In this document: positions 1 to 64,000 of the stretch, piece by piece
Layout of the letters: the number at the start of each line of letters is the position of its first letter
Numbering within the stretch: position 1 is the stretch's first letter
DNA from: Candidatus Thermosaccharophagus tengchongensis
GTDB lineage: Bacteria; Armatimonadota; Fervidibacteria; Fervidibacterales; Thermosaccharophagaceae
Length of the DNA stretch: 64,000 nucleotides
Assembly (NCBI GenBank): GCA_032161105.1
Contig: JAVHTD010000005.1
Strand: one strand, 5' to 3'
The notes under the pieces: generated by a model
Told to the model about the DNA's origin: nothing
Seen by the model: the letters and a program-made list of their open reading frames with translations, nothing else
The model's database searches: none
Translations under genes and position numbers: made by a program

Positions 1-670
1 GCGGCTTCCCACTCATGTATGCTGCGCCTTCGTCAGCCATATATTCGCGGGAGCGTGATATGGCGAGTTGAATGATCAACGCTGCAAGCGGCGCGAGAAT
101 GATGAGCAGCACAAGGGCAATTAACTGGAGGACATTGCCATTGCGCTCCCTATCCCTGCCGAACGCCCCGAACCACAGCGCCCATTGTGCCATCCTTGCC
201 AAGACCATGATTGCGCCGGCTATCGTCGCTGCGATGGCGGAGACAAGCGTATCCCTGTTGCGCACATGGGTCAACTCGTGAGCGAGCACTCCCTCAATTT
301 CGTCCTCATTGAGCAATCTGAGCAACCCCTCAGTCACAGCAACAGCTGCGTGATGTGGATCTCTTCCTGTGGCGAAGGCATTCGGCTGCATCACTGGGAT
401 TATGTAAAGGCGCGGCATTGGCAAGTTGGCTTTGGCAGTGAGTCGCCGCACGATGGCATGCAAGTGCGGATAACTTGTTGGGTCTGCTTCCCTTGCACGA
501 TACATTGCAAGCACGATCTTATCGGAGAACCACCATGCACCGAAGTTCATCAGAGCCGCTATTATCAGCGCAAACAGCATCCCGTTTTTGCCGCCAATTA
601 AGTCACCAATCAGGATGAGCAGCCCTGTTAGTGCACCAAGCAGAAGCACTGTCTTGATCTGATTGCCCAT
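1..670 (-). CDS. htpX: Zinc metalloprotease HtpX (M48), 3' end outside window
   Basis: Not in ORF track. Manual minus-strand translation gives [18 protein letters not shown]...[22 protein letters not shown]...[13 protein letters not shown] (HExxH). An alternative ATG lies at 673. Confidence 0.92.
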
Positions 671-933
671 CATCTTCACCCCGTTGGGCGAGCATTTTCA
701 GCACTGTTGAAATGCAGCCACAAAGCATTATAGCGCGAGGCGGTCTCACATTTTGAAGCCCTTGTGAGAACTCCTTTGGAAGCGTCTGGCGCTAACAATG
801 CCGAGTGGATCATTTGCATTAGCTTCACCGCGAGTGCGTCATCCTAAACTTTGCAAGCAATCGTTGGTGGACTGCGAATCGCCGAATGGGGAGCTCGGCA
901 CATAGCTTTTGCGCAAAACGGTTGAAGAGGGGA

Positions 934-2862
934 GTGGTTGCCATCGGGAAGAGCGTTGCGAGAAAAATCATTGACGAGCACATAGTTGAAGGCGAGCCAA
1001 TCCCGGGACGCGAGATTGCCGTGCGGATTGACCAGACTTTGATGCAGGATGCGACGGGGACGATGGCATGCCTTGAACTTGAGGCAATGGGTATTGAGCA
1101 TGTGCGCACAAAGCTGTCAGTTTGCTATGTTGACCATAACATGCTGCAACTCGGCTTTGAGAATGCCGATGACCATCGCTTCCTTAGGACATTCGCAGCC
1201 AAGCACGGCATATATTTCTCTCGCCCCGGAAATGGCATTTGTCATCAAGTGCACCTTGAGAGGTTTGCCATCCCCGGCGAATCGCTCCTTGGCTCCGACA
1301 GCCATACCCCGACTTGTGGTGGAATCGGCATGTTAGCCATTGGCGCCGGTGGGCTTGATGTTGCACTCGCTATGGCTGGTGAGCCATTCCGAATGACCAT
1401 GCCAAAAGTTGTGCTCGTCAAGTTGACCGGCAAACTGCCAGATTGGGTTTCGGCGAAGGATGTGGCGCTTGAGCTCCTGCGCAGGCTTACGGTAAAGGGC
1501 GGCATCGGAAAGCTGTTTGAATACGGCGGTGACGGTGTGTTGGGGTTGTCCGTCCCAGAGAGAGCCACGATAGCCAACATGGGGACTGAACTTGGGGCAA
1601 CGACGAGCATTTTCCCGAGTGATGAGCAGGCGCTCGCATTCCTGCGAGCGCAGGGAAGGGAGGGCGATTGGAGACACATAGTGGCTGATGCGGATGCCGA
1701 CTACGATGGGCTGATTGAGCTTGACCTAAGTTCACTTGAGCCATTGGTCGCATGCCCGTCAAGCCCAGATAATGTCAAGCCAGTGAATGAACTTGAAGGG
1801 ACACCAGTTGACCAAGTCTGCATCGGCAGCTGCACTAACTCATCCTATCGTGATCTGATGGTGGTTGCCGAAATATTGCGCGGCAAGCGAGTTCACCCAA
1901 GGGTGAGCGTTACGCTTTCTCCGGGCTCAAGGCAAGTTCTGCTCATGCTCGTGCGCAATGGCGCGCTTGCCGAACTGCTTTCAGCTGGCGTTAGGGTGCT
2001 TGAATGCGCTTGTGGTCCGTGTGTCGGTATGGGGCAAGCGCCACCGAGCGGCGGTGTTTCACTTCGCACATTCAATCGCAACTTCAAGGGCAGGAGTGGG
2101 ACGAAGGATGACATGGTTTATCTTTGCAGCCCTGAGGTGGCGGCAGTCGCCGCAATCACTGGCGAGATAACCGACCCGAGGAAATTTGGCGACCCGCCGA
2201 GGATAGCCCTGCCAGAGCAATTTGCAATTGACGACTCGCTCATCATCCCGCCGGCTGATGATCCAAGCGAGGTTGAGGTGATTTTCGGACCGAACATAAA
2301 ACCGCTTCCAGAGTTTGACCGGCTGCCGCAAACGCTCGCCGGCACTGTGCTGATCAAGTTGAGGGACAACATCACGACCGATGACATACTCCCCAGCGGC
2401 GCGAAGGTTATGGCGCTGCGCTCCAACTTGCCGGCAATATCCGAGTTTGTGTTTGAGCGCCTTGACCCGGCATTTGTTGAGCGTGCAAAGCTTCGTGGGG
2501 GTGGCTTCATTGTCGGTGGCGAAAATTATGGGCAGGGTTCAAGCAGGGAGCATGCGGCGCTTGCGCCACGCTATTTGGGCGTGCGCGCAGTCATAGCCAA
2601 ATCTTTTGCCAGAATACATCACGCCAACTTGGTCAACTTCGGCATATTGCCGCTCACATTCTCAAGAGACGAGGATTATGACCTCATCTCCTGCGGCGAC
2701 GAGCTTGAGATGCCAGATGTCATTGGGCGTCTCAGGGAGGGGCAGCCTATACTCGTGCGCAACCTGAGCAACGGGAGCGAGTTCATGGCTGAGTATTCGC
2801 TCACGAGGCGTCAGGTTGAGATCGTCATTGCCGGCGGCGTGCTTAACATTGCCCGAAGGTGA
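934..2862 (+). CDS. Aconitate hydratase (compact single-chain aconitase-family Fe-S hydro-lyase)
   Basis: QDATG, DSHT, CIGSCTN, CGPCVG, NRNF and GSSREHA motifs; large and swivel domains fused. GTG at 934 follows GAGGGG (ORF open from 886). Confidence 0.88.
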   Translation: MVAIGKSVARKIIDEHIVEGEPIPGREIAVRIDQTLMQDATGTMACLELEAMGIEHVRTKLSVCYVDHNMLQLGFENADDHRFLRTFAAKHGIYFSRPGNGICHQVHLERFAIPGESLLGSDSHTPTCGGIGMLAIGAGGLDVALAMAGEPFRMTMPKVVLVKLTGKLPDWVSAKDVALELLRRLTVKGGIGKLFEYGGDGVLGLSVPERATIANMGTELGATTSIFPSDEQALAFLRAQGREGDWRHIVADADADYDGLIELDLSSLEPLVACPSSPDNVKPVNELEGTPVDQVCIGSCTNSSYRDLMVVAEILRGKRVHPRVSVTLSPGSRQVLLMLVRNGALAELLSAGVRVLECACGPCVGMGQAPPSGGVSLRTFNRNFKGRSGTKDDMVYLCSPEVAAVAAITGEITDPRKFGDPPRIALPEQFAIDDSLIIPPADDPSEVEVIFGPNIKPLPEFDRLPQTLAGTVLIKLRDNITTDDILPSGAKVMALRSNLPAISEFVFERLDPAFVERAKLRGGGFIVGGENYGQGSSREHAALAPRYLGVRAVIAKSFARIHHANLVNFGILPLTFSRDEDYDLISCGDELEMPDVIGRLREGQPILVRNLSNGSEFMAEYSLTRRQVEIVIAGGVLNIARR

Positions 2863-2877
2863 AGGTTCATCCTGTGA

Positions 2878-4149
2878 GTGGTGATGGCGATGAGGCTCTC
2901 CGATGGTGTTGCCGAGGAGGTGCTGGATAACGGCTTAAAGGTGTTGGTCAAGGAGGACCACACAACTCCGCTCGCAAGCTGCTACATGTGGTATCGCCTT
3001 GGCTCAAGGAATGAACACCCGGGTATAACGGGCATATCGCATTGGGTTGAGCATATGCTCTTCAAGGGGACGCCGAGGTTCCCGAAGGAGCTGCTAACGC
3101 GCTTGATAGAGCGAAAGGGTGGGCGCTGGAATGGGTTCACATCGCATGACTATACCGCTTACTTTGAGGACTTGCCCTCAAGCGACATAGAACTTGCGCT
3201 GCAAATTGAGTCCGATAGAATGACCAACGCCATCTTTGACCCGAAGGAAGTTGAGGCTGAGCGGACGGTCATCATAAGCGAGCGCCAAGGCGCAGAGAAC
3301 CATCCCGAGTTTTTGCTCAGTGAGGCAGTTCATGCTGTGGCATTTATAGCTCATCCATACCGATGGAGCGTCATCGGGTATGAGTCAGACCTGCGCTCAA
3401 TAACTCGTGATGAGCTGTTCTCCTATTATAAGCGCTACTATGCCCCAAACAACGCCGTTCTTGTCGTCGTCGGGGATGTTAAGGTGGATCGCATAATTGA
3501 GCTTGCAAGGAGGCACTTTGGCGAACTGGCGCGCGGCGAGACACCACCGGAGCCGAGAACAAAAGAGCCGGAGCAAAGGGGCGAAAGGCGCGTTACCGTC
3601 AGGAGGGAAGCATACGGCGAGTATGTCTTTATCGCCTATCACACGCCATCCGCTGCGTGCGAGGATATTCCCGCACTGTGCATCCTTGAAGCCATTCTCA
3701 GCATGGGTAAAAGCTCAAGGCTATACCGAAACTTGGTTGAAGGCAACATAGCAGTTTGGGCAGAAGCTCATTTGCACCTCGCGATAGACCCATCGCTGTT
3801 CTGGATGCGCGCTCAGGCGAGGGATGGCATCAATGTTGAGCACCTTGAAAGGGCGCTTCTAACAGAGGTTGAGCGCATCGTTCAAGACGGAGTTACGGCT
3901 CAGGAGCTCCAAAGAGCCTTAAGCCAAGTGGAAGCCTCCTTCATCTACTCTCAGGAAGGCGTCTCAATGAGGGCGATGCAGCTCGGCTTCTTTGAAATCC
4001 TCTCAAGCTACAAATACGCCGATGAGTTGCTTGAGCGCGTGAGGGCTGTGAGTGCCGACGAAGTGCAAGCGGTGGCTCAGCGCTACTTGCACGAGGACAA
4101 TCGCACTGTCGGGCACTTCATACCGACTTCATCTGGAAGGTCATCTTAA
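2878..4149 (+). CDS. M16 (pitrilysin-like) zinc peptidase, catalytic subunit
   Basis: GISHWVEHMLFKGT (HxxEH) and NGFTSHDYTAY motifs. Confidence 0.9.
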   Translation: MVMAMRLSDGVAEEVLDNGLKVLVKEDHTTPLASCYMWYRLGSRNEHPGITGISHWVEHMLFKGTPRFPKELLTRLIERKGGRWNGFTSHDYTAYFEDLPSSDIELALQIESDRMTNAIFDPKEVEAERTVIISERQGAENHPEFLLSEAVHAVAFIAHPYRWSVIGYESDLRSITRDELFSYYKRYYAPNNAVLVVVGDVKVDRIIELARRHFGELARGETPPEPRTKEPEQRGERRVTVRREAYGEYVFIAYHTPSAACEDIPALCILEAILSMGKSSRLYRNLVEGNIAVWAEAHLHLAIDPSLFWMRAQARDGINVEHLERALLTEVERIVQDGVTAQELQRALSQVEASFIYSQEGVSMRAMQLGFFEILSSYKYADELLERVRAVSADEVQAVAQRYLHEDNRTVGHFIPTSSGRSS

Positions 4150-4155
4150 GCGAAT

Positions 4156-5505
4156 GTGGAAGTTACTCAGGCATGCCTCAACGGGGTGAGTGGGATGAGG
4201 TCTCACTTATGGTGCATGGGTGGTATACCCTCCACATCGCCCATACATTGCGAGCCGATAGTCCATGTGCTTGATAACGGCATTACGGTCATCGCCGTTG
4301 AAAGGCGCAATCACCCGAGCGTGGCGATTTGCAGCTCCTTTGTGGCTGGGAGCATCAGGGATGCGCATGGCATGCGCGGCTTGGCAAATTTAACATCGCA
4401 AATGATTACGAGGGGGACGGCGAAACGCACATGGGTTCAAATTGCTGAGGAACTTGAGGATGTTGGAGCTCGCATATGGACTTGGTGCTCTCACGACTTT
4501 TCTGGCGTTGGTGTGAGCTGCCTTTCAAAGCATGTTGAGCGATCAATGGATGTGCTTTCGGATGTGTTGCTCAATCCATCTTTCCCGAGTGATGAGCTTG
4601 AAAAATGCAAGCTGCGCACAATAACACAGCTGCACACCCTTGATGACGATCCGTGGGCAGTTGCGGCAAAGATGATGCGCAAAGCGCTGTATCCCGAAGG
4701 GCATCCATACCGATATTTTTCGGAGGGGGAAGCGGAGGACATCCAGAAGCTGGATAGAGATGCGCTTTGCGAATTTCATCGGCGTTGGTATCGCCCGCAT
4801 GGAGCTGCATTAGCCATCATTGGTGACATCGCGCCAGATGAGGCAATCAAGTTGGCACAGCGTTATTTGGGCGAGTGGGAGGCTGGTATTGGTGAAGTTG
4901 AAGTGGGGGGCGTCTTGGAGGTCCAGCCGCAACCACCCAAATTTGAAGTCCGAACTATGGCTGACAAATCACAGGTTGCAGTCATGCTTGGTCAGCTCTG
5001 CGTGAGCAGGCGTGACGCTGACTATTATGCCCTCAGCGTCTTCAACTGCATTCTCGGCGGCAGCGCAGGCATCGGAAGGTTGTTCAATAGAGTTAGAGGT
5101 GAAGAGGGGCTCGCATACAGCGTTTGGTCGCGCATCTCGGGGCGATTGGGCAAAGGGATGTTTATAGCGGGTGCTGGCGTTGCTCCGGATAATGTCAAGA
5201 GGGCGATTGAGAGCATGCGGAATCAGATTAGGGCAATGTGCTCCGATGAGCCGCCAAACCAGGAGGAGCTGAACGACGCTGTTAATTACATCGTTGGCAG
5301 CTTCATCTTCCGTATTGAGACAAATGCGGGCATGGCTCAGGCGCTGTTGGATGCGCACATGTATGGACTTGGAGTTGACTACCTGAAAAGGCGAGAGGAG
5401 ATATACCGCTCAATTACGCTTGAGCAGGTGATTGAAGCCGCTCAAAGGCACATCAGCGTTGATTCGCTCTCGGTAGCTGTGGCAGGACCTTGGAGTGAAA
5501 AGTGA
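4156..5505 (+). CDS. M16 peptidase partner subunit (non-catalytic)
   Basis: M16 fold motifs (GLANLTSQMITRGT, RLFNRVRGEEGLAYSV) without HxxEH; directly downstream of the catalytic subunit; start uncertain. Confidence 0.85.
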   Translation: MEVTQACLNGVSGMRSHLWCMGGIPSTSPIHCEPIVHVLDNGITVIAVERRNHPSVAICSSFVAGSIRDAHGMRGLANLTSQMITRGTAKRTWVQIAEELEDVGARIWTWCSHDFSGVGVSCLSKHVERSMDVLSDVLLNPSFPSDELEKCKLRTITQLHTLDDDPWAVAAKMMRKALYPEGHPYRYFSEGEAEDIQKLDRDALCEFHRRWYRPHGAALAIIGDIAPDEAIKLAQRYLGEWEAGIGEVEVGGVLEVQPQPPKFEVRTMADKSQVAVMLGQLCVSRRDADYYALSVFNCILGGSAGIGRLFNRVRGEEGLAYSVWSRISGRLGKGMFIAGAGVAPDNVKRAIESMRNQIRAMCSDEPPNQEELNDAVNYIVGSFIFRIETNAGMAQALLDAHMYGLGVDYLKRREEIYRSITLEQVIEAAQRHISVDSLSVAVAGPWSEK

Positions 5506-6314
5506 TGGGCGTCATTTTTGATTCGCTCAGCAGCATCATCCGTTATAGGCAGCTCATTTATGTGCTCGTTTGGCGCGAGTTGCGCCTCCGCTACAAGCGA
5601 ACCGTCCTTGGGATACTTTGGTCACTTGCGCCACCAATTGCGCAGGTGCTCATACTTGTTATCGTCGTTGAGCACTTCTTCAAGCGCGACCTGCCCAACA
5701 TATCGGCATACTTCATGTGCGTCGTTTTTGCGTGGCAATTCTTTAGCGCCTCAATACTTGATGGGTGCTCATCACTCCTTCAACACGGCTCATTGGTCAA
5801 GGCTTTCCCCTTCCCGAGAGAAGTCTTGCCGTTTGTTTCCGTCCTGAGCAACTTGGTTCACTTCCTCATAAGCATGCTCGTTCTCCTTGTCTATTTGCTC
5901 GCTTTAAAGGTTCACCTCCAAACGAGGGCGCTCTTTGTTCCAGTCATCATTATCGGTCAAGTGATGCTCTCCACAGGTTTAGCGCTCATGCTTTCCTGCT
6001 GGACAGTCTACTACCACGATGTGAAGTTCATCGCGGACACGGCACTTAAGTGGCTTTATTTTGCGGTGCCGATCATGTATTTCCTTGAGGATGTGCCGCA
6101 TGGCTGGCTTCGCTTTTACTTGCTTAACCCAGTGGCTGTCTACATTGACGCATACAGGCGCTTGCTCATGTATCCGCCACCGCTTCCAAACAGGCAAGCG
6201 CTGCCGATTGATTGGATGCACATCATCATGGCGCTGATGACTTCCGCCATCGTTCTCCTCCTCGGTCTCCTCATCTTCCGAAAGCATTCCGACAAGCTCG
6301 CTGAGTGGCTTTAA
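5502..6314 (+). CDS. ABC-2 type permease, Wzm-like (polysaccharide export)
   Basis: RELRLRYKRTVLGILWSL and LNPVAVYIDAYR motifs; six hydrophobic segments. Confidence 0.85.
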   Translation: MMGVIFDSLSSIIRYRQLIYVLVWRELRLRYKRTVLGILWSLAPPIAQVLILVIVVEHFFKRDLPNISAYFMCVVFAWQFFSASILDGCSSLLQHGSLVKAFPFPREVLPFVSVLSNLVHFLISMLVLLVYLLALKVHLQTRALFVPVIIIGQVMLSTGLALMLSCWTVYYHDVKFIADTALKWLYFAVPIMYFLEDVPHGWLRFYLLNPVAVYIDAYRRLLMYPPPLPNRQALPIDWMHIIMALMTSAIVLLLGLLIFRKHSDKLAEWL

Positions 6315-6353
6315 AAATTTTTCGCGGGAAAAGCGCGGCTTGAAATTGGCACC

Positions 6354-9300
6354 TCATCGGCTTGCGTCCTCTCCCTGCATAAACCGAACCATATCAAGCG
6401 GCTTGAGCTGAGTTGGCTCATCAAGCCACTTTAGGAAGACTTTCACAGCTTGCGATTTGGTCATCTCGCGTCCTATAAGCCTTTCACACAGCGATTTCAA
6501 GCTCCTCACGGCGATCGGCGTCGGCGATATTGCCGCATTGATGCACTCAATCACATCGTCGCTGAGCGCTTCAAGCCAGACATCATTACTCTCGCTCGCG
6601 CTCAAGCTCAGCAGGCGCTTCAACCGCTGCCTCGTGATGGATGTCGGAAGGCGTTCCATGAATGATTCAACTTTGCCCCTCAAATCTGGTGCAAGGAGGC
6701 GCCCCTTGCACTCATCGGCTATCTCCTCAATCCGCTTTTCCATCTCCTCAGGCGGTGTTAGGGAGAGGTGTTCGCCGAGCATCAGCTTGCAGCTCTGGCA
6801 CACTGGCGAGTCACGAAGCTGGCGCATAAGCTGCTCTTTTGTGACGGTGCATCGCTTTGACAGTTCGGCTCCGATTGCCCTAATCGCCTCAGCAGCGCCC
6901 ATCACCTGCAGGCGTAGCTGCGCCGCTCTGCTGAGCAGCCTGAAGGCGCTGTGATGCCTGAGCTTGATGTATGGCTCAAAGCGTGAGGCGTTATGTTCAT
7001 TCTCGTGGTGTGTCAAATATTGCTCCGTGTAATTGCGGAGCAACTCCTCCCAAGACGAGATGAGCCAATCAAGCTTGCCCAAGATGACTTCACCTTCATC
7101 AATGCTCTCAACCAAGCGCTCTGAGAGCACTTTCAGTTCATCGCTGAGCCTCAAATTCGCGCTCGTTAGCCAAGCGTGTATTTTCCGCAGCTCGCCGCAC
7201 TTTGCCAGCGAGTTGTAAATTTGAACGCACACATCCCATGCTGACTTGAGTTCATCTTCGCTCACTCCGTTGGCGTGGAGGGTTGCAACCCATCCTTTGA
7301 GACCATCATGCGGCATCAGCTCATCTGATATGGCGCTTACGGCTACACTTACAGTCCCAATGGCATTGAGCGATTGAGACCACATGGCGCTGCTGTGTTG
7401 CAGTTGCGTCATTAGCGTGACCAATTCGCCGTGCGCCCGTTCGCACATTTCGGATGCATGTCCCTTCCACGAGGTGAGGTTTCTCCAGAGCACTTGAACT
7501 GCAGCTGGATGAGGGGAGCCCTCAACTTTTGGTGGCGGTATTTGGATGGCGCTCGCATACGAAGTTACGGCTTCCCAAGTTTCTCGGTCAACGAGCGGTG
7601 CTGCGCTTAATGCTGCCACTTGCCTGTGGAGTGGTGAGCCAAGCCGTTGCGGCAGCAACGGTGAGCCGTATCTGTCATGCGCCATAACCTCGCCACGCCT
7701 GAGCAGCGCCGCAATGAGCAATTCAAGCTGCTCATCACGGAGCCCATACTCGCTTTTACGGGCTGTAGCGGCAAGCTGCTCATATGCAATTGGCGCATCC
7801 AAGCTGGCTATTAGCTCGCATATGAGCTTTAAAGCGCCCTCGCATGGTGCAGCGCCATCAAGCACCTGTGTAGTTATTCCGAGCGGCATTGCAACGCATC
7901 TCCAAAGCTCCTTCAGGTCGGCGCTCAGCCTTTGCGGGTTCTCACCAGCTAAGATTGAGTTGATGAGCCTTTTATGTTCGTCCGAGGGGCGCAACGGTGA
8001 GCGTGGTGCAACGGATGTAAACTGGGGGAAGACCTTCGGAACAGATGCGCCAGCGATTGCCACAAGGACATCGCTAAGGGATGCCTCAGTCGGTATGAGC
8101 GCCGATATGGGGAGCTTCCTTTCACCGACGAGCAATGTGCCGCCTAAGTATGCATTGCGCATTATCCGCTGCGTCTCATTTGCCCTTGCAGTCTCCTCCT
8201 CCCGCAAGCGCTTGTATATTGCCATTCCAATGTCGCTATCCCTGAGCGATGGGTCGTTTATCAGGATTGATGCAGCAGCGTTTTCCGTCAGGCGAATCAT
8301 CTCGCCTCTGCCGATTGTTTTCGGGATGAGAATGGCTATTGCGAACTTGAACCGATTCTCCTCAAGTGAGCGCAGCAGCTCCGCAGCGCACTTAACTTGC
8401 TCATCTGTTGCGATTGGCGGCGCGATGAGAATGTGGATATCGTAAGTGCACGATGGGGAAGCGATATGGTGTTGAAGTCTGAGCAGCCACTCAGCTGTAA
8501 CCTCCCTCAGGTCAATGCACTGCAGCATGAGATTGAACTGCGCATTTTGCCACTCAACTGCCGCTGTTCGCCCAAAGCCGATTTGCGGCATTGGCAGCGG
8601 TGATGTTGACATCGCCCTTAACGCATATTCAATCACCCTGATGTCCCCTTCCGAGAGTGTGTCAATTAACGCCTGCAGCCTCCGCCGAAGCATTTCCGTT
8701 GTGGTTGCGCCCAAGTCAACGGAATACACATCGCCGTAATCTTCCTCACGCCTGAGGCAGTCAATGTAGTTTGCGCTCATGCGCAATGTCTCCAGCAGCG
8801 AGAGCATGTAGCTGTAGTTCATTTCGGCACCCAAGCCCAAGTCCCAAAGGAATGTGTGAGAGAGCTTCCTCACTGGCGCATCCATGCCCGCAATCTTGAA
8901 TGCCACAAGCGCCCTCACAAGCTTCCTCACAGCTTCCTTTCGCTCGGGGAAAAGTTCGCCCACCCTCTCATCAAGGTGAGGGACAACTTCGTCGGCGTAT
9001 GAGTGCAGTTCGGGATGTGAAAGGATGTCGGCGTAAAAGTGCTCGTAGATTGCGTCTGGAGTGATTAGTTGAAATGCATCACAGTCGGCAAGGCGCATCG
9101 CTTGACTTTGAACGAAATCAACGATTGAGCGAGTCCTTGAGAAGAATCGTCCAGCGGCTCTCTCAAGGCATGCGAGCGTGAACGGGTGCAGCGGATAGCA
9201 CGCCATCAATTCCTCAGCGCTGAATTCAATCATGGGGAAGGCTTGTGTGAGTTTTCGGTGCCATTGGAGCATGAGTTGTGTGAACTGGCGCTCGTCCTTC

Positions 9301-10130
9301 AGCGGGAGCAAGTTCCTTCGTATGAGCTGGCGTGCATGCGCAAACGAAAGCGCATAGCGCACATATCTGTCCTTGATTTGCGTTATGGAATACGGCTCAA
9401 GCTCACCGAGCTCCTCAACTGTTCGTTGTATGGCTGCGATCAACCATGTATGCGAGCGCTGGCAATATTGCGCGATGAATTGAAGGAATGACGCATCAGC
9501 TTGCAGTTGGCTGTGTTCCTTTGCCTGAAGAAACATTGAGAGCTCATCAATGAGCCAAAGCATGCGCTCATACCCAAGCTCATTTGCAGCCCTTTGAAGT
9601 GCTCCGAGCGCCTCAGCACGCGATGGCGGCATTTTGGTCGGCAGATTTTGAGTTGCCTTGTGAGGGTGAATTCGCCTCAGCGATGCGACGGTCTCTTCCC
9701 AGAGAATTTGCTCAAGCGGCGCTTTTGGGGAATAGGAATCCAAGCTGATGAATGTGACCAACCACTTGTGCTTAGCGATTTCGCTCACCAATTTGGCATA
9801 GCGTTCGTGCGAGCGCGTGAAGAGCTCTCTCGCCCATTGGAACTGGCAGAGGAGCCCGATGATGGCGAGCATATGGCTTTTCCCCGTCCCGAACGCGCCG
9901 CTAACCATGTATGCGCAGCCATTCGCTTTGCTCATGCCCGTGAGTATGCCCTCAATTGCGGCTTCATTTGCCCCGTGAACGACGAGGTATGATGCCGTGA
10001 TTTCTCGCAGCGCCTCTTGCCTTGCCCCTTCAAGTTCGGCGTGAGCGGCATGTGAGATGCTGGCGAGTTGAATTACGGTTGGCACGCCCCTTATCTCCAC
10101 TAAGTCGCCAATTCGCATGAGAGGATTCAC
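6354..10130 (-). CDS. Large P-loop ATPase, DUF6079 / BrxC-PglY-like
   Basis: Walker A GAFGTGKSH, Walker B LWLIDE, YPLHP motif, long helical region, C-terminal PVCQSC; 1258 aa. Confidence 0.7.
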   Translation of the reverse strand: MNPLMRIGDLVEIRGVPTVIQLASISHAAHAELEGARQEALREITASYLVVHGANEAAIEGILTGMSKANGCAYMVSGAFGTGKSHMLAIIGLLCQFQWARELFTRSHERYAKLVSEIAKHKWLVTFISLDSYSPKAPLEQILWEETVASLRRIHPHKATQNLPTKMPPSRAEALGALQRAANELGYERMLWLIDELSMFLQAKEHSQLQADASFLQFIAQYCQRSHTWLIAAIQRTVEELGELEPYSITQIKDRYVRYALSFAHARQLIRRNLLPLKDERQFTQLMLQWHRKLTQAFPMIEFSAEELMACYPLHPFTLACLERAAGRFFSRTRSIVDFVQSQAMRLADCDAFQLITPDAIYEHFYADILSHPELHSYADEVVPHLDERVGELFPERKEAVRKLVRALVAFKIAGMDAPVRKLSHTFLWDLGLGAEMNYSYMLSLLETLRMSANYIDCLRREEDYGDVYSVDLGATTTEMLRRRLQALIDTLSEGDIRVIEYALRAMSTSPLPMPQIGFGRTAAVEWQNAQFNLMLQCIDLREVTAEWLLRLQHHIASPSCTYDIHILIAPPIATDEQVKCAAELLRSLEENRFKFAIAILIPKTIGRGEMIRLTENAAASILINDPSLRDSDIGMAIYKRLREEETARANETQRIMRNAYLGGTLLVGERKLPISALIPTEASLSDVLVAIAGASVPKVFPQFTSVAPRSPLRPSDEHKRLINSILAGENPQRLSADLKELWRCVAMPLGITTQVLDGAAPCEGALKLICELIASLDAPIAYEQLAATARKSEYGLRDEQLELLIAALLRRGEVMAHDRYGSPLLPQRLGSPLHRQVAALSAAPLVDRETWEAVTSYASAIQIPPPKVEGSPHPAAVQVLWRNLTSWKGHASEMCERAHGELVTLMTQLQHSSAMWSQSLNAIGTVSVAVSAISDELMPHDGLKGWVATLHANGVSEDELKSAWDVCVQIYNSLAKCGELRKIHAWLTSANLRLSDELKVLSERLVESIDEGEVILGKLDWLISSWEELLRNYTEQYLTHHENEHNASRFEPYIKLRHHSAFRLLSRAAQLRLQVMGAAEAIRAIGAELSKRCTVTKEQLMRQLRDSPVCQSCKLMLGEHLSLTPPEEMEKRIEEIADECKGRLLAPDLRGKVESFMERLPTSITRQRLKRLLSLSASESNDVWLEALSDDVIECINAAISPTPIAVRSLKSLCERLIGREMTKSQAVKVFLKWLDEPTQLKPLDMVRFMQGEDASR

Positions 10131-10210
10131 CCCCTTCCGAATGCTATCACGAGATGGCTATGTGTGGTATCATCACTTGCAGCTTAAGGGCTGCTTTGGA
10201 GGTGAGATTC

Positions 10211-11044
10211 ATGCTTCTCCTAATGTTTGCCAAGCACCTTCAGGAGTTGGGCATTGAGGGTATGGCGGATGCGATTGCTGAACTCGGCTTTGACGGCGTT
10301 GACCTGACCGTGAGAGAAGGCGGTAGCATTGCCCCAAGTGATGCGAAGCATCATCTCCCGAAGGCGAAAAAGGCATTTGAGGAGCGTGGGCTTGTCATCG
10401 GGATGCTCACGACATCAATCACATCGCCGAATGATGGGCATGTTGAGGACATAGTCGGGAGCGCAAGCGACCTCGGGATAAAGTTCATCAAGCTCGGGTA
10501 TTGGCGATACGATGCCTTTGGAACGCTCAGAGGGCGCATAAGCGATGTGCGTCGCTCACTTAGCGGTCTGGAGAAAATCGCCGAAAGATATGGCGTCACA
10601 TTTGGCGTGCACACGCACAGCGGCAACTTCGTCACTTGCGATGGCGCAATCACTTTCATGCTCCTTGATGGCTTTCCGAGTGAGCGAATTTGCGCATACA
10701 TTGATCCAGGTCACATGACAGTTGAGGGTGGTCTTTGCGGTTGGAAGGCGTGCATTGACTTACTCGGCGATTATGTTCGCATGGTTGCCGTTAAGGATTT
10801 TGCATGGCGTGCGGTGAAGGACGAATTTGGCAATGTCAAATGGAGGGTTGAAGCGGCGCCGTTGCGCGACGGCATAACCAGATGGGATGAGGTTTTTGAC
10901 TGCCTTTCAAAGCTCGGCTTTGATGGCGTCATAAGCGTGCACAGCGAGTATCCGAATATGAGCGCGCATCAGATCATTGAGCAGACGAGGCTTGACCTCC
11001 AATACCTTCGCCCGATAATTGAGAGCACATTGCGCAGGAGTTAG
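10211..11044 (+). CDS. Sugar-phosphate isomerase/epimerase family TIM-barrel protein
   Basis: GFDGVDLTVR, DPGH, VKD and HSEY metal-ligand pattern; GGAGGT RBS. Confidence 0.8.
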   Translation: MLLLMFAKHLQELGIEGMADAIAELGFDGVDLTVREGGSIAPSDAKHHLPKAKKAFEERGLVIGMLTTSITSPNDGHVEDIVGSASDLGIKFIKLGYWRYDAFGTLRGRISDVRRSLSGLEKIAERYGVTFGVHTHSGNFVTCDGAITFMLLDGFPSERICAYIDPGHMTVEGGLCGWKACIDLLGDYVRMVAVKDFAWRAVKDEFGNVKWRVEAAPLRDGITRWDEVFDCLSKLGFDGVISVHSEYPNMSAHQIIEQTRLDLQYLRPIIESTLRRS

Positions 11045-11104
11045 GGCACTCCGTGCGTCGGTGAAAAAAAACAGCTTTGGAAACTTCATCCCGATTCGGA
11101 TAAG

Positions 11105-12661
11105 GTGCATCGTTGCATGGCGAAAGGGTGGCTCATTGCGATTTTAATCCTCGTTGCAAGCGTCTTCAGCGCTTTTCTGCTCAACGCTTGTCCGAGGCAT
11201 AGCCGTTATAGGCTTGAGCTTTACATCCAGTCAATCGGGCGATATGGCGATGGCGTTTGGAGGGTTGGCGCATCAAAGGCGGCGATAACGCCATTTGTGT
11301 GCGCAAACTTCGTTGACAGTGATGGCGATGGGCGATACGAGCCGATGAGCGGCGATAGGTTGAGCGGGACGAGGATTTGGCTTGCTGGCTTTCACAATTC
11401 ACGCCCCGCCTCAAGGGTGCATGACCAACTTTGGGCGAGGGCTGTTGCCATTGATAATGGCGTTCACCGAATTGGCATCATTTCACTTGACCTGATTGGC
11501 TTGTTTTACGACGATGTGATTGACATACGAAATGAAGCTGAGCGGGTTGGCGCTAAATGTGACTACATCGTTGTGGCGTGCACGCACAACCACAACTCGC
11601 CAGATACGCTCGGTCTGTGGGGGCGATTCAGATTTTCGTGTGGCGTTGATGCGAGCTATCTGGAGATGGTGAAGCGGATGGCGGTTAAGGCGCTCACGGA
11701 AGCCATCTCAAACATGCGCAGTTGCAGGCTCTCGGTCGCTCAAGCCAAAACTGGCGTTGATGGGTTGATTGGCGATTCACGCCCACCGTTCGTGGTTGAT
11801 GATAGGCTCACCGTGATGCATTTTTATGATGCCACCACGCATGAGACAGTGTGCGCCATTGTTCATTGGGCGAATCATCCAGAGGCGTTTGGCTCAAGGA
11901 ATACGATGGTCACATCCGACTTTGTTCACTGGGTGCGCACCACAGTTGAGAATGGCATTCGGTTGCCAGACGGCGGTTTTGTGGGCGGGCTTGGCGGTAT
12001 TGCGATTTACATCAACGGCGCAATCGGCGGATTGATGAGCCCGATGGGCGTGAGCGTGCGTTCGCTCGATGGGCGAGTCATTAAAGCTGACGGCTTGGAG
12101 AAAGCGAAAGCGCTCGGTGAGAGAGTCGGGTTGCTTGCGCTTAAGCATATCCGCAATGCCAAGTTCGTAAACGACACATCGGTTGAAGTTCGCTCAAGGA
12201 CAATAACGCTCCCAATTGAAAATTGGCTTCTCAGAATTGGAGCGCACATCGGTGTGATCAGGCATGGCTATTTTGTTCTTCGCTCCGCCGTCCCAACGGA
12301 GATAGCGTTCATTCGGCTCGGCGAAGTCAGCATGCTCTGCATACCTGGAGAGCTATATCCCGAGATTGTGATTGGAGGCGTGGAATCGCCGAGTGGTGCG
12401 GACTATGGCGGTGAAGTTTGTGAGAGCCCACCACTGATTGAACTCATGCCAACAAAATTTTCGCTGGTCATTGGGTTGGCGAATGACGAGCTCGGATATT
12501 TTATCCCGAAGACGCAATGGGATGCTCGTCCACCGTATTCGTATGGGGAATGCCATTATGGCGAGGCAATGTCGCTCGGTCCAAATGCGGCATGTTCGCT
12601 TTACCGAGAGTTTGTGCGCTTGATGAAGTCAACCGCCGATGAACTAAAGAGCCGCGATTGA
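11105..12661 (+). CDS. Exported neutral/alkaline ceramidase-like hydrolase
   Basis: Signal-like N-terminus; HDQLWARA, THNHNSPD, ANHPE, PGELYPE and GLANDELGY motifs. Confidence 0.7.
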   Translation: MHRCMAKGWLIAILILVASVFSAFLLNACPRHSRYRLELYIQSIGRYGDGVWRVGASKAAITPFVCANFVDSDGDGRYEPMSGDRLSGTRIWLAGFHNSRPASRVHDQLWARAVAIDNGVHRIGIISLDLIGLFYDDVIDIRNEAERVGAKCDYIVVACTHNHNSPDTLGLWGRFRFSCGVDASYLEMVKRMAVKALTEAISNMRSCRLSVAQAKTGVDGLIGDSRPPFVVDDRLTVMHFYDATTHETVCAIVHWANHPEAFGSRNTMVTSDFVHWVRTTVENGIRLPDGGFVGGLGGIAIYINGAIGGLMSPMGVSVRSLDGRVIKADGLEKAKALGERVGLLALKHIRNAKFVNDTSVEVRSRTITLPIENWLLRIGAHIGVIRHGYFVLRSAVPTEIAFIRLGEVSMLCIPGELYPEIVIGGVESPSGADYGGEVCESPPLIELMPTKFSLVIGLANDELGYFIPKTQWDARPPYSYGECHYGEAMSLGPNAACSLYREFVRLMKSTADELKSRD

Positions 12662-12855
12662 GCTCAAACTTCCCACATTCACACATCGCTTGCGCTATCC
12701 AACTATCGCCATGTTAGCTGGATGCAAAGCCCATCCGACCACTGAGCGAGTTTTTGAACCCCAATCCGCATTCGGTGTAATGAGAGATTGCTTCCCATGG
12801 CAAATTGTGACAAAGTCTGTTTTAGCCGTGAGACGCGCTAAGGGGGTGCACGCAG

Positions 12856-13155
12856 ATGGAGGCATTGGCTGCCTTTTTATGGCTGACGGTTTTCCTGTTT
12901 GGGTGCGTGGTGCTCATTTTGATGTGCATCTCCGTCTACTTCCAGTGGCGCATTTTGGGTGTGCTTGCGAGCCTTGAGGCATACATGCGTCAGTTTGCGA
13001 CCGCAAAGTCAGAGAAGCCTGCCGAGGAACCAAGTGGAGAGCCGTTGAGCAATTCCGATGCACGCCGCGAGGCGACCAAAGAGGATGTGCAGTGCCATTC
13101 CGCAAGTGATGCATTGCAGGGGGACAAAGCCAATGAGCTTGCGAATCCAATTTAA
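12856..13155 (+). CDS. Small membrane-anchored hypothetical protein
   Basis: One N-terminal hydrophobic helix and an acidic tail; AAGGGG upstream. Confidence 0.5.
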   Translation: MEALAAFLWLTVFLFGCVVLILMCISVYFQWRILGVLASLEAYMRQFATAKSEKPAEEPSGEPLSNSDARREATKEDVQCHSASDALQGDKANELANPI

Positions 13156-13225
13156 CCGAGTGACTTGCTCACAGATGCGGCGAGTGACTCCGTGGAATTA
13201 GCTGCCTTGACTCCCGTTCTTTGAG

Positions 13226-14344
13226 GTGAGTGTTGGAGTGTGGCGCAACAGTGCCTCAAGCGATCGCGCTGTCAACCACATCGTGATTTTGGTAGCCGTT
13301 GCTGTTTTGCTCTTTCTCCTATACAGGCTGAGGGCTATATTGCCCCTCTTCATTGTGGGCATGCTGCTTGCCTATCTCCTTGATCCAATCGTTGACGGAC
13401 TTGAAAGCAGAGGATGGTCTCGCAGTATGGCATCTCTTATCTCGTTCAGCTTCTTCCTTCTCCTATTCGCGGCGGTGGTGATAGCGATTGCGCCACTCGT
13501 CATTTCTCAAGTGCAGTCGCTCATTGAGGAGTGCATGCCTCCTCATGGGCGCTATTACATGTTCGCAATCAAACTGCTAAAGAGGATTGAGGAGAATAGC
13601 TCTTCAAACCCATTCATTGCGTATGCCTTGCAAGCGCTCGGCAGCCTCTCAAAGCAAATTGGCGAATTCATGCTTGAGCGGATTAAATGGGCTGTGACAT
13701 CAATTGGGAGCTTGCTCTCAGTCCTGCTGTTGCCGTTCATCACTTATTACTGGCTTCAGGTTATTGACCCGCTTCGCCAAAGGGTGCTTGCGCTCATACC
13801 AGTGGAACATCGCGCTGAAGTTGTAACATTGCTTCATGAGACCAGCAAATTGATTGGGCGATACTTTCGCGGCTTCATGCTGATGTGCATTTGCGTCGGC
13901 TTTGTTGACGGAATTCTCCTGTGGATCATTTCCTTCATCTTCGGCAACGACCACGCTGCTGCAATTGGCTTCTTCGCTGGCATAACATACTCAATCCCAT
14001 ACTTCGGAACCATCGGGAGCACCATCCTCGCCCTTTTTGTTGGTTACTTGACGAGCGAGCACTACCGAATTTGGGCAGCGTTGTGCTCAGCAGGTGTGAT
14101 CGTGATCGTCAACCAAGTTTTTGATTGGCTCATAGTGCCGAAGGTGATTGGGCAAAGGGTCGGATTGCCGCCGCTTGTCGCCATTTTCTCGGTCATGGCT
14201 GGCAGCGTTATGTTTGGCATTGTCGGGATGATAATCGCAGTGCCGTTGGCTGGTTGCATAAAGCTTGCTCTAATGCAGTTTGCTCCAAAGCTGTTTGAGC
14301 CAGTTGGGGAGTCCGATAAGGGTCATGCGGAAGTGGGCAATTAA
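13226..14344 (+). CDS. AI-2E (PerM) family transporter
   Basis: LAYLLDPIVD, IPYFGT, PKVIGQRVGLPP and FGIVGMIIAVP motifs. Confidence 0.9.
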   Translation: MSVGVWRNSASSDRAVNHIVILVAVAVLLFLLYRLRAILPLFIVGMLLAYLLDPIVDGLESRGWSRSMASLISFSFFLLLFAAVVIAIAPLVISQVQSLIEECMPPHGRYYMFAIKLLKRIEENSSSNPFIAYALQALGSLSKQIGEFMLERIKWAVTSIGSLLSVLLLPFITYYWLQVIDPLRQRVLALIPVEHRAEVVTLLHETSKLIGRYFRGFMLMCICVGFVDGILLWIISFIFGNDHAAAIGFFAGITYSIPYFGTIGSTILALFVGYLTSEHYRIWAALCSAGVIVIVNQVFDWLIVPKVIGQRVGLPPLVAIFSVMAGSVMFGIVGMIIAVPLAGCIKLALMQFAPKLFEPVGESDKGHAEVGN

Positions 14345-14471
14345 AAGTCCGATGGGCATTTTAATGCGTTGAGCTGTTGGCTTTGGATGAGGGCATCGCA
14401 GTAAGCTCACACATGCTAAAATTGAGCATTGTGATCGGCGAGTTTGCTGACTCAGATGAGGGGGTGAGAGG

Positions 14472-16235
14472 ATGCGCAGGGTGTGCATTGCTCTTTTGGG
14501 CTCTTTAGCTTTGGATGCTATTGGTGGTGTTGGCATGGCGGCTGTTGTCATTGCTGAGCGCGGCGGGAGCAACTACCGAATCGTTATAGCCAAGGATGCC
14601 ATACCATCGGAGCAGTATGCTGCGCAGGAGTTGCAACGCTACATAGAGCGCATGAGTGGTGCGAAGTTGCCGATAGTCACCGACGACCAACCGATGCAGA
14701 AGCGAGAGATCATGGTTGGTGAAAGCGCGCATACGAAAAAATTGCGTTTGAGGGTTGATGTGAAGGGGCTTGGCACGGATGGATTCATAATGCAAACTGT
14801 CGGGGAGAGTTTGATTATAGTTGGCGGAAAACCCAGAGGGACGCTGTATGGGGTTTATGCATTGCTTGAAGAGAAGTTTGGCGTGCGTTGGTTTGCACCC
14901 GATGTTGAGTATGTTCCGAAGGTTGAAAGGATTGAGTTGCCAAAATTGAACGAGATGCAAATTCCCGCTTTTGAATACCGAGAGGTCTTTTGGACGGAAA
15001 TGATGCGAGATGCCGATTTTGCGGCTCGCCATAGGTTGAATGGACAGCATTACAGGTTGACCGAGAAGCATGGTGGAAGGGCTGTTGTGTTTTACCCGTT
15101 TGTGCACAGCTTTGATCTGCTTATCCCAAGGGAACTTTACAAGGAGCATCCAGAGTATTTCCCACTGATAGGTGGAAAGCGTATCAACGGCTATGTGCAG
15201 CGCTGCCTGTCAAATCCTGATGTTTTGAGGCTCGCTATTGAGCGGGTTCGGCAATGGATAAAAGAGCATCCTGAAGCGACGATAATAGATGTCTCGCAGA
15301 ACGACACTGGCAATTGGTGCCAGTGTGAGAATTGTAAGTCGCTTGATGACGCTGAGGGCTCACCATCGGCGTCAATCATTCGCTTTGTCAATGCCATAGC
15401 CGAAGCCATTGAGAAGGAATATCCGCACATTCGCATAGAGACACTCGCTTACACTTACAGCCGAAGACCGCCAAAGACGCTTCGCCCAAGGCACAATGTC
15501 ATAATCAGACTATGCTCAATAGAGTGCTGTTTTTCGCACCCACTTGATGGCTGTCCATCGGAGCAAAACAAGCGCTTTGTGGAGGACATCAAAGCGTGGC
15601 GAAATGTTGCGCCGATACTCTATGTATGGGATTACACGACAAACTTTGCCCATTACATTCAGCCATTCCCCAACTTGGAGGTGCTTCAAGCGAATGTGCA
15701 ATTCTTCTCAAAGCATAATGTAGTTGGCCTGTTTGAGCAGGGTAACTACTCTCAAGGCGGCAATGGTGAGATGGCACCATTGCGCTCTTACCTGCTCGCA
15801 AAGCTGCTGTGGAATCCGAATACCGATGTTAAAAAGCACATGGATGGGTTCCTCAATGGCTATTACGGCAATGCAGCAAAACCGATACGGGCTTACATTG
15901 ACTTGCTCCATTCAAGAGTTCGTGAGAAGGGTTACCACGCCCACATTTATGATCCACCCACTGCCCCGTATATCAACGACGATGAGTTTTTGAATACCGC
16001 AGAGAAGTTGTTTGATGAGGCTGAAGCTGTTGCTGGTGACGATTCAATTCGTTTCAGAGTGCAGGTGACACGCTTGCCAATTTGGTATGTGAAGCTCGCG
16101 ACAAACAGGGTAAAGGGAGACGAGAGGAAGAAGTTGATTGAGCGTTTTCTTGAGGTTGCAAGAAAGGCAGGCGTAACAAACATAAGTGAGGGAAAGAGCC
16201 TTAATGCGTGGGCGAAGGAAATGGGCGCTATGTGA
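14472..16235 (+). CDS. DUF4838 domain protein with glycoside-hydrolase-like N-terminal domain
   Basis: YAAQELQRYIERMSGAKLPI, RGTLYGVYALLE, HPEYF and SQNDTGNWCQC motifs. Confidence 0.75.
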   Translation: MRRVCIALLGSLALDAIGGVGMAAVVIAERGGSNYRIVIAKDAIPSEQYAAQELQRYIERMSGAKLPIVTDDQPMQKREIMVGESAHTKKLRLRVDVKGLGTDGFIMQTVGESLIIVGGKPRGTLYGVYALLEEKFGVRWFAPDVEYVPKVERIELPKLNEMQIPAFEYREVFWTEMMRDADFAARHRLNGQHYRLTEKHGGRAVVFYPFVHSFDLLIPRELYKEHPEYFPLIGGKRINGYVQRCLSNPDVLRLAIERVRQWIKEHPEATIIDVSQNDTGNWCQCENCKSLDDAEGSPSASIIRFVNAIAEAIEKEYPHIRIETLAYTYSRRPPKTLRPRHNVIIRLCSIECCFSHPLDGCPSEQNKRFVEDIKAWRNVAPILYVWDYTTNFAHYIQPFPNLEVLQANVQFFSKHNVVGLFEQGNYSQGGNGEMAPLRSYLLAKLLWNPNTDVKKHMDGFLNGYYGNAAKPIRAYIDLLHSRVREKGYHAHIYDPPTAPYINDDEFLNTAEKLFDEAEAVAGDDSIRFRVQVTRLPIWYVKLATNRVKGDERKKLIERFLEVARKAGVTNISEGKSLNAWAKEMGAM

Positions 16236-16497
16236 GGCTATCTCCTTTGGTGAGGTAAGTTATCGCCCTGCGTTGCTGCGCAATGTTTTATAGCGCAGGA
16301 GCATCATTAGCATCGGGTTTGAATTGCGATATCGTCCACGGACGCTCCGCAGTTCGGGTTGACTTTGACAAATAAGTGCGTTAAACTGATGTAACGCAAT
16401 GTGGGGTGAGGGAGCAATTTGCCCCAAGGTGTTTATGCGCCCGTAAGGTAACTGGTGTTCAACGAGAGCCAGTTTTTTGACGAGGGAGTTGAGAGGG

Positions 16498-17346
16498 ATG
16501 GTTGAGAGGGGCGTTATTTTGGCAGCTGGGCGTGGAACAAGGTTACACCCCGTTACAAAGACGCAGCCAAAGGAAATGGTCCCAGTTGGCAGGAAGCCAG
16601 CAATTGAATATATCGTTGAGGAATTAGCGCAAGCTGGTATCGCAGACATCCTCATAGTGACGGGGAAACAGAAGTCTTCATTGGAAGCATATTTTGATGA
16701 TGGTGTCCCGCCCAAATACGACTCGTCGGTAAATGGCGCTCGCATTTACTTTGTAAGGCAACCTCAACCGCTTGGCACAGGCGATGCGGTTAAGCGTGCG
16801 GTTGGTTGGACAAACGATAAACCGTTCGTCGTTGCGATGGGAGACTGCATAATTTGGTCAAGCAGCCGTGACAACATTACTCAAGAACTCATTGAAGTTC
16901 ACGAACGATACAATGCTGCAGCAACAATCGCGGTTGAATTGGTGAGCAAACAGGAGACAAACAAATACGGCGTAGTCAGCGTTAAAGGACATGGACGAAT
17001 AGCGCGGTTGACGGGCATTGTTGAAAAGCCACCGCCAGAGAAAGCTCCAAGCAGACTCGCCATTGCTGGAAGGTATGTGTTTGACCCGATTATCTATGAT
17101 GCATTGAACGAGGTTGAGGTTTGCAATGAAGGTGAGTTGGGCATAACCGATGCGATCGCCGTATTAGTGAACAAGGGTTTTCCGGTTTATTGCGTCAGGC
17201 TTAAGAGAGGACAAGTTCGGATGGATGTCGGAAACTTTGAGGGTTACTTCAAAGCGTTCATTTGGGCTGCAATTAACGATAAGGAACATGGTGGCTTGAT
17301 CGCTACCTTCATCCGACGGATACTCAATTCTACCAGACAGGTTTGA
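16498..17346 (+). CDS. Sugar-phosphate nucleotidyltransferase (GalU/RmlA-like)
   Basis: ILAAGRGTRLHPVTKTQPKEMVPV, QPQPLGTGDAV and IVEKP motifs. Confidence 0.88.
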   Translation: MVERGVILAAGRGTRLHPVTKTQPKEMVPVGRKPAIEYIVEELAQAGIADILIVTGKQKSSLEAYFDDGVPPKYDSSVNGARIYFVRQPQPLGTGDAVKRAVGWTNDKPFVVAMGDCIIWSSSRDNITQELIEVHERYNAAATIAVELVSKQETNKYGVVSVKGHGRIARLTGIVEKPPPEKAPSRLAIAGRYVFDPIIYDALNEVEVCNEGELGITDAIAVLVNKGFPVYCVRLKRGQVRMDVGNFEGYFKAFIWAAINDKEHGGLIATFIRRILNSTRQV

Positions 17347-17384
17347 AGCATGATCTTCTGATGCATGTCAATACCGCTTGCGAC

Positions 17385-17413
17385 TTTCCAAATTGCCAAA
17401 TCGCTGCTAAAAT
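17385..17413 (+). promoter_or_regulatory. Candidate sigma70-type promoter for the 17482 gene
   Basis: TTTCCA, 17 bp spacer, TAAAAT with extended -10 TG (TGCTAAAAT at 17405-17413). Confidence 0.45.
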
Positions 17414-17481
17414 GGAATATAGAAGCGCAAGCTAAAGCTTGCGCACAAAAATAAAAAAATCAACACAGGGAGGTGTGAGCG

Positions 17482-17784
17482 ATGGAGGCAAAGTATGTGC
17501 TTGTCGTCACGAAGAATGGCTACGCAAAGCGAGTGCCCATAGAGGATGTGCGTGTCCGTAAGCGCCCTGCAAAGGGTGTTTCCGGAGTTGACCTTGCTGA
17601 AGGTGATACGCTCATTGCAGCACTGCCGGTTGGCGAGGGTGGTGAGATTGTCGTCGCAACAGTGCAAGGGCGCGTTGTCAGACTTAGGTTGGAAGAAATC
17701 AAGACCGCATCGCGCTCCGCAAAAGGCTCTCGCTTGATGGTGCTTGAGGAGGGCGACTCTATAGCCAGTGTTGCTCTCATATAG
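17482..17784 (+). CDS. Stand-alone protein of two DNA gyrase A C-terminal beta-pinwheel repeats
   Basis: VLVVTKNGYAKR..RKRPAKGVSGVDL and IVVATVQGRVVR..SRSAKGSRLMVL each match the GyrA/ParC blade pattern; GGGAGG RBS. Confidence 0.85.
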   Translation: MEAKYVLVVTKNGYAKRVPIEDVRVRKRPAKGVSGVDLAEGDTLIAALPVGEGGEIVVATVQGRVVRLRLEEIKTASRSAKGSRLMVLEEGDSIASVALI

Positions 17785-17841
17785 TAGACACAAGCTGCCA
17801 AATGGAAGTGTAGGGGAACATTCAGCTGCAATTAAAAGTGC

Positions 17842-17879
17842 AAGCGTCGGGTTAGGATACCCGACGCTTTTGCTATTTT
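17842..17879 (+). terminator. Intrinsic terminator
   Basis: AAGCGTCGGGT-taggat-ACCCGACGCTT perfect 11-bp stem followed by a T-rich run. Confidence 0.8.
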
Positions 17880-17929
17880 AGGCTCTATTCTGTGGAAAGG
17901 TATTCAGTGATGCATCGGAGGTAGGGGAT

Positions 17930-17954
17930 AAAAAGCCCCTACGGGTGGCTTTTT
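17930..17954. terminator. Probable bidirectional terminator
   Basis: AAAAAGCC-CC-tacg-GG-t-GGCTTTTT hairpin flanked by A and T tracts between convergent genes. Confidence 0.65.
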
Positions 17955-19866
17955 AGCTCCATTTCTTCAGGTGGCGTAAGAGCCATAGCGTGCTTAATTG
18001 CTTCGTTAAAATTGTTTTGCCAGAGCCATCGGCAACAACGAGCAAGCCGTTCATCCCGTCACGCCACAGATAAATTGCCCTGTATTGCGTCGCAATAAAA
18101 CGGCAGTTTTTCCCCTTTAAATCGTGTTTTGGCATTGGCTGTGGAAGCAATGATGGTGGTAGTTTGCGCTCCAGCGATTTGAGCAAATTAATGCATAAGC
18201 TGCACATTGTTTTCCCTTTCAAGCACGAAAAGCAGTATCTTTGCTCGCAAAGTATGCATTTGCTACTGCACAGGTGGCAAACAGTTGCCCCACAAATGCC
18301 GCACTGCGTGACATGTTTCGGGCAAACTATTTTAGCGCATGATTGACAATAAACGACATGTTCGCTGCAGAGGGTAGTTGAACAACAGTTGGCTCTAAAA
18401 GCGTGCATTGTGCAAATATTTGAACCGCAACTTGAGCAAATATTTCTGCATTTCGCGCAAATTATTTGCCCACATGTTGAACACACTGAGCCGTCCTCAG
18501 CGCAGACAGACTTGCCACAGGTGGAGCATCTGTGAATTCTCTCACTGTTTTGTTGCAAACAATCATTACAAATTGCCTTATCACACACAGTGCAGATAAT
18601 GGCATCATTGGCACATACAATCTTTCCACATATGTAGCATTCAGCTGAACACATCTTACAGATTCCTCTCCCGCAAAACTCACATTTTGCGCTGTGTGGC
18701 TCGCAAATTCGCTTGCCGCAAATTTCGCACACCATAAAGCATTCCTTGCAAACAGGCAGATTGCAAATTTCGCAAAAGCCCTCAATGCAACCTCTGCAGT
18801 ATGCTCTGCCACATGTTGAGCATTCCAAAATGCAATCGCTACACACAGCGTGTTTACATGCGCAAAGGTTTACAAGGCTCATTTGTGAGGCACAACTGGC
18901 ACATGTTGGGAGAGCGAAAGTGCCATCATAAAGGTTGTGGTAAGCCTTGAAGGACAGTTGATGTGAGTCCTGCACCACAGTAAACTTGAATTCAGCCACT
19001 GGAACGCTAATTTCAGCGATACCCACAACATGAATTGAGACGAAAGGTTGACGCCTTTGCGCTTCCTCTTCCATCCTCTCATTCCTCTCATCAATCAACC
19101 TTTCCATTTCGTGCCAAAATTGCCTGCTATTTCCCGCTTTGATGGCAGCTTCTCCGAACAGGCTGGAGTAATAGCTCGCAATGCGCATAAGTTCGGCTTT
19201 TGAGCGCTCACGCGCGGTTTTGGTCAACCCAGAAAGCCAATCTGATAGCAAACTTTCGTGCCTCTCTTTGAGCAATTCAAGGAGCTTTCTCAGAAGCGAA
19301 CGGTTATACGATGGTTTTGCTGGTTTGGCGTCAAAAAGAATTCTGTCCACCCTGTGAGTGACATCCTCAACAAATCCGTTTTCAAGCACCATAAAGCTTT
19401 TTAGCGCGCCTTTTTCGTATGCTGGCGTGCAAGATAATGAGAGACTGACAAGTAAACCACGCAACTTTGCCCTCCTTCTCTTGACCGAGATAAGCTTGCA
19501 ATTCCCGAAGCGCAAATTCGGCTCCGTTGGCTTTTCAACCTCGGGCAATTCAATGGCGATATGCAATGCAGCGGACTTTAGCCACTCGTGGACGCGATGG
19601 AAAAGTCGACTTCCGGGAGAAAATAGCAGGGCACCTTGAACAGCTTCGCACGCATCCTTTTCAAACACGACGATGAGCTCTTCACTGTCCCATTCAAACG
19701 GGGAACCTTCAGGCAACACGATTTGCAGCAATTTCCCTCTATCTATCACCTTTGCACCGATGGACTTGAAAAATTGGCGGCATAAAAAACGAAGCCATGA
19801 TTCCAAATCATTGGCTGTGGTCGCATTACACACTGTATCCCGATCCAATCGCTCAAATTGCCGCAT
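17953..19866 (-). CDS. YqhG-like protein with tandem Cys-rich zinc-binding repeat tail
   Basis: N-terminal FSPGSRLFHRV and coiled RIASYY...ERMEEE segments resemble the YqhG-type helicase partner; C-terminal third is CxxC-x4-Cxx[C/H/D] repeats; ATG at 19866 follows GGGGGA. Confidence 0.6.
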   Translation of the reverse strand: MRQFERLDRDTVCNATTANDLESWLRFLCRQFFKSIGAKVIDRGKLLQIVLPEGSPFEWDSEELIVVFEKDACEAVQGALLFSPGSRLFHRVHEWLKSAALHIAIELPEVEKPTEPNLRFGNCKLISVKRRRAKLRGLLVSLSLSCTPAYEKGALKSFMVLENGFVEDVTHRVDRILFDAKPAKPSYNRSLLRKLLELLKERHESLLSDWLSGLTKTARERSKAELMRIASYYSSLFGEAAIKAGNSRQFWHEMERLIDERNERMEEEAQRRQPFVSIHVVGIAEISVPVAEFKFTVVQDSHQLSFKAYHNLYDGTFALPTCASCASQMSLVNLCACKHAVCSDCILECSTCGRAYCRGCIEGFCEICNLPVCKECFMVCEICGKRICEPHSAKCEFCGRGICKMCSAECYICGKIVCANDAIICTVCDKAICNDCLQQNSERIHRCSTCGKSVCAEDGSVCSTCGQIICAKCRNICSSCGSNICTMHAFRANCCSTTLCSEHVVYCQSCAKIVCPKHVTQCGICGATVCHLCSSKCILCEQRYCFSCLKGKTMCSLCINLLKSLERKLPPSLLPQPMPKHDLKGKNCRFIATQYRAIYLWRDGMNGLLVVADGSGKTILTKQLSTLWLLRHLKKWS

Positions 19867-19919
19867 TTTTATCCCCCGCCGAGGGCACAACTTCGGCGAT
19901 TAAACACATCCGCTCATCA

Positions 19920-21722
19920 TCAGCTTTGCCTTATGAGCTCCCAAAGCATCTGGTTTGCCTGCCTTATGCGCTCGTAACGCTCCGCTGCCCTCTGAATAAG
20001 TTTCCCAATTTGTGAAAGGCGCTCTTTTTCCTCATCTGGCGTCTCGCTCTGCATGATTGCTTCTGCAACAAGCCGTTCAATGCTCTCTTCAAGGTGTGCG
20101 ATACCGAGCATTAGCTCAAGTTCGCCAACCGTCATCTCAAACAAGCCGATCTTCGTTATTAGCAACTCAAGTATGCGCTCTTCAACTGTGTGTTCTGTTG
20201 CCAAGTTTACAACGAACACGGGCTTATCCTGTCCCAACCTGTGAACACGCCCGATGCGCTGCTCAAGGCGCATAGGATTCCAAGGTAGGTCAAAATTGAT
20301 CACCACTCTGCAGAACTGTAAGTTTCGCCCTTCGGCTCCTGACTCCGTGCTTATCATTATCCTCGCGCTTTCTCTGAACCTCTCAACAGCCCTGTCCTTT
20401 GCCCTTTCGCTCATGCTCCCATGATACAGGACGACTTCCTCACCGCGTTTTTCAAGGGCTTCCTTGAGCAACTCCATACTCGCGATGTAATCGGTGAATA
20501 TGAGCACCTTCTCCTCAATTGCGTTCACAAGTTGTGCGGTGTGCTCAACCTTTGCGCATAGCGGTGTCGCCCTCGCAAGCTCATAAAATTCAGCCAGCCG
20601 TTCCCTTATCTCGTCCGGATATTCATCACACACCATCTTTAGCAAAGTCCTTTCCACCGCACGGGGCGTGCTGCAAAGTTCCTTTTGAAGCAATATGAGC
20701 GTAAGCTTCAAATGCCTTTCCTTCCCGGACGACTTGCTGAGCCGCTTATAGCTCTGCCTCAAAAAAGTCGTCATCTCTTCATACAAGCGAAGTTCTGGCG
20801 GAGTGAGTGAGATGTAATGTGTTGTAGCGTATCTCGGTGGAAGCATTATTCCAACTTCGTCCCTATGATGCCGTATCATCACCGATGAGATCAACCGGCG
20901 CAGCTCCCCAACATTCTTTGGCATCCTCGGATCATCAGCCATAACATACCGCCTTTTGAAGCTCTGCAGTGTTCCAAGCTGACCCGGCTTTATCAGGGTC
21001 ACAAGGTTGTAAAGTTCAAGCAGGTTGTTCTGAATAGGAGTTGCGGTTAGAAGCAGAGTGTAGCGCTTTCGTATCTTGCGGCAGAAGCGATGGGCAAGCG
21101 TTGAGCTGTTCCTAAGTTTGTGGGCTTCATCAATTATGAGCAAGTCAAATTCACGCCCATGTATGGCGCTGCTATGAGGCTCGCGCTTTGCCAGGTCAAT
21201 TGATCCTATTACGCGCTCATGCGAGAACCAATCATCCTTTCGCCGGGCTATGGTGAATGTCTCCCCAAACTTCTCAAGCATCTCATGACGCCATTGGTAG
21301 GTTAATGAAGCCGGCACGAGTATGAGCACACTTTTAACAAGTCCCCTCACGATCAGCTCTTTCATCACCAACCCGGCTTCAATTGTTTTGCCCAGACCGA
21401 CATCATCGGCGAGTAAAGCACACCCACCCATTTCGTTCAACACTCTTAAGGCGGTTTCAACTTGGTGCGGGAAGTGAGAAATGCGCACTTGACCCCAGCA
21501 TTGCAACTCCTCAAAGGATTGCATGGCACGAAGCTGCTCAGCCATCAGCAACAGAAAGTGGGCTTCATTTGATGGGATAGAGCACTCCGAAGCAGTGAAG
21601 TCGGGTATGCGCCACTCAACGATTGGGGTAAAATCCAGGAACTTTTCCGCCACTTTTTCCGGGGACATCCACTCGCTATCATCATCCAGCTTTTCATGCT
21701 TGTAAAGTTCAGCCTTTGGCAT
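19920..21722 (-). CDS. SNF2-family helicase/translocase (YqhH-like)
   Basis: LADDVGLGKT, IIDEAH, LLTATP, STESGAEGRNLQ and DLPWNPMRLEQRIGRVHR motifs. Confidence 0.9.
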   Translation of the reverse strand: MPKAELYKHEKLDDDSEWMSPEKVAEKFLDFTPIVEWRIPDFTASECSIPSNEAHFLLLMAEQLRAMQSFEELQCWGQVRISHFPHQVETALRVLNEMGGCALLADDVGLGKTIEAGLVMKELIVRGLVKSVLILVPASLTYQWRHEMLEKFGETFTIARRKDDWFSHERVIGSIDLAKREPHSSAIHGREFDLLIIDEAHKLRNSSTLAHRFCRKIRKRYTLLLTATPIQNNLLELYNLVTLIKPGQLGTLQSFKRRYVMADDPRMPKNVGELRRLISSVMIRHHRDEVGIMLPPRYATTHYISLTPPELRLYEEMTTFLRQSYKRLSKSSGKERHLKLTLILLQKELCSTPRAVERTLLKMVCDEYPDEIRERLAEFYELARATPLCAKVEHTAQLVNAIEEKVLIFTDYIASMELLKEALEKRGEEVVLYHGSMSERAKDRAVERFRESARIMISTESGAEGRNLQFCRVVINFDLPWNPMRLEQRIGRVHRLGQDKPVFVVNLATEHTVEERILELLITKIGLFEMTVGELELMLGIAHLEESIERLVAEAIMQSETPDEEKERLSQIGKLIQRAAERYERIRQANQMLWELIRQS

Positions 21723-22006
21723 TGCGTGTTTCCCCTCGTGCTCTACATCAGCTTTCGTTGCAACCTTGTGCTGCTGGTTCGGGTGACGACCAACTTACAA
21801 AAGTTTAATGCATTTGCCTGCCAGTGTGAAGCAGATGTAAGGTTGGGGTTCAACCTATATATCGGGTGAGGCTGTGCGTTCATCTGCACAGTAATTGGTG
21901 TGCCCGTATAGGTGCCGCTGCGATTAACATTTGATGACTGCGCGACATAATTTATGCGTGAGCATGGAGTGCTCATGCAGCAAGGTTAAGAGCTGTTGAG
22001 GCGCCC

Positions 22007-22153
22007 CTCCTCTCATCACGAGTGGTGGAGGGTCACGCGCCCGATGAAGCCCGGCAACCTACCGATGGTGAAGGTGGCGAGCCATCGGCAAGGTGCCAAA
22101 TGCGTTGAGTCCTTGGCAGGCGTAAAAGCCCCAAGGGCGAGAGATGAGAGGAG
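22007..22153 (+). ncRNA. SAM-I (S-box) riboswitch aptamer
   Basis: P1 CTCCTCTCATC/GATGAGAGGAG; conserved ATCACGAG, GGTGGAGGG..GCCCGATGAAGCCCGGCAACC and GGTGCCAA; upstream of SAM synthetase. Confidence 0.93.
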
Positions 22154-22461
22154 TGGGATACCGTAGACGGCAGACATCATGCCGATGCTCAGGTCCCGCT
22201 CCTCTCCGCAAGGGGCGCTTCCAAGCCGTTTGGTGGCGTTCGCAATATCGCTGTGGTGAGGAGGCGGGACATGGGCAAGGGCTTAAAAGGCACAGGCGTT
22301 GAGCATCGCTGGCTGAAGAGGATTGCATGTGCTTCCCCACTAAGAGATCCTTCAACTCTTACGGAGTTGCTTAGCCACAAGCGTTGCGGATGCACCCCAA
22401 ACGGCTGGCAGCCCCAAGATCAAGCACATGGTGCAATACCCATGGGGAGGAGGTAATTCAA

Positions 22462-23730
22462 ATGCACTTGAAGGTGAGCGCCGGTAAGAACATCACTGTT
22501 GATGACATGCCGATGGAGATAGTTGAGCGCAAGGGGAAGGGTCATCCTGACACGCTTTGTGATGGGGCTGCTGAGGAACTCAGCAGGATGCTATGCATGT
22601 TCTATCGTGAGCATGCTGGACGCATACTTCACCACAATGTGGACAAGTGTGTCCTTGCCGGTGGACGCTCATCACCGAGGCTTGGCGGGGGTGCAATTGA
22701 AGAGCCAATCTATGTTCTGCTTGTTGGCAGGGCAACTCTTGAGTGGCGTGGCTCACAGGATGAAATTCGGCGCGTGCCAATCGGGAGGATGGTGCTGCAG
22801 GGCATTCAGAGTTGGTTTAAGGAGCAGCTCCCACATTTGCCCATACCGGGCGCACTTATGGTTGACTACAGGATAAAGCGAGGAAGCGAGGACTTGATCG
22901 CCAATTACGACATGACCTCCAATGTTCCGAGGGCAAATGACACTTCGCTTGCGGTCGCATTTGCTCCCCTCTCAGCGACCGAGCAGCTCGTCAAAGAGAC
23001 GGAGATGTTCCTCAACTCGCCCGAGTTGAAAGCCGAACTGCCAGCACTCGGTGAGGATATAAAGGTTATGGGGGTAAGGGTGGGCAGGCATATAAGGTTA
23101 ACGGTGGCAGCTGCGTTCATTGACCGATATGTGAGGTCAGTTAGCGAATACTACGAATTGAAGGAAGCGGTAAAGTGGAGACTCAAACAACACTTGTGGG
23201 AGAATTGCCTGACCAAGTTCCCGGTGGAGTATGATGTTGACATTGAGCTCAACACAGCTGATGAAGGCGATACCATTTACATCACCGTTACTGGGACGAG
23301 TGCCGAGTGCGGTGATGATGGACAGGTTGGGAGGGGTAACAGGATTAACGGATTGATAACACCATACCGCCCAATGAGCCTTGAAGCTGCAGCCGGCAAG
23401 AATCCTGTATCTCATGTCGGTAAGATCTATCAGGTGATGGCTCAATTGATCGCAAACAAGCTTGTTGAAGCACGACCATCCCTCAGGCAAGTCTATTGCT
23501 ATATGGTTAGCCAAATTGGGCATCCGATCACAGATCCGCAAGCGGTCAACATTGAATACTACGGTGATGTGTCGGAAAGCGAGATGAGACAACTTGCAAG
23601 CAATGCTGTTGATCAAGTGTTATCGCAGTGGCGTGAAATACAAGATGGATTTGTTGAAGGGACATGGGGGGTTAACTACCCGGGCATGGTTGTTGCCCGC
23701 CAAGTTGAACCAGCCAAGAAGGGCACTTAA
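22462..23730 (+). CDS. Methionine adenosyltransferase, archaeal type
   Basis: [46 protein letters not shown] and [12 protein letters not shown] motifs; GGAGGAGG RBS. Confidence 0.92.
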
Positions 23731-23913
23731 AGAGTGCGAGCGAAGTTGTTGGTAGCCCCAACAATTCCGCGAAATTTAGCTACCTCAACCGCAACATGGG
23801 AGATTTAATCACCGATGGTTGAATCCAATGTAAGCGCAGCTCTAAGGGACCGCGCGGCATCTAAATTGGCGGAAAGTGACATTCAATCCAATACCGCGTT
23901 GAGCATGGCATAA

Positions 23914-24702
23914 TTGCCTGCTTGGAGGTGCAACGAGGTGAGATCAGGAAACTGCTGCAGGACTGTGATAGCTGTAGTGTTGCTCGGTGCAGTGTCAGTT
24001 TTGCTCGTTGAACTTGTTTGTGCGCAGGGTGGCAACTTCACAGCTGCTCAAGTTGTATCCGCACTTGAGCGGCACCTTCGCAAGCGCATTACAAATCCAG
24101 TCGACCCCAAGAATCTGCGCATAAAGGTGGTTCCATCCCCAAACCCGGAGGAGACTGCCAAGGGAAAATTCCAACTCGTTGAGATCAGCGGCAGCCCTGT
24201 CAGGATCAAGTCGGTTAACTTGCTCAAGTTTGAAGCGCTCGTCATTGAGCCAACAGTTGACGCCAAAGCACTCGTTGAGGATGATAGGTTGATTGTGCTT
24301 TCGGTTAAGGAATCGCATTGTGATGCTGTCTTCACGCCGCAAAGCTTTGAGCAGCTCTTTGCCGAGGGCAAGCACACGAAGAACATGAACATCAAGGTCA
24401 AGTTCCGTGATGACCAGCAAGTTGAGCTGACAGGGCGATGGACTCTCTTCGGCATCAACAATCCGTTTAGGGCTGTCGGGAGGGTGTTCCCGGCTCAGGA
24501 TGGCTCTGTGCATGTGCGCTTTAGCGAACTTTACTTCAATGCAGTGCCAGTGCCAGAATGGATTCAACGGCGCCTTGAAGCCAGGCTCAATCCATTGCTC
24601 AAGCCGGAGGACATGATATTTGACCCCATAATCAAGAGTGCTGTGATTGAAGGTGATAGGATGATTGTTAGCACGAAGCCATACAAGCCACAGAGCAAAT
24701 GA
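23914..24702 (+). CDS. Exported protein, DUF2993/LmeA-like
   Basis: Signal-like N-terminus and beta-rich body; family call tentative; start uncertain. Confidence 0.45.
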   Translation: MPAWRCNEVRSGNCCRTVIAVVLLGAVSVLLVELVCAQGGNFTAAQVVSALERHLRKRITNPVDPKNLRIKVVPSPNPEETAKGKFQLVEISGSPVRIKSVNLLKFEALVIEPTVDAKALVEDDRLIVLSVKESHCDAVFTPQSFEQLFAEGKHTKNMNIKVKFRDDQQVELTGRWTLFGINNPFRAVGRVFPAQDGSVHVRFSELYFNAVPVPEWIQRRLEARLNPLLKPEDMIFDPIIKSAVIEGDRMIVSTKPYKPQSK

Positions 24703-24718
24703 ATCTGGAGGTGAGAGA

Positions 24719-25297
24719 ATGGGTCAGCAGGGTGAAAGCCTCAATGAGCAAGCCAGTCCAAGCGAAGGGGTTGAATTGGACAGCGGTGAAATGCAAGGGG
24801 GGATAACACCTCAAATTGTTAGTCAACCGTTGCGTATGAGGGCGTTTGCCATTATTGGTTGGCTCATTGCACTGTTGTCGCTGATGTTGAACGGATTGCT
24901 GGGTGCTCGCTTGCACGCCTTATCAAATGAGGTAAAGCGGTTGTCGGCGCAGGTCTCTCATCACAAGTCGGAGTTAGCACATGCCGCTCGGCAGCTGTTA
25001 TCGCCGGCAAGAAGGGACCTAACCTACGCAAGCTTCAGTTTTGACCCCGAGCTTTACACGCCGCATCAAGTCATTGAATACATTGAATCAGCGCGCCCAT
25101 GGATTAACCTTGCCCGTGAGGTCGTCCCTGAGCCTAAACATGCTGAACAGCTCTCAAAGGTTGTGGCGCTCCTTGATGAGGTTAAAGACCTGTTATCGCA
25201 GCCGGGGCAGCAGGAAAGCGCACAGCAAAGGCTCAATCAGGCAAGGGACATGCTCAGGACTGTCATGGGACAGCTGCAACAAATGGGAATGCAATAG
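24719..25297 (+). CDS. Membrane-anchored helical hypothetical protein
   Basis: One TM segment followed by coiled-coil; GGAGGT RBS. Confidence 0.6.
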   Translation: MGQQGESLNEQASPSEGVELDSGEMQGGITPQIVSQPLRMRAFAIIGWLIALLSLMLNGLLGARLHALSNEVKRLSAQVSHHKSELAHAARQLLSPARRDLTYASFSFDPELYTPHQVIEYIESARPWINLAREVVPEPKHAEQLSKVVALLDEVKDLLSQPGQQESAQQRLNQARDMLRTVMGQLQQMGMQ

Positions 25298-25422
25298 TTT
25301 GCCGCTGCGATGATAAGCTGTAGGTGATGGGTGAGCAATTGCTAAAACCACGCTGAGCGAAAAGACGGTGATGTTCCAATGTGACCGAAAGTGGTGATGT
25401 TGTGGTTGTGAGGTGGTTAACG

Positions 25423-25917
25423 ATGGATGCAATTGAAGCCATGAAGACGCGCCGTAGCGTGAGGTCTTTCAAGCCAGACCCTGTCCCAAAAGAAGTGATT
25501 GAGGACATCGTTGATTGCGCAAGGCTTGCTCCAACGGCATTGAACTACCAGCCATGGGAGTTTATCGTCGTCACCGACCCCCAGATGAGGAAGCGCATTG
25601 CCGATGAGACGGATTATGGCAAGTTCATAGCGCAAGCACCAATTTGCATAGCTGTGTTTTGCAGGAATGTGAAGTATTACCTTGAAGATGGCAGTGCAGC
25701 AACACAGAACCTATTGCTTGCAGCTCATGCGCATGGTTTAGGTGCATGCTGGGTAGCCGGCGACAAAAAGCCTTACGCAAGCCGCATTGCTGAGTTGCTC
25801 GGTGTCCCAAGCGGCTACAAGCTTGTGAGTCTGGTTGCCATGGGCTACCCAGCCGAGAAGCCGGGAAGGATATCCAAGCGATCTCTCAGGGAGGTTCTCC
25901 ATTGGGAAAAGTTCTAA
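25423..25917 (+). CDS. Nitroreductase family protein
   Basis: RRSVRSF, APTALNYQPWEF and QNLLLAAHAHGLGACW motifs. Confidence 0.92.
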   Translation: MDAIEAMKTRRSVRSFKPDPVPKEVIEDIVDCARLAPTALNYQPWEFIVVTDPQMRKRIADETDYGKFIAQAPICIAVFCRNVKYYLEDGSAATQNLLLAAHAHGLGACWVAGDKKPYASRIAELLGVPSGYKLVSLVAMGYPAEKPGRISKRSLREVLHWEKF

Positions 25918-25949
25918 TGGGCAAACCGTCTTGGGCAGGTGTAGGTTAG

Positions 25950-26744
25950 ATGCCGCTTTACTTCGCCAATGAAGCAATTTCCCTTTACCATGATGACTTC
26001 TTGAACTTCACAGAGCTGCCTGAAGAGAGCGTTGACTTGATTGTGACCTCTCCGCCTTACGATGTGGACATACAGTATGATGGTTATACTGACAACCTGC
26101 CATACCCGAAGTATTTGGAGTTCATCACAAGGGCATTGCAGAGGTGCTACTTGCTGGCAAAGCCCGATGGGCGATTGTGCTTGAACATCCCACTGGACAA
26201 AAACAAAGGCGGACAACAAAGCGTGTATGCTGACATAGTGAACATAGCGAAGGAGGTTGGGTGGAAGTATCACACGACCATCATTTGGAATGAGCAAAAC
26301 ATATCTCGGAGAACAGCATGGGGCTCATGGTTAAGCGCCTCAGCACCATTTGTGATTGCACCAGTTGAAACAATCCTCGTGATGTATAAAAAGCAGTGGC
26401 AGAAACAGAGCAAAGGTTTCTCCGATATAACTCGCGATGAATTTCTGGAGTGGACAAACGGTGTTTGGACCTTCAGTGGTGAGAGCCGAAAAAGGGTTGG
26501 TCACCCGGCACCATTTCCTGTGGAGCTGCCGCGCCGGTGCATCAAGTTGTTCAGCTATGTCGGTGATGTGGTGTTAGACCCATTCGTTGGCAGTGGGACT
26601 ACTCTCTTAGCATGCTGGGAGTTAAAGCGCATCGGAGTAGGTGTGGAAATTAGCGAGGCTTATTGCAAGTTAGCGGTTAAACGGTTGCTGAGATTTCTCA
26701 AGCAACCTCGTTTGGAGCTTCAGGAGGACAAGGCTTCGGATTGA
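25950..26744 (+). CDS. DNA amino-methyltransferase, beta class (SPPY, probably N4-cytosine)
   Basis: VDLIVTSPPY precedes HPAPFP and VLDPFVGSGTT. Confidence 0.92.
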   Translation: MPLYFANEAISLYHDDFLNFTELPEESVDLIVTSPPYDVDIQYDGYTDNLPYPKYLEFITRALQRCYLLAKPDGRLCLNIPLDKNKGGQQSVYADIVNIAKEVGWKYHTTIIWNEQNISRRTAWGSWLSASAPFVIAPVETILVMYKKQWQKQSKGFSDITRDEFLEWTNGVWTFSGESRKRVGHPAPFPVELPRRCIKLFSYVGDVVLDPFVGSGTTLLACWELKRIGVGVEISEAYCKLAVKRLLRFLKQPRLELQEDKASD

Positions 26745-27307
26745 AGAGCCCACTTTTGAATGTCCTCAGGAAGGTCAGTCAATGGTTTCACAATGTCCCC
26801 GAACTTCGTCTCAACAGTTGGCGGGCAAAAAGCCGGGTGGTTTTTCACATACACTCCGCACAAGAAGCGACGCGCCAATCGCCGATTCTTGTTTGGGCGG
26901 TTTGGAGATCCCCACTCTGAGCGACCGCTATGCCCTTTATCGGGTGTCACCAAAACGAAGCGAATGCCAGCTCGGTGATAAACGATGCTCCAAAAGAGCG
27001 TCTCTGTTAGCCGATTATGTAAACTTAGTTTGCAACTCACGATGGCTATTGGTTGATTGCCCTTTGCGATGACAATATCCACATCGCCAAAGAGCGGCTT
27101 TGTGTCGCCTATCTCTTCAAGATCCACTGCTCCCCACAAAGAGCCGACTTTGCAAAGCAGCCTCTCCCTTAACACCTGAGGGAGATTCCTCTCACGGTAT
27201 ACTGAGAAGCCTCTCTTAACCAACTCACGCCTCAAATATTCCGCCACATACTCTTCCCATCGTTCCCCTTCCTCATGGACCGTTCGTTGGCGTGTTGATT
27301 CACTCAT
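26720..27307 (-). CDS. Putative type II restriction endonuclease (PD-(D/E)xK, BsaWI/Cfr10I-like)
   Basis: GERWE and GDVDIVI...IVSCKLSLHNRLTETLFW motifs; convergent with and overlapping the methyltransferase. Confidence 0.65.
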   Translation of the reverse strand: MSESTRQRTVHEEGERWEEYVAEYLRRELVKRGFSVYRERNLPQVLRERLLCKVGSLWGAVDLEEIGDTKPLFGDVDIVIAKGNQPIAIVSCKLSLHNRLTETLFWSIVYHRAGIRFVLVTPDKGHSGRSEWGSPNRPNKNRRLARRFLCGVYVKNHPAFCPPTVETKFGDIVKPLTDLPEDIQKWALQSEALSS

Positions 27308-27384
27308 CACCGTCGCCACCAATTGGTGAGTGGTTGACTTATAGCTCAAACTTTTCAGCGCTCCACAATGCTTGCCGTTAGTCA

Positions 27385-29367
27385 TTAAACGGCGATGGCT
27401 GCAAGTTGTGCGAACACTTGTTCATCGCTAAAGCCGCGCAGGTCAATGCTTTTATTTCGGCATGCGGCAACGCATGCACCGCAGCCCTCGCACAATCCGG
27501 GATTAACCGATGAGACCACTTTGATCAAGTTGCCTCGCCTATCCCTTATTTCCTTCCGCTCAATCGCGTTGTATGGGCAGACCCTCTCACAATCAAAGCA
27601 GCCTGTGCATGTCATTTCGTTAACCACTGCGATTGTCGGCTCACGCTCAATTCTCGGCGTGCCAAACAGACTGAGCACCTTCGCGGCTGCAGCGCTTGCC
27701 TGCGCCACCGAATCTGGGATGTCCTTAGGGGCTTGGCATGCGCCTGCAAGGAAGACTCCCGCAGTGGTCGTTTCAACTGGGCGCAGCTTGGGATGAGCTT
27801 CGCTGAAGAAACCATGCTCATCATATGAGATGCGCAATTTGCGTGCAAGCTCTTCAAAACCATCTGAAGGGCGCATAGCCGTCGCAAGCACAACCAAGTC
27901 AGCCTCAACCTCAATCAGTTTTCCGCTGAGCGTATCCATGCCCTTGACCACGAGTTTGCCATTGCTCTCGTAAATCCTTGAGACCCTGCCTCGTATGTAG
28001 CATGCGCCTTCTTCCTCAATCGCCCTGCGCACAAATTCGTCATAGCCCTTCCCGCCGGCTCTTATGTCCATGTAAAACACATAACACTCGCCATCATGCA
28101 CCCTGTGCTTGAACAGGAGGGCGTGCTTCGCAATATACATGCAGCAGATCTTTGAGCAGTATGGTATTCCCTTTGCCCTATCCCTTGAGCCAACGCATGC
28201 TATGAAGACAACGACCTTTGCTTCCTTTCCATCCGAGGGGCGCAATATTCTTCCGCCGGTTGGACCTGAGGCACTTAACAGGCGCTCAAATTGGAGACCG
28301 TCAATCACATCCTTGAACCTGCCACCACCATACTCGCCGTAAAGCGATGGCGAGATAAGCTCATACCCCGTAGCCACAACGATTGCTCCGACTTTCTCGG
28401 TGATTAGCTCATCCTGCTGCTCATAGTCAATCGCCTTTACCGGGCAAACCCTCTCGCATACTCGGCACTTCCCCTCAGTGAAGTAGCGGCAATGCTCTCG
28501 GTCAATGACTGGCACATTGGGAACTGCCTGTGGGAATGGCGTGTAAATTGCCGGGCGCGTTCCAAGCCCCCTATCAAACTCGCTCGGTATCCCGTCACGC
28601 CTTGCCGGACAACGCTGTGTGCACAACCCGCAACCAGTGCACAGATCCTCGCGCACTGAACGAGCTTTCTTTCTGATCGTCACTTCAAAGTTGCCCACAT
28701 AACCTTGCACCACTTCAACAACCGAATATGTGTAGAGCTTGATTTTCGGGTGCTGGCGGACTTGAACCATCTTTGGTGTGAGTATGCACTGAGAGCAGTC
28801 AAGCGTTGGGAATGTTTCTGAAAGCTGTGCCATGTGTCCGCCGATTGACGGCTCACGCTCAACGAGCACAACTTCATAGCCGGCGTCGGCGATATCCAAG
28901 GCTGCTTGAATGCCGGCTATGCCGCCTCCGATGACAAGGGCGCGCTTTGTCACATCAATGTGAATTGGGTGAAGCTCGTGATTTCGCTTCACCTTCTCAA
29001 CCATGATTCGCACAAGCTCAATTGCTTTCCTCGTCGCCGCCTCCCTATCCTGATGCACCCATGAGCAATGCTCCCTTATGTTCGCCATCTCGCAAAGGTA
29101 TGGATTTAATCCAGCTGCAGCGCATGCGGCACGGAATGTAGGCTCATGCATTGATGGGCTGCATGCAGCCACAACAACGCCTGTCAAATGGTGCTCCCTT
29201 ATGGCGTCTTGGATGACCTTCTGACCCGGGTCCGAGCACATGTAGCGGTAATCGGTTGAGTAAACGACGCCCGGATGCTTCGCCAGCTCATCCCTTACCC
29301 TCTCAACATCAACTGTTGCAGCTATGTTGACGCCGCAGTGGCAAATGAAAACGCCAATTCGTGGCAT
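27385..29367 (-). CDS. hdrA: Heterodisulfide reductase subunit A
   Basis: RIGVFICHCGVNIA, ANIREHCSWVH, GGGIAG, TFPTLDCSQC, YCSKICC and ferredoxin CxxCxxCxxxC motifs. Confidence 0.95.
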   Translation of the reverse strand: MPRIGVFICHCGVNIAATVDVERVRDELAKHPGVVYSTDYRYMCSDPGQKVIQDAIREHHLTGVVVAACSPSMHEPTFRAACAAAGLNPYLCEMANIREHCSWVHQDREAATRKAIELVRIMVEKVKRNHELHPIHIDVTKRALVIGGGIAGIQAALDIADAGYEVVLVEREPSIGGHMAQLSETFPTLDCSQCILTPKMVQVRQHPKIKLYTYSVVEVVQGYVGNFEVTIRKKARSVREDLCTGCGLCTQRCPARRDGIPSEFDRGLGTRPAIYTPFPQAVPNVPVIDREHCRYFTEGKCRVCERVCPVKAIDYEQQDELITEKVGAIVVATGYELISPSLYGEYGGGRFKDVIDGLQFERLLSASGPTGGRILRPSDGKEAKVVVFIACVGSRDRAKGIPYCSKICCMYIAKHALLFKHRVHDGECYVFYMDIRAGGKGYDEFVRRAIEEEGACYIRGRVSRIYESNGKLVVKGMDTLSGKLIEVEADLVVLATAMRPSDGFEELARKLRISYDEHGFFSEAHPKLRPVETTTAGVFLAGACQAPKDIPDSVAQASAAAAKVLSLFGTPRIEREPTIAVVNEMTCTGCFDCERVCPYNAIERKEIRDRRGNLIKVVSSVNPGLCEGCGACVAACRNKSIDLRGFSDEQVFAQLAAIAV

Positions 29368-29551
29368 TCTCCACGCACCTCGCATGCATCGTTTGTTTTG
29401 AGTGCCTCACCAATGTCGTCTTAATAACCAAACTCGGTCTTAAGACCAAAAGCCAAAGGAAGGACATCACCGATAAGTTGAGCAGGCGCCAGTTAAGTGC
29501 GAACTTCGCCCAGCGCTTGGATTTTGAAGCGCTCCATGGCTGCTTTTGCGG

Positions 29552-30511
29552 CTATGCTGCTGTTTGTGATTGCTTTATCACAGCGCTCAATACCGGGAGC
29601 GGATTTACCATGTGCTTGTTCAACCCGATTTCGCCAACCGATGCGCCAAACGCGAGCGCCATCAATTGCGTGAAGTAGACAATCGGCATTTCATGTTTCT
29701 GTCCAGCTTTAGCATCGGCATCGGCTTGGTAGACATCAAGGTTGACATGGCAAAGCGGGCACGCAACGCAAACAACTTGTGCCCCTCTCGCCTTTGCATC
29801 TGACAGTATCAAGTGGACACGCTCAGCAACTAAGTCGCTCCTGCTGAGTGCCAAGCTTGCCCCACAGCATTCAACCTTGCACGCCCATTCAATCGGCTCA
29901 GCACCGATGGCTTCAATAAGCTTATCCATCACCTGCGGATTTTCTGGGTCGTCAAATTGCATCACCTTTGGCGGGCGCACAAGCAAACACCCGTAATAGC
30001 ATGCTACCTTTAAACCGTTGAGGGGTTGCTTCACCATCCCCCTTATGCGCTCAATGCCATACATCTCGCTCAGCACTGAGAGCAAGTGGAGGACATTGAT
30101 CCCGCTAACTTGGTCAACTGAGCACCCATCAAGCAATTCCGGCAGCTGCGATATCTTCTCCCTCAACGCGGTGTTGTGCTTCAGCTCATGTGCTGCAAAC
30201 TTAAGCCTGTTAAAACACGCCGCGCATACGGTCAAGACAGGCATTCCGAGCTTTGCAGCGAGCGCGAGGTTTCTTGCGCCGAGCGCTATCGGGAAAAGTG
30301 TCCTTATGGCGTGGGCGGGCGTGGCACCACAACATATCCAATCGGGTATCTCCTCAAGCTCTATCCCGAGGAGCTTGCATAACGCTTTAGTTGACATGCC
30401 GTATTCAACTGCTGTTCCGGATAACGAGCATCCGGGATAGTATGCAAACCTGAGATTGCTGGTTGCCGTGCTTGCAGCCTCAATGGCTTTGTGCTCCGTG
30501 TTTGCTGACAT
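29552..30511 (-). CDS. hdrB: Heterodisulfide reductase subunit B
   Basis: YYPGCSL, WICCGA, YYGCLLVRP, ECCGA and ACPLCHVNLD CCG-domain motifs. Confidence 0.93.
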   Translation of the reverse strand: MSANTEHKAIEAASTATSNLRFAYYPGCSLSGTAVEYGMSTKALCKLLGIELEEIPDWICCGATPAHAIRTLFPIALGARNLALAAKLGMPVLTVCAACFNRLKFAAHELKHNTALREKISQLPELLDGCSVDQVSGINVLHLLSVLSEMYGIERIRGMVKQPLNGLKVACYYGCLLVRPPKVMQFDDPENPQVMDKLIEAIGAEPIEWACKVECCGASLALSRSDLVAERVHLILSDAKARGAQVVCVACPLCHVNLDVYQADADAKAGQKHEMPIVYFTQLMALAFGASVGEIGLNKHMVNPLPVLSAVIKQSQTAA

Positions 30512-31088
30512 GCCCTTCACCCTCTGCCCGTTCAAGCTTTTTCACCATTTCCCAGATGCCCCTTAGCTCCTTAAGCCCTTTGACTTTCTCCGGGAGCATC
30601 GGCAGTTTGCCGCGAGCAAACAGCTGCAATCCCCTCCCAAAATCTTTGAATGGTCTCCCGAGAGCTATGTTGAGGCGCAATGCCAGTTCCGGCTCAAACA
30701 CCCTTCCACGACGCTCTATGCTTTCAACGAACTGTGAGAGCGCCTCAACGGTCTCCCTCTCGGAGTCCGTATACCCAGCTTCAAGAGCCATAGCGCGCAA
30801 TGTGTCCATGACTTGAGCGATCTCAACTTCCTGTGGACAGCGAGTCGTGCATGTCTGGCATGCTGCGCATATCCAAATTGTGCGGCTTCTAAGGACATCC
30901 TCACGCACTCCAAGTTGTATCAATCGCATTATCCTCGCCGGGTCTATATCCATGGCAAACGCCATTGGACAACCAGCGCTGCACTTGCCGCACTGATAGC
31001 ACTGGCTTACCTTCTGTCCCGATCGCCTCTCAACTTCGGCTGTGAACTCCTTAAGCCTTGCATCCGTAAGCCTGATAACATCGCTCAC
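30480..31088 (-). CDS. hdrC: Heterodisulfide reductase subunit C
   Basis: CYQCGKCSAGCP and WICAACQTCTTRCP motifs; upstream of hdrB. Confidence 0.92.
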   Translation of the reverse strand: MSDVIRLTDARLKEFTAEVERRSGQKVSQCYQCGKCSAGCPMAFAMDIDPARIMRLIQLGVREDVLRSRTIWICAACQTCTTRCPQEVEIAQVMDTLRAMALEAGYTDSERETVEALSQFVESIERRGRVFEPELALRLNIALGRPFKDFGRGLQLFARGKLPMLPEKVKGLKELRGIWEMVKKLERAEGEGHVSKHGAQSH

Positions 31089-31180
31089 TTTCCATCATCT
31101 CCCCAGCTGTGAACGGCGATGACCCGTTGTTTGAGGTTGCAACCTTGTTGCCATGCGTGTCCGCATCGCAGGTGATCACA

Positions 31181-31420
31181 GCCTCACCCATAAAGGTGAA
31201 GAGTTACTTGCCGAACGCAGCTCGTTCCAAAGAGCCCTTTCTCCGTTTGATGGGTTGAAGGAGAAACCCTCATGCCAACCCAGCTTTGATTGCTCAAACT
31301 CGCGTATCCACATCCTCGGGATGATGTCGCCTTCAGATCCGGCGTATCCCTTTTCCGGAGGGCGGCGCTGCTGCAAACTCGGCGCATTCCTTTCCCTAAG
31401 AACGGCTCTTAGGTAGGGGA
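31181..31420 (-). ncRNA. Unassigned structured RNA candidate upstream of hdrCBA
   Basis: Several nested stems, a GCAA tetraloop, minus-strand G-U pairs and a possible pseudoknot (see findings). Confidence 0.4.
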
Positions 31421-31422
31421 TC

Positions 31423-32655
31423 CTACAAAGCTGATTTAAGCTCGTCTGCATGTGAGCGCACTTTGTCAATCGCTTTGGCTATGTCCTCCATATCCTTTTC
31501 ATCGGCAAGCAGCACCCACTGAGGCAGCCAAACCGCTGTCTCAATCACTTCCTCGGTAACTGGCAGGCGCACGCCTGAGTAATCCACTTTGCGCCCCAGC
31601 AACCTCTCAAATCGCTTGGGCAGATATTCAAGGAACACAAGCTCACGATACAGCGGGCGCGAATAGCCCGGTGATAGTGGTATGCCCTCTTTTTGCACAG
31701 CAGTTGCAACCTGGTGTTTTGTGGCGTCGCCGAACTTGCTCAGGTCAAGCCTGAAGATGAAGAGGTGATACGCATTGCGCGTTACACGCTCATCTTCCCT
31801 TGGCAGGAGCACGCCATCAATCTCGGAGAGCAGCTTGCGCAAGCATGCGGCATTGTGTTCGCGCCTTTGTGCCCATTCCTCCATGCGCTCAAGTTGAGCG
31901 AGCAGGACTGCTGCTTGCCATTCGGTCATCCTGTAGTTTCCGCCCATAATTGGATGCTCATACCATTCGCCTCCGGGACGACGCCCAACATTGTGAAGTG
32001 ACCACGCTGTGAGGTAAACATCTTCGTCGTTCGTGATGATAATACCGCCTTCACCTGCGGAGATGTTCTTTGAGTTTTGAAATGAGAAGCAGCCGGCATC
32101 GCCAAATGAGCCGACGGGCTTACCACGCCACGATGCCGAATGTGCTTGTGCACAATCCTCAACAACTTTTAAGTTGTATCGCTTTGCCACATCCATGATG
32201 GCATCCATGTCCGCTGGGCGACCGCCGATATGCACAGGGATGATTGCTTTTGTGCGTTCGGTTATATGGGCTTCAATTGAGCGCGCATCAATGTTGTAGG
32301 TGTCCGGTTCTATGTCGGCAAACACAGGCACTGCACCTATGTTGACACCGCATGTCGCGGTTGCAACGAATGTATACGGTGGTATGATGAACTCATCGCC
32401 TGGTTCAACTCCGACCGCTCTCAAGGCAAGTTCAAGCGCCACAGTCCCACTTGTAACTGAAACACCATACTTGCACCCATGCGCCTTTGCGAATCGTTCC
32501 TCAAATTCAACAGCCTTAGGTCCCCTCGTGCCCCAATGCACAGAGTTAACCACCTCGGTGAGCAGCTCAAGCTCCCTTCCACCTTGCTGCGGCCATTTAA
32601 TATCCCATCCAGATCGCCTCACTGGTTGACCGCCCGCTATTGCGAGTTTTGGCAT
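31423..32655 (-). CDS. DegT/DnrJ/EryC1/StrS PLP aminotransferase
   Basis: SGTVAL, EDCAQAH, FSFQNSKNISAGEGG and NYRMTE motifs; AAGGAGG RBS. Confidence 0.92.
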   Translation of the reverse strand: MPKLAIAGGQPVRRSGWDIKWPQQGGRELELLTEVVNSVHWGTRGPKAVEFEERFAKAHGCKYGVSVTSGTVALELALRAVGVEPGDEFIIPPYTFVATATCGVNIGAVPVFADIEPDTYNIDARSIEAHITERTKAIIPVHIGGRPADMDAIMDVAKRYNLKVVEDCAQAHSASWRGKPVGSFGDAGCFSFQNSKNISAGEGGIIITNDEDVYLTAWSLHNVGRRPGGEWYEHPIMGGNYRMTEWQAAVLLAQLERMEEWAQRREHNAACLRKLLSEIDGVLLPREDERVTRNAYHLFIFRLDLSKFGDATKHQVATAVQKEGIPLSPGYSRPLYRELVFLEYLPKRFERLLGRKVDYSGVRLPVTEEVIETAVWLPQWVLLADEKDMEDIAKAIDKVRSHADELKSAL

Positions 32656-32996
32656 GCCCGCCACCTCCTTGAACAGCCTGTTAGGACTCATACTGCAATT
32701 ATGCCTTTGGCGTGCTATACTTGCACCGCGCTCATGCGAATGCAACTGCAGCCGTGTGGATAGCATCAAAATGATAGCCACCCGTGTGAAGAGGGCTGTG
32801 ACAAGTCAAGTGTGGTATAAAGTAAATGGCTTTGATGCCATCGCTGCAGATGGAGAAGAGCAATAAGCAAGGTCTCAGGGAGGTGATGTGAAAAGGCAAC
32901 ACGGTGAAACGAAACAATCGCATACGGAGAAAGTGAATGGACATCACGGCGAGAATGGAAGGACATAAAGACCTTGTCCACAGGGAGGCGATCAGG

Positions 32997-33638
32997 ATGG
33001 TAAAGCGGATGGCGGCGTTTACGCTCATTGAACTGTTGGTCGTGATCACCATCATAGCTATTCTGGCGGGCATTTTGTTCCCCGTCTTCTCACGAGCTCG
33101 TGAGAAAGGGCGCTCTGCAGCCTGCCAGTCAAACCTTAAGCAGATTGGACTTGCGATGGCGATGTATCGTGAGGACTTTGACCTTGTAAATGTGCCGGGG
33201 CCAGATCAGGGAGCAGTCCTTTCATGGGCTGTGTTGCTTAAGCCGTATCACAAGAACACGCAAATATTCACATGCCCAAGCAGGGCAAGGTGGGAGATCG
33301 GTCCGACGGTGAATTGCCCCGGCGATGCCGGATGTGTCCAATCGGGAGGTTATCAGATGGCTGAGTTAAGAGATACTCAGAGTGGACGATCCGGCACCGG
33401 TTGGCATGATTCAGACATTGAGGACCCGAGCAACACAGTCATCGCAATTGATTCCAACGATAACGCGGATGCGCTAAATAAAACAATCATTAACCAAGGT
33501 GCATATGACCCGACTGACCGTGACCTTAACCGCCACTTTGACGGCATTAATGTGCTTTGGTATGATGGGCATGTGAAGTATATGCGTTCCGATAAGCTCA
33601 AGACGGAGGATCGCTACTGGACAATTAACGAGGATTAG
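32997..33638 (+). CDS. Prepilin-type N-terminal cleavage/methylation protein (DUF1559-like, H-X9-DG)
   Basis: [40 protein letters not shown] and [16 protein letters not shown] motifs. Confidence 0.9.
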
Positions 33639-33920
33639 CTAAGGCGTTCGTGTTCTTGTGTGCAGTGTGGGCATTGCCCATACGGTAAATGGAGAATGGT
33701 GGGCAATGCCCATTTTCGTGTATGCTGGTGTTAAACCCCTATGAGAGAAATGCAAGCGTGTAGATCGCTGTTTGCCCCTACAAAAGGGTGCCGAATGCAT
33801 AAGCCCTATATGAACGCCAAATTTTAGTCTCGGGGTTTGATTGGCAGCGGAAGTTTGATCCATCGGTGTTGCCTTCATTGCCTGCGAAGCCACACTATCC
33901 TGCTTTGGTGGGGGATTCTC

Positions 33921-35375
33921 ATGGTGCGAGTTCGCATAGCTCCGGCTCCAACTGGCGCATTACATGTCGGGACAGCACGGACTGCCCTTTTCAACTGGCT
34001 TTTTGCGAGGAAGCATGGTGGCGAATTCTTGCTGCGCATAGAGGATACTGATAAGGAGCGTTCAAAGCCGGAGTTCGTTGAGCAAATTATTGAGGGTCTA
34101 AAGTGGCTCGGTCTGGAATGGGACGAGGGTCCATTTTTCCAATCGGAGCGATTACAGGTGTATCGCGACGAGGCATATAGGTTGCTTGAGGAAGGTAAAG
34201 CATACCTTTGCTTCTGCACGCCAGAGGAACTTGAGGAGAGGCGTAGGCAGATGCTGTCGGAGGGCTTGCCGCCAAGATACGACAGGCGCTGCAGATACTT
34301 GAATGATTCGGAGCGCAAGAGAATGCTCAGCGAAGGGAGAAAGTATGTGCTAAGGTTTGCCATGCCAACCGATGGTGAAACGAAGTTTTACGATTTGGTT
34401 CGCGGCGAGATAAGCGTTCGCAACGAGGAGCTTGATGACTTTGTCATCCTCAAGTCAGATGGCACTCCAACATATAACTTTGCGTGCGTGGTTGACGATC
34501 ACGAAATGCGCATCACGCATGTCATACGCGGTGAGGATCACATACCAAACACGCCGCGTCAGATTTGGCTATACGCAGCGTTGGGATATGAGCCCCCACA
34601 GTTTGCCCATTTGCCTTTGCTCCTTGGACAGGATAGGAGCAAGCTCTCAAAGCGTCATGGTGCAACAAGCCTGCTTGAATATCGTGACATGGGCATACTG
34701 CCTGAAGCGATGTTCAACTTCCTTGCGCTGCTCGGTTGGTCACCCAGCGGCTCAGGGGGCGAGGAGATTTTCAGCCGTGACGAGCTCATTGAGCGCTTTG
34801 AAATAACTCAGGTGAAGCCGAGCGGCGCTATATTCAACCTTGAAAAGTTGCTCTGGATGAACGCTTATTACATTCGGCAATGCAACTTGGAGAGGCTAAC
34901 AGGGCTATGTATCCCATACTTGAGGGGAAGCAACTTGATCAGCAGCGAGGAAAGTGAGGCTGAATTGCAGCTTGCTCGGAAAGCAATCGGGCTTGTGCGT
35001 GACAGAATGAAGCTCCTTTCGGAAGCACCCTCGCTTTGTGATTACTTCTTCAAGGACCCAATTGAGTATGAGCCTGACGGGGTGCGCAAATGGCTTTCTC
35101 AGGATGATGTTTCTGAGCTGCTTGAGGAGCTTGCCCAACGGATTGAAATGCTTGAGCAATTTGATGCTGCTGCAGTTGAGACCACTCTTCGCAAGCTTGC
35201 TCAAGAGAGGGGAATCAGCGCTGCACGCCTTATCCATCCAACAAGGCTCGCAGTGACTGGGCGAACTGTAGGTCCTGGGCTGTTTGAATTGATGGAAGTG
35301 GTTGGAAAGGATGCATGTGTGAGGCGCTTGCGCAAATGCGCCTCATGGGTGAAAGCCAAGCAACAAGCGATTTAG
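33921..35375 (+). CDS. gltX: Glutamate--tRNA ligase
   Basis: RIAPAPTGALHVG, LRIEDTD, ITHVIRGEDH and KLSKRHG motifs; anticodon-binding domain present. Confidence 0.95.
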   Translation: MVRVRIAPAPTGALHVGTARTALFNWLFARKHGGEFLLRIEDTDKERSKPEFVEQIIEGLKWLGLEWDEGPFFQSERLQVYRDEAYRLLEEGKAYLCFCTPEELEERRRQMLSEGLPPRYDRRCRYLNDSERKRMLSEGRKYVLRFAMPTDGETKFYDLVRGEISVRNEELDDFVILKSDGTPTYNFACVVDDHEMRITHVIRGEDHIPNTPRQIWLYAALGYEPPQFAHLPLLLGQDRSKLSKRHGATSLLEYRDMGILPEAMFNFLALLGWSPSGSGGEEIFSRDELIERFEITQVKPSGAIFNLEKLLWMNAYYIRQCNLERLTGLCIPYLRGSNLISSEESEAELQLARKAIGLVRDRMKLLSEAPSLCDYFFKDPIEYEPDGVRKWLSQDDVSELLEELAQRIEMLEQFDAAAVETTLRKLAQERGISAARLIHPTRLAVTGRTVGPGLFELMEVVGKDACVRRLRKCASWVKAKQQAI

Positions 35376-35498
35376 CCGATGGCATGTCCTCTAAATGTCC
35401 CACTCCATCACGGGGTGGAATTTAAAGCTTTGCATCTCCTCGTGCACACAGCCTTCACAGCTGAATTGTTGTTCCTCAAGTGCTGTAGCCCATCTTGC

Positions 35499-36704
35499 TC
35501 AAGAGAGATTGAATGCCACTCCTTCTTCTGCTGACACATACCCCGCATAGATGACTCGCACAACATCTACAGCCAAATCAATTCCCGAGAGCGGTTGATG
35601 CGATGGGTCAAGCACAGCCATTACGGCATCCTGCATCTCTTGAGGGTAACCGCGAAGGAAATCTTCGTTCACGCTCGGGAATGTCCAGCCGGCTTTTGTC
35701 TCAAGCTTCTCCGCTATGTATTCATCGGCGAATATTTCCGGCGATGGCGCATAGGCAACACATGTGTCGTTCGGATTCATGTTGATCTGTATGCGGCAGT
35801 TTGATGCGTAAATTTCCATTCGGTCATAGATACCGCCAAGACAGCAATCATTCGCGAAGATAACCGCCTTTGAGCCGTCATCAAAGTCAATCACAGCCAT
35901 GCTCCAGTTTTCCACATCCATCCATCCGGTCACGATGAAATGGCGTTCCTCGCGCTTGAAGTTCTCCATCTGCGTTAGGTCAGACACTTGTGCGTAGACG
36001 GCTTTGGGGAGTATTGGCTTGCCGTGTTTCAACATGCCCTCAACCTGCTTCAAGTAAAGCACAGCTCCAATTGGATGCGAGCCCAAGCGCAACAATGCAC
36101 CACCACCGCAGGTGCGCCATCGGAATGAAAATGGCGATGCAGAACCGCTGTGTGATTCCTCAGCCCGGATGAAAAGCACAGTCCCACCCGAAGCTTCAAG
36201 CAGCCTCTTTGCCTTTTGAATCGGGGGCGCGTATACCCAGTTTTCCGCATATGTGAACTTGACACCGGCTTCCAACACTGCCTTCTTTATTTCCTGTGCG
36301 TTTGCCAATGCCTTTTCAAACATCGTTCTCTTGGGAATGGCATGCCCAATTAGCTCCACATCCTCTGGGACATCTTCACCGAAGTAGCCCGTCAACGGCT
36401 TTTCACAAACGATGTGTTTCCCAGCTTGAGCGGCTTCAATGCAAACCTGCTTATGAATGTGGTTTGGGGTGCACACATCAATTAGGTGGATGTCGTTGCG
36501 CTCGAGCATTCGCCTGTAGTCGTCATACGCATCTGGAATGCCACGCTGCCTCGCAAACGCCTCAGCCCTCTCCAAATGCTTTGAGGCAACTGCTACAACC
36601 TCAGCTTGCGGTATCGTGGCGTAGGCATCATAGTGGAATTTTCCGGCAAGTCCGACTCCCACTATTCCGACCCGCACCTTGTCCATTTTCTCCACCTCCA
36701 TCAT
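35499..36704 (-). CDS. Gfo/Idh/MocA family oxidoreductase
   Basis: VGIVGVG, CTPNHIH, GKHIVCEKP and GGGALL motifs. Confidence 0.9.
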   Translation of the reverse strand: MMEVEKMDKVRVGIVGVGLAGKFHYDAYATIPQAEVVAVASKHLERAEAFARQRGIPDAYDDYRRMLERNDIHLIDVCTPNHIHKQVCIEAAQAGKHIVCEKPLTGYFGEDVPEDVELIGHAIPKRTMFEKALANAQEIKKAVLEAGVKFTYAENWVYAPPIQKAKRLLEASGGTVLFIRAEESHSGSASPFSFRWRTCGGGALLRLGSHPIGAVLYLKQVEGMLKHGKPILPKAVYAQVSDLTQMENFKREERHFIVTGWMDVENWSMAVIDFDDGSKAVIFANDCCLGGIYDRMEIYASNCRIQINMNPNDTCVAYAPSPEIFADEYIAEKLETKAGWTFPSVNEDFLRGYPQEMQDAVMAVLDPSHQPLSGIDLAVDVVRVIYAGYVSAEEGVAFNLS

Positions 36705-37042
36705 CTGCAGTTTTGTGGCACATTACAGTATGCAACTTCAAGCTACGGCAGTGTAGACATCGTGAAGGTGTTGGACGACATGTTGCAGATATGCCAAAAG
36801 TGGTGTTGTCGTTTTCCGCGGCATAGCATAGTTTGCTGAAACATCGCCCGCAATGCTCTTCACTTGCAACTTGTCTGCCACATAAGCTGCAGCGCTATTG
36901 CGCATAGCAATCTTTTGGTCGGCTGTTCTTGAAGTTGAACCCGAAAGGCTTTGGCGCGCGTTGGAGTTCGCTGAGGGAAGGCGAGGCGCTTTAGTCCGCA
37001 CAACCAAAGCCACACCGGCAGATTTGAATTCGCTCATGACAG

Positions 37043-38029
37043 GTGATTGATTGTGGTGTGGAGGTGAAAGCTGTGAAGCGAATAACAATTGGCGGGGCTC
37101 TGAATGTATCCCAAGTGTGGCTTGGAATGCTACAGCTTGCGCAAGCATCGGTTGACCAAATGACCGCAATGAATGTGGTAACATCCTCGCTCTCATTAGG
37201 AGTGAGCGTTTTTGATTGTGCCCGTGAGTATGGCGGACATGAGATCATGGCGGAGGTGATTGAAAGTTTGGGCGCTCATGGGAAGGGGGAATTGGTCATT
37301 GCTGACAAATCAAGGGCACGCAGCTACGAAGACATGGAAACTGCAATAGCTGAAAGTTTAACCGAATTGGGCTGCGAGCAGATTGGCATCTACATGTTGC
37401 ACGATGTGCGCGGCAGGGAGGATTTTGAGCTCCGCACAGGTGCGTGGAGGTATTTGGTTGAAGCGAAGGAAATGGGCTTGGTGCACGCTATCGGAATCTC
37501 AACCCGCACTGTTGAAGGGGTTAAGCTTGCAGCTGAAATTGATGAGTTGGACATTGTCCAAGCGCCATTCAATGAGGTCGGTGTAGGGATATTTGATGGC
37601 GACATAGGCGCAATGGAGAGGGCACTTGAGTTAGCAAAGGCAAAGGGGAAGACGATATGCGCCTTCAAGGTTTTTGGAGGTGGGGCTCTCTTCAGGAGGT
37701 GGAAGGAGGCTCTAAAGTTCGTCCTCAAGCACAAGTGCGTTGATTGCATTTGCATTGGTGCTACAACCTCTGCCGAGGTGAGGGCTGTAGTTTCCTTTCT
37801 CAACCAACTTGAATCAGACTCCCTTGCAGGATATGGCTTAAGGCAGCGAATAGTGATAGCTGATTGGTGTATCTCGTGCGGTATATGCGCTCAAGTGTGT
37901 CCGACTGGAGCACTCGTCTTTCGTGAGGGGAGCCTGCAAGTAGACGAAAGCACATGCACATTTTGCGGCGCTTGCATTGCGGCTTGCTTAGAGGAAGCCA
38001 TTTTCATCGTCCAAGTGGAACAGCTATAA
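37043..38029 (+). CDS. Aldo/keto reductase with C-terminal 2[4Fe-4S] ferredoxin domain
   Basis: FDCAREYG, IYMLH and AIGIST motifs; CISCGICAQVCP and CTFCGACIAAC. Confidence 0.8.
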   Translation: MIDCGVEVKAVKRITIGGALNVSQVWLGMLQLAQASVDQMTAMNVVTSSLSLGVSVFDCAREYGGHEIMAEVIESLGAHGKGELVIADKSRARSYEDMETAIAESLTELGCEQIGIYMLHDVRGREDFELRTGAWRYLVEAKEMGLVHAIGISTRTVEGVKLAAEIDELDIVQAPFNEVGVGIFDGDIGAMERALELAKAKGKTICAFKVFGGGALFRRWKEALKFVLKHKCVDCICIGATTSAEVRAVVSFLNQLESDSLAGYGLRQRIVIADWCISCGICAQVCPTGALVFREGSLQVDESTCTFCGACIAACLEEAIFIVQVEQL

Positions 38030-38077
38030 ACATCCTCTTTGGCAGATCTGAATGCGGCGTTTACCTCGGAGGCGAGC

Positions 38078-38545
38078 TTAGTCGTCTTCTTCCTCTCCAA
38101 GCTCGCTTATGAGCCTGTTGAACCGCTCCCACTCGTCCTCGTTCTCCTCGTTGGTTACGGAGATGAGCGATTCTATAACGGCACCGCTTATGTAAACTGG
38201 CGCGTTCGTGCGCAGCGCTAACGCAATTGCGTCGCTTGGGCGAGAGTCAATGTCACGCAACCCAAATTGAGTTTCAAGCGTGATGTAAGCGTAGTATGTG
38301 CGCTCCACGAGGTCGTGAATTACGACGCGCACGACCTTCACGCCGAGCTCATCAAGGATGTTGCGCAAAAGGTCGTGTGTGAGCGGGCGAGGTGGCTTCT
38401 CACCGCGCAACTCAAACGCTATGGCGAGTGCCTCTGCACTCCCTATCCAGATCGGGAGGACGCGGTTGCTTTTTGGTTCGCGCAGTATGACGACATGGTT
38501 GTTGAACGGATCCCGTGCTACCGTCTCAATTTGCACCTCAAGCAT
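38078..38545 (-). CDS. Bifunctional nuclease family protein (DUF151)
   Basis: LPIWIG, PRPLTHDL and DSRPSDAIALA motifs. Confidence 0.92.
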   Translation of the reverse strand: MLEVQIETVARDPFNNHVVILREPKSNRVLPIWIGSAEALAIAFELRGEKPPRPLTHDLLRNILDELGVKVVRVVIHDLVERTYYAYITLETQFGLRDIDSRPSDAIALALRTNAPVYISGAVIESLISVTNEENEDEWERFNRLISELGEEEDD

Positions 38546-38617
38546 TGTTCTCACCACTTTCCTTGAATTGGCTTTGACGACTTCACATGCCATTATAGCG
38601 ATGCGTCACGGCTAATG

Positions 38618-38926
38618 TCATTCGTCGTCGGAGCCAAAGAACCTCCCGAAAAATGTTTTACGGCGAGGTGGCTTAATGGTATGCACACCTTCGTAAGCTA
38701 TGCCGTTGGCTTGCAGCAATTTTATAGCCTCGCTTTTCTGTGCGCAGTTGAGCTTGATGGAGATGGCGCAGTCTGAGGAAATGGCTCTCGGCACTGGAAT
38801 AACCTCCACCTGAATGCCATTGGATTTGAGCAAGCCCTCAGCCCGCAACACATGCGAGGTTGTTGGAAATGTGATGATGCAAAACAACGCTTTTCTCGCA
38901 TGGTCGCTTTCCGACATGAAATTCAT
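38618..38926 (-). CDS. DUF3343 family protein
   Basis: ITFPTTSHVLRAE..IPVPRAISSDC motif; downstream of selD. Confidence 0.75.
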   Translation of the reverse strand: MNFMSESDHARKALFCIITFPTTSHVLRAEGLLKSNGIQVEVIPVPRAISSDCAISIKLNCAQKSEAIKLLQANGIAYEGVHTIKPPRRKTFFGRFFGSDDE

Positions 38927-39116
38927 CCCTCAATTCTGCCTTGTTGATCGGACGCTCACTGCCATTGGATATGTTTTGCGTGAGGCGTCACAGTGTAGTG
39001 TATCGTGTTCGCACGCGTAGGTAACCGATCTATCGGATGAGCAGCTGCTGAGCAGCATCTGTAGAAGTTACGCTGTGAGTGTGTGTTAGATTGTAAGCCC
39101 ATCGCTTTTGGCGTAG

Positions 39117-40175
39117 CTACTCAGCAACTTCAATGCCTTCACCCTCAATGACTTCTCCAATAACCCAATGATCCACGCCACGCATAGTCAGTTCGCTGCT
39201 AAGCCTCTCCAACCGCTCCTTCGGGACTGCAATGAGTAATCCGCCAGAGGTCTCGGGTGTGAATAGCAGCATCCGCATCTCCTGCGATATCACATCTGCA
39301 AACCTAACATGCCTGCCATATGCTGTTTCATTTGAGCATGTGCCCGCTGGGAACAAGAATTGGCGTGCATATTGGATAGCACCGTCAATGAGCGGGATGG
39401 ACTTGAGATTGATTCGCATCCCAACTTTGCTTTGCCAAGCCATCTCAAGGGCGTGCCCAAGAAGTGAGAAGCCAGATATATCGGTTGCTGCGTGAACACC
39501 GACTGCCAACATTGCTCGGGAGGCATCTTTGTTTAGCCTCGTCATGTAGGCTATGGCAGCCTCAACATGTTCCTCAATTGCAACACCTGCTTTTGCTGCC
39601 GTAGCAATTAACCCGCTTCCTAACGGTTTTGTGAGCACGAGCATATCTGAGGGTTTAGCGCCCGACTTTGTGATGATGTGGGATGGATGAACTATGCCGA
39701 TGACGGCTAAACCATATTTCGGCTCACGGTCATCAACAGTGTGTCCGCCAGCGATTACTCCACCAGCCTCTTTAACCTTTTCCGCACCACCTTGCAGAAT
39801 CTTGATAATGATCTCCTTCGGTAAGTCCGCTGGGAAGGCACAGATATTGAGCGCAAGAAGGACTTCACCACCCATAGCATAAACATCGCTCATTGCATTG
39901 GCAGCGGCGATTGCCCCGAACGCATAAGGGTCATCAACAATCGGTGTGAAGAAGTCAAGTGTGAATATAATGGCTGTGCTTTCATCAATTTTGTATACAG
40001 CGGCATCATCGGGGGCTTCAAGCCCAACTAACAGTTTGGGATGGCTAATATCCCTGAGCATTTCCCTCAATGTTGAGAGAATTTCTGACAGCCCACCAGG
40101 CGCCCACTTGCTAGCTCACCCAGATGCCCTAACCATAGATGTCAGCTTGATTTTCTTGTCATCACTTTGTGTCAT
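39117..40175 (-). CDS. selD: Selenide, water dikinase; selenoprotein with Sec at codon 20
   Basis: MTQSDDKKIKLTSMVRASG-TGA-ASKWAPGGL is in frame with DDAAVY, DFFTP, ANAMSDVYAMGG and ETSGGLL; GGGAGG RBS before ATG at 40175. Confidence 0.92.
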
Positions 40176-40253
40176 TTTTCCTCCCACTCCTTGCTCGGTT
40201 TTTTGAATCCAAGGTGAACAGAAGCTTGTTCACCATGAAATTTGCCACTTCCG

Positions 40254-40425
40254 TAATTCACAAGTTTTCCACAAGTCAAAGTTTCGCTTCATCTCGATTG
40301 TGTCCAAATATTGAGCCAAAATTTTGGACATAATGACCGTTTTGAACAGGATTGAAAGAAAGATGTCAACGAATATTTTCACAGCTGCTCACATGGGTGA
40401 CCGAGTTATCCACAGGTTTTCCACA
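40254..40425. promoter_or_regulatory. DnaA-box cluster (oriC candidate)
   Basis: TTATCCACA at 40406-40414, TTTTCCACA at 40417-40425 and 40265-40273, TAATTCACA at 40254-40262, ATTTTCACA at 40375-40383, in AT-rich intergenic DNA. Confidence 0.65.
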
Positions 40426-40467
40426 GTTCGGAGCAAAATAAAAATGTTTGTCCATATTTTCTGACCA

Positions 40468-41010
40468 TTAGTGAACAAAATCATCAATTGGTAACTCACT
40501 CAAACCCCTTTGCCATCCCTCAACAGTTACTATTCTCCATTTTATGAATTCTTTTTGCAAGAATATTGTCAAACCGCTTGGTCTGATGGTGTAGCTATGC
40601 TCTCCCACTGTCAAGGTTACTTGCAAACGCACATCCGCGACTGCCGTGTTGCGCCGCACATAGACAACCAATGCGAGTATGTCAATTTTAGCCGACAAAT
40701 TTTGATCTTTCATGTAGCTTTGAACGGCGTCTTTAATATCCCTATAAGTTGTTCCTGTTGAATCATGATAGTTGACTGATATCAACCGCATAAGCTTACC
40801 ATATTGCTTCATTTCAATGGCGGATTTCGCTTCCCTCAAAACTTGCGCCACCCTCTCTTCCTGAGGCACGCTTATATGCTGCTTCCATAGATATCCTCCT
40901 ATCGCTAAGAATGCCACAAAAGTCCCCAATCTCCATTTCACTGCTTTAAGTGTAAGCCATATTGATCTAAGGTGCTGCATGGTTCTCACCAGCGCTGTGG
41001 ATTCTGACAT
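40468..41010 (-). CDS. Membrane-anchored hypothetical protein, NTF2-like fold suspected
   Basis: TM helix, alpha+beta pattern ending LQKEFIKWRIV; GAGG RBS. Confidence 0.55.
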   Translation of the reverse strand: MSESTALVRTMQHLRSIWLTLKAVKWRLGTFVAFLAIGGYLWKQHISVPQEERVAQVLREAKSAIEMKQYGKLMRLISVNYHDSTGTTYRDIKDAVQSYMKDQNLSAKIDILALVVYVRRNTAVADVRLQVTLTVGEHSYTIRPSGLTIFLQKEFIKWRIVTVEGWQRGLSELPIDDFVH

Positions 41011-41355
41011 AGCACTTCCTCACTTCCATCAGCAGCTCCCAGCTCGGGTGAGACTTATGCAGCGTTGCGCTTTGTGCGATCCACTCTCTTTCTGCCTTTA
41101 AAAGGCTTTTACCTCGCCACTCAGCTGGCAGAGCTGAATGAGTCACCCTATTTCAGCGGTTATGCCATTATGCAGCGCGCAGCTTTATGAAACTTCCACA
41201 TGACGCGCTATTCTACCATTATGATGCCGCGAGTGCATGCCCTTGGTTTGAAGTGGTCTTTCCCATTCGCGTTTTGAATCGTTCAGTTATCAGGATGCCA
41301 CTCGCATACGCTCATGTAAGATCCAAGTTGCTTTCCGAAATCACGGTGACAGGAG

Positions 41356-42420
41356 ATGGGCATATCCATATCTCAAGAGTGGAAAGATTGCATTATGCAA
41401 GTCCTCTCAAAGCCGTATAGACCGCACATTGTGTTCGTCGTCGGCGTCCCCGATGTAGGTAAGACAACATTTTGCTGCGCCCTCGCGAACATCGCAATTG
41501 AGCATGGGCTAACCACAATGGTTGTAGATGCTGACATTGGTCAGTCAAGTATAGGACCACCAACGACCATCGGGCTTGGAAGAGTTAGAAACAAAATTGA
41601 GCGCCTCAGCGATGCCGAATTTGTCGCTGGGTTCTTTGTCGGGCACATTTCGCCAATGGGTCATCTGCTTCCCACCGTGATTGGCACAAAGCTCATGATT
41701 GATAAAGCCGTTTCAAACGGCGCTGATATCGTCATCGTTGACACTACGGGGCTCGTGAGAGGTGCCATTGGACGGGAGTTAAAATGGAACAAAGTGCGGC
41801 TCATCAAACCACAGTCACTAATCGCTATTGAGCGCGGCAACGAGTTGGCTCACTTGCTCGTGCCGCTAAGGCGTTTGGAGTGGCTTCAAATATACCGTGT
41901 GAGCGCCTCTGATGCTGCTGTGCAGCGTGATAGAGGGCTCAGGAAGTTGCATCGTGAAAGCAAGTTTAAGCAATTCTTTGAAGGTGCAAGGGAAGTGGAA
42001 CTATCTCTTGAGAGTGTGGCTCTCCTTGGGACATGGCTCGGTTGTGGCACGCCTGCTCACCCGAGCTTTGTAGCGCACCTTTCCGAGATTGCCGACGCGG
42101 AAATCGCACATGCAGAGAGATGCGACAATGTCGGCGTGCTCGTGACAGCAGAGAGAATCAGTGAAGACGCGATGCGATGGATTGCATCCCGTTGGGGCGT
42201 GGATGAGATTGTCACCATATCACTTGAGCAGATCAGTGGGTTAGTAGTGGGCTTACACGATGGAAACGGTGAATTCTTATCCATTGGAGTGCTGCTCGCT
42301 TATGATGGCTCATCAAGGAAGTTGCGCGTGCTAATGCCATCATCGGTTAATCCGAGTGATGTTGCCCTTCTCGTCTTTGGGAAGCACCGCATTAGCACCG
42401 AAGGAACTGAGTTAACTTAG
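41356..42420 (+). CDS. Clp1/Grc3-family polynucleotide 5'-hydroxyl kinase
   Basis: GVPDVGKTT, DADIGQSSIGPPTTIG, IVDTTGLV and lid R-x3-R-x3-R motifs. Confidence 0.85.
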   Translation: MGISISQEWKDCIMQVLSKPYRPHIVFVVGVPDVGKTTFCCALANIAIEHGLTTMVVDADIGQSSIGPPTTIGLGRVRNKIERLSDAEFVAGFFVGHISPMGHLLPTVIGTKLMIDKAVSNGADIVIVDTTGLVRGAIGRELKWNKVRLIKPQSLIAIERGNELAHLLVPLRRLEWLQIYRVSASDAAVQRDRGLRKLHRESKFKQFFEGAREVELSLESVALLGTWLGCGTPAHPSFVAHLSEIADAEIAHAERCDNVGVLVTAERISEDAMRWIASRWGVDEIVTISLEQISGLVVGLHDGNGEFLSIGVLLAYDGSSRKLRVLMPSSVNPSDVALLVFGKHRISTEGTELT

Positions 42421-42474
42421 TTGCACACAATGGCAGCGTTGACTCATTGAGAACATGTTGGGAGATGTGCACGC

Positions 42475-43140
42475 ATGGAGCGAACGGTTCTCATCCTCGC
42501 CAGACATGGGGAAACATCTTGGAATAAGGAACACCGCTTTCAAGGGCAGAGAGATGCACCGTTGAGCGAACTCGGCTGGCTGCAGGCTATGGCATTGCAT
42601 GAGCGATTAAAAGATGAGCCCATAGATGCGGTTTACACAAGTGACCTCTTGCGAGCCTTTGAAACAGCTCAACTCATACTCCGAGGGCGAGACACCTGCA
42701 TAAATCCAACACCAGAGTTGCGTGAGCGCCATATGGGGGCTTGGGAGGGATTGACATTTGATGAGGCGATGAAAGCTTATCCTGAGGAAGTTAAGAAGTG
42801 GCTGAAGGAGCCATTGGCAACCGTTCCACTGGGTGAGGATGGAACGCACTTCGTCCAACGGGTGACGAAATTCTTTGAGAGACTGCTCAACATGCATTCT
42901 GGCGAGCGCATACTTGTTGTCTCGCATGCTGGTCCAATCAAGGTCGCAATATGCTCGCTGCTCAACTGGGACATGAGCTGCCTTCGCCATTTCAGGATTT
43001 CCAACGGGAGCATATCAGTCATTGAGGTGGGGCATAGAGGCGCCCTATGCAGCACGCTCAACGACGAATGCCATCTCATCAAGCTCAACCGAGCGCTCAC
43101 ACAAGCCCGACAATGTGGAAGCCCTGATCAACATAAATGA
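42475..43140 (+). CDS. Histidine phosphatase family protein
   Basis: RHGETSWN, SDLLRAFETA, LRERHMGAWEG and VSHAG motifs. Confidence 0.92.
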   Translation: MERTVLILARHGETSWNKEHRFQGQRDAPLSELGWLQAMALHERLKDEPIDAVYTSDLLRAFETAQLILRGRDTCINPTPELRERHMGAWEGLTFDEAMKAYPEEVKKWLKEPLATVPLGEDGTHFVQRVTKFFERLLNMHSGERILVVSHAGPIKVAICSLLNWDMSCLRHFRISNGSISVIEVGHRGALCSTLNDECHLIKLNRALTQARQCGSPDQHK

Positions 43141-43870
43141 CTTCCCCAGTTATGCCCCGTGACATATCACTCAGCAGGAAGAGTGCTGCATCGGCGACCT
43201 CTTCCACATCCGTATTTCGGTGCATCGGAGCCACTTCTCTGAAGCGCTGATACATTTGTGTGAAGCCGCTTATTCCCCTCGCAGCCAGCGTCGGTATCGG
43301 ACCCGGTGAGAGGGCATTAACCCTTATGTTCCTTTCACCGAGTTCAAATGCGAGGTATCGGACTATAGCTTCAAGCGCAGCCTTGCAAACGCCCATCACA
43401 TTGTAGCTTGGCATCGCCCTTTCACTGCCGATGTAAGTGAGCGTAATTATTGAACCGCCAGAATCCATCAACCAAATTGCTGGACGAGTTATTGCAATTA
43501 GCGAATATGCGCTCACATCCATCGCGGCAAGAAAGCCATCACGACTTGTGTTAATGAAACTTCCGGACAATTCCTCTCGCCTCGCAAATGCAACACTGTG
43601 GACGATGAAGTCAAGCTTGCCATGACGCTCGCTGATTGACCTGTAGACTTCCTCAATTTGCGCATCGTCTGTGACATCGCATTGCATCGTCCAAGCATCC
43701 CGAAGCTGCGACGCCAACTCGCACACCGTTTGGGCAAACCTCTCGGATTGGTATGTTATGCACACCTTTGCACCTTCATTGCTCGCAGCCTTAGCTATAG
43801 CCCACGCAATTGAACGCTGATTGGCAACGCCATAGACGACGCCGACTTTGCCGTCAAGCAAACTGCCCAT
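43097..43870 (-). CDS. fabI: Enoyl-ACP reductase
   Basis: GVANQRSIAWAIA, YNVMGVCKAALE and GPIPTLAA motifs. Confidence 0.95.
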   Translation of the reverse strand: MGSLLDGKVGVVYGVANQRSIAWAIAKAASNEGAKVCITYQSERFAQTVCELASQLRDAWTMQCDVTDDAQIEEVYRSISERHGKLDFIVHSVAFARREELSGSFINTSRDGFLAAMDVSAYSLIAITRPAIWLMDSGGSIITLTYIGSERAMPSYNVMGVCKAALEAIVRYLAFELGERNIRVNALSPGPIPTLAARGISGFTQMYQRFREVAPMHRNTDVEEVADAALFLLSDMSRGITGEVIYVDQGFHIVGLV

Positions 43871-44257
43871 CGCCCACCCCTCCAATAATTGAAGTTTTGA
43901 TTCGCACTAAGTGTGGCTATGCTTTATTTGAGGGTTCACCATTTGATGCCGAATGCGCCCAATCAAATTTTTGCGCCATCGGTAGCGTCGGCTCACGGTC
44001 GGTGAAGTTGAGGTTAATGGGATAAGCCTTGATCAGCTGCAAGCTACAATGACGCAATTTGCAAGGATGTGTTCCTGCGCGCTGTGCAGCCTTCCGGTGC
44101 GGCAGAATTGTCAAGCGCTGGATTGGGAAAACATTGTGTGGCACTTCCAAATGGTTGCGGATCAACCGAACACTGCCATTGCACCCATGACAGTGGGTGC
44201 GAGAACTTGCAGCAGACAATGCGACGGACTGCCACACATGAATTGGTGAACGGAATT

Positions 44258-47200
44258 ATGAGGGCAGTAAGCATTGCAAAGCACAGCGATGCTCGCTATA
44301 TAAGGCTACGCCTCATAGCACTCATACGCCTCTATCAGCTTCTCGCATATGCTTGCATGCAACTTCACTCGTGGACCGCACTTGCGATATGCCTCGCAAT
44401 AGGAACGCTTGCGGCAATGTCAGTTTTTCATTTGGGGCATCTTCTGTCCGATGAACTCATCTTGGCAATCGGCGTCTTGCTGCTCTTGCAGCTTGTAGCC
44501 TGCATCTTGATCAAGCTCATCCCGACCGCCTTCAAGTGGGTGAGCCCGCTGAAAGCCGCTTTTGAACTTGAATGCCATTTTGAATCGCTGAGGGGTAGGG
44601 TAGCAAGCGGAATTGAATTGGCGATGCGGAGGGTGCACGCTGAGGGAGTATCCGAAAGGCTCATCCAAGCGGCGATTGCTGATTCCTTGAGCGGGCTTTT
44701 AAGTGTGCGATGGTATTCGCCATTGCTGGAAAGATTCTACCCAGCGATGAAGGGGATGGCGATTGCCGCAATGCTTTGGTGCGCGGCATTGCTGTGGGCA
44801 AGCCTCTCGCACACCGATTTGCAAGACCTCGTGATGCCTTTCATTACAGCGCATGACTCGGTAGCCTTCTCAAGGCATGGCAAGCTCGCCATTGAGCCGC
44901 TGCCTAATGCTGTCCTAAAAGGAAGCAACATCACAGTCAGAGCAGTTGCAACTGGTGGAGTGCCAAAGGAAGTCTGCTTAAAAGTAACCGGCAAGATGAC
45001 AAAGCACACCGCAGTTTTGATGATGCACTTAAAGGCTCTCTCAGTGCACTTGCTTCAACCAGCCTTGTTCATTTGGCGCAATTGGCGTTATGGCGCTCTC
45101 ACATATGAGGTTTGTCTGCGCAACCTTCGCGAAGACATCATCATCGTCGCTCAGTCAGGCAATGTGAGGAGCAAGGCGCACCTAATCCGAGTTGTGGACT
45201 TCCCGACAATCAAGTCAATCACCCTTTTGATTGAGCCACCGCTATACACCGGGCTTGAAGTGAGGGAGCTATCGCTGAGCGCACCGGCTAACCTTTCCAT
45301 CCCTTATGGGTCGCTTGTCAGCATGACGGTGATATGCAACAACAGGCTTAAGAGTGCTGTCATCCATCCCGAAGGCGATTCTGCAGTCACGATGAGCGTC
45401 AACGGGAATGTGGCTTCAGCCCTGCTTGAAATGCGGCGCAGCATGCGCATAGGAGTGACAGTGCGGGATATCTACGGATCTGAAGGTCAATGGGGGAAGG
45501 TGTCCCTTGCAGTGGTGCATGACAGACCCCCGGTGGTGGAGATACTCTCCCCAACCGAAAGCGAAGTGCGAGTCCTACCAGTAGCGAGCGTGCCAATCGT
45601 CGTGCGAGCATCTGATGACTACGGTTTGGGCAATCTCAAAGTGACCTTTGTTGGCAATGTGCCCGTTAAAAGGGAGGTTGAACTTGGCTCGTATGGCGGT
45701 TCTGAAAAGGAAGCAACCGCCAACTTGCTCATGCACATTGTCGGATTGCGTGTCGGCAGCATCATACGCTTTAGGGCACTGGCAAGCGATAATGATGAAC
45801 TGCTCGGTCCGAAGGTCGGCTGCAGCGCATGGCGCACTGTGCGTGTCGTGACGCTGAACGAATTCCTATCGGAGTTTGAGGGGCTTGAAAGAAAAGCATG
45901 TGAGGTGCTGCATGATGCAGCTTCCGAATACGAATCCGCCTTAAATGCGATTGAGCAGGCGATGAAGATATTAGCACATCGCCCTTTATCTCGCGGTGAG
46001 TTGAGCAAATTGCAGGCGGCAGTTGAGAGGTTGAGCGAGCTCAAGCGAGAGTTTGAGCAATTGAGCTCGGAAGTCAGTTCAAAGGTTGACATGGCTCACT
46101 TGAACCAAGTCGCATCACCAATTGATTGGCTTGACCGAATGCTCCGTCAATACCTCCTCAACAGGTTGGACAGTGATATTGAGGCGCTCAAGAGGCTTGA
46201 AGTGGCGGCGCTTCGTGGGGCTCCAAATGAGGCACTCTCGCGCTTGTCGGAATCAGCCCACTCAAGCGTGGCTACGACGATGAGCAGTATAGAGCAAGCC
46301 TCAAGGGCGTTGCAGCGTGCGCGGAGGTTTTCCGAGCTATTCAAGTTGGCACTTGGGGCTGCTGAGGTGAGCAAATCAATCTGCGAAGTAAAACGGCGAG
46401 TTGAACTGTTGCCGAACAATGAGCTCTCATCTCGCATGAGCCAGTTGCGTCAAAGCGTAGCAGCAGCCGAAGCTCGCATTCAATGGATCAGGCAACGCAT
46501 GCGCGCTGTTGCATCCGAGTGGCGCGGTGATGGCGAAGGCGATTTGGCAAGCATCCTGATGAGAGCCAATGATGAGCTGCCAATTGAGGGGGTTAAATCG
46601 GCGTTGGCAAATGCCATAGAGGCAATGCAGCATACGGACTTGAGCGCAGTTTCCCAATCGCTTTCAGCACTGCATCAAGCTGTGCAGAAGTTCAGCGAGG
46701 ATGTTTTTGAGGCGTATGAGAGGGTTCGCCTCCATGCATACCGAAGCGATAGAGACAGGTTAGCCCAAGTTTGGAGGCGAGTTGAAAAACTACTCAACGA
46801 CCAGCGTGAGCTCGCGCATGCTACGGAGATGACGCTTAAGTTTGGGCGCGAAGCGGGCACGGGTTTGCAGCGCGAAGGAGAAGGCGAAGGAAATGAAACG
46901 CAGCTCAAGCAGCGTGAAGGTGCAAATCTCGCACCAGAGGAGTTGATTGAGCGACAGGGGAGACTGGTGGGGCAGGCGCAGCCCCTCCCAAAGCAAGTCT
47001 CGGAATTGCTCGGGCTCATCCCACAGCTTGATCACGGTGTTGTTAGCAATGCCACAAGCGCATTGATGGCAATGAGGTCATCGTTATCGCACTTGAGGAA
47101 ACGCAATTTAGCCTCAGCCAGCAGAGCTCAGGCGAATGCGATATCAGCGCTTGAGGCGCTTTCAAATGCGCTATCAAATGTGTTCCGTTACGACTACGGA

Positions 47201-47911
47201 GTAGCCAGTCAACTTGTCGGCATTGCCCAGATGGAAATGATTGACCTCGCCCTCCTTCAGGAGAGCATCAACCTGCGGTCTAAGGACGCAATTGGATTCA
47301 AATCAGCCGACAATGAGGCATTGCGCGAGTTGATGGCGGTGCAGGAGAGAATGATACGGTCAGCGTTGAAGCGAGCCGACAATCTGTTCGGTGTGCCATG
47401 GTCAGCTGAGCTGAGGGAGCTTGTGCACGCGGCTCAGACCGATGCAGCCGAAGTCGCAACTGCAGTTGAGCGTGGTTCAATTGATTCCACTGTTAGGCAA
47501 AAGCAAGAGCGCATCCTGCTGACACTCCTCAGGCTCGCAAATGAGCTTTCGGGGACACATCAGGCAATGCAGGCGATGCAGCAGAGGCTTGCAGGTCAGC
47601 GTGAGGGTGAAGGAATGAAGAGGGGCGGGCAGGAGGGTAAGGAGGACGAAGACGGCGGCAAGAAGGATGGTTGGAGGAATTGGCTGCGCAGCTTGCCGGG
47701 AAGCGTGTTTGGCAAGTTCATTGAGCACGGTCCACCCATGAAGAGCGTGCCAGAGGCATTAGTAATGCATCGGGCGCAAGTTACAGAGGGCACAGGCAAA
47801 GGCGCGGTAAAGGGGACTGCGCAACCGATGCCACACAGCCAAGAGGCAACAGCGCCAGCCACATACAGGAATGCCATCACGATTTACTTCAAGCGAGTTG
47901 GCAGCAGGTGA
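44258..47911 (+). CDS. Large membrane protein with Ig-like and coiled-coil regions (DUF4175-like)
   Basis: N-terminal TM helices; PPLYTG, DRPPVVEI and ASDDYGL motifs; long helical tail ending YRNAITIYF; start uncertain (ORF open from 44069). Confidence 0.6.
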   Translation: MRAVSIAKHSDARYIRLRLIALIRLYQLLAYACMQLHSWTALAICLAIGTLAAMSVFHLGHLLSDELILAIGVLLLLQLVACILIKLIPTAFKWVSPLKAAFELECHFESLRGRVASGIELAMRRVHAEGVSERLIQAAIADSLSGLLSVRWYSPLLERFYPAMKGMAIAAMLWCAALLWASLSHTDLQDLVMPFITAHDSVAFSRHGKLAIEPLPNAVLKGSNITVRAVATGGVPKEVCLKVTGKMTKHTAVLMMHLKALSVHLLQPALFIWRNWRYGALTYEVCLRNLREDIIIVAQSGNVRSKAHLIRVVDFPTIKSITLLIEPPLYTGLEVRELSLSAPANLSIPYGSLVSMTVICNNRLKSAVIHPEGDSAVTMSVNGNVASALLEMRRSMRIGVTVRDIYGSEGQWGKVSLAVVHDRPPVVEILSPTESEVRVLPVASVPIVVRASDDYGLGNLKVTFVGNVPVKREVELGSYGGSEKEATANLLMHIVGLRVGSIIRFRALASDNDELLGPKVGCSAWRTVRVVTLNEFLSEFEGLERKACEVLHDAASEYESALNAIEQAMKILAHRPLSRGELSKLQAAVERLSELKREFEQLSSEVSSKVDMAHLNQVASPIDWLDRMLRQYLLNRLDSDIEALKRLEVAALRGAPNEALSRLSESAHSSVATTMSSIEQASRALQRARRFSELFKLALGAAEVSKSICEVKRRVELLPNNELSSRMSQLRQSVAAAEARIQWIRQRMRAVASEWRGDGEGDLASILMRANDELPIEGVKSALANAIEAMQHTDLSAVSQSLSALHQAVQKFSEDVFEAYERVRLHAYRSDRDRLAQVWRRVEKLLNDQRELAHATEMTLKFGREAGTGLQREGEGEGNETQLKQREGANLAPEELIERQGRLVGQAQPLPKQVSELLGLIPQLDHGVVSNATSALMAMRSSLSHLRKRNLASASRAQANAISALEALSNALSNVFRYDYGVASQLVGIAQMEMIDLALLQESINLRSKDAIGFKSADNEALRELMAVQERMIRSALKRADNLFGVPWSAELRELVHAAQTDAAEVATAVERGSIDSTVRQKQERILLTLLRLANELSGTHQAMQAMQQRLAGQREGEGMKRGGQEGKEDEDGGKKDGWRNWLRSLPGSVFGKFIEHGPPMKSVPEALVMHRAQVTEGTGKGAVKGTAQPMPHSQEATAPATYRNAITIYFKRVGSR

Positions 47912-48684
47912 TGGGCATGCAATTCAGAGGGTGTCGCATTGAAGTGGTGTTGATCAGTGCAGCCGTCATTGCTGCAACTGCATGCATGCTTCATCTCATC
48001 ATAGCTCAAGAGGCTGAATTGCCGTTGAGCTCCATCCCACTATCAAGCGAGGTTGAAACGAAGCATGCCGAATGCCCTATAGGCTCATTTCACATTGCTC
48101 GGTTAAGGTTGAGGGAAAGCACTCTGCGTGTTGACCCAATGTCAGACATCAACTTGATTGCAGCCGTCAGCAAAAGGACGAGCTTAAACATTTGCCCGAA
48201 GCGCTTCATCGTCACGCTTGATGATGACGAAATCTTCAACCACCCGTTTGTCATCTTCATTGGAGAACATGTTCCGATGAGGTTGAACCAAAGCGAGGTA
48301 AGCAAGCTGCGGCGCTACCTGCTTGGCGGCGGCTTCCTCTATGTTGATGAGTGCCCGGCGAAGCTGAGCTTGAGAGAGCCATTGCGAGGCGAGTTGCAAC
48401 AGCTACTCCCTGAATACAGACTTGAGAGGCTTCCGTTGAGCCATCCGCTTTACAGCTCGTTTTATCGCATCACCCGAATACCGACGGCTGGCAGAGGTGG
48501 CGCAAATTATCATGAGGGGATAAGCATCAACGGAAGGCTTGTCCTCGTTTACTCAACAAATGGTGAAGGGTGCTCATGGCAAAGTTGGCGATGGGCTGGA
48601 CCGTTGTGTGCTTGTCTCCCGCCACCGTTTGATTACGCATTTGAGTTCGGAGTTAACCTCATCTACTATGCGATGACGCATTAG
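47908..48684 (+). CDS. DUF4159 domain protein
   Basis: HPFVIF, LRRYLLGGGFLYVD, HPLYSSFY and GVNLIYYAMTH motifs. Confidence 0.8.
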   Translation: MMGMQFRGCRIEVVLISAAVIAATACMLHLIIAQEAELPLSSIPLSSEVETKHAECPIGSFHIARLRLRESTLRVDPMSDINLIAAVSKRTSLNICPKRFIVTLDDDEIFNHPFVIFIGEHVPMRLNQSEVSKLRRYLLGGGFLYVDECPAKLSLREPLRGELQQLLPEYRLERLPLSHPLYSSFYRITRIPTAGRGGANYHEGISINGRLVLVYSTNGEGCSWQSWRWAGPLCACLPPPFDYAFEFGVNLIYYAMTH

Positions 48685-48774
48685 GTAATCTCACGCCCGC
48701 AGCATAGCGACACCGTGCCGTAAAGGCGACATAAACATTTGACATGGTCTTGCGGCTATATCATGAAGATTCGT

Positions 48775-49752
48775 TCAAGGAAGCGAAGGATAAGCTCCCA
48801 ATGATGGCAGGAAGCGCTCTAACAAATGTGCAAAAACACACAGTAGGATCAATAGAAAAACCGCCAACGCCGCCCTCCAAGTGTCCGTCCGATGCGCTGC
48901 AGCCAAACCGATAATTTCCAACACCGACATCCAAATTGGTGCGATAAACCAGCCGATGAAAGGAACAGCGGCGAAAATTTGCGGCGCATAAGCATAACAG
49001 GTGACACGAAGAGTCACTGTCACACCCCGATTTGCGCCGCCGAAAAGCATGAGAAACAGATGGATAATTAGCCCCACGATGGGAAGTAGAAACAGCGCAG
49101 GCAGCCAACCTAAGAGCAGTATAGCCCACAAGAGAAAGGGGAGTAGTAGAATGGAGACTGGCAGCACCATTGATGATAACGCAAATAGAGGACATAGATA
49201 CTGAGGTGAAACCAGGAGGACACTAACCCATCCGACCAACACCCCAAACGCCAAAGCGGGGCTGAGGTCTCGGCTATTGCCAACAGTCTGGAAGAATTCC
49301 CTTGGATGGAAACATGCCCTTACCCAAGTCTTAAATAACGCAGGGAAGAAGCCACCATACGCCTCTCTGTGTTCAAACGGTGGTGGAGCTACTGCAGGAA
49401 CTCGCCGCTGACATGCATTTACTAACGCTTGTAATTGTGCAGAGAAGGGATGTAAGGCAAGTCCCTGCAGATAGACCATCAGTGCTTTGTCAAACTGACC
49501 ACGCTTCTCAAAGAAGTTACCCACTTGTATGAAATTTTGTTCAGTTCCGGGCAATGCTTTGAGGTGTTCTAAAACTTTCTGGATGTCGCCGACTCGACAG
49601 TAGGCAGATATCAACCTCGCGCGAAGTCGCTTATCTGTGGGGTCTACCGTCAAGCCGTTCTCCCATGCCTGTATAGCATCCATTACCTTCCCCTGTTGCC
49701 AGTAAGCATCGCCAACCTGCAGAAATGCGTCCGCACTGCCCATCATGCTCAT
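48775..49752 (-). CDS. TPR plus YIP1-family membrane protein
   Basis: N-terminal TPR-like repeats; HPREFF followed by about five TM helices. Confidence 0.7.
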   Translation of the reverse strand: MSMMGSADAFLQVGDAYWQQGKVMDAIQAWENGLTVDPTDKRLRARLISAYCRVGDIQKVLEHLKALPGTEQNFIQVGNFFEKRGQFDKALMVYLQGLALHPFSAQLQALVNACQRRVPAVAPPPFEHREAYGGFFPALFKTWVRACFHPREFFQTVGNSRDLSPALAFGVLVGWVSVLLVSPQYLCPLFALSSMVLPVSILLLPFLLWAILLLGWLPALFLLPIVGLIIHLFLMLFGGANRGVTVTLRVTCYAYAPQIFAAVPFIGWFIAPIWMSVLEIIGLAAAHRTDTWRAALAVFLLILLCVFAHLLERFLPSLGAYPSLP

Positions 49753-49876
49753 CTTGACTCACCCCGTAAGGCATCCCAATATCTGCTTTTGAATAACTCC
49801 CCAAGCTTGAACCTGCAACCCAACCATCCTTACCTGGCAACTCATCTTGCAACCTCCAAGTCCTTTCGCTACCCCC

Positions 49877-50650
49877 TGCTTTGTTGAATGACCTCCAACA
49901 CTCTTAACTTTGTGATAACGCAACTGCACCCACCCGTCAAGCCTTAACCATAAGAGGTGGTAAGCCGCAATACACCTCTCACGCTATCGTGCTACAAACC
50001 CACATTCCATTTCAATCCCCTTCACCATCCTCTCGGCCTTCCTCTCTTCGCTCATCCCCTGCCTTCACTGTAACACCAGCCATAGGTTGTTCAGCACAGC
50101 AACGGCAAATGAATCAACAAGGGCACCCCCATCACCGCTAACTGTCAAGTTCCATCACGGCAAAACTTGAATTCCAGCACAGTCCATAGCATCCAAGCGT
50201 AGCGCATCTATGTCAACTTCAAGGGCTTGACCCTTGCAACGCTTATGCCAAAAACACATCCATCCTTTCATCACTCAACGGAATGGCACTTTCCGAAGCC
50301 ACTTCAATCCATGAGGATAGCAGTGACAGACGCTGACCCGGAAATTGGTTGCAGGTTCCTGTGAGAGGGGAAGTGGCAATTGTTGTGGATAGCACAGGGG
50401 TAAAGGTTACCGACAGAAGTGGATGGGAGGGAAGGGCTACATTAAGTCCGCGTTCAAGAGACTTGTTGAAGGGGCAGAGAGGGCGAGGGAGTTTAAGGGG
50501 ATGGTGAGGGAGGGAGATGAAGTGTGGATTTACAACACGATGGTTTGGATGAGAGGAGGCTTTGAGAGCTGCTTTCTGTGGTGGTTAAGGCTTTATAGGG
50601 AGAGTGTAGTTGCGTTATCATTAAGGTTTTGGAAGTCACTCAACAAAGCA
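49877..50650. mobile_element. Degenerate IS5-family (IS903-like) remnants in inverted orientation
   Basis: Ends TGCTTTGTTGAATGAC and GTCACTCAACAAAGCA (1 mismatch); transposase fragments VAIVVDSTGVKVTDR and SAFKRLVEGAERAREF; no intact ORF. Confidence 0.7.
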
Positions 50651-50691
50651 GTCGTGTGCATTCAATGCACCTATGTCATTTGCGCTGGCGC

Positions 50692-50720
50692 TTAACTTAA
50701 AGCACCATTTTCGCTATAAT
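50692..50720 (+). promoter_or_regulatory. Promoter of tRNA cluster
   Basis: TTAACT, 17 bp spacer, TATAAT; 12 bp before tRNA-Leu. Confidence 0.6.
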
Positions 50721-50732
50721 GAGTTGTGGGAT

Positions 50733-50822
50733 GCCGAGGTGGCGGAATTTGGCAGACGCGCTGGCTTGAGGGGCCAGTGGTCCGAAAGGACCGTGCGGGT
50801 TCGACTCCCGCCCTCGGCACCA
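50733..50822 (+). tRNA. tRNA-Leu(GAG)
   Basis: Cloverleaf with long variable arm; CTGGC-TTGAGGG-GCCAG anticodon arm; encoded CCA. Confidence 0.96.
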
Positions 50823-50848
50823 ATTGAAATTTGAATGGCGCTTTATCA

Positions 50849-50920
50849 GGGCGCGTAGCTCAGGGGGAGAGCGCTTGCTTCACAAGCAAGAGGTCCGAGG
50901 TTCAAATCCTCGCGCGCCCA
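50849..50920 (+). tRNA. tRNA-Val(CAC)
   Basis: GGGCGCG/CGCGCCC acceptor; CTTGC-TTCACAA-GCAAG anticodon arm; CCA not encoded. Confidence 0.95.
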
Positions 50921-50951
50921 CATGGTGAAAAGCAAAGGTGGTAGGTGTGGA

Positions 50952-51026
50952 GCGGCAGTAGCTCAGCGGAAGAGCGTCAGCTTCCCAAGCTGAAGGTCGC
51001 GGGTTCGAATCCCGTCTGCCGCTCCA
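50952..51026 (+). tRNA. tRNA-Gly(CCC)
   Basis: GCGGCAG/CTGCCGC acceptor; TCAGC-TTCCCAA-GCTGA anticodon arm; TCCA end. Confidence 0.96.
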
Positions 51027-51111
51027 AACATTGCATGCACTTTGATGAGGTTGCCTTGATGCAGCAGCTTGATGGAGATGCGCACAATCAGCTGTGTGAA
51101 TGGTAAACCGA

Positions 51112-51184
51112 GGCGGCGTAGCCAAGTGGCTAAGGCGGCGGATTGCAAATCCGCTATTCCCGGGTTCGAATCCCGGCGTCGCCT
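51112..51184 (+). tRNA. tRNA-Cys(GCA)
   Basis: GCGGA-TTGCAAA-TCCGC anticodon arm; U discriminator; CCA not encoded. Confidence 0.95.
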
Positions 51185-51295
51185 CTTTGTGTTTTTGAGT
51201 GAACGGCATTGCAATCGCTTGCGGGCGTTAGTTGATGCGTGGTTTGGCAGGCGAGTTTGTCCACACATACAGAGTTTGGTCGCTAACTCACCTAA

Positions 51296-51379
51296 GCCCG
51301 GGTGGCGGAATTGGCAGACGCTGAGGACTTAAAATCCTCTGCCCGAATGGGCGTGCGGGTTCGAGTCCCGCCCCGGGCA
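51296..51379 (+). tRNA. tRNA-Leu(TAA)
   Basis: GAGGA-CTTAAAA-TCCTC anticodon arm; long variable arm; CCA not encoded. Confidence 0.95.
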
Positions 51380-51528
51380 CTTGAAATTGATGAGCGCTCG
51401 TATCCTTCCGCGCATCGGTCACCGAGAGGTATATTTTGAAGCCGCGTGTTACAGCAATTGGGGATGGGAATGCGAATTACAGGCTGTGATTGAAGTCGGT
51501 TTTTACGGTTGTGGAATATGTCAGCTGC

Positions 51529-53817
51529 TTACCAAGCCCAAGTCTTTGACAGCTCGGCTTGCATTCTGCACAGCCGAGCGAAGAGACCATCCTTTTCCAT
51601 CAACTCCTCTGGTGTGCCAATTTCAACGACTTGCCCCCTGTCAAGGACGACCAACTTCCTCGCGTTTTTCAGGGTTGAGAAGCGGTGAGCGATTGCGATT
51701 GTGGTTCGCCCCTCAATTAGCCGTTCAATTGCTTCCCGTATCTTCGCCTCCGTTTCGGTGTCCACATTTGAAGTTGCCTCATCAAGGATGAGTATTGCCG
51801 GGTCGCGAAGCAACGCCCTCGCTATTGCAATCCTCTGCTTTTCACCGCCTGATAAGTGCGAGCCATGTTCGCCTACGATTGTATCGTATGCATACGGTGC
51901 CTTGCGTATGAACTCATGCGCGTTAGCCAGATATGCTGCTGCGATTATCTCCTCATGCGATGCATCTGGCTTACCGTAGGAGATGTTCTCGGCGATTGTG
52001 CCATTGAAGAGGTAAGTGTCTTGAAGGACAACACCGATGTGCCTTCTCAATGACTCAGGGCGCACGCTGCGCAGGTCATGTCCGTCAACATAGATGCATC
52101 CTTCATCTGGGTCATAGAATCGGCATATGAGGTTTATGAGCGTGCTCTTTCCTGCGCCAGTCGGGCCTACAAGTCCGATCATCTCCCCGGGTAATATCTC
52201 AAACGAGACCCCGTTTAAGGCTCTATTCACGCCATCGTAGCTGAAGCTCACATTTTCAATGACGATGTGCCCTTTAACCTCATCAAGCTCAATTGCATTT
52301 TCTGGGACTTCCATATCCGACTCGGTGTCAAGCACTTCAAAGATGCGCTCAGCTGCAGTTGCCGCATGCTGCAGCCTGTGCGTTATCCTTGCGAGGTTTT
52401 GCACAGGTGCATAGAAGCGCCACAGGTAACCCAAGAACGCAACCATTGTCCCAACCGACATTGAACCCTTGATGACCCAGTATCCGCCAAAGCCCCAAAT
52501 GCCCAAATAGCCGAGTGTCGTCACGAAGCCTATCGTCGGGAAGAAGATGGTCCAAAGGCGCGCCACACGGAGGCTCGCATTGAAGAGATCGTAGATGGTC
52601 TCGGTGAACCTTCGTATCTCGTTATGCTCCTGCACGAATGCCTTAATAACTCTCACTCCGGGCAGCTTGTCTGCAAGCAACGAAGTCACCTGCGCCCATC
52701 TTCGCCAAGTGCGGTGAAAGAGTGTCCTCACGCGCTTTCCAAATTGAATGGAGCTAATTGCCAGCAGCGGCATCGGTATTATCGTCACGATGGCGAGTTT
52801 GTAATCCAGCGTGAAGAGAATGATGCCGATGGCAATGCTAACAAGCGCATCCCTGGCTATGTCCTGCAACCCGCCGGTGAGAAAATCGTTGAGGCGATGT
52901 GTGTCATCGGTTATTCGTGAGATGATTCTGCCCGTGTCTCGCCTGTCAAAGAATGTAAGTGAGAGGCTGTGAATGTGCTCGTACAGTTTGCGGCGTATGT
53001 CAACGACGATTTTCTCACCGAGCCATGCCATGATGTAACCCCTGATTGCGCTGAGCAGAGCTGTGAGGGCATTGATGATCAAGATTGCGGCGGCGATCAC
53101 GATGAGCAATCTTACATCGCGCTGCGGGATCACCCTGTCCAAGAAGAGCTTCGCAAAGAGCGGTTGTATCGTCTCAAAAGCTGAAAGGATGAGCATGAGG
53201 ATAAATGTGAAGATGGCTATGTGCCAATATGGTCGGACGAACTCAAGCATGCGTATGAACGCTTTGCTTTTGCTCATGCACCTCGGGCATATGTCCCAAC
53301 GCGGGTGTATTGGGTTGCCGCAGCGCGGGCACAGCCCCATGCGGCGCATTAAAAGCCTTCTTCGTTGCCTCGCTGCGCGTTCATCCAACACCTGGGCTTC
53401 TTTCAACTTCCCCTCTTTTAGCATGCGCAATGCCCTGACAAGGCTTTCAACCTCTCTTCTGTGGCTGTGGCTGAAGCGCGCGAATGTGAAGCGCTTCCCA
53501 TTCATCGCCACATGCAACCTTATGTTGCCGATTAGCGCCTCAGTTGAGAGTCCATCAATCTCGTTCACCGGAAGCACATTGAGTTGTGGCTCTGAGGAAT
53601 CCGCGCCACCTTCTCCCCGCATGGTGATAAGGGCGAGATGGTTCTTTGTGAGGACAAGCCACCCTTCCGAATATCTCCCATCAAGCGTCAGGTCGCATTG
53701 CGCCACCGCCACCTTTTCCTCATCGCCAATTGCCCTCTCCAAAGCGCTTTGTGCCCATTCTGGCAGTTGTAAATTGGCACCTTCATCGGCATTCATCACT
53801 ACCACCACCAAACGCAA
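51529..53817 (-). CDS. ABC exporter (TMD+NBD) with N-terminal soluble extension and CxxC..CxxC ribbon
   Basis: GPTGAGKST, LSGGEKQR and ILDEAT motifs; CPRCGNP..CPRC before the TMD. Confidence 0.9.
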   Translation of the reverse strand: MRLVVVVMNADEGANLQLPEWAQSALERAIGDEEKVAVAQCDLTLDGRYSEGWLVLTKNHLALITMRGEGGADSSEPQLNVLPVNEIDGLSTEALIGNIRLHVAMNGKRFTFARFSHSHRREVESLVRALRMLKEGKLKEAQVLDERAARQRRRLLMRRMGLCPRCGNPIHPRWDICPRCMSKSKAFIRMLEFVRPYWHIAIFTFILMLILSAFETIQPLFAKLFLDRVIPQRDVRLLIVIAAAILIINALTALLSAIRGYIMAWLGEKIVVDIRRKLYEHIHSLSLTFFDRRDTGRIISRITDDTHRLNDFLTGGLQDIARDALVSIAIGIILFTLDYKLAIVTIIPMPLLAISSIQFGKRVRTLFHRTWRRWAQVTSLLADKLPGVRVIKAFVQEHNEIRRFTETIYDLFNASLRVARLWTIFFPTIGFVTTLGYLGIWGFGGYWVIKGSMSVGTMVAFLGYLWRFYAPVQNLARITHRLQHAATAAERIFEVLDTESDMEVPENAIELDEVKGHIVIENVSFSYDGVNRALNGVSFEILPGEMIGLVGPTGAGKSTLINLICRFYDPDEGCIYVDGHDLRSVRPESLRRHIGVVLQDTYLFNGTIAENISYGKPDASHEEIIAAAYLANAHEFIRKAPYAYDTIVGEHGSHLSGGEKQRIAIARALLRDPAILILDEATSNVDTETEAKIREAIERLIEGRTTIAIAHRFSTLKNARKLVVLDRGQVVEIGTPEELMEKDGLFARLCRMQAELSKTWAW

Positions 53818-53981
53818 CTTATTGCCCTCGTTATGGCATCATTATCTTAGACGCACCCGAATGGGCAGCCATGCAAATTGGCTGCTCATGTTCAGACTCG
53901 GCTTTAGCCGTTCAAGCATTGAGTATGCGACAAATGGTGTGGACAGGCTAATGCTCACGGGAGGGGGACACTCCACCATCA

Positions 53982-54587
53982 ATGAAGAGGCTCGGGATAA
54001 TGGGAGGGACATTTGACCCAATACATATGGCTCACCTCCTTGCAGCTGAGGAGGCGCGTTTCAGGTTCAACCTTGATAAGGTTGTGTTTGTGCCGTGCGG
54101 CGTGCCGGTGCACAAGAAGCCGTATGAGGTCACGCCAGCCGAACACAGGTATGCAATGGTGCTCCTCGCCACAACCGGGAACCCGCACTTTGAGGTCTCT
54201 CGGATTGAGATAGAAAGACAGGGTCCATCATATGCAATTGATACCGTGAGGGCGTTCAAGCGGCTTTATGGTAATGGCGTGACGCTTTTCTTCATCACTG
54301 GTGCTGATGCAGTTCTTGAAATACTGACATGGAGGGATGCTGACAAGCTCGTAGAGTTGTGCAGGTTCATTGCGGTGACTCGCCCGGGATATGACCTCTC
54401 AAAGCTTGAGGAGGTTCTTGGGGAGAGGTATGCAAGTGCAATTGATGTTTTGCACATACCAGAGATGGACATCTCCTCAACCAAGATAAGGGAAAGGGTG
54501 CGCAACGGTGAGCCAATACGATACATGGTTCCCGATGCGGTATATGATTACATCATGCGCCATGGGCTTTACAGGGATAAGCGATAA
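53982..54587 (+). CDS. nadD: Nicotinate-nucleotide adenylyltransferase
   Basis: GGTFDPIHMAH, FITGAD and ISSTKIR motifs. Confidence 0.95.
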   Translation: MKRLGIMGGTFDPIHMAHLLAAEEARFRFNLDKVVFVPCGVPVHKKPYEVTPAEHRYAMVLLATTGNPHFEVSRIEIERQGPSYAIDTVRAFKRLYGNGVTLFFITGADAVLEILTWRDADKLVELCRFIAVTRPGYDLSKLEEVLGERYASAIDVLHIPEMDISSTKIRERVRNGEPIRYMVPDAVYDYIMRHGLYRDKR

Positions 54588-54624
54588 CAGATGCACCGCC
54601 TGCTGGAGGTGAGATGGCTTCTCC

Positions 54625-55041
54625 GTGAATGAGCTTGTGTTGGACATCTGCAAGGTAGCCGATGAGAAACATGGAAGCGACATACTCGTCATGGAGATTG
54701 CCCACCTGCTGCCCATCACAAGTTACTTTGTGTTGGTCACATGTGAGAACCCCATACACATCGGTGCGTTGGCTGAAGAGCTTGAGGAACGGATGGAGGA
54801 GAAGTGGAAGATAAGGGTGATGAGGGAGGGTGAGCCTGAGTCACGGTGGGTCATACTTGACTTCGGCGATGTCATCGTGCACCTCTTTGATGGTGAGATG
54901 CGCCAATACTACGACCTTGAGGGGCTGTGGGCTGATGCGCCAATGATGAAGTGGGATGGAAAACTCGTTGAGTGGGGGCGCTTTAAACGCCCACCGAGAG
55001 AGGCGGGGCATGTGAAGGGAAGGCGAAGGAAGCGGGAGTAG
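54625..55041 (+). CDS. rsfS: Ribosome silencing factor (Iojap)
   Basis: WVILDFGDVIVHLF..RQYYDLEGLW motif; follows nadD. Confidence 0.93.
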   Translation: MNELVLDICKVADEKHGSDILVMEIAHLLPITSYFVLVTCENPIHIGALAEELEERMEEKWKIRVMREGEPESRWVILDFGDVIVHLFDGEMRQYYDLEGLWADAPMMKWDGKLVEWGRFKRPPREAGHVKGRRRKRE

Positions 55042-55076
55042 ACGGATGCAGCAATTGCGGCATCACTCAAAAGAGC

Positions 55077-55994
55077 ATGGGGGTGATTTCTGTGCGAGGC
55101 GTGGAATTGGGTAGGCTGATAACAGCCATGATCACGCCGTTCAACGATGACATGAGCGTCAACTATGAGGAGGCGAAGAGGCTGGCATCACATGTGGTTG
55201 AGACCGGTTCGGATGGCGTTCTTGTGGCTGGCACGACTGGCGAATCACCAACGCTCACCGATGAGGAGAAGATAAACCTTTTTAGAGCTGTGAAGGAAGC
55301 CGTTGGTGATAGGGCTAAGGTGATAGCAGGAACGGGCAACTACTGCACGAGGGAGAGCATTGAGTTAACGAGGAGAGCCGAAGAAGTTGGTGTGGATGCC
55401 ATCCTCCTCGTCTGTCCATATTACAATCGTCCGTCACAGGAGGGTTTGTATAGGCACTTTCGCTCGGTCGCCGAAGCAACATCGCTCCCAGTCATACTCT
55501 ACAACATACCGAGCCGCACGGGGAGGAACATTGAACCCGAGACCGTGATAAGGCTGGCAAATGATGTCCCGAACATCGTTGGGATAAAGGAAGCAAGCGG
55601 GGATATGAAGCAGGTGGCGAGGATATATGCGGGTGTTCCGGAGAGGTTTGCCATATGGAGCGGCAACGATGAGGATACGATACACATACTCACTCTTGGT
55701 GGTGTCGGTGTCATTTCAGTGGCTTCGCACATTGTCGGCAGCGACCTCAAGCGCATGATTGAATCATTCCTGAGCGGCGATGTGGCGACGGCAAGGGAGA
55801 TACACCTAAACCTGATGCCATTGATAAGGGCTCTCTTCCCGCCGACATCCTCAAATCCATCACCCATCAAGGCGGCTTTAAATATGCTCGGATTCAAAGC
55901 CGGACCACCAAGACTGCCTCTTGTTGAGGTGACAGAGAAGGAGGCAGAGGAAATAAAGCGGCAGCTTGTTCGCCTCGGCAAACTCCCATCTTGA
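55077..55994 (+). CDS. dapA: 4-hydroxy-tetrahydrodipicolinate synthase
   Basis: TAMITPF, GTTGESPTL, PYYNRP, YNIPSRT and GIKEASG motifs. Confidence 0.95.
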   Translation: MGVISVRGVELGRLITAMITPFNDDMSVNYEEAKRLASHVVETGSDGVLVAGTTGESPTLTDEEKINLFRAVKEAVGDRAKVIAGTGNYCTRESIELTRRAEEVGVDAILLVCPYYNRPSQEGLYRHFRSVAEATSLPVILYNIPSRTGRNIEPETVIRLANDVPNIVGIKEASGDMKQVARIYAGVPERFAIWSGNDEDTIHILTLGGVGVISVASHIVGSDLKRMIESFLSGDVATAREIHLNLMPLIRALFPPTSSNPSPIKAALNMLGFKAGPPRLPLVEVTEKEAEEIKRQLVRLGKLPS

Positions 55995-56111
55995 AGCTTG
56001 GATAGCATTGAATGGCGTAGAGCTGTTGGGCATGGTTGGATATGCGTGCCTTTTCTGTGTGACGGATTATGTGCGGTCGGCTCCTACATCTCAACATTGG
56101 AGGGAGCGAGG

Positions 56112-57338
56112 ATGAGGTTTGAGGTGGCGGCTGGTCCATACATGCGCGAGATTGTGCCGATCGAAATCCCTTTGCCGGATGATATCGCAAAGCGGGTTAG
56201 TGACGCATCGCAGCAATTTGGTGAGCCGTGTGAGGAGTTGGTTGATGGATTGAGGAAGATCGGCGTTGGGGAGTTTACCGGCACAGTCCCAGTGAGGATA
56301 GGTGAGGGCAGGGGGGAAAGCATCCTCCCAATGCAGGTTGAGAGAAGACCTGATGGCAGCGTTGGTATGCTCATCCTGCCGCGCGTTGAGCCAAACAGCA
56401 CGGTGAGCATTGCTTTGGCAGAGGAGTGCATTGTTGCCCATCCAGTTTCGTTCAACTGCATTGATAGCGAATGCAGAGTTGAGGTGGCAATTGGCGGCAA
56501 GAGTTTTACGGCGTATCAGTATTCGGAAAAGTTCGTCCGACCGTTCCTATACCCTGTCGTCGGACCATTTGGGAAACACATGACGAGAGAACTTGAGGGC
56601 GATCCAGCCAAGGGGTTTGACCATGTGCATCATCGTTCGCTATACACGGCGTGGGGAGATGTCAACGGCATTGATGTGTGGAGTGAGCAGGGCGCGCACG
56701 GTTATGTGCGCCATCATTGCCTCATCGGATACTCATCGGGCGATGTCTGCAACAGGCTATGCGCTCATGCCACATGGACTGATAACTCTGGGACGCCGCT
56801 GATGGAACAGGTGACATGCTATCAATTCTATGGCACGCCGGATAGCCACAGGTTGGTTGATATTACAATCGCCTTTCACGCAAAGCATGGCGATGTGCGC
56901 TTCGGTGACACGAAGGAGGGCGGAATAATCTCGGTGAGGGTTTACCCAACGATGACAGTCCTCACGGGTGGCAGGCTTGAAAATTCATACGGGGCAGTTA
57001 ACGAAGCGCATGTGTGGGGAAGAAGGGCGCACTGGTGCGATTATTCTGGACCGGTTGATGGAGTATGGGTTGGGATAGCCATATTTGATCATCCGAGGAA
57101 TTTACGCCATCCAACATACTGGCATGCCCGTGACTATGGTTTGATGACGGCAAACCCGTTCGGGCTCTCGGCGTTCCTCGGGAGTGGATACGACGGCAGC
57201 TACGCGCTCTCAAGTGGTCAGTGGCTCATCTTCCGATACAGGGTTTACTTGCATGTTGGGGATGCGTCCGTTGGCAGAGTGAAAGAACACTACCTCAACT
57301 ATGTTGCGCCGCCGGCTGTCAGGGTAGTTGAAGCGTGA
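56112..57338 (+). CDS. PmoA-like / DUF6807 family protein of unknown function
   Basis: RPFLYPV, DHVHHRSL, FGDTKEGG and FDHPRN..WHARDYGLMTANPFG motifs. Confidence 0.7.
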   Translation: MRFEVAAGPYMREIVPIEIPLPDDIAKRVSDASQQFGEPCEELVDGLRKIGVGEFTGTVPVRIGEGRGESILPMQVERRPDGSVGMLILPRVEPNSTVSIALAEECIVAHPVSFNCIDSECRVEVAIGGKSFTAYQYSEKFVRPFLYPVVGPFGKHMTRELEGDPAKGFDHVHHRSLYTAWGDVNGIDVWSEQGAHGYVRHHCLIGYSSGDVCNRLCAHATWTDNSGTPLMEQVTCYQFYGTPDSHRLVDITIAFHAKHGDVRFGDTKEGGIISVRVYPTMTVLTGGRLENSYGAVNEAHVWGRRAHWCDYSGPVDGVWVGIAIFDHPRNLRHPTYWHARDYGLMTANPFGLSAFLGSGYDGSYALSSGQWLIFRYRVYLHVGDASVGRVKEHYLNYVAPPAVRVVEA

Positions 57339-57359
57339 TTTGTGAGGGGTGACTTTTGA

Positions 57360-59279
57360 ATGGCATCGTTGCTTGAGCGCATTCGCCAACCGCAGGACTT
57401 GAAAGGGTTGTCACAGGGCGAGCTTGAGAAGCTCGCTGCCGAGCTGCGTGAGGTCATAATCCGAACCGTCTCAAGGGTTGGGGGTCATCTTGCACCGGCG
57501 CTCGGTGCCGTTGAAATCGCAATAGCAGTGCACGCAACATTGAACAGTCCGAAGGACAAAATCATCTGGGACACTGGTCATCAGGCATACGCGCACAAAC
57601 TCCTGACCGGGCGGTATGAGCGCTTTCATACGCTCAGGCAATATGGCGGTATCTCCGGCTTCCTGAGGAGGGATGAGAGTGAACATGATGTCTGGGGTGC
57701 TGGGCATGCCGGGACCGGTTTATCAGCAGCAATGGGTTTTGCGGTTGCGAATAAACTGCGCGGCGACGATGAGACGGTGCTCGTTATCGTCGGTGATGGC
57801 GCACTGCAGGAGGGGATGGCATGGGAGGCGCTCCACAACATAGGAGATAGCAAGCTCAGCATAATCGTCATCTTGAACGATAACGCAATGGCGATAGCAC
57901 CATCGGTTGGCGCCCTTGAAAAGTATCTCCGCAAGCTGCGTTCGTCACCACCATACCTCAAGTTGAAGGAGATGCTTGAAAGCGCCCTGCTGAAGCTCCC
58001 CAAGGGGCAAGTGCTCGTTGATGTGATTGAGAGGTGGAAGGATTCAGTCAAGCACATGATCATTCCGCCGGGCATGATATTTGAGGAGTTGGGATTCACA
58101 TACCTCGGTCCGATAAATGGGCACAGCATACCAACAGTGATGGAGGCGATAAGGGAAGCTAAGACCATCGGCGGTCCGGTCATAATACACGCGCTCACCA
58201 AAAAGGGGCGCGGATACGAGCCGGCAGAAAGGGATCCGTGTAAGTATCATTCGGTTCCGCCATTTGATGTGGGCACTGGTGAACCGACGGTATCAAGCCA
58301 TAAGCGCACTTACACATCCATCTTCAGTGACACTTTGATAAGGCTCGCTGAAGCTGACAAGCGCATCGTTGCTATAACCGCAGCGATGCCTGACGGAACC
58401 GGCTTGCGAAAGTTCTCCGAGCGCTTCCCGGAGCGCTATTTTGATGTTGGGATGGCGGAGCAGCATGCGGTGACATTTGCAGCATCGCTTGCCCTCAGCG
58501 GCTTCAAGCCGGTTGTGGCAATCTATTCCACATTCCTTCAAAGAGCCTTTGACCAAATAATCCACGATGTGTGCCTGCAAAGGGCTCATGTCGTGTTCGC
58601 TATTGACAGGGCGGGTCTCGTCGGCGAGGATGGACAAACGCATCACGGCACATTTGATATGGCGTTCCTGCGCATGATGCCCAACATGGTGATCATGATG
58701 CCGAAGGATGAGAATGAACTCCAACACATGCTATTCACAGCCATCCTCCACGACGGTCCGATCGCCATACGCTACCCAAAGGGGGAAAGTGTCGGAGTTG
58801 AACTGGATGAGCAGCTCCACCCAATTGAGATAGGCAGGGGAGAAGTGATCACGGAGGGACGGGATGCAACCATCATCGCCATAGGCGACTTGGTATATCG
58901 CTCGCTTGAGGCGTCAAATATATTGCGCCAAAGGTTCGGATACGATGTCGGCGTGGTGAATGCTCGCTTCGTCAAGCCGCTTGATATGGAGCTGATAAGA
59001 AAGGCGGCTGAGGCAACCGGGCGGATAGTCACAGTTGAGGAACATTGCTTGGACGGCGGCTTTGGGAGTGCAGTCCTTGAGGCGTTGAACGAATGTCAGC
59101 TTGCACATGTCAAAATATTGCGCATCGGAATCCGAGATCAATTTGTTGAACACGGAGATGTGAAAGTGCTGCGGAGGGAACTTTCCCTTGATGCTGAGGG
59201 CATAGCTAACTCCATCGCCGAATGGCTCACATTGCAGAGAGCTGTTTCAAGACCGATGGCAGCATTGGGAGCAGAATGA
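57360..59279 (+). CDS. dxs: 1-deoxy-D-xylulose-5-phosphate synthase
   Basis: GGHLA, WDTGHQAYAHK, GDGA..NDN, AEQHAVT, YSTFLQR and DRAGLVGEDG motifs. Confidence 0.97.
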   Translation: MASLLERIRQPQDLKGLSQGELEKLAAELREVIIRTVSRVGGHLAPALGAVEIAIAVHATLNSPKDKIIWDTGHQAYAHKLLTGRYERFHTLRQYGGISGFLRRDESEHDVWGAGHAGTGLSAAMGFAVANKLRGDDETVLVIVGDGALQEGMAWEALHNIGDSKLSIIVILNDNAMAIAPSVGALEKYLRKLRSSPPYLKLKEMLESALLKLPKGQVLVDVIERWKDSVKHMIIPPGMIFEELGFTYLGPINGHSIPTVMEAIREAKTIGGPVIIHALTKKGRGYEPAERDPCKYHSVPPFDVGTGEPTVSSHKRTYTSIFSDTLIRLAEADKRIVAITAAMPDGTGLRKFSERFPERYFDVGMAEQHAVTFAASLALSGFKPVVAIYSTFLQRAFDQIIHDVCLQRAHVVFAIDRAGLVGEDGQTHHGTFDMAFLRMMPNMVIMMPKDENELQHMLFTAILHDGPIAIRYPKGESVGVELDEQLHPIEIGRGEVITEGRDATIIAIGDLVYRSLEASNILRQRFGYDVGVVNARFVKPLDMELIRKAAEATGRIVTVEEHCLDGGFGSAVLEALNECQLAHVKILRIGIRDQFVEHGDVKVLRRELSLDAEGIANSIAEWLTLQRAVSRPMAALGAE

Positions 59280-60649
59280 CTTCTTACACGGTGGGTTGGC
59301 AGCCTATGCGGATCACTTTCGCCATACACACACTTGGGTGTAAAGTCAACCAGTGTGATTCAGAGCGCTTGGCATCAGAGCTCTGTAAGCTCGGCTTTGA
59401 AAGGAGGCAATTTGGTGAGCCAGCCGATGTTTGCATAATCAACACATGCGCTGTCACGCATATTGCTGAGCAGAAGTCACGCAAGGCGGTATCAAGGGCG
59501 AGGAGAATGTATGAGGGTTCACTCGTGGTCGCGATTGGATGCGGGGTTGAATTGGACCGATTGAGGGGCAATTGCTCGTATGGTATCTGTGACGCATCGT
59601 TTGGCGTCCGTGAGCCGGGAGAGATAGCGAGGGAGATACTCCTTCGTGCCAGAAGCCGTATGCGCGAAAGCGAGTGCAGTCGCGTTGGGGAAGCGAATGC
59701 CTCTCAAGGCGAGCAAGTCGTGACGAAGTGTGGAGAGTTGGGCAGTGCCCGAAAGCGCGTCAGGAGCAATTTGAAGGTGCAGGATGGATGTGACCGCATG
59801 TGCGCATATTGCATTGTCCCATTCCTCAGGGGCAAGCCAAGGAGCCGCCCAATTGAAGAGGTGGTTGCTGAGGCGAAGGCGCTTATAAGCTGTGGGTGTA
59901 GGGAGGTTGTCCTAACTGGCGTTTGTTTGGGAAGCTATGGGAGCGACTTGAGCGATGGTGTGGACATCGTCAAGTTGATTGAACGCCTGTGCAAGCTTGA
60001 TGGTTTGGTCAGGCTGCGCTTGAGTTCGCTTGACCCAAGGGATGTCAGTGAAGACCTAATACTGTTGGCTTCAAGCTGCGAGAAGGTCTGTCCGCACTTT
60101 CACATATCGCTTCAATCCGGTGATGATGAAGTGCTGAGGGCTATGAACCGTGGCTATACAACAGCGCAGTATGAGCGCATCGTCAACTCAATACGAGATG
60201 CTATCCCGGATGTCGCCATAACCACGGATGTGCTCGTCGGATTCCCTGTGGAGACCGAAAAGCATTTTGAAAGGACGCTTCAGTTTGTTGAGCGCATGGG
60301 GTTCGCAAGGGTTCATGTCTTCAAGTTCTCACCGCGCCCGTTTACGAAGGCTGCATCAATGCAGCCACTCATCCCGAGTGACGAACTCAATCGGAGAATG
60401 GAAGTGATGCTCTCTTTAGCTCGTGAGCTCTCTTTCAGGTTTAAGAGCCGTTTTATCGGACGGCAGCTTGATATTCTCGTTGAGGAAGCGGCGCAGGAAG
60501 GTGACATGGTCTATTCGCAGGGGTTAAGCGGGAATTACATTCGCGTGAGAGTTTACGGTGCAATTGAGCCGGGTAATGTCGTCAGGGCAAACTTGGAGAC
60601 GATTGGTGACGGTGACTTTGTTTGGGCAAGTTGTAGCAAAGTGCAATAA
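59276..60649 (+). CDS. mtaB: tRNA t6A37 methylthiotransferase
   Basis: TLGCKVNQ, INTCAVT, KVQDGCDRMCAYC and HVFKFSPR motifs; ATGA overlap with dxs (alternative ATG at 59306). Confidence 0.9.
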   Translation: MTSYTVGWQPMRITFAIHTLGCKVNQCDSERLASELCKLGFERRQFGEPADVCIINTCAVTHIAEQKSRKAVSRARRMYEGSLVVAIGCGVELDRLRGNCSYGICDASFGVREPGEIAREILLRARSRMRESECSRVGEANASQGEQVVTKCGELGSARKRVRSNLKVQDGCDRMCAYCIVPFLRGKPRSRPIEEVVAEAKALISCGCREVVLTGVCLGSYGSDLSDGVDIVKLIERLCKLDGLVRLRLSSLDPRDVSEDLILLASSCEKVCPHFHISLQSGDDEVLRAMNRGYTTAQYERIVNSIRDAIPDVAITTDVLVGFPVETEKHFERTLQFVERMGFARVHVFKFSPRPFTKAASMQPLIPSDELNRRMEVMLSLARELSFRFKSRFIGRQLDILVEEAAQEGDMVYSQGLSGNYIRVRVYGAIEPGNVVRANLETIGDGDFVWASCSKVQ

Positions 60650-60782
60650 ACTTGATTGTGGCTGAACCACACCTGCTAAGCCTGCAGGACATGGAGGGGA
60701 ATGGGTTCAAAGCAATTGACATGTAGTTGCAGGATGGTTGGTGTGGTGGAGTGGAAGCGGCGCAGGTGAGGAGGGATAGAAA

Positions 60783-61232
60783 GTGGCAGATTTGAACTTG
60801 GTAGTTGTGACGGGAGTTTCCACCAAGGATGCGACGCTGAGAAGGCGTCCTTCAGGTGTTGTGAAAGCGGAATTCAGTATAGAGGTGGAGCGACCATTCT
60901 CGCGCGCAAGCGGCGAGCCAATATCGGACCTATTCCTTGTGGATGTTTATGGTCCGTTGGCTGAGCAGTGTGCCCAGTATGTGCGGCGTGGAACGAGGGT
61001 GTTGGTATTGGGCACTTTGAATAAGGAGAGCTTTATCACACGCCTCGGAAGAAGAGAGCACCTCACAGTCATCAAGGCAAAATACATCAAGCTCATTGAA
61101 CCAAGCCATGTTGACTTCGGAGATGTGACGCTTGATGAGCTGCGTCGTGATCAATGGGGAGACGCCACAGTTGCAGAATACACGAAGGCGATAAGCAGGG
61201 TGTTGGCTCACCTCAGGGGCGCAAAGCAGTGA
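60783..61232 (+). CDS. Single-stranded DNA-binding OB-fold protein (atypical SSB paralogue)
   Basis: LNLVVVTG, FSIEVER and LAEQCAQYVRRGTRVLVLGTL motifs; no acidic DDIPF-type tail. Confidence 0.75.
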   Translation: MADLNLVVVTGVSTKDATLRRRPSGVVKAEFSIEVERPFSRASGEPISDLFLVDVYGPLAEQCAQYVRRGTRVLVLGTLNKESFITRLGRREHLTVIKAKYIKLIEPSHVDFGDVTLDELRRDQWGDATVAEYTKAISRVLAHLRGAKQ

Positions 61233-61284
61233 GGTTGCAATCGCACCATAGTGGGATTACAAAGGTATCAAAAGGGATTGAAAG

Positions 61285-62739
61285 CTACAGGATGTAGCGA
61301 GCGAGGTCCCTCTTCTGGACTATGTTCTCAAGGCGCTTCCTCACATACTCGGCATCCACTATCACTGTCTCACCGGCTCTTTCTGGCGCTTCAAAGGATA
61401 TGTCCTCAAGCACCCGCTCCATAACGGTGTATAGTCGTCTTGCGCCTATATCTTCCGTCTCCTCGTTCACAAGTTTTGCGAACCTCGCTATCTCCCTTAT
61501 CCCATCCTCGGTGAATTCAAGCCTTACGCCCTCGGTCTCCAAGAGCGCCTGATATTGCTTGACGATTGCGTTCTCTGGCTCAACGAGTATGCGCCTGAAA
61601 TCCTCCTCGGTGAGCGGATCAAGCTCAACCCTTATCGGGAGGCGACCCTGCAGCTCCGGTATCAAGTCGGATGGCTTTGAGACATGGAATGCGCCCGCAC
61701 AGATGAACAAGATGTGATGCGTATTCACTGCGCCATAACGGGTCATCACTGTCGTGCCCTCAATTATCGGCAGCAGGTCTCGTTGCACGCCCTCCCTTGA
61801 GACATCCGGACCAAATCCCCTTTCCCTCCCCGCTATCTTGTCTATCTCGTCTATGAAAACGATGCCGCGCTGCTGAACACGCTCAATGGCTTCACGAACC
61901 ACTTCATCTTGGTCAATGAGTTTTCTCGCCTCCTCTTGTATCAAGACCCTGCGAGCATCTTTAACCTTCATCAGGCGCCGCTTCTTGCGCCTGCCAAAAA
62001 GCGATTCAATCATCTCCTTTGGGTCAAAGCCGAGCTGTTCTGCGCCTTGCCCTCCAATGACATCAATGAAGATCGGCGGATGCCTCTCCTCAACCTCAAT
62101 CTCAACTTCTTCATCTTCAAACTCACCGGCTTCAATCCTGCGAAGGTAATGCTCCTGCAATCGGCGTATGCGCTCATCAAACTCGGATGAAGTATGCTCG
62201 CCGGCGCCAGTGACCAACCTTGAGAATCCTCCCTCAACAGTTGAGCTCCTGCTGACTTGGGGAACAAGCCTAAGCGCTTCAAGGAGGCGCAAGTTAGCAA
62301 TCCTTGTTGCCTTCCTTTCCACCTCCTTCACCTTTTCGCTCTCGACCATGCGAACTGCTATCTCCGTTAGGTCACGAATGATTGACTCAACATCCCTCCC
62401 AACATATCCAACCTCGGTATACTTTGTCGCCTCAACTTTGATGAAAGGCGCATTCACAAGCTTCGCTATTCGGCGGGCTATCTCCGTTTTACCCACGCCG
62501 GTCGGTCCAATCATGAGCATGTTTTTGGGCGCAACTTCATCGCGCAGATTTTCCGGCAGGAGCAGTCTTCTGTATCGGTTGCGGAGGGCTATAGCAACAG
62601 CGCGTTTTGCCCTCTCCTGTCCAACAATGTATTTGTCAAGTTCGGCAACTATGCGTGATGGCGTCAGTTCAGCTTCATAGGCTAAGTCCGGTGTCACCTT
62701 TCGCGTGAGAGGTAAAAGTTCGCTCATGCAGTTGTTCAC
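61285..62739 (-). CDS. hslU: HslUV protease ATPase subunit
   Basis: LTPSRIVAELDKYIVGQ, GPTGVGKTE, ATKYTEVGYVG, GVQRDLLP and GARRL motifs; terminal RYIL. Confidence 0.96.
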   Translation of the reverse strand: MNNCMSELLPLTRKVTPDLAYEAELTPSRIVAELDKYIVGQERAKRAVAIALRNRYRRLLLPENLRDEVAPKNMLMIGPTGVGKTEIARRIAKLVNAPFIKVEATKYTEVGYVGRDVESIIRDLTEIAVRMVESEKVKEVERKATRIANLRLLEALRLVPQVSRSSTVEGGFSRLVTGAGEHTSSEFDERIRRLQEHYLRRIEAGEFEDEEVEIEVEERHPPIFIDVIGGQGAEQLGFDPKEMIESLFGRRKKRRLMKVKDARRVLIQEEARKLIDQDEVVREAIERVQQRGIVFIDEIDKIAGRERGFGPDVSREGVQRDLLPIIEGTTVMTRYGAVNTHHILFICAGAFHVSKPSDLIPELQGRLPIRVELDPLTEEDFRRILVEPENAIVKQYQALLETEGVRLEFTEDGIREIARFAKLVNEETEDIGARRLYTVMERVLEDISFEAPERAGETVIVDAEYVRKRLENIVQKRDLARYIL

Positions 62740-63129
62740 CCCTTGCGCTTCGCTGCGGCAGTTAGCTCACATTTTACAACCCGCCATCGTGCCATTGTGA
62801 CACAAATGCAGCCCAATGCCCCACCGAATGATAGGTCGCGCTGAGTGCTGTGAGCAAAGTGGCATGGGCATCTACACTAAAGCTCCCCTTGAGCTCAAAG
62901 CCGATGCAGCACATGGCTTAAACGCCGTCTGAGCATTGTGAGTGATAGCAGCATTGTTTGGGTGTATCATGTAACCTGAGCAAGCCGCACATCAGAGTGG
63001 GGATGCGTAATCGCCGGAGCAAGTGCCGTTTCCTTTCGCGCTCGCTTCAGATTGTGCGGGCGCATGACCGTTTGAGCGGCGGGCAGTATGTCCGGCGATG
63101 GAGGTTGAGTTGCATCATGGCAATATGAC

Positions 63130-64000
63130 ATGCGTTTGAGGTGCCGCAAGATGCCAAAGGGCATAGCCACACAGCTTGCAAGCGAGTTTGAATCGGTTGC
63201 AGTGGTTGCCAGCGCTGCCGCAAAGCTTCAGGCTATAGTTCGCGGCGTATCGGTGTCTCCAAAGAGGTTTCATACAGCGCTTCATCATGCCCTTGGTGCA
63301 ATGATGGCACCGATCAATGCCATCTCAAACTTCAGGCGTTCATTCGGGTGTGGTTGTGAAAGGCTCTCGGTTCCGGTTGTAAGCGTTGGCAATTTGACTT
63401 ATGGTGGCTCCGGTAAGAGTCCATTCTGCAGGTGGCTTGCAAGGCGATGTGTTGAGGAGGGTTTCAAAGTCGGGATAGTGCTTCCAAGTTATGGTGCGTT
63501 GGGCAAGCGATGCTCAACTCCGTTAACCGAGGATGAGCTTTTGGAGCACTTGCATTACTTGCCTCATTTGCAAATTGCAATGGGGCGGAGAAGGGAAGTG
63601 GCTGCAAGGCATTTGATTGAGAAGGGCTGTAACCTCATCTTGCTTGACGATGGTTTCCAGTATCGCTTGTTGTATAGGGACCTTGACATTGTGCTTGTTG
63701 ATGCCCTTCACGAGCTGCACAGCTTTTGCCCGATGCTCCGTGAGCCGCCCGGGGCATTGAAACGAGCTGATATTGTTTGCCTGGCGAAAGCGAGCGCTGC
63801 AAGGATGCTCATCGGGGATTGGCATTTGGAGAGGCTTATGGAGCTCATCAAAAGCTCACTGAAGCTCGGCGAACTCGTCATGGTGGATTTCACGCCGGTT
63901 GACTTGGTTAGGATCACTACTTTGGAGACGCTGCAGCTTGGATCGTTAGCTGGTGCAAAGGTAGTTGGCGTTGTTGGCACTGCAGAACCATACAGTTTCT
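63130..64000 (+). CDS. lpxK: Tetraacyldisaccharide 4'-kinase, 3' end outside window
   Basis: Not in ORF track. Manual translation gives VPVVSVGNLTYGGSGKSP, ILLDDGFQY..RDLDIVLVD and PMLREP; start uncertain (63130 or 63151). Confidence 0.85.
   Translation, partial: MRLRCRKMPKGIATQLASEFESVAVVASAAAKLQAIVRGVSVSPKRFHTALHHALGAMMAPINAISNFRRSFGCGCERLSVPVVSVGNLTYGGSGKSPFCRWLARRCVEEGFKVGIVLPSYGALGKRCSTPLTEDELLEHLHYLPHLQIAMGRRREVAARHLIEKGCNLILLDDGFQYRLLYRDLDIVLVDALHELHSFCPMLREPPGALKRADIVCLAKASAARMLIGDWHLERLMELIKSSLKLGELVMVDFTPVDLVRITTLETLQLGSLAGAKVVGVVGTAEPYSF

Follow-up and report, generated by a model that had tools for sequence, protein, structure and literature searches.

The described systems that most resemble the gene pair analyzed here are built around SNF2 (Swi2/Snf2) motors. 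In the portions of the cited reports available to us, Escherichia coli RapA is described as contacting RNA polymerase with its N-terminal domain (PMC8666675), residues 1-107 being designated as the polymerase-binding domain (PMC8666675, PMC8501970). Residue D744 is named as part of a Spacer domain, which contacts the beta-prime zinc-binding domain (PMC8501970) and acts as a wedge in the opened cleft of RNA polymerase (bioRxiv 10.1101/2024.09.28.614012). The corresponding portions for Bacillus place yqhH and yqhG in that order beside sinIR (PMC6123443), and B. subtilis YqhH is termed HepA/RapA and listed with RNA-polymerase-interacting translocases (PMC7385302). Two further SNF2 proteins are reported, again in the parts of the papers at hand, as proven defence fusions with a nuclease: ZorD, which degrades phage DNA and is autoinhibited (PMC11946911), and HmaA, which carries a PD-(D/E)xK nuclease (PMC11232893).

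Two genes lie in tandem on the minus strand of the window, by which we mean the whole stretch of 64,000 nucleotides analyzed. The upstream gene (19920..21722), delimited as an open reading frame and assigned by its Pfam matches and motifs, encodes a SNF2-family ATPase of 600 aa. A spacer of 53 bp (19867..19919, minus strand), in which a G-rich stretch can be read ahead of the next ATG, leads from the SNF2 stop to a partner gene (17953..19866) of 637 aa plus stop codon. The partner ORF as first delimited (17953-19890, minus strand) has 645 aa from a TTG, and the start was set at the ATG at 19866 following P0003, a database protein of 98% identity. The layout given in the original prediction, a 600-aa SNF2 protein followed after 53 bp by a partner of about 637 aa, is thereby reproduced, and its observation of a gene pair with a Cys array is borne out as a whole.

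The upstream protein is a SNF2 ATPase. It matches Pfam SNF2-rel_dom (E 9.8e-39, 133.6 bits) and Helicase_C (E 1.8e-25, 89.7 bits), both above cut-off, and its motifs are intact, including Walker A (GLGKT109), DExH (DEAH198), TATP226 and motif VI (QRIGR488). Residues 80-552 align to RapA 151-621 with 29% identity (blastp), and blastp reveals no counterpart of RapA 1-150, the segment that includes the N-terminal domain (1-107) binding the RNA polymerase flap tip and zinc-binding domain; nor was an N-terminal Pfam domain found. Judged by these comparisons, the window SNF2 protein appears to be a motor core only, devoid of a RapA-type N-terminal domain and of an equivalent to RapA 622-968. Its scores reach none of the NCBIfam cut-offs (DrmD 270/610, RapA 191.8/576 and ZorD 109.4/1500 bits), and its assignment to the curated RapA/HepA family (NF003426) was rejected on the second of these values.

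The partner, on the other hand, matches no model in Pfam, NCBIfam or PADLOC, and PF11079 (YqhG) does not match it even at E<=10. Its kinship with YqhG emerges through its relatives: PF11079 matches 3 of 75 of them at E<=0.001 and 3 of 75 in another set at E<=0.01, and its gathering score (25 bits) is passed by only 2 of 150 (P0027 with 36.2 bits and P0023 with 27.4 bits). Comparison of the window clade against the six PF11079-matching relatives, used here rather than a Bacillus YqhG sequence, yields an hhalign probability of 99.5 and an E-value of 5.5e-23 over 298 columns, versus E-values of 0.47 and 0.065 for the negative controls, and an Atlas lead connects the partner to a YqhG cluster with a score of 0.91. 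This transitive and profile evidence indicates that the N-terminal ~320 aa of the partner are homologous to YqhG. The YqhG-like N-terminal half put forward in the original prediction is accordingly upheld through relatives, but not by a PF11079 match of the window protein itself.

The AlphaFold2 model of the partner (pLDDT 93.5, pTM 0.72) resolves this YqhG-like module (residues 1-321, 18904..19866, minus strand) into an alpha/beta subdomain, a long hairpin of helices (189-271) and, at 275-311, a beta-hairpin. The top five PDB matches of the model in Foldseek are all E. coli RapA (E 1.3e-7 to 2.7e-3, TMq 0.22-0.26, rmsd 7.6-11 Å), and they disappear once residues 1-315 are removed. At the level of sequence profiles, hhalign places partner residues 13-96 on RapA 703-791 with a score of 25.9, which none of 100 shuffles reaches (highest score 20.1); against the RapA sequence taken singly, hhalign assigns a probability of only 3%, and RapA is not among the best 60 of 83 matches at E<=10 in a profile search of PDB sequences with the partner. 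The SNF2 chain does not contain the Spacer/C-terminal part of RapA, which would thus have its counterpart in the partner at fold level, with a weak profile signal. We read residues 1-315 as that structural counterpart, mainly on the strength of the predicted fold, with a sequence profile that covers RapA 703-791 only. This likeness is new to the present analysis and formed no part of the original prediction. Since the motor lacks the Spacer and the CTD (C-terminal domain), and its partner resembles that part, the pair has the appearance of a split RapA-like remodeller without the RapA N-terminal domain.

Such an anatomy brings to mind a housekeeping factor of the RapA/HepA type, which would remove stalled or post-termination RNA polymerase, or resolve transcription-replication conflicts, with the YqhG-type protein giving the Spacer/CTD in trans. 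RapA being the top structural match argues for this explanation, as do the contacts of the RapA Spacer with the beta-prime zinc-binding domain and the polymerase cleft, the naming of B. subtilis YqhH as HepA/RapA among RNA-polymerase-interacting translocases, in the excerpts cited above (PMC8501970, bioRxiv 10.1101/2024.09.28.614012, PMC7385302), and a chromosomal position that is stable in two genomes. The missing counterpart of RapA 1-150, however, makes for a poor fit to RapA-like recycling, the RapA NCBIfam score (192 against a cut-off of 576) points the same way, and in haloarchaea the same pair is joined to a nuclease. In this specific form we deem the housekeeping explanation unlikely.

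Beyond the YqhG-like module, residues 322-558 of the partner (18193..18903, minus strand) form an array of 28 C-x2-[C/H/D] knuckles, 7 or 8 residues apart. C-x2-C-G-x2-hydrophobic and C-x2-[C/H/D]-x3 knuckles alternate, which resolves the array into 14 units of about 15 aa, with 14 putative four-ligand metal sites, and an irregular C-A-C-K-H occurs at residues 335-339. The span agrees with the one first proposed (about 18195-18905) and the three example units cited there are all present (residues 380-391, 462-473 and 507-518), but the unit count is 14 and not about 13. Cys accounts for 21% of residues 316-570, which take in the array with its edges, versus 1.6% of the N-terminal 315 aa, and the Cys columns of the array show little or no variation among relatives at 20-98% identity; enrichment and retention together argue that the array is not a product of chance. 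Tandem Repeats Finder detects no tandem repeat in the array DNA at a minimum score of 30, and the one row it reports in 17900-19950, a 9-bp repeat in two copies, lies outside the array (19074-19091). The units must therefore be old and diverged, as originally claimed, rather than the outcome of recent slippage. The original view of the long Cys tail as an addition is supported as well, and the tail is covered by no Pfam, NCBIfam or PADLOC model.

Modelled by itself, the array folds with a pLDDT of 96.0 into a continuous run of short beta-hairpins. A fold search returns no PDB counterpart at E<=1e-3, the best match being the tandem LIM domains of LMO2 (E 5.3e-3), and the best PDB sequence-profile match is a FYVE domain (E 0.0086). 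Neither LIM, PHD, B-box nor zinc-ribbon Pfam models match the partner at E<=10, and membership of the LIM, B-box or zinc-ribbon families was rejected on this account and for want of a significant fold match. The sites are best viewed as putative Cys4, Cys3His or Cys3Asp metal sites, most likely for zinc. One could conceive instead of a redox-active or iron-sulfur element, or of a metallothionein-like metal buffer, in place of a structural zinc rod. The 21% Cys content of residues 316-570 and one BFVD match named 'prokaryotic metallothionein' (E 1.5e-3) would suit such a reading, and AlphaFold models no metals, so that ligand geometry is not visible in the model. The fourth ligand varies among Cys, His and Asp, however; regular C-x2-C-G knuckles on short beta-hairpins (pLDDT 96) are typical of zinc ribbons and LIM-like fingers; the closest folds (LIM, PHD, CHY, RBR) are all zinc modules; and no Fer4-type Pfam match was found. 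We regard this alternative as improbable and retain the zinc rod as the likelier reading. With a charge of +6 over 237 aa (family median -0.3 per 100 aa), the array is close to neutral and hence gives no electrostatic hint of nucleic-acid binding. The remaining residues, 559-637 (17956..18192, minus strand), comprise a linker and a small basic end domain and carry a net charge of +10 over 79 aa; in the secondary structure of the AlphaFold2 model the end domain (588-634) consists of four strands and a helix, and a phmmer search with the last 72 residues finds it in only 5 of 155 stored relatives, which make up the close clade.

The family to which the partner belongs counts 492 representatives at E<=1e-3, and 140 of the best 150 relatives have 10 or more dense knuckles, with arrays of 10 to 69 knuckles, and the same array occurs in relatives fused to E2-like and VWA domains. 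Among five outside loci fetched, four are full-length, and all four carry a SNF2 gene of 595-601 aa directly upstream on the same strand, a count that rests on 4 loci of a family of about 490 clusters; the fifth (L005) has only a stand-alone array protein of 181 aa. The co-occurrence of motor and partner elsewhere, which was part of the original proposal, is confirmed in these loci, and the window shows the same YqhH-YqhG type of arrangement, its SNF2 gene directly preceding the partner gene on one strand. Compared with the window proteins, the motor is 80% and the partner 63% identical in the Armatimonadota locus L001, and 40% and 21-22%, respectively, in the haloarchaeal loci. In all three of the latter, a Mrr_cat gene abuts or overlaps the partner stop, and the best PADLOC match of its product is the C-terminal part (150 positions) of ZorD (E 8e-22). 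Their neighbours are defence or mobile genes (CARF-PIN, AddAB/GajB-like, LmuB-like, TnpB and TraG), and one of these loci (L003) lies on a plasmid.

These observations speak for a dedicated anti-phage or anti-plasmid defence system, in which a SNF2 translocase and a zinc-rod sensor would recognize foreign DNA and the window copy would have lost its nuclease or would borrow one encoded elsewhere. To the Mrr nuclease, the defence or mobile surroundings and the plasmid location can be added the spread of the family over both bacteria and archaea, whose SNF2 proteins share 40% identity, the variable array length, the reuse of the array behind E2-like and VWA domains, the G+C content of the pair (0.47-0.50 versus about 0.51-0.53 nearby), a type II restriction-modification pair 4 kb off and the precedent of ZorD and HmaA (PMC11946911, PMC11232893, in the parts cited). 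No nuclease is attached to the pair, however, among the scanned ORFs of either the window or L001; the flanks are housekeeping and syntenic between these two Armatimonadota genomes, which makes for a poor fit to defence; the partner matches no PADLOC model; and the SNF2 scores are generic and below every curated cut-off. The defence role first suggested thus draws support from the haloarchaeal relatives, but not from the window or L001, and as a dedicated system we consider it possible, and only tentatively so. Known systems were rejected for the window: type I Zorya (ZorD 109.4 versus 1500 bits, with no Mrr, ZorA, ZorB or ZorC among 55 scanned ORFs), DISARM (DrmD 270 versus 610 and 261 versus 950 bits, with no DISARM partner domains), BREX (PADLOC BrxHI at 271.8 bits, a generic SNF2 similarity, with no PglX or PglZ found) and Hma (PADLOC HmaA at 198 bits, confined to the motor and to model positions 90-393 of 1176, with no nuclease domain). 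The only BREX candidate in the window is a BrxC/SspC-like protein 10 kb off, with a weak match of 55.6 bits.

Convergent with the partner gene lies a mini GyrA-CTD gene (17482-17784) with two DNA_gyraseA_C blades (E 1.8e-28), and the idea that the pair and this 'pinwheel' gene make up one DNA-topology locus has to be weighed as well. The gene is real and keeps its convergent position in L001, with 89% identity; the synteny of these two Armatimonadota loci extends across the entire compared region, though, and the adjacency consequently says little. In the three haloarchaeal loci and L005 the gene was not found (tblastn), and in the window it lies on the opposite strand, beyond an 11-bp-stem hairpin (17842..17869, from a consensus scan) that separates the transcription units. 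The hairpin is terminator-like, with the caveat that terminator-like sites are no commoner than in shuffled sequence. A joint topology locus is, in our estimation, highly improbable, and of the interpretation originally offered it is this part that goes unsupported, whereas the YqhG likeness, the conserved pair, the added tail and the leaning towards defence are retained.

The best explanation of the evidence as a whole, to which we grant an even chance, is that the two genes form an operon encoding a SNF2 machine of two subunits, split in RapA-like fashion and equipped with a zinc rod. The first subunit, a bare SNF2 motor, should track along duplex DNA using ATP. The second would start with the YqhG-type module, the detached equivalent of the Spacer/C-terminal part that in RapA follows the ATPase core in the same chain, and we infer that this module docks on the motor to couple or gate it. 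It would continue as a rigid rod with some 14 sites of the Cys4, Cys3His or Cys3Asp kind, which most likely bind zinc, and the small basic domain would form the tip of the rod; rod and end domain may serve to pick out a target or to keep it at a fixed distance, in the manner of a ruler or of a LIM-like docking platform. In the haloarchaeal version the output would probably be cleavage of foreign DNA, like a ZorD in pieces, whereas the window version, having no nuclease, more likely acts through ATP-driven displacement or remodelling of a protein-DNA complex. As to the role in this genome, a conflict or defence-type function falls just short of an even prospect, RapA/HepA-like housekeeping in transcription or repair is a lesser but considerable one, and other roles take up the remainder. 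More generally, and as a speculation we hold as doubtful, YqhG-type proteins might be detached RapA Spacer/C-terminal modules that define a widespread class of two-subunit SNF2 remodellers in bacteria and archaea. Its long-tailed members would bear a rigid poly-zinc rod of a fold not described before, which has from about 5 to more than 30 sites and acts as a modular ruler for selecting the target; they would constitute with the Mrr nuclease a new kind of defence system, and the same rod would have found further use behind E2-like and VWA domains, and possibly also in giant viruses.

Set against known systems, the array shares with tandem LIM (LMO2, 2XJY), PHD/PZP, CHY and RBR proteins, its best PDB matches (E 5.3e-3, probability 0.87), the build of an elongated string of small beta-hairpin modules with zinc knuckles. 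It is a weak match (TM 0.14-0.25), and no solved structure offers a counterpart to the 15-aa period, to the 4-residue spacing between knuckles or to an array as long as 14 units (relatives reach 69 knuckles). With ZorD of type I Zorya, a SNF2 ATPase fused to a Mrr-like nuclease, and with the SNF2-nuclease fusion HmaA, the haloarchaeal relatives have in common the pairing of the same SNF2 with a Mrr_cat protein; in their loci, however, the nuclease is a separate gene, the gene for the YqhG/zinc-rod subunit stands between motor and nuclease, and the window version dispenses with the nuclease. The uncharacterised Bacillus YqhH (HepA)/YqhG pair provides the same order of a SNF2 gene followed by a YqhG-type gene. 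The partner module shows strong profile-profile homology to PF11079-positive relatives, and to the extent of YqhG (258 positions in the Pfam model, 268 aa in the representative of the Atlas YqhG-bearing cluster) the window partner adds ~315 aa of array and end domain. E. coli RapA/HepA, the Swi2/Snf2 ATPase of RNA polymerase recycling (PDB 8T0L, 8SO8, 6BOG, 4S20), would be matched by the window pair taken together over its core and Spacer/CTD; what RapA unites in a single chain would here be divided between two polypeptides, the second of which is extended by a Cys array of 237 aa and a small end domain.

The gene pair consists of two minus-strand genes that encode an SNF2 ATPase of 600 aa (19920-21722; Pfam SNF2-rel_dom, E 9.8e-39; Helicase_C, E 1.8e-25), whose ATPase motifs are intact (GLGKT109, DEAH198, TATP226 and QRIGR488), and a partner protein. 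The partner ORF can be read on the minus strand from a TTG at 19890 to 17953, but its start was set at the ATG at 19866, as in a 98%-identical database protein; this yields 637 aa and confirms the 53-bp gap between the SNF2 stop and the partner reported in the original prediction. A hairpin with an 11-bp stem (17842-17869) separates the partner gene from a convergent gene encoding a mini GyrA-CTD protein, and upstream of the SNF2 gene lies a plus-strand SAM riboswitch (RF00162, 22010-22150; 54.4 bits versus a gathering score of 44.4), with an archaeal-type AdoMet synthetase gene downstream of it (PF01941, 22384-23730) that diverges from the SNF2 gene. Hence, with the hairpin on one side and the diverging riboswitch and synthetase on the other, the two genes look like a self-contained operon. 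The riboswitch/synthetase region is about 82% conserved at the DNA level in L001, the related locus of an Armatimonadota MAG. Three ORFs in this neighborhood were rejected as non-genes: a 77-aa ORF upstream of the SNF2 gene that is not conserved in L001, a 98-aa ORF, also upstream, that overlaps the riboswitch, and a 128-aa ORF antisense to the mini GyrA gene, which is 51% conserved as opposed to 89% for the gene on the opposite strand.

The partner has no match in Pfam (searched up to E<=10), NCBIfam or PADLOC, and its relation to YqhG is traced through its relatives. The YqhG model, PF11079, matches three of 75 relatives at E<=0.001 (P0027, 36.2 bits; P0023, 27.4; P0016, 24.5) and three of another 75 at E<=0.01 (P0123, 21.6; P0104, 17.6; P0085, 16.9), its gathering score of 25 being exceeded by two of the six. 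When the N-terminal regions of the window clade (7 sequences) are aligned by hhalign with those of these six relatives, the probability is 99.5 and the E-value 5.5e-23 over 298 columns; the controls, using either the N-termini of E2-fused proteins (E 0.47) or the six relatives reversed (E 0.065), are negative. The proposal of a YqhG-like partner is borne out by this alignment, and the profile comparisons argue strongly for a transitive link by way of the PF11079-matching relatives. Haloarchaeal N-terminal modules align in turn with the window clade (E 1.1e-4 over 259 columns), and an Atlas feature search provided as a lead a 268-aa Bacillota cluster with PF11079 in 24% of its members (score 0.91). 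Residues 1-280 of P0027, used as a query for shorter proteins, matched none.

The structural analysis points to a likeness of this module to part of E. coli RapA. The AlphaFold2 model of the partner (116-sequence alignment; pLDDT 93.5, pTM 0.72) comprises an alpha/beta subdomain in its N-terminal part, a long helical hairpin (helices 189-271), a beta-hairpin (residues 275-311), periodic short strands throughout the array and an end domain of four strands and a helix (residues 588-634). RapA provides the top five Foldseek matches of this model in the PDB: 8T0L_F (E 1.3e-7, 311 aligned columns), the N-terminally truncated 8SO8 (E 1.6e-7) and 8SPG (with MgADP, E 2.2e-7), 6BOG (E 1.2e-6) and 4S20 (E 2.7e-3); beyond these entries there is no match below E 7e-3. 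The TM-scores are low (TMq 0.22-0.26) and the rmsd high (7.6-11 Å), as would fit a multi-domain match at different domain angles. Every RapA match disappears when residues 316-637 are modeled alone and searched against the PDB, and therefore the likeness resides in residues 1-315. The SNF2 protein of the window aligns only with RapA 151-621 and thus lacks RapA 622-968. At the sequence level, an hhalign comparison of a 42-sequence N-terminal profile with RapA places partner residues 13-96 on RapA 703-791 with a score of 25.9, at an HH probability of only 3%; none of 100 RapA shuffles reaches this score (mean 15.1, sd 2.0, maximum 20.1), and a passage of PMC8501970 locates RapA D744 in the Spacer domain. 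RapA is absent from the best 60 of 83 matches (E<=10) in a sequence-profile search of the PDB, in which the matches listed are weak FYVE, B-box and RING hits only, and a blastp comparison of partner and RapA yields nothing below E 8. We read the YqhG-type module as corresponding to the RapA Spacer/CTD, encoded as a protein of its own. The window pair lacks an equivalent of the N-terminal domain with which RapA binds RNA polymerase. YqhG and its SNF2 neighbor YqhH/HepA are an uncharacterised pair, and the notion of YqhG as a RapA Spacer/CTD acting in trans provides a concrete and testable structural hypothesis for it.

The long Cys array noted in the original prediction stands, and can now be described as 28 C-x2-[C/H/D] knuckles spaced by 7 or 8 residues over partner residues 322-558 (18193-18903). 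Two knuckle types alternate, C-x2-C-G-x2-hydrophobic and C-x2-[C/H/D]-x3, so that there are 14 units, each about 15 aa long and with four ligands, that would bind a metal, putatively zinc. Cysteine accounts for 21% of the residues in 316-570, a stretch that takes in the array plus its edges, compared with 1.6% in the first 315 aa. The Cys and His columns remain conserved across relatives of 20-98% identity, and Tandem Repeats Finder detects no DNA-level repeat within the array. Modeled alone, residues 316-637 reach a pLDDT of 96.0, and a Foldseek search of the PDB with the array only returns no match at E<=1e-3, the nearest folds being tandem LIM domains (LMO2 2XJY, E 5.3e-3, probability 0.87), with PZP/PHD, CHY and RBR modules next. 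The array fold is thus predicted with high confidence and has no significant solved counterpart, and on the strength of the model we count it as putatively novel. Nucleic-acid binding by the array through charge was considered and dropped, the array being near neutral (+6 over 237 aa; family median -0.3 per 100 aa). The partner ends in a basic tail of 79 aa (net charge +10), and this combination of a near-neutral array and a basic tail leads us to favor a rigid spacer or docking rod ending in a basic domain over a polybasic nucleic-acid binder.

The relatives of the partner form a sizeable family. A word-based search recovered five among 4923 candidates, four of them Armatimonadota-type (63-98% identity) and the fifth a 713-aa protein at 25%, and exhaustive phmmer detected 492 representatives (clusters at 50% identity) at E<=1e-3, 189 at E<=1e-10 and 24 at E<=1e-30. 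Ten or more densely arrayed knuckles are present in 140 of the best 150 of these 492 (median 26, range 10-69), and in 120 of the 140 the array is preceded by 250 aa or more; a search with only the N-terminal 315 aa recovers 42 of 155 relatives collected. In four representatives the array sits behind an E2-type UQ_con domain and in one behind a VWA domain (P0049, P0070, P0140, P0147, P0071), and P0155 has 8 knuckles ahead of a C-terminal GNAT domain. Judged by these sequence combinations, the array would therefore behave as a mobile module. The full partner model also matches, with low TM-scores, uncharacterised giant-virus proteins in the viral library BFVD, the best being an Edafosvirus protein (E 1.7e-9 over 352 columns), probably on account of similar Cys arrays; other matches include Hyperionvirus, Harvfovirus, Bodo saltans virus and some phage proteins. 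Every named member examined, from 10 clusters, is labeled 'hypothetical protein', and Pfam has no model for the array.

The two genes also stand side by side in other genomes. A genome scan matched 78 stretches, five of which encode partner relatives: L001, Halobellus rufus (L002), a Salinirubellus litoreus plasmid (L003), Haloarcula sebkhae (L004) and Haloquadratum walsbyi (L005), where a stand-alone 181-aa protein (8049-8594) consists of the Cys-knuckle repeat only and lacks an adjacent SNF2 gene. In L001-L004 an SNF2 gene (595-601 aa; 80% identical to that of the window in L001 and 40% in L002-L004) lies directly upstream of the partner on the same strand, an arrangement that supports, at the level of gene order, the two-component system originally suggested. 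The suggestion of a DNA-topology locus finds no such support: the mini GyrA-CTD gene (17482-17784, plus strand; 100 aa, two DNA_gyraseA_C blades, E 1.8e-28) has an 89% identical copy in the same convergent position in L001 and was not found in the three haloarchaeal loci. The window and L001 share a housekeeping synteny of AI-2E transporter, DUF4838 hydrolase, NTP transferase, the pair, AdoMet synthetase and an LmeA-like gene. In all three haloarchaeal loci, an Mrr_cat gene (216-220 aa) abuts or overlaps the partner stop, and the best PADLOC match of its product is to the C-terminal ~150 positions of ZorD (E 8e-22); no Mrr gene is present in the window (55 ORFs scanned) or in L001. The three haloarchaeal loci have neighbors of defence or mobile type, namely CARF-PIN, an AddAB/GajB-like helicase-nuclease, a Cas4-like nuclease, an LmuB-like SMC protein with a phosphoesterase, TnpB and a TraG/VirD4-type coupling protein. 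In L003, the trio of SNF2, partner and Mrr shares a plasmid island (1-17709) with genes for a PD-(D/E)xK nuclease, an AddA/GajB-like helicase-nuclease, a split CARF-PIN pair, an ADP-ribosylglycohydrolase, and HEAT-repeat and VWA proteins.

Other loci in the window deserve mention in their own right. A type II restriction-modification pair (25950-27385) is made up of an N4/N6 methylase (25950-26744, plus strand; PADLOC MTase_II, E 1.2e-94) and an overlapping BsaWI-like endonuclease gene (26720-27385, minus strand). A 1258-aa DUF6079 protein (6354-10130, minus strand) gives weak P-loop matches of the BrxC/PglY-like (55.6 bits) and SspC-like (49.9 bits) kinds, with no other BREX or Ssp domains among the scanned ORFs around it. 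The gene at 41356-42420 (plus strand) encodes a Clp1-type P-loop domain (PF16575, E 1.4e-35) and a histidine phosphatase gene (42475-43140) comes next; the two may constitute an RNA or polynucleotide kinase-phosphatase pair.

The architecture described here, in which an SNF2 ATPase is paired with this accessory subunit, has no Pfam, NCBIfam or PADLOC model. Our literature search found no paper uniting YqhG, SNF2 and zinc, the papers found for PF11079 or 'YqhG family' concern unrelated yqhG genes only, and the titles or abstracts of the YqhG/YqhH matches listed do not describe the architecture. The RapA Spacer/CTD correspondence, the family size, the novelty of the array fold and the nuclease-bearing archaeal form are new additions. 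The evidence fits best with an SNF2 machine of two subunits, for which we infer the binding of the two proteins, the metal content and the substrate. The SNF2 motor would track along DNA, the YqhG-type module would complete and regulate it, as the RapA Spacer/CTD does within one chain, and the zinc rod, that is, the predicted array, would select or position the target together with the basic end domain. In the haloarchaea, the Mrr nuclease would then cut this target; since the window version has no nuclease, displacement or remodelling would be its likelier output. For the window pair, a role in defence or conflict comes fairly close to an even chance, and a RapA/HepA-like housekeeping role is rated somewhat lower. 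B. subtilis YqhH is named HepA in PMC7385302, and the title of a further study ties B. thuringiensis yqhH to UV-stress resistance (PMC10054049).

More generally, the combination of SNF2, zinc-rod subunit and Mrr nuclease in haloarchaea seems a plausible new defence system, and one testable in laboratory hosts. SNF2-nuclease defence proteins are already represented by ZorD, which PMC11946911 presents as an autoinhibited enzyme that degrades phage DNA, and by HmaA (PMC11232893). The haloarchaeal trio resembles ZorD in pieces, with motor, zinc-rod subunit and nuclease as separate genes.
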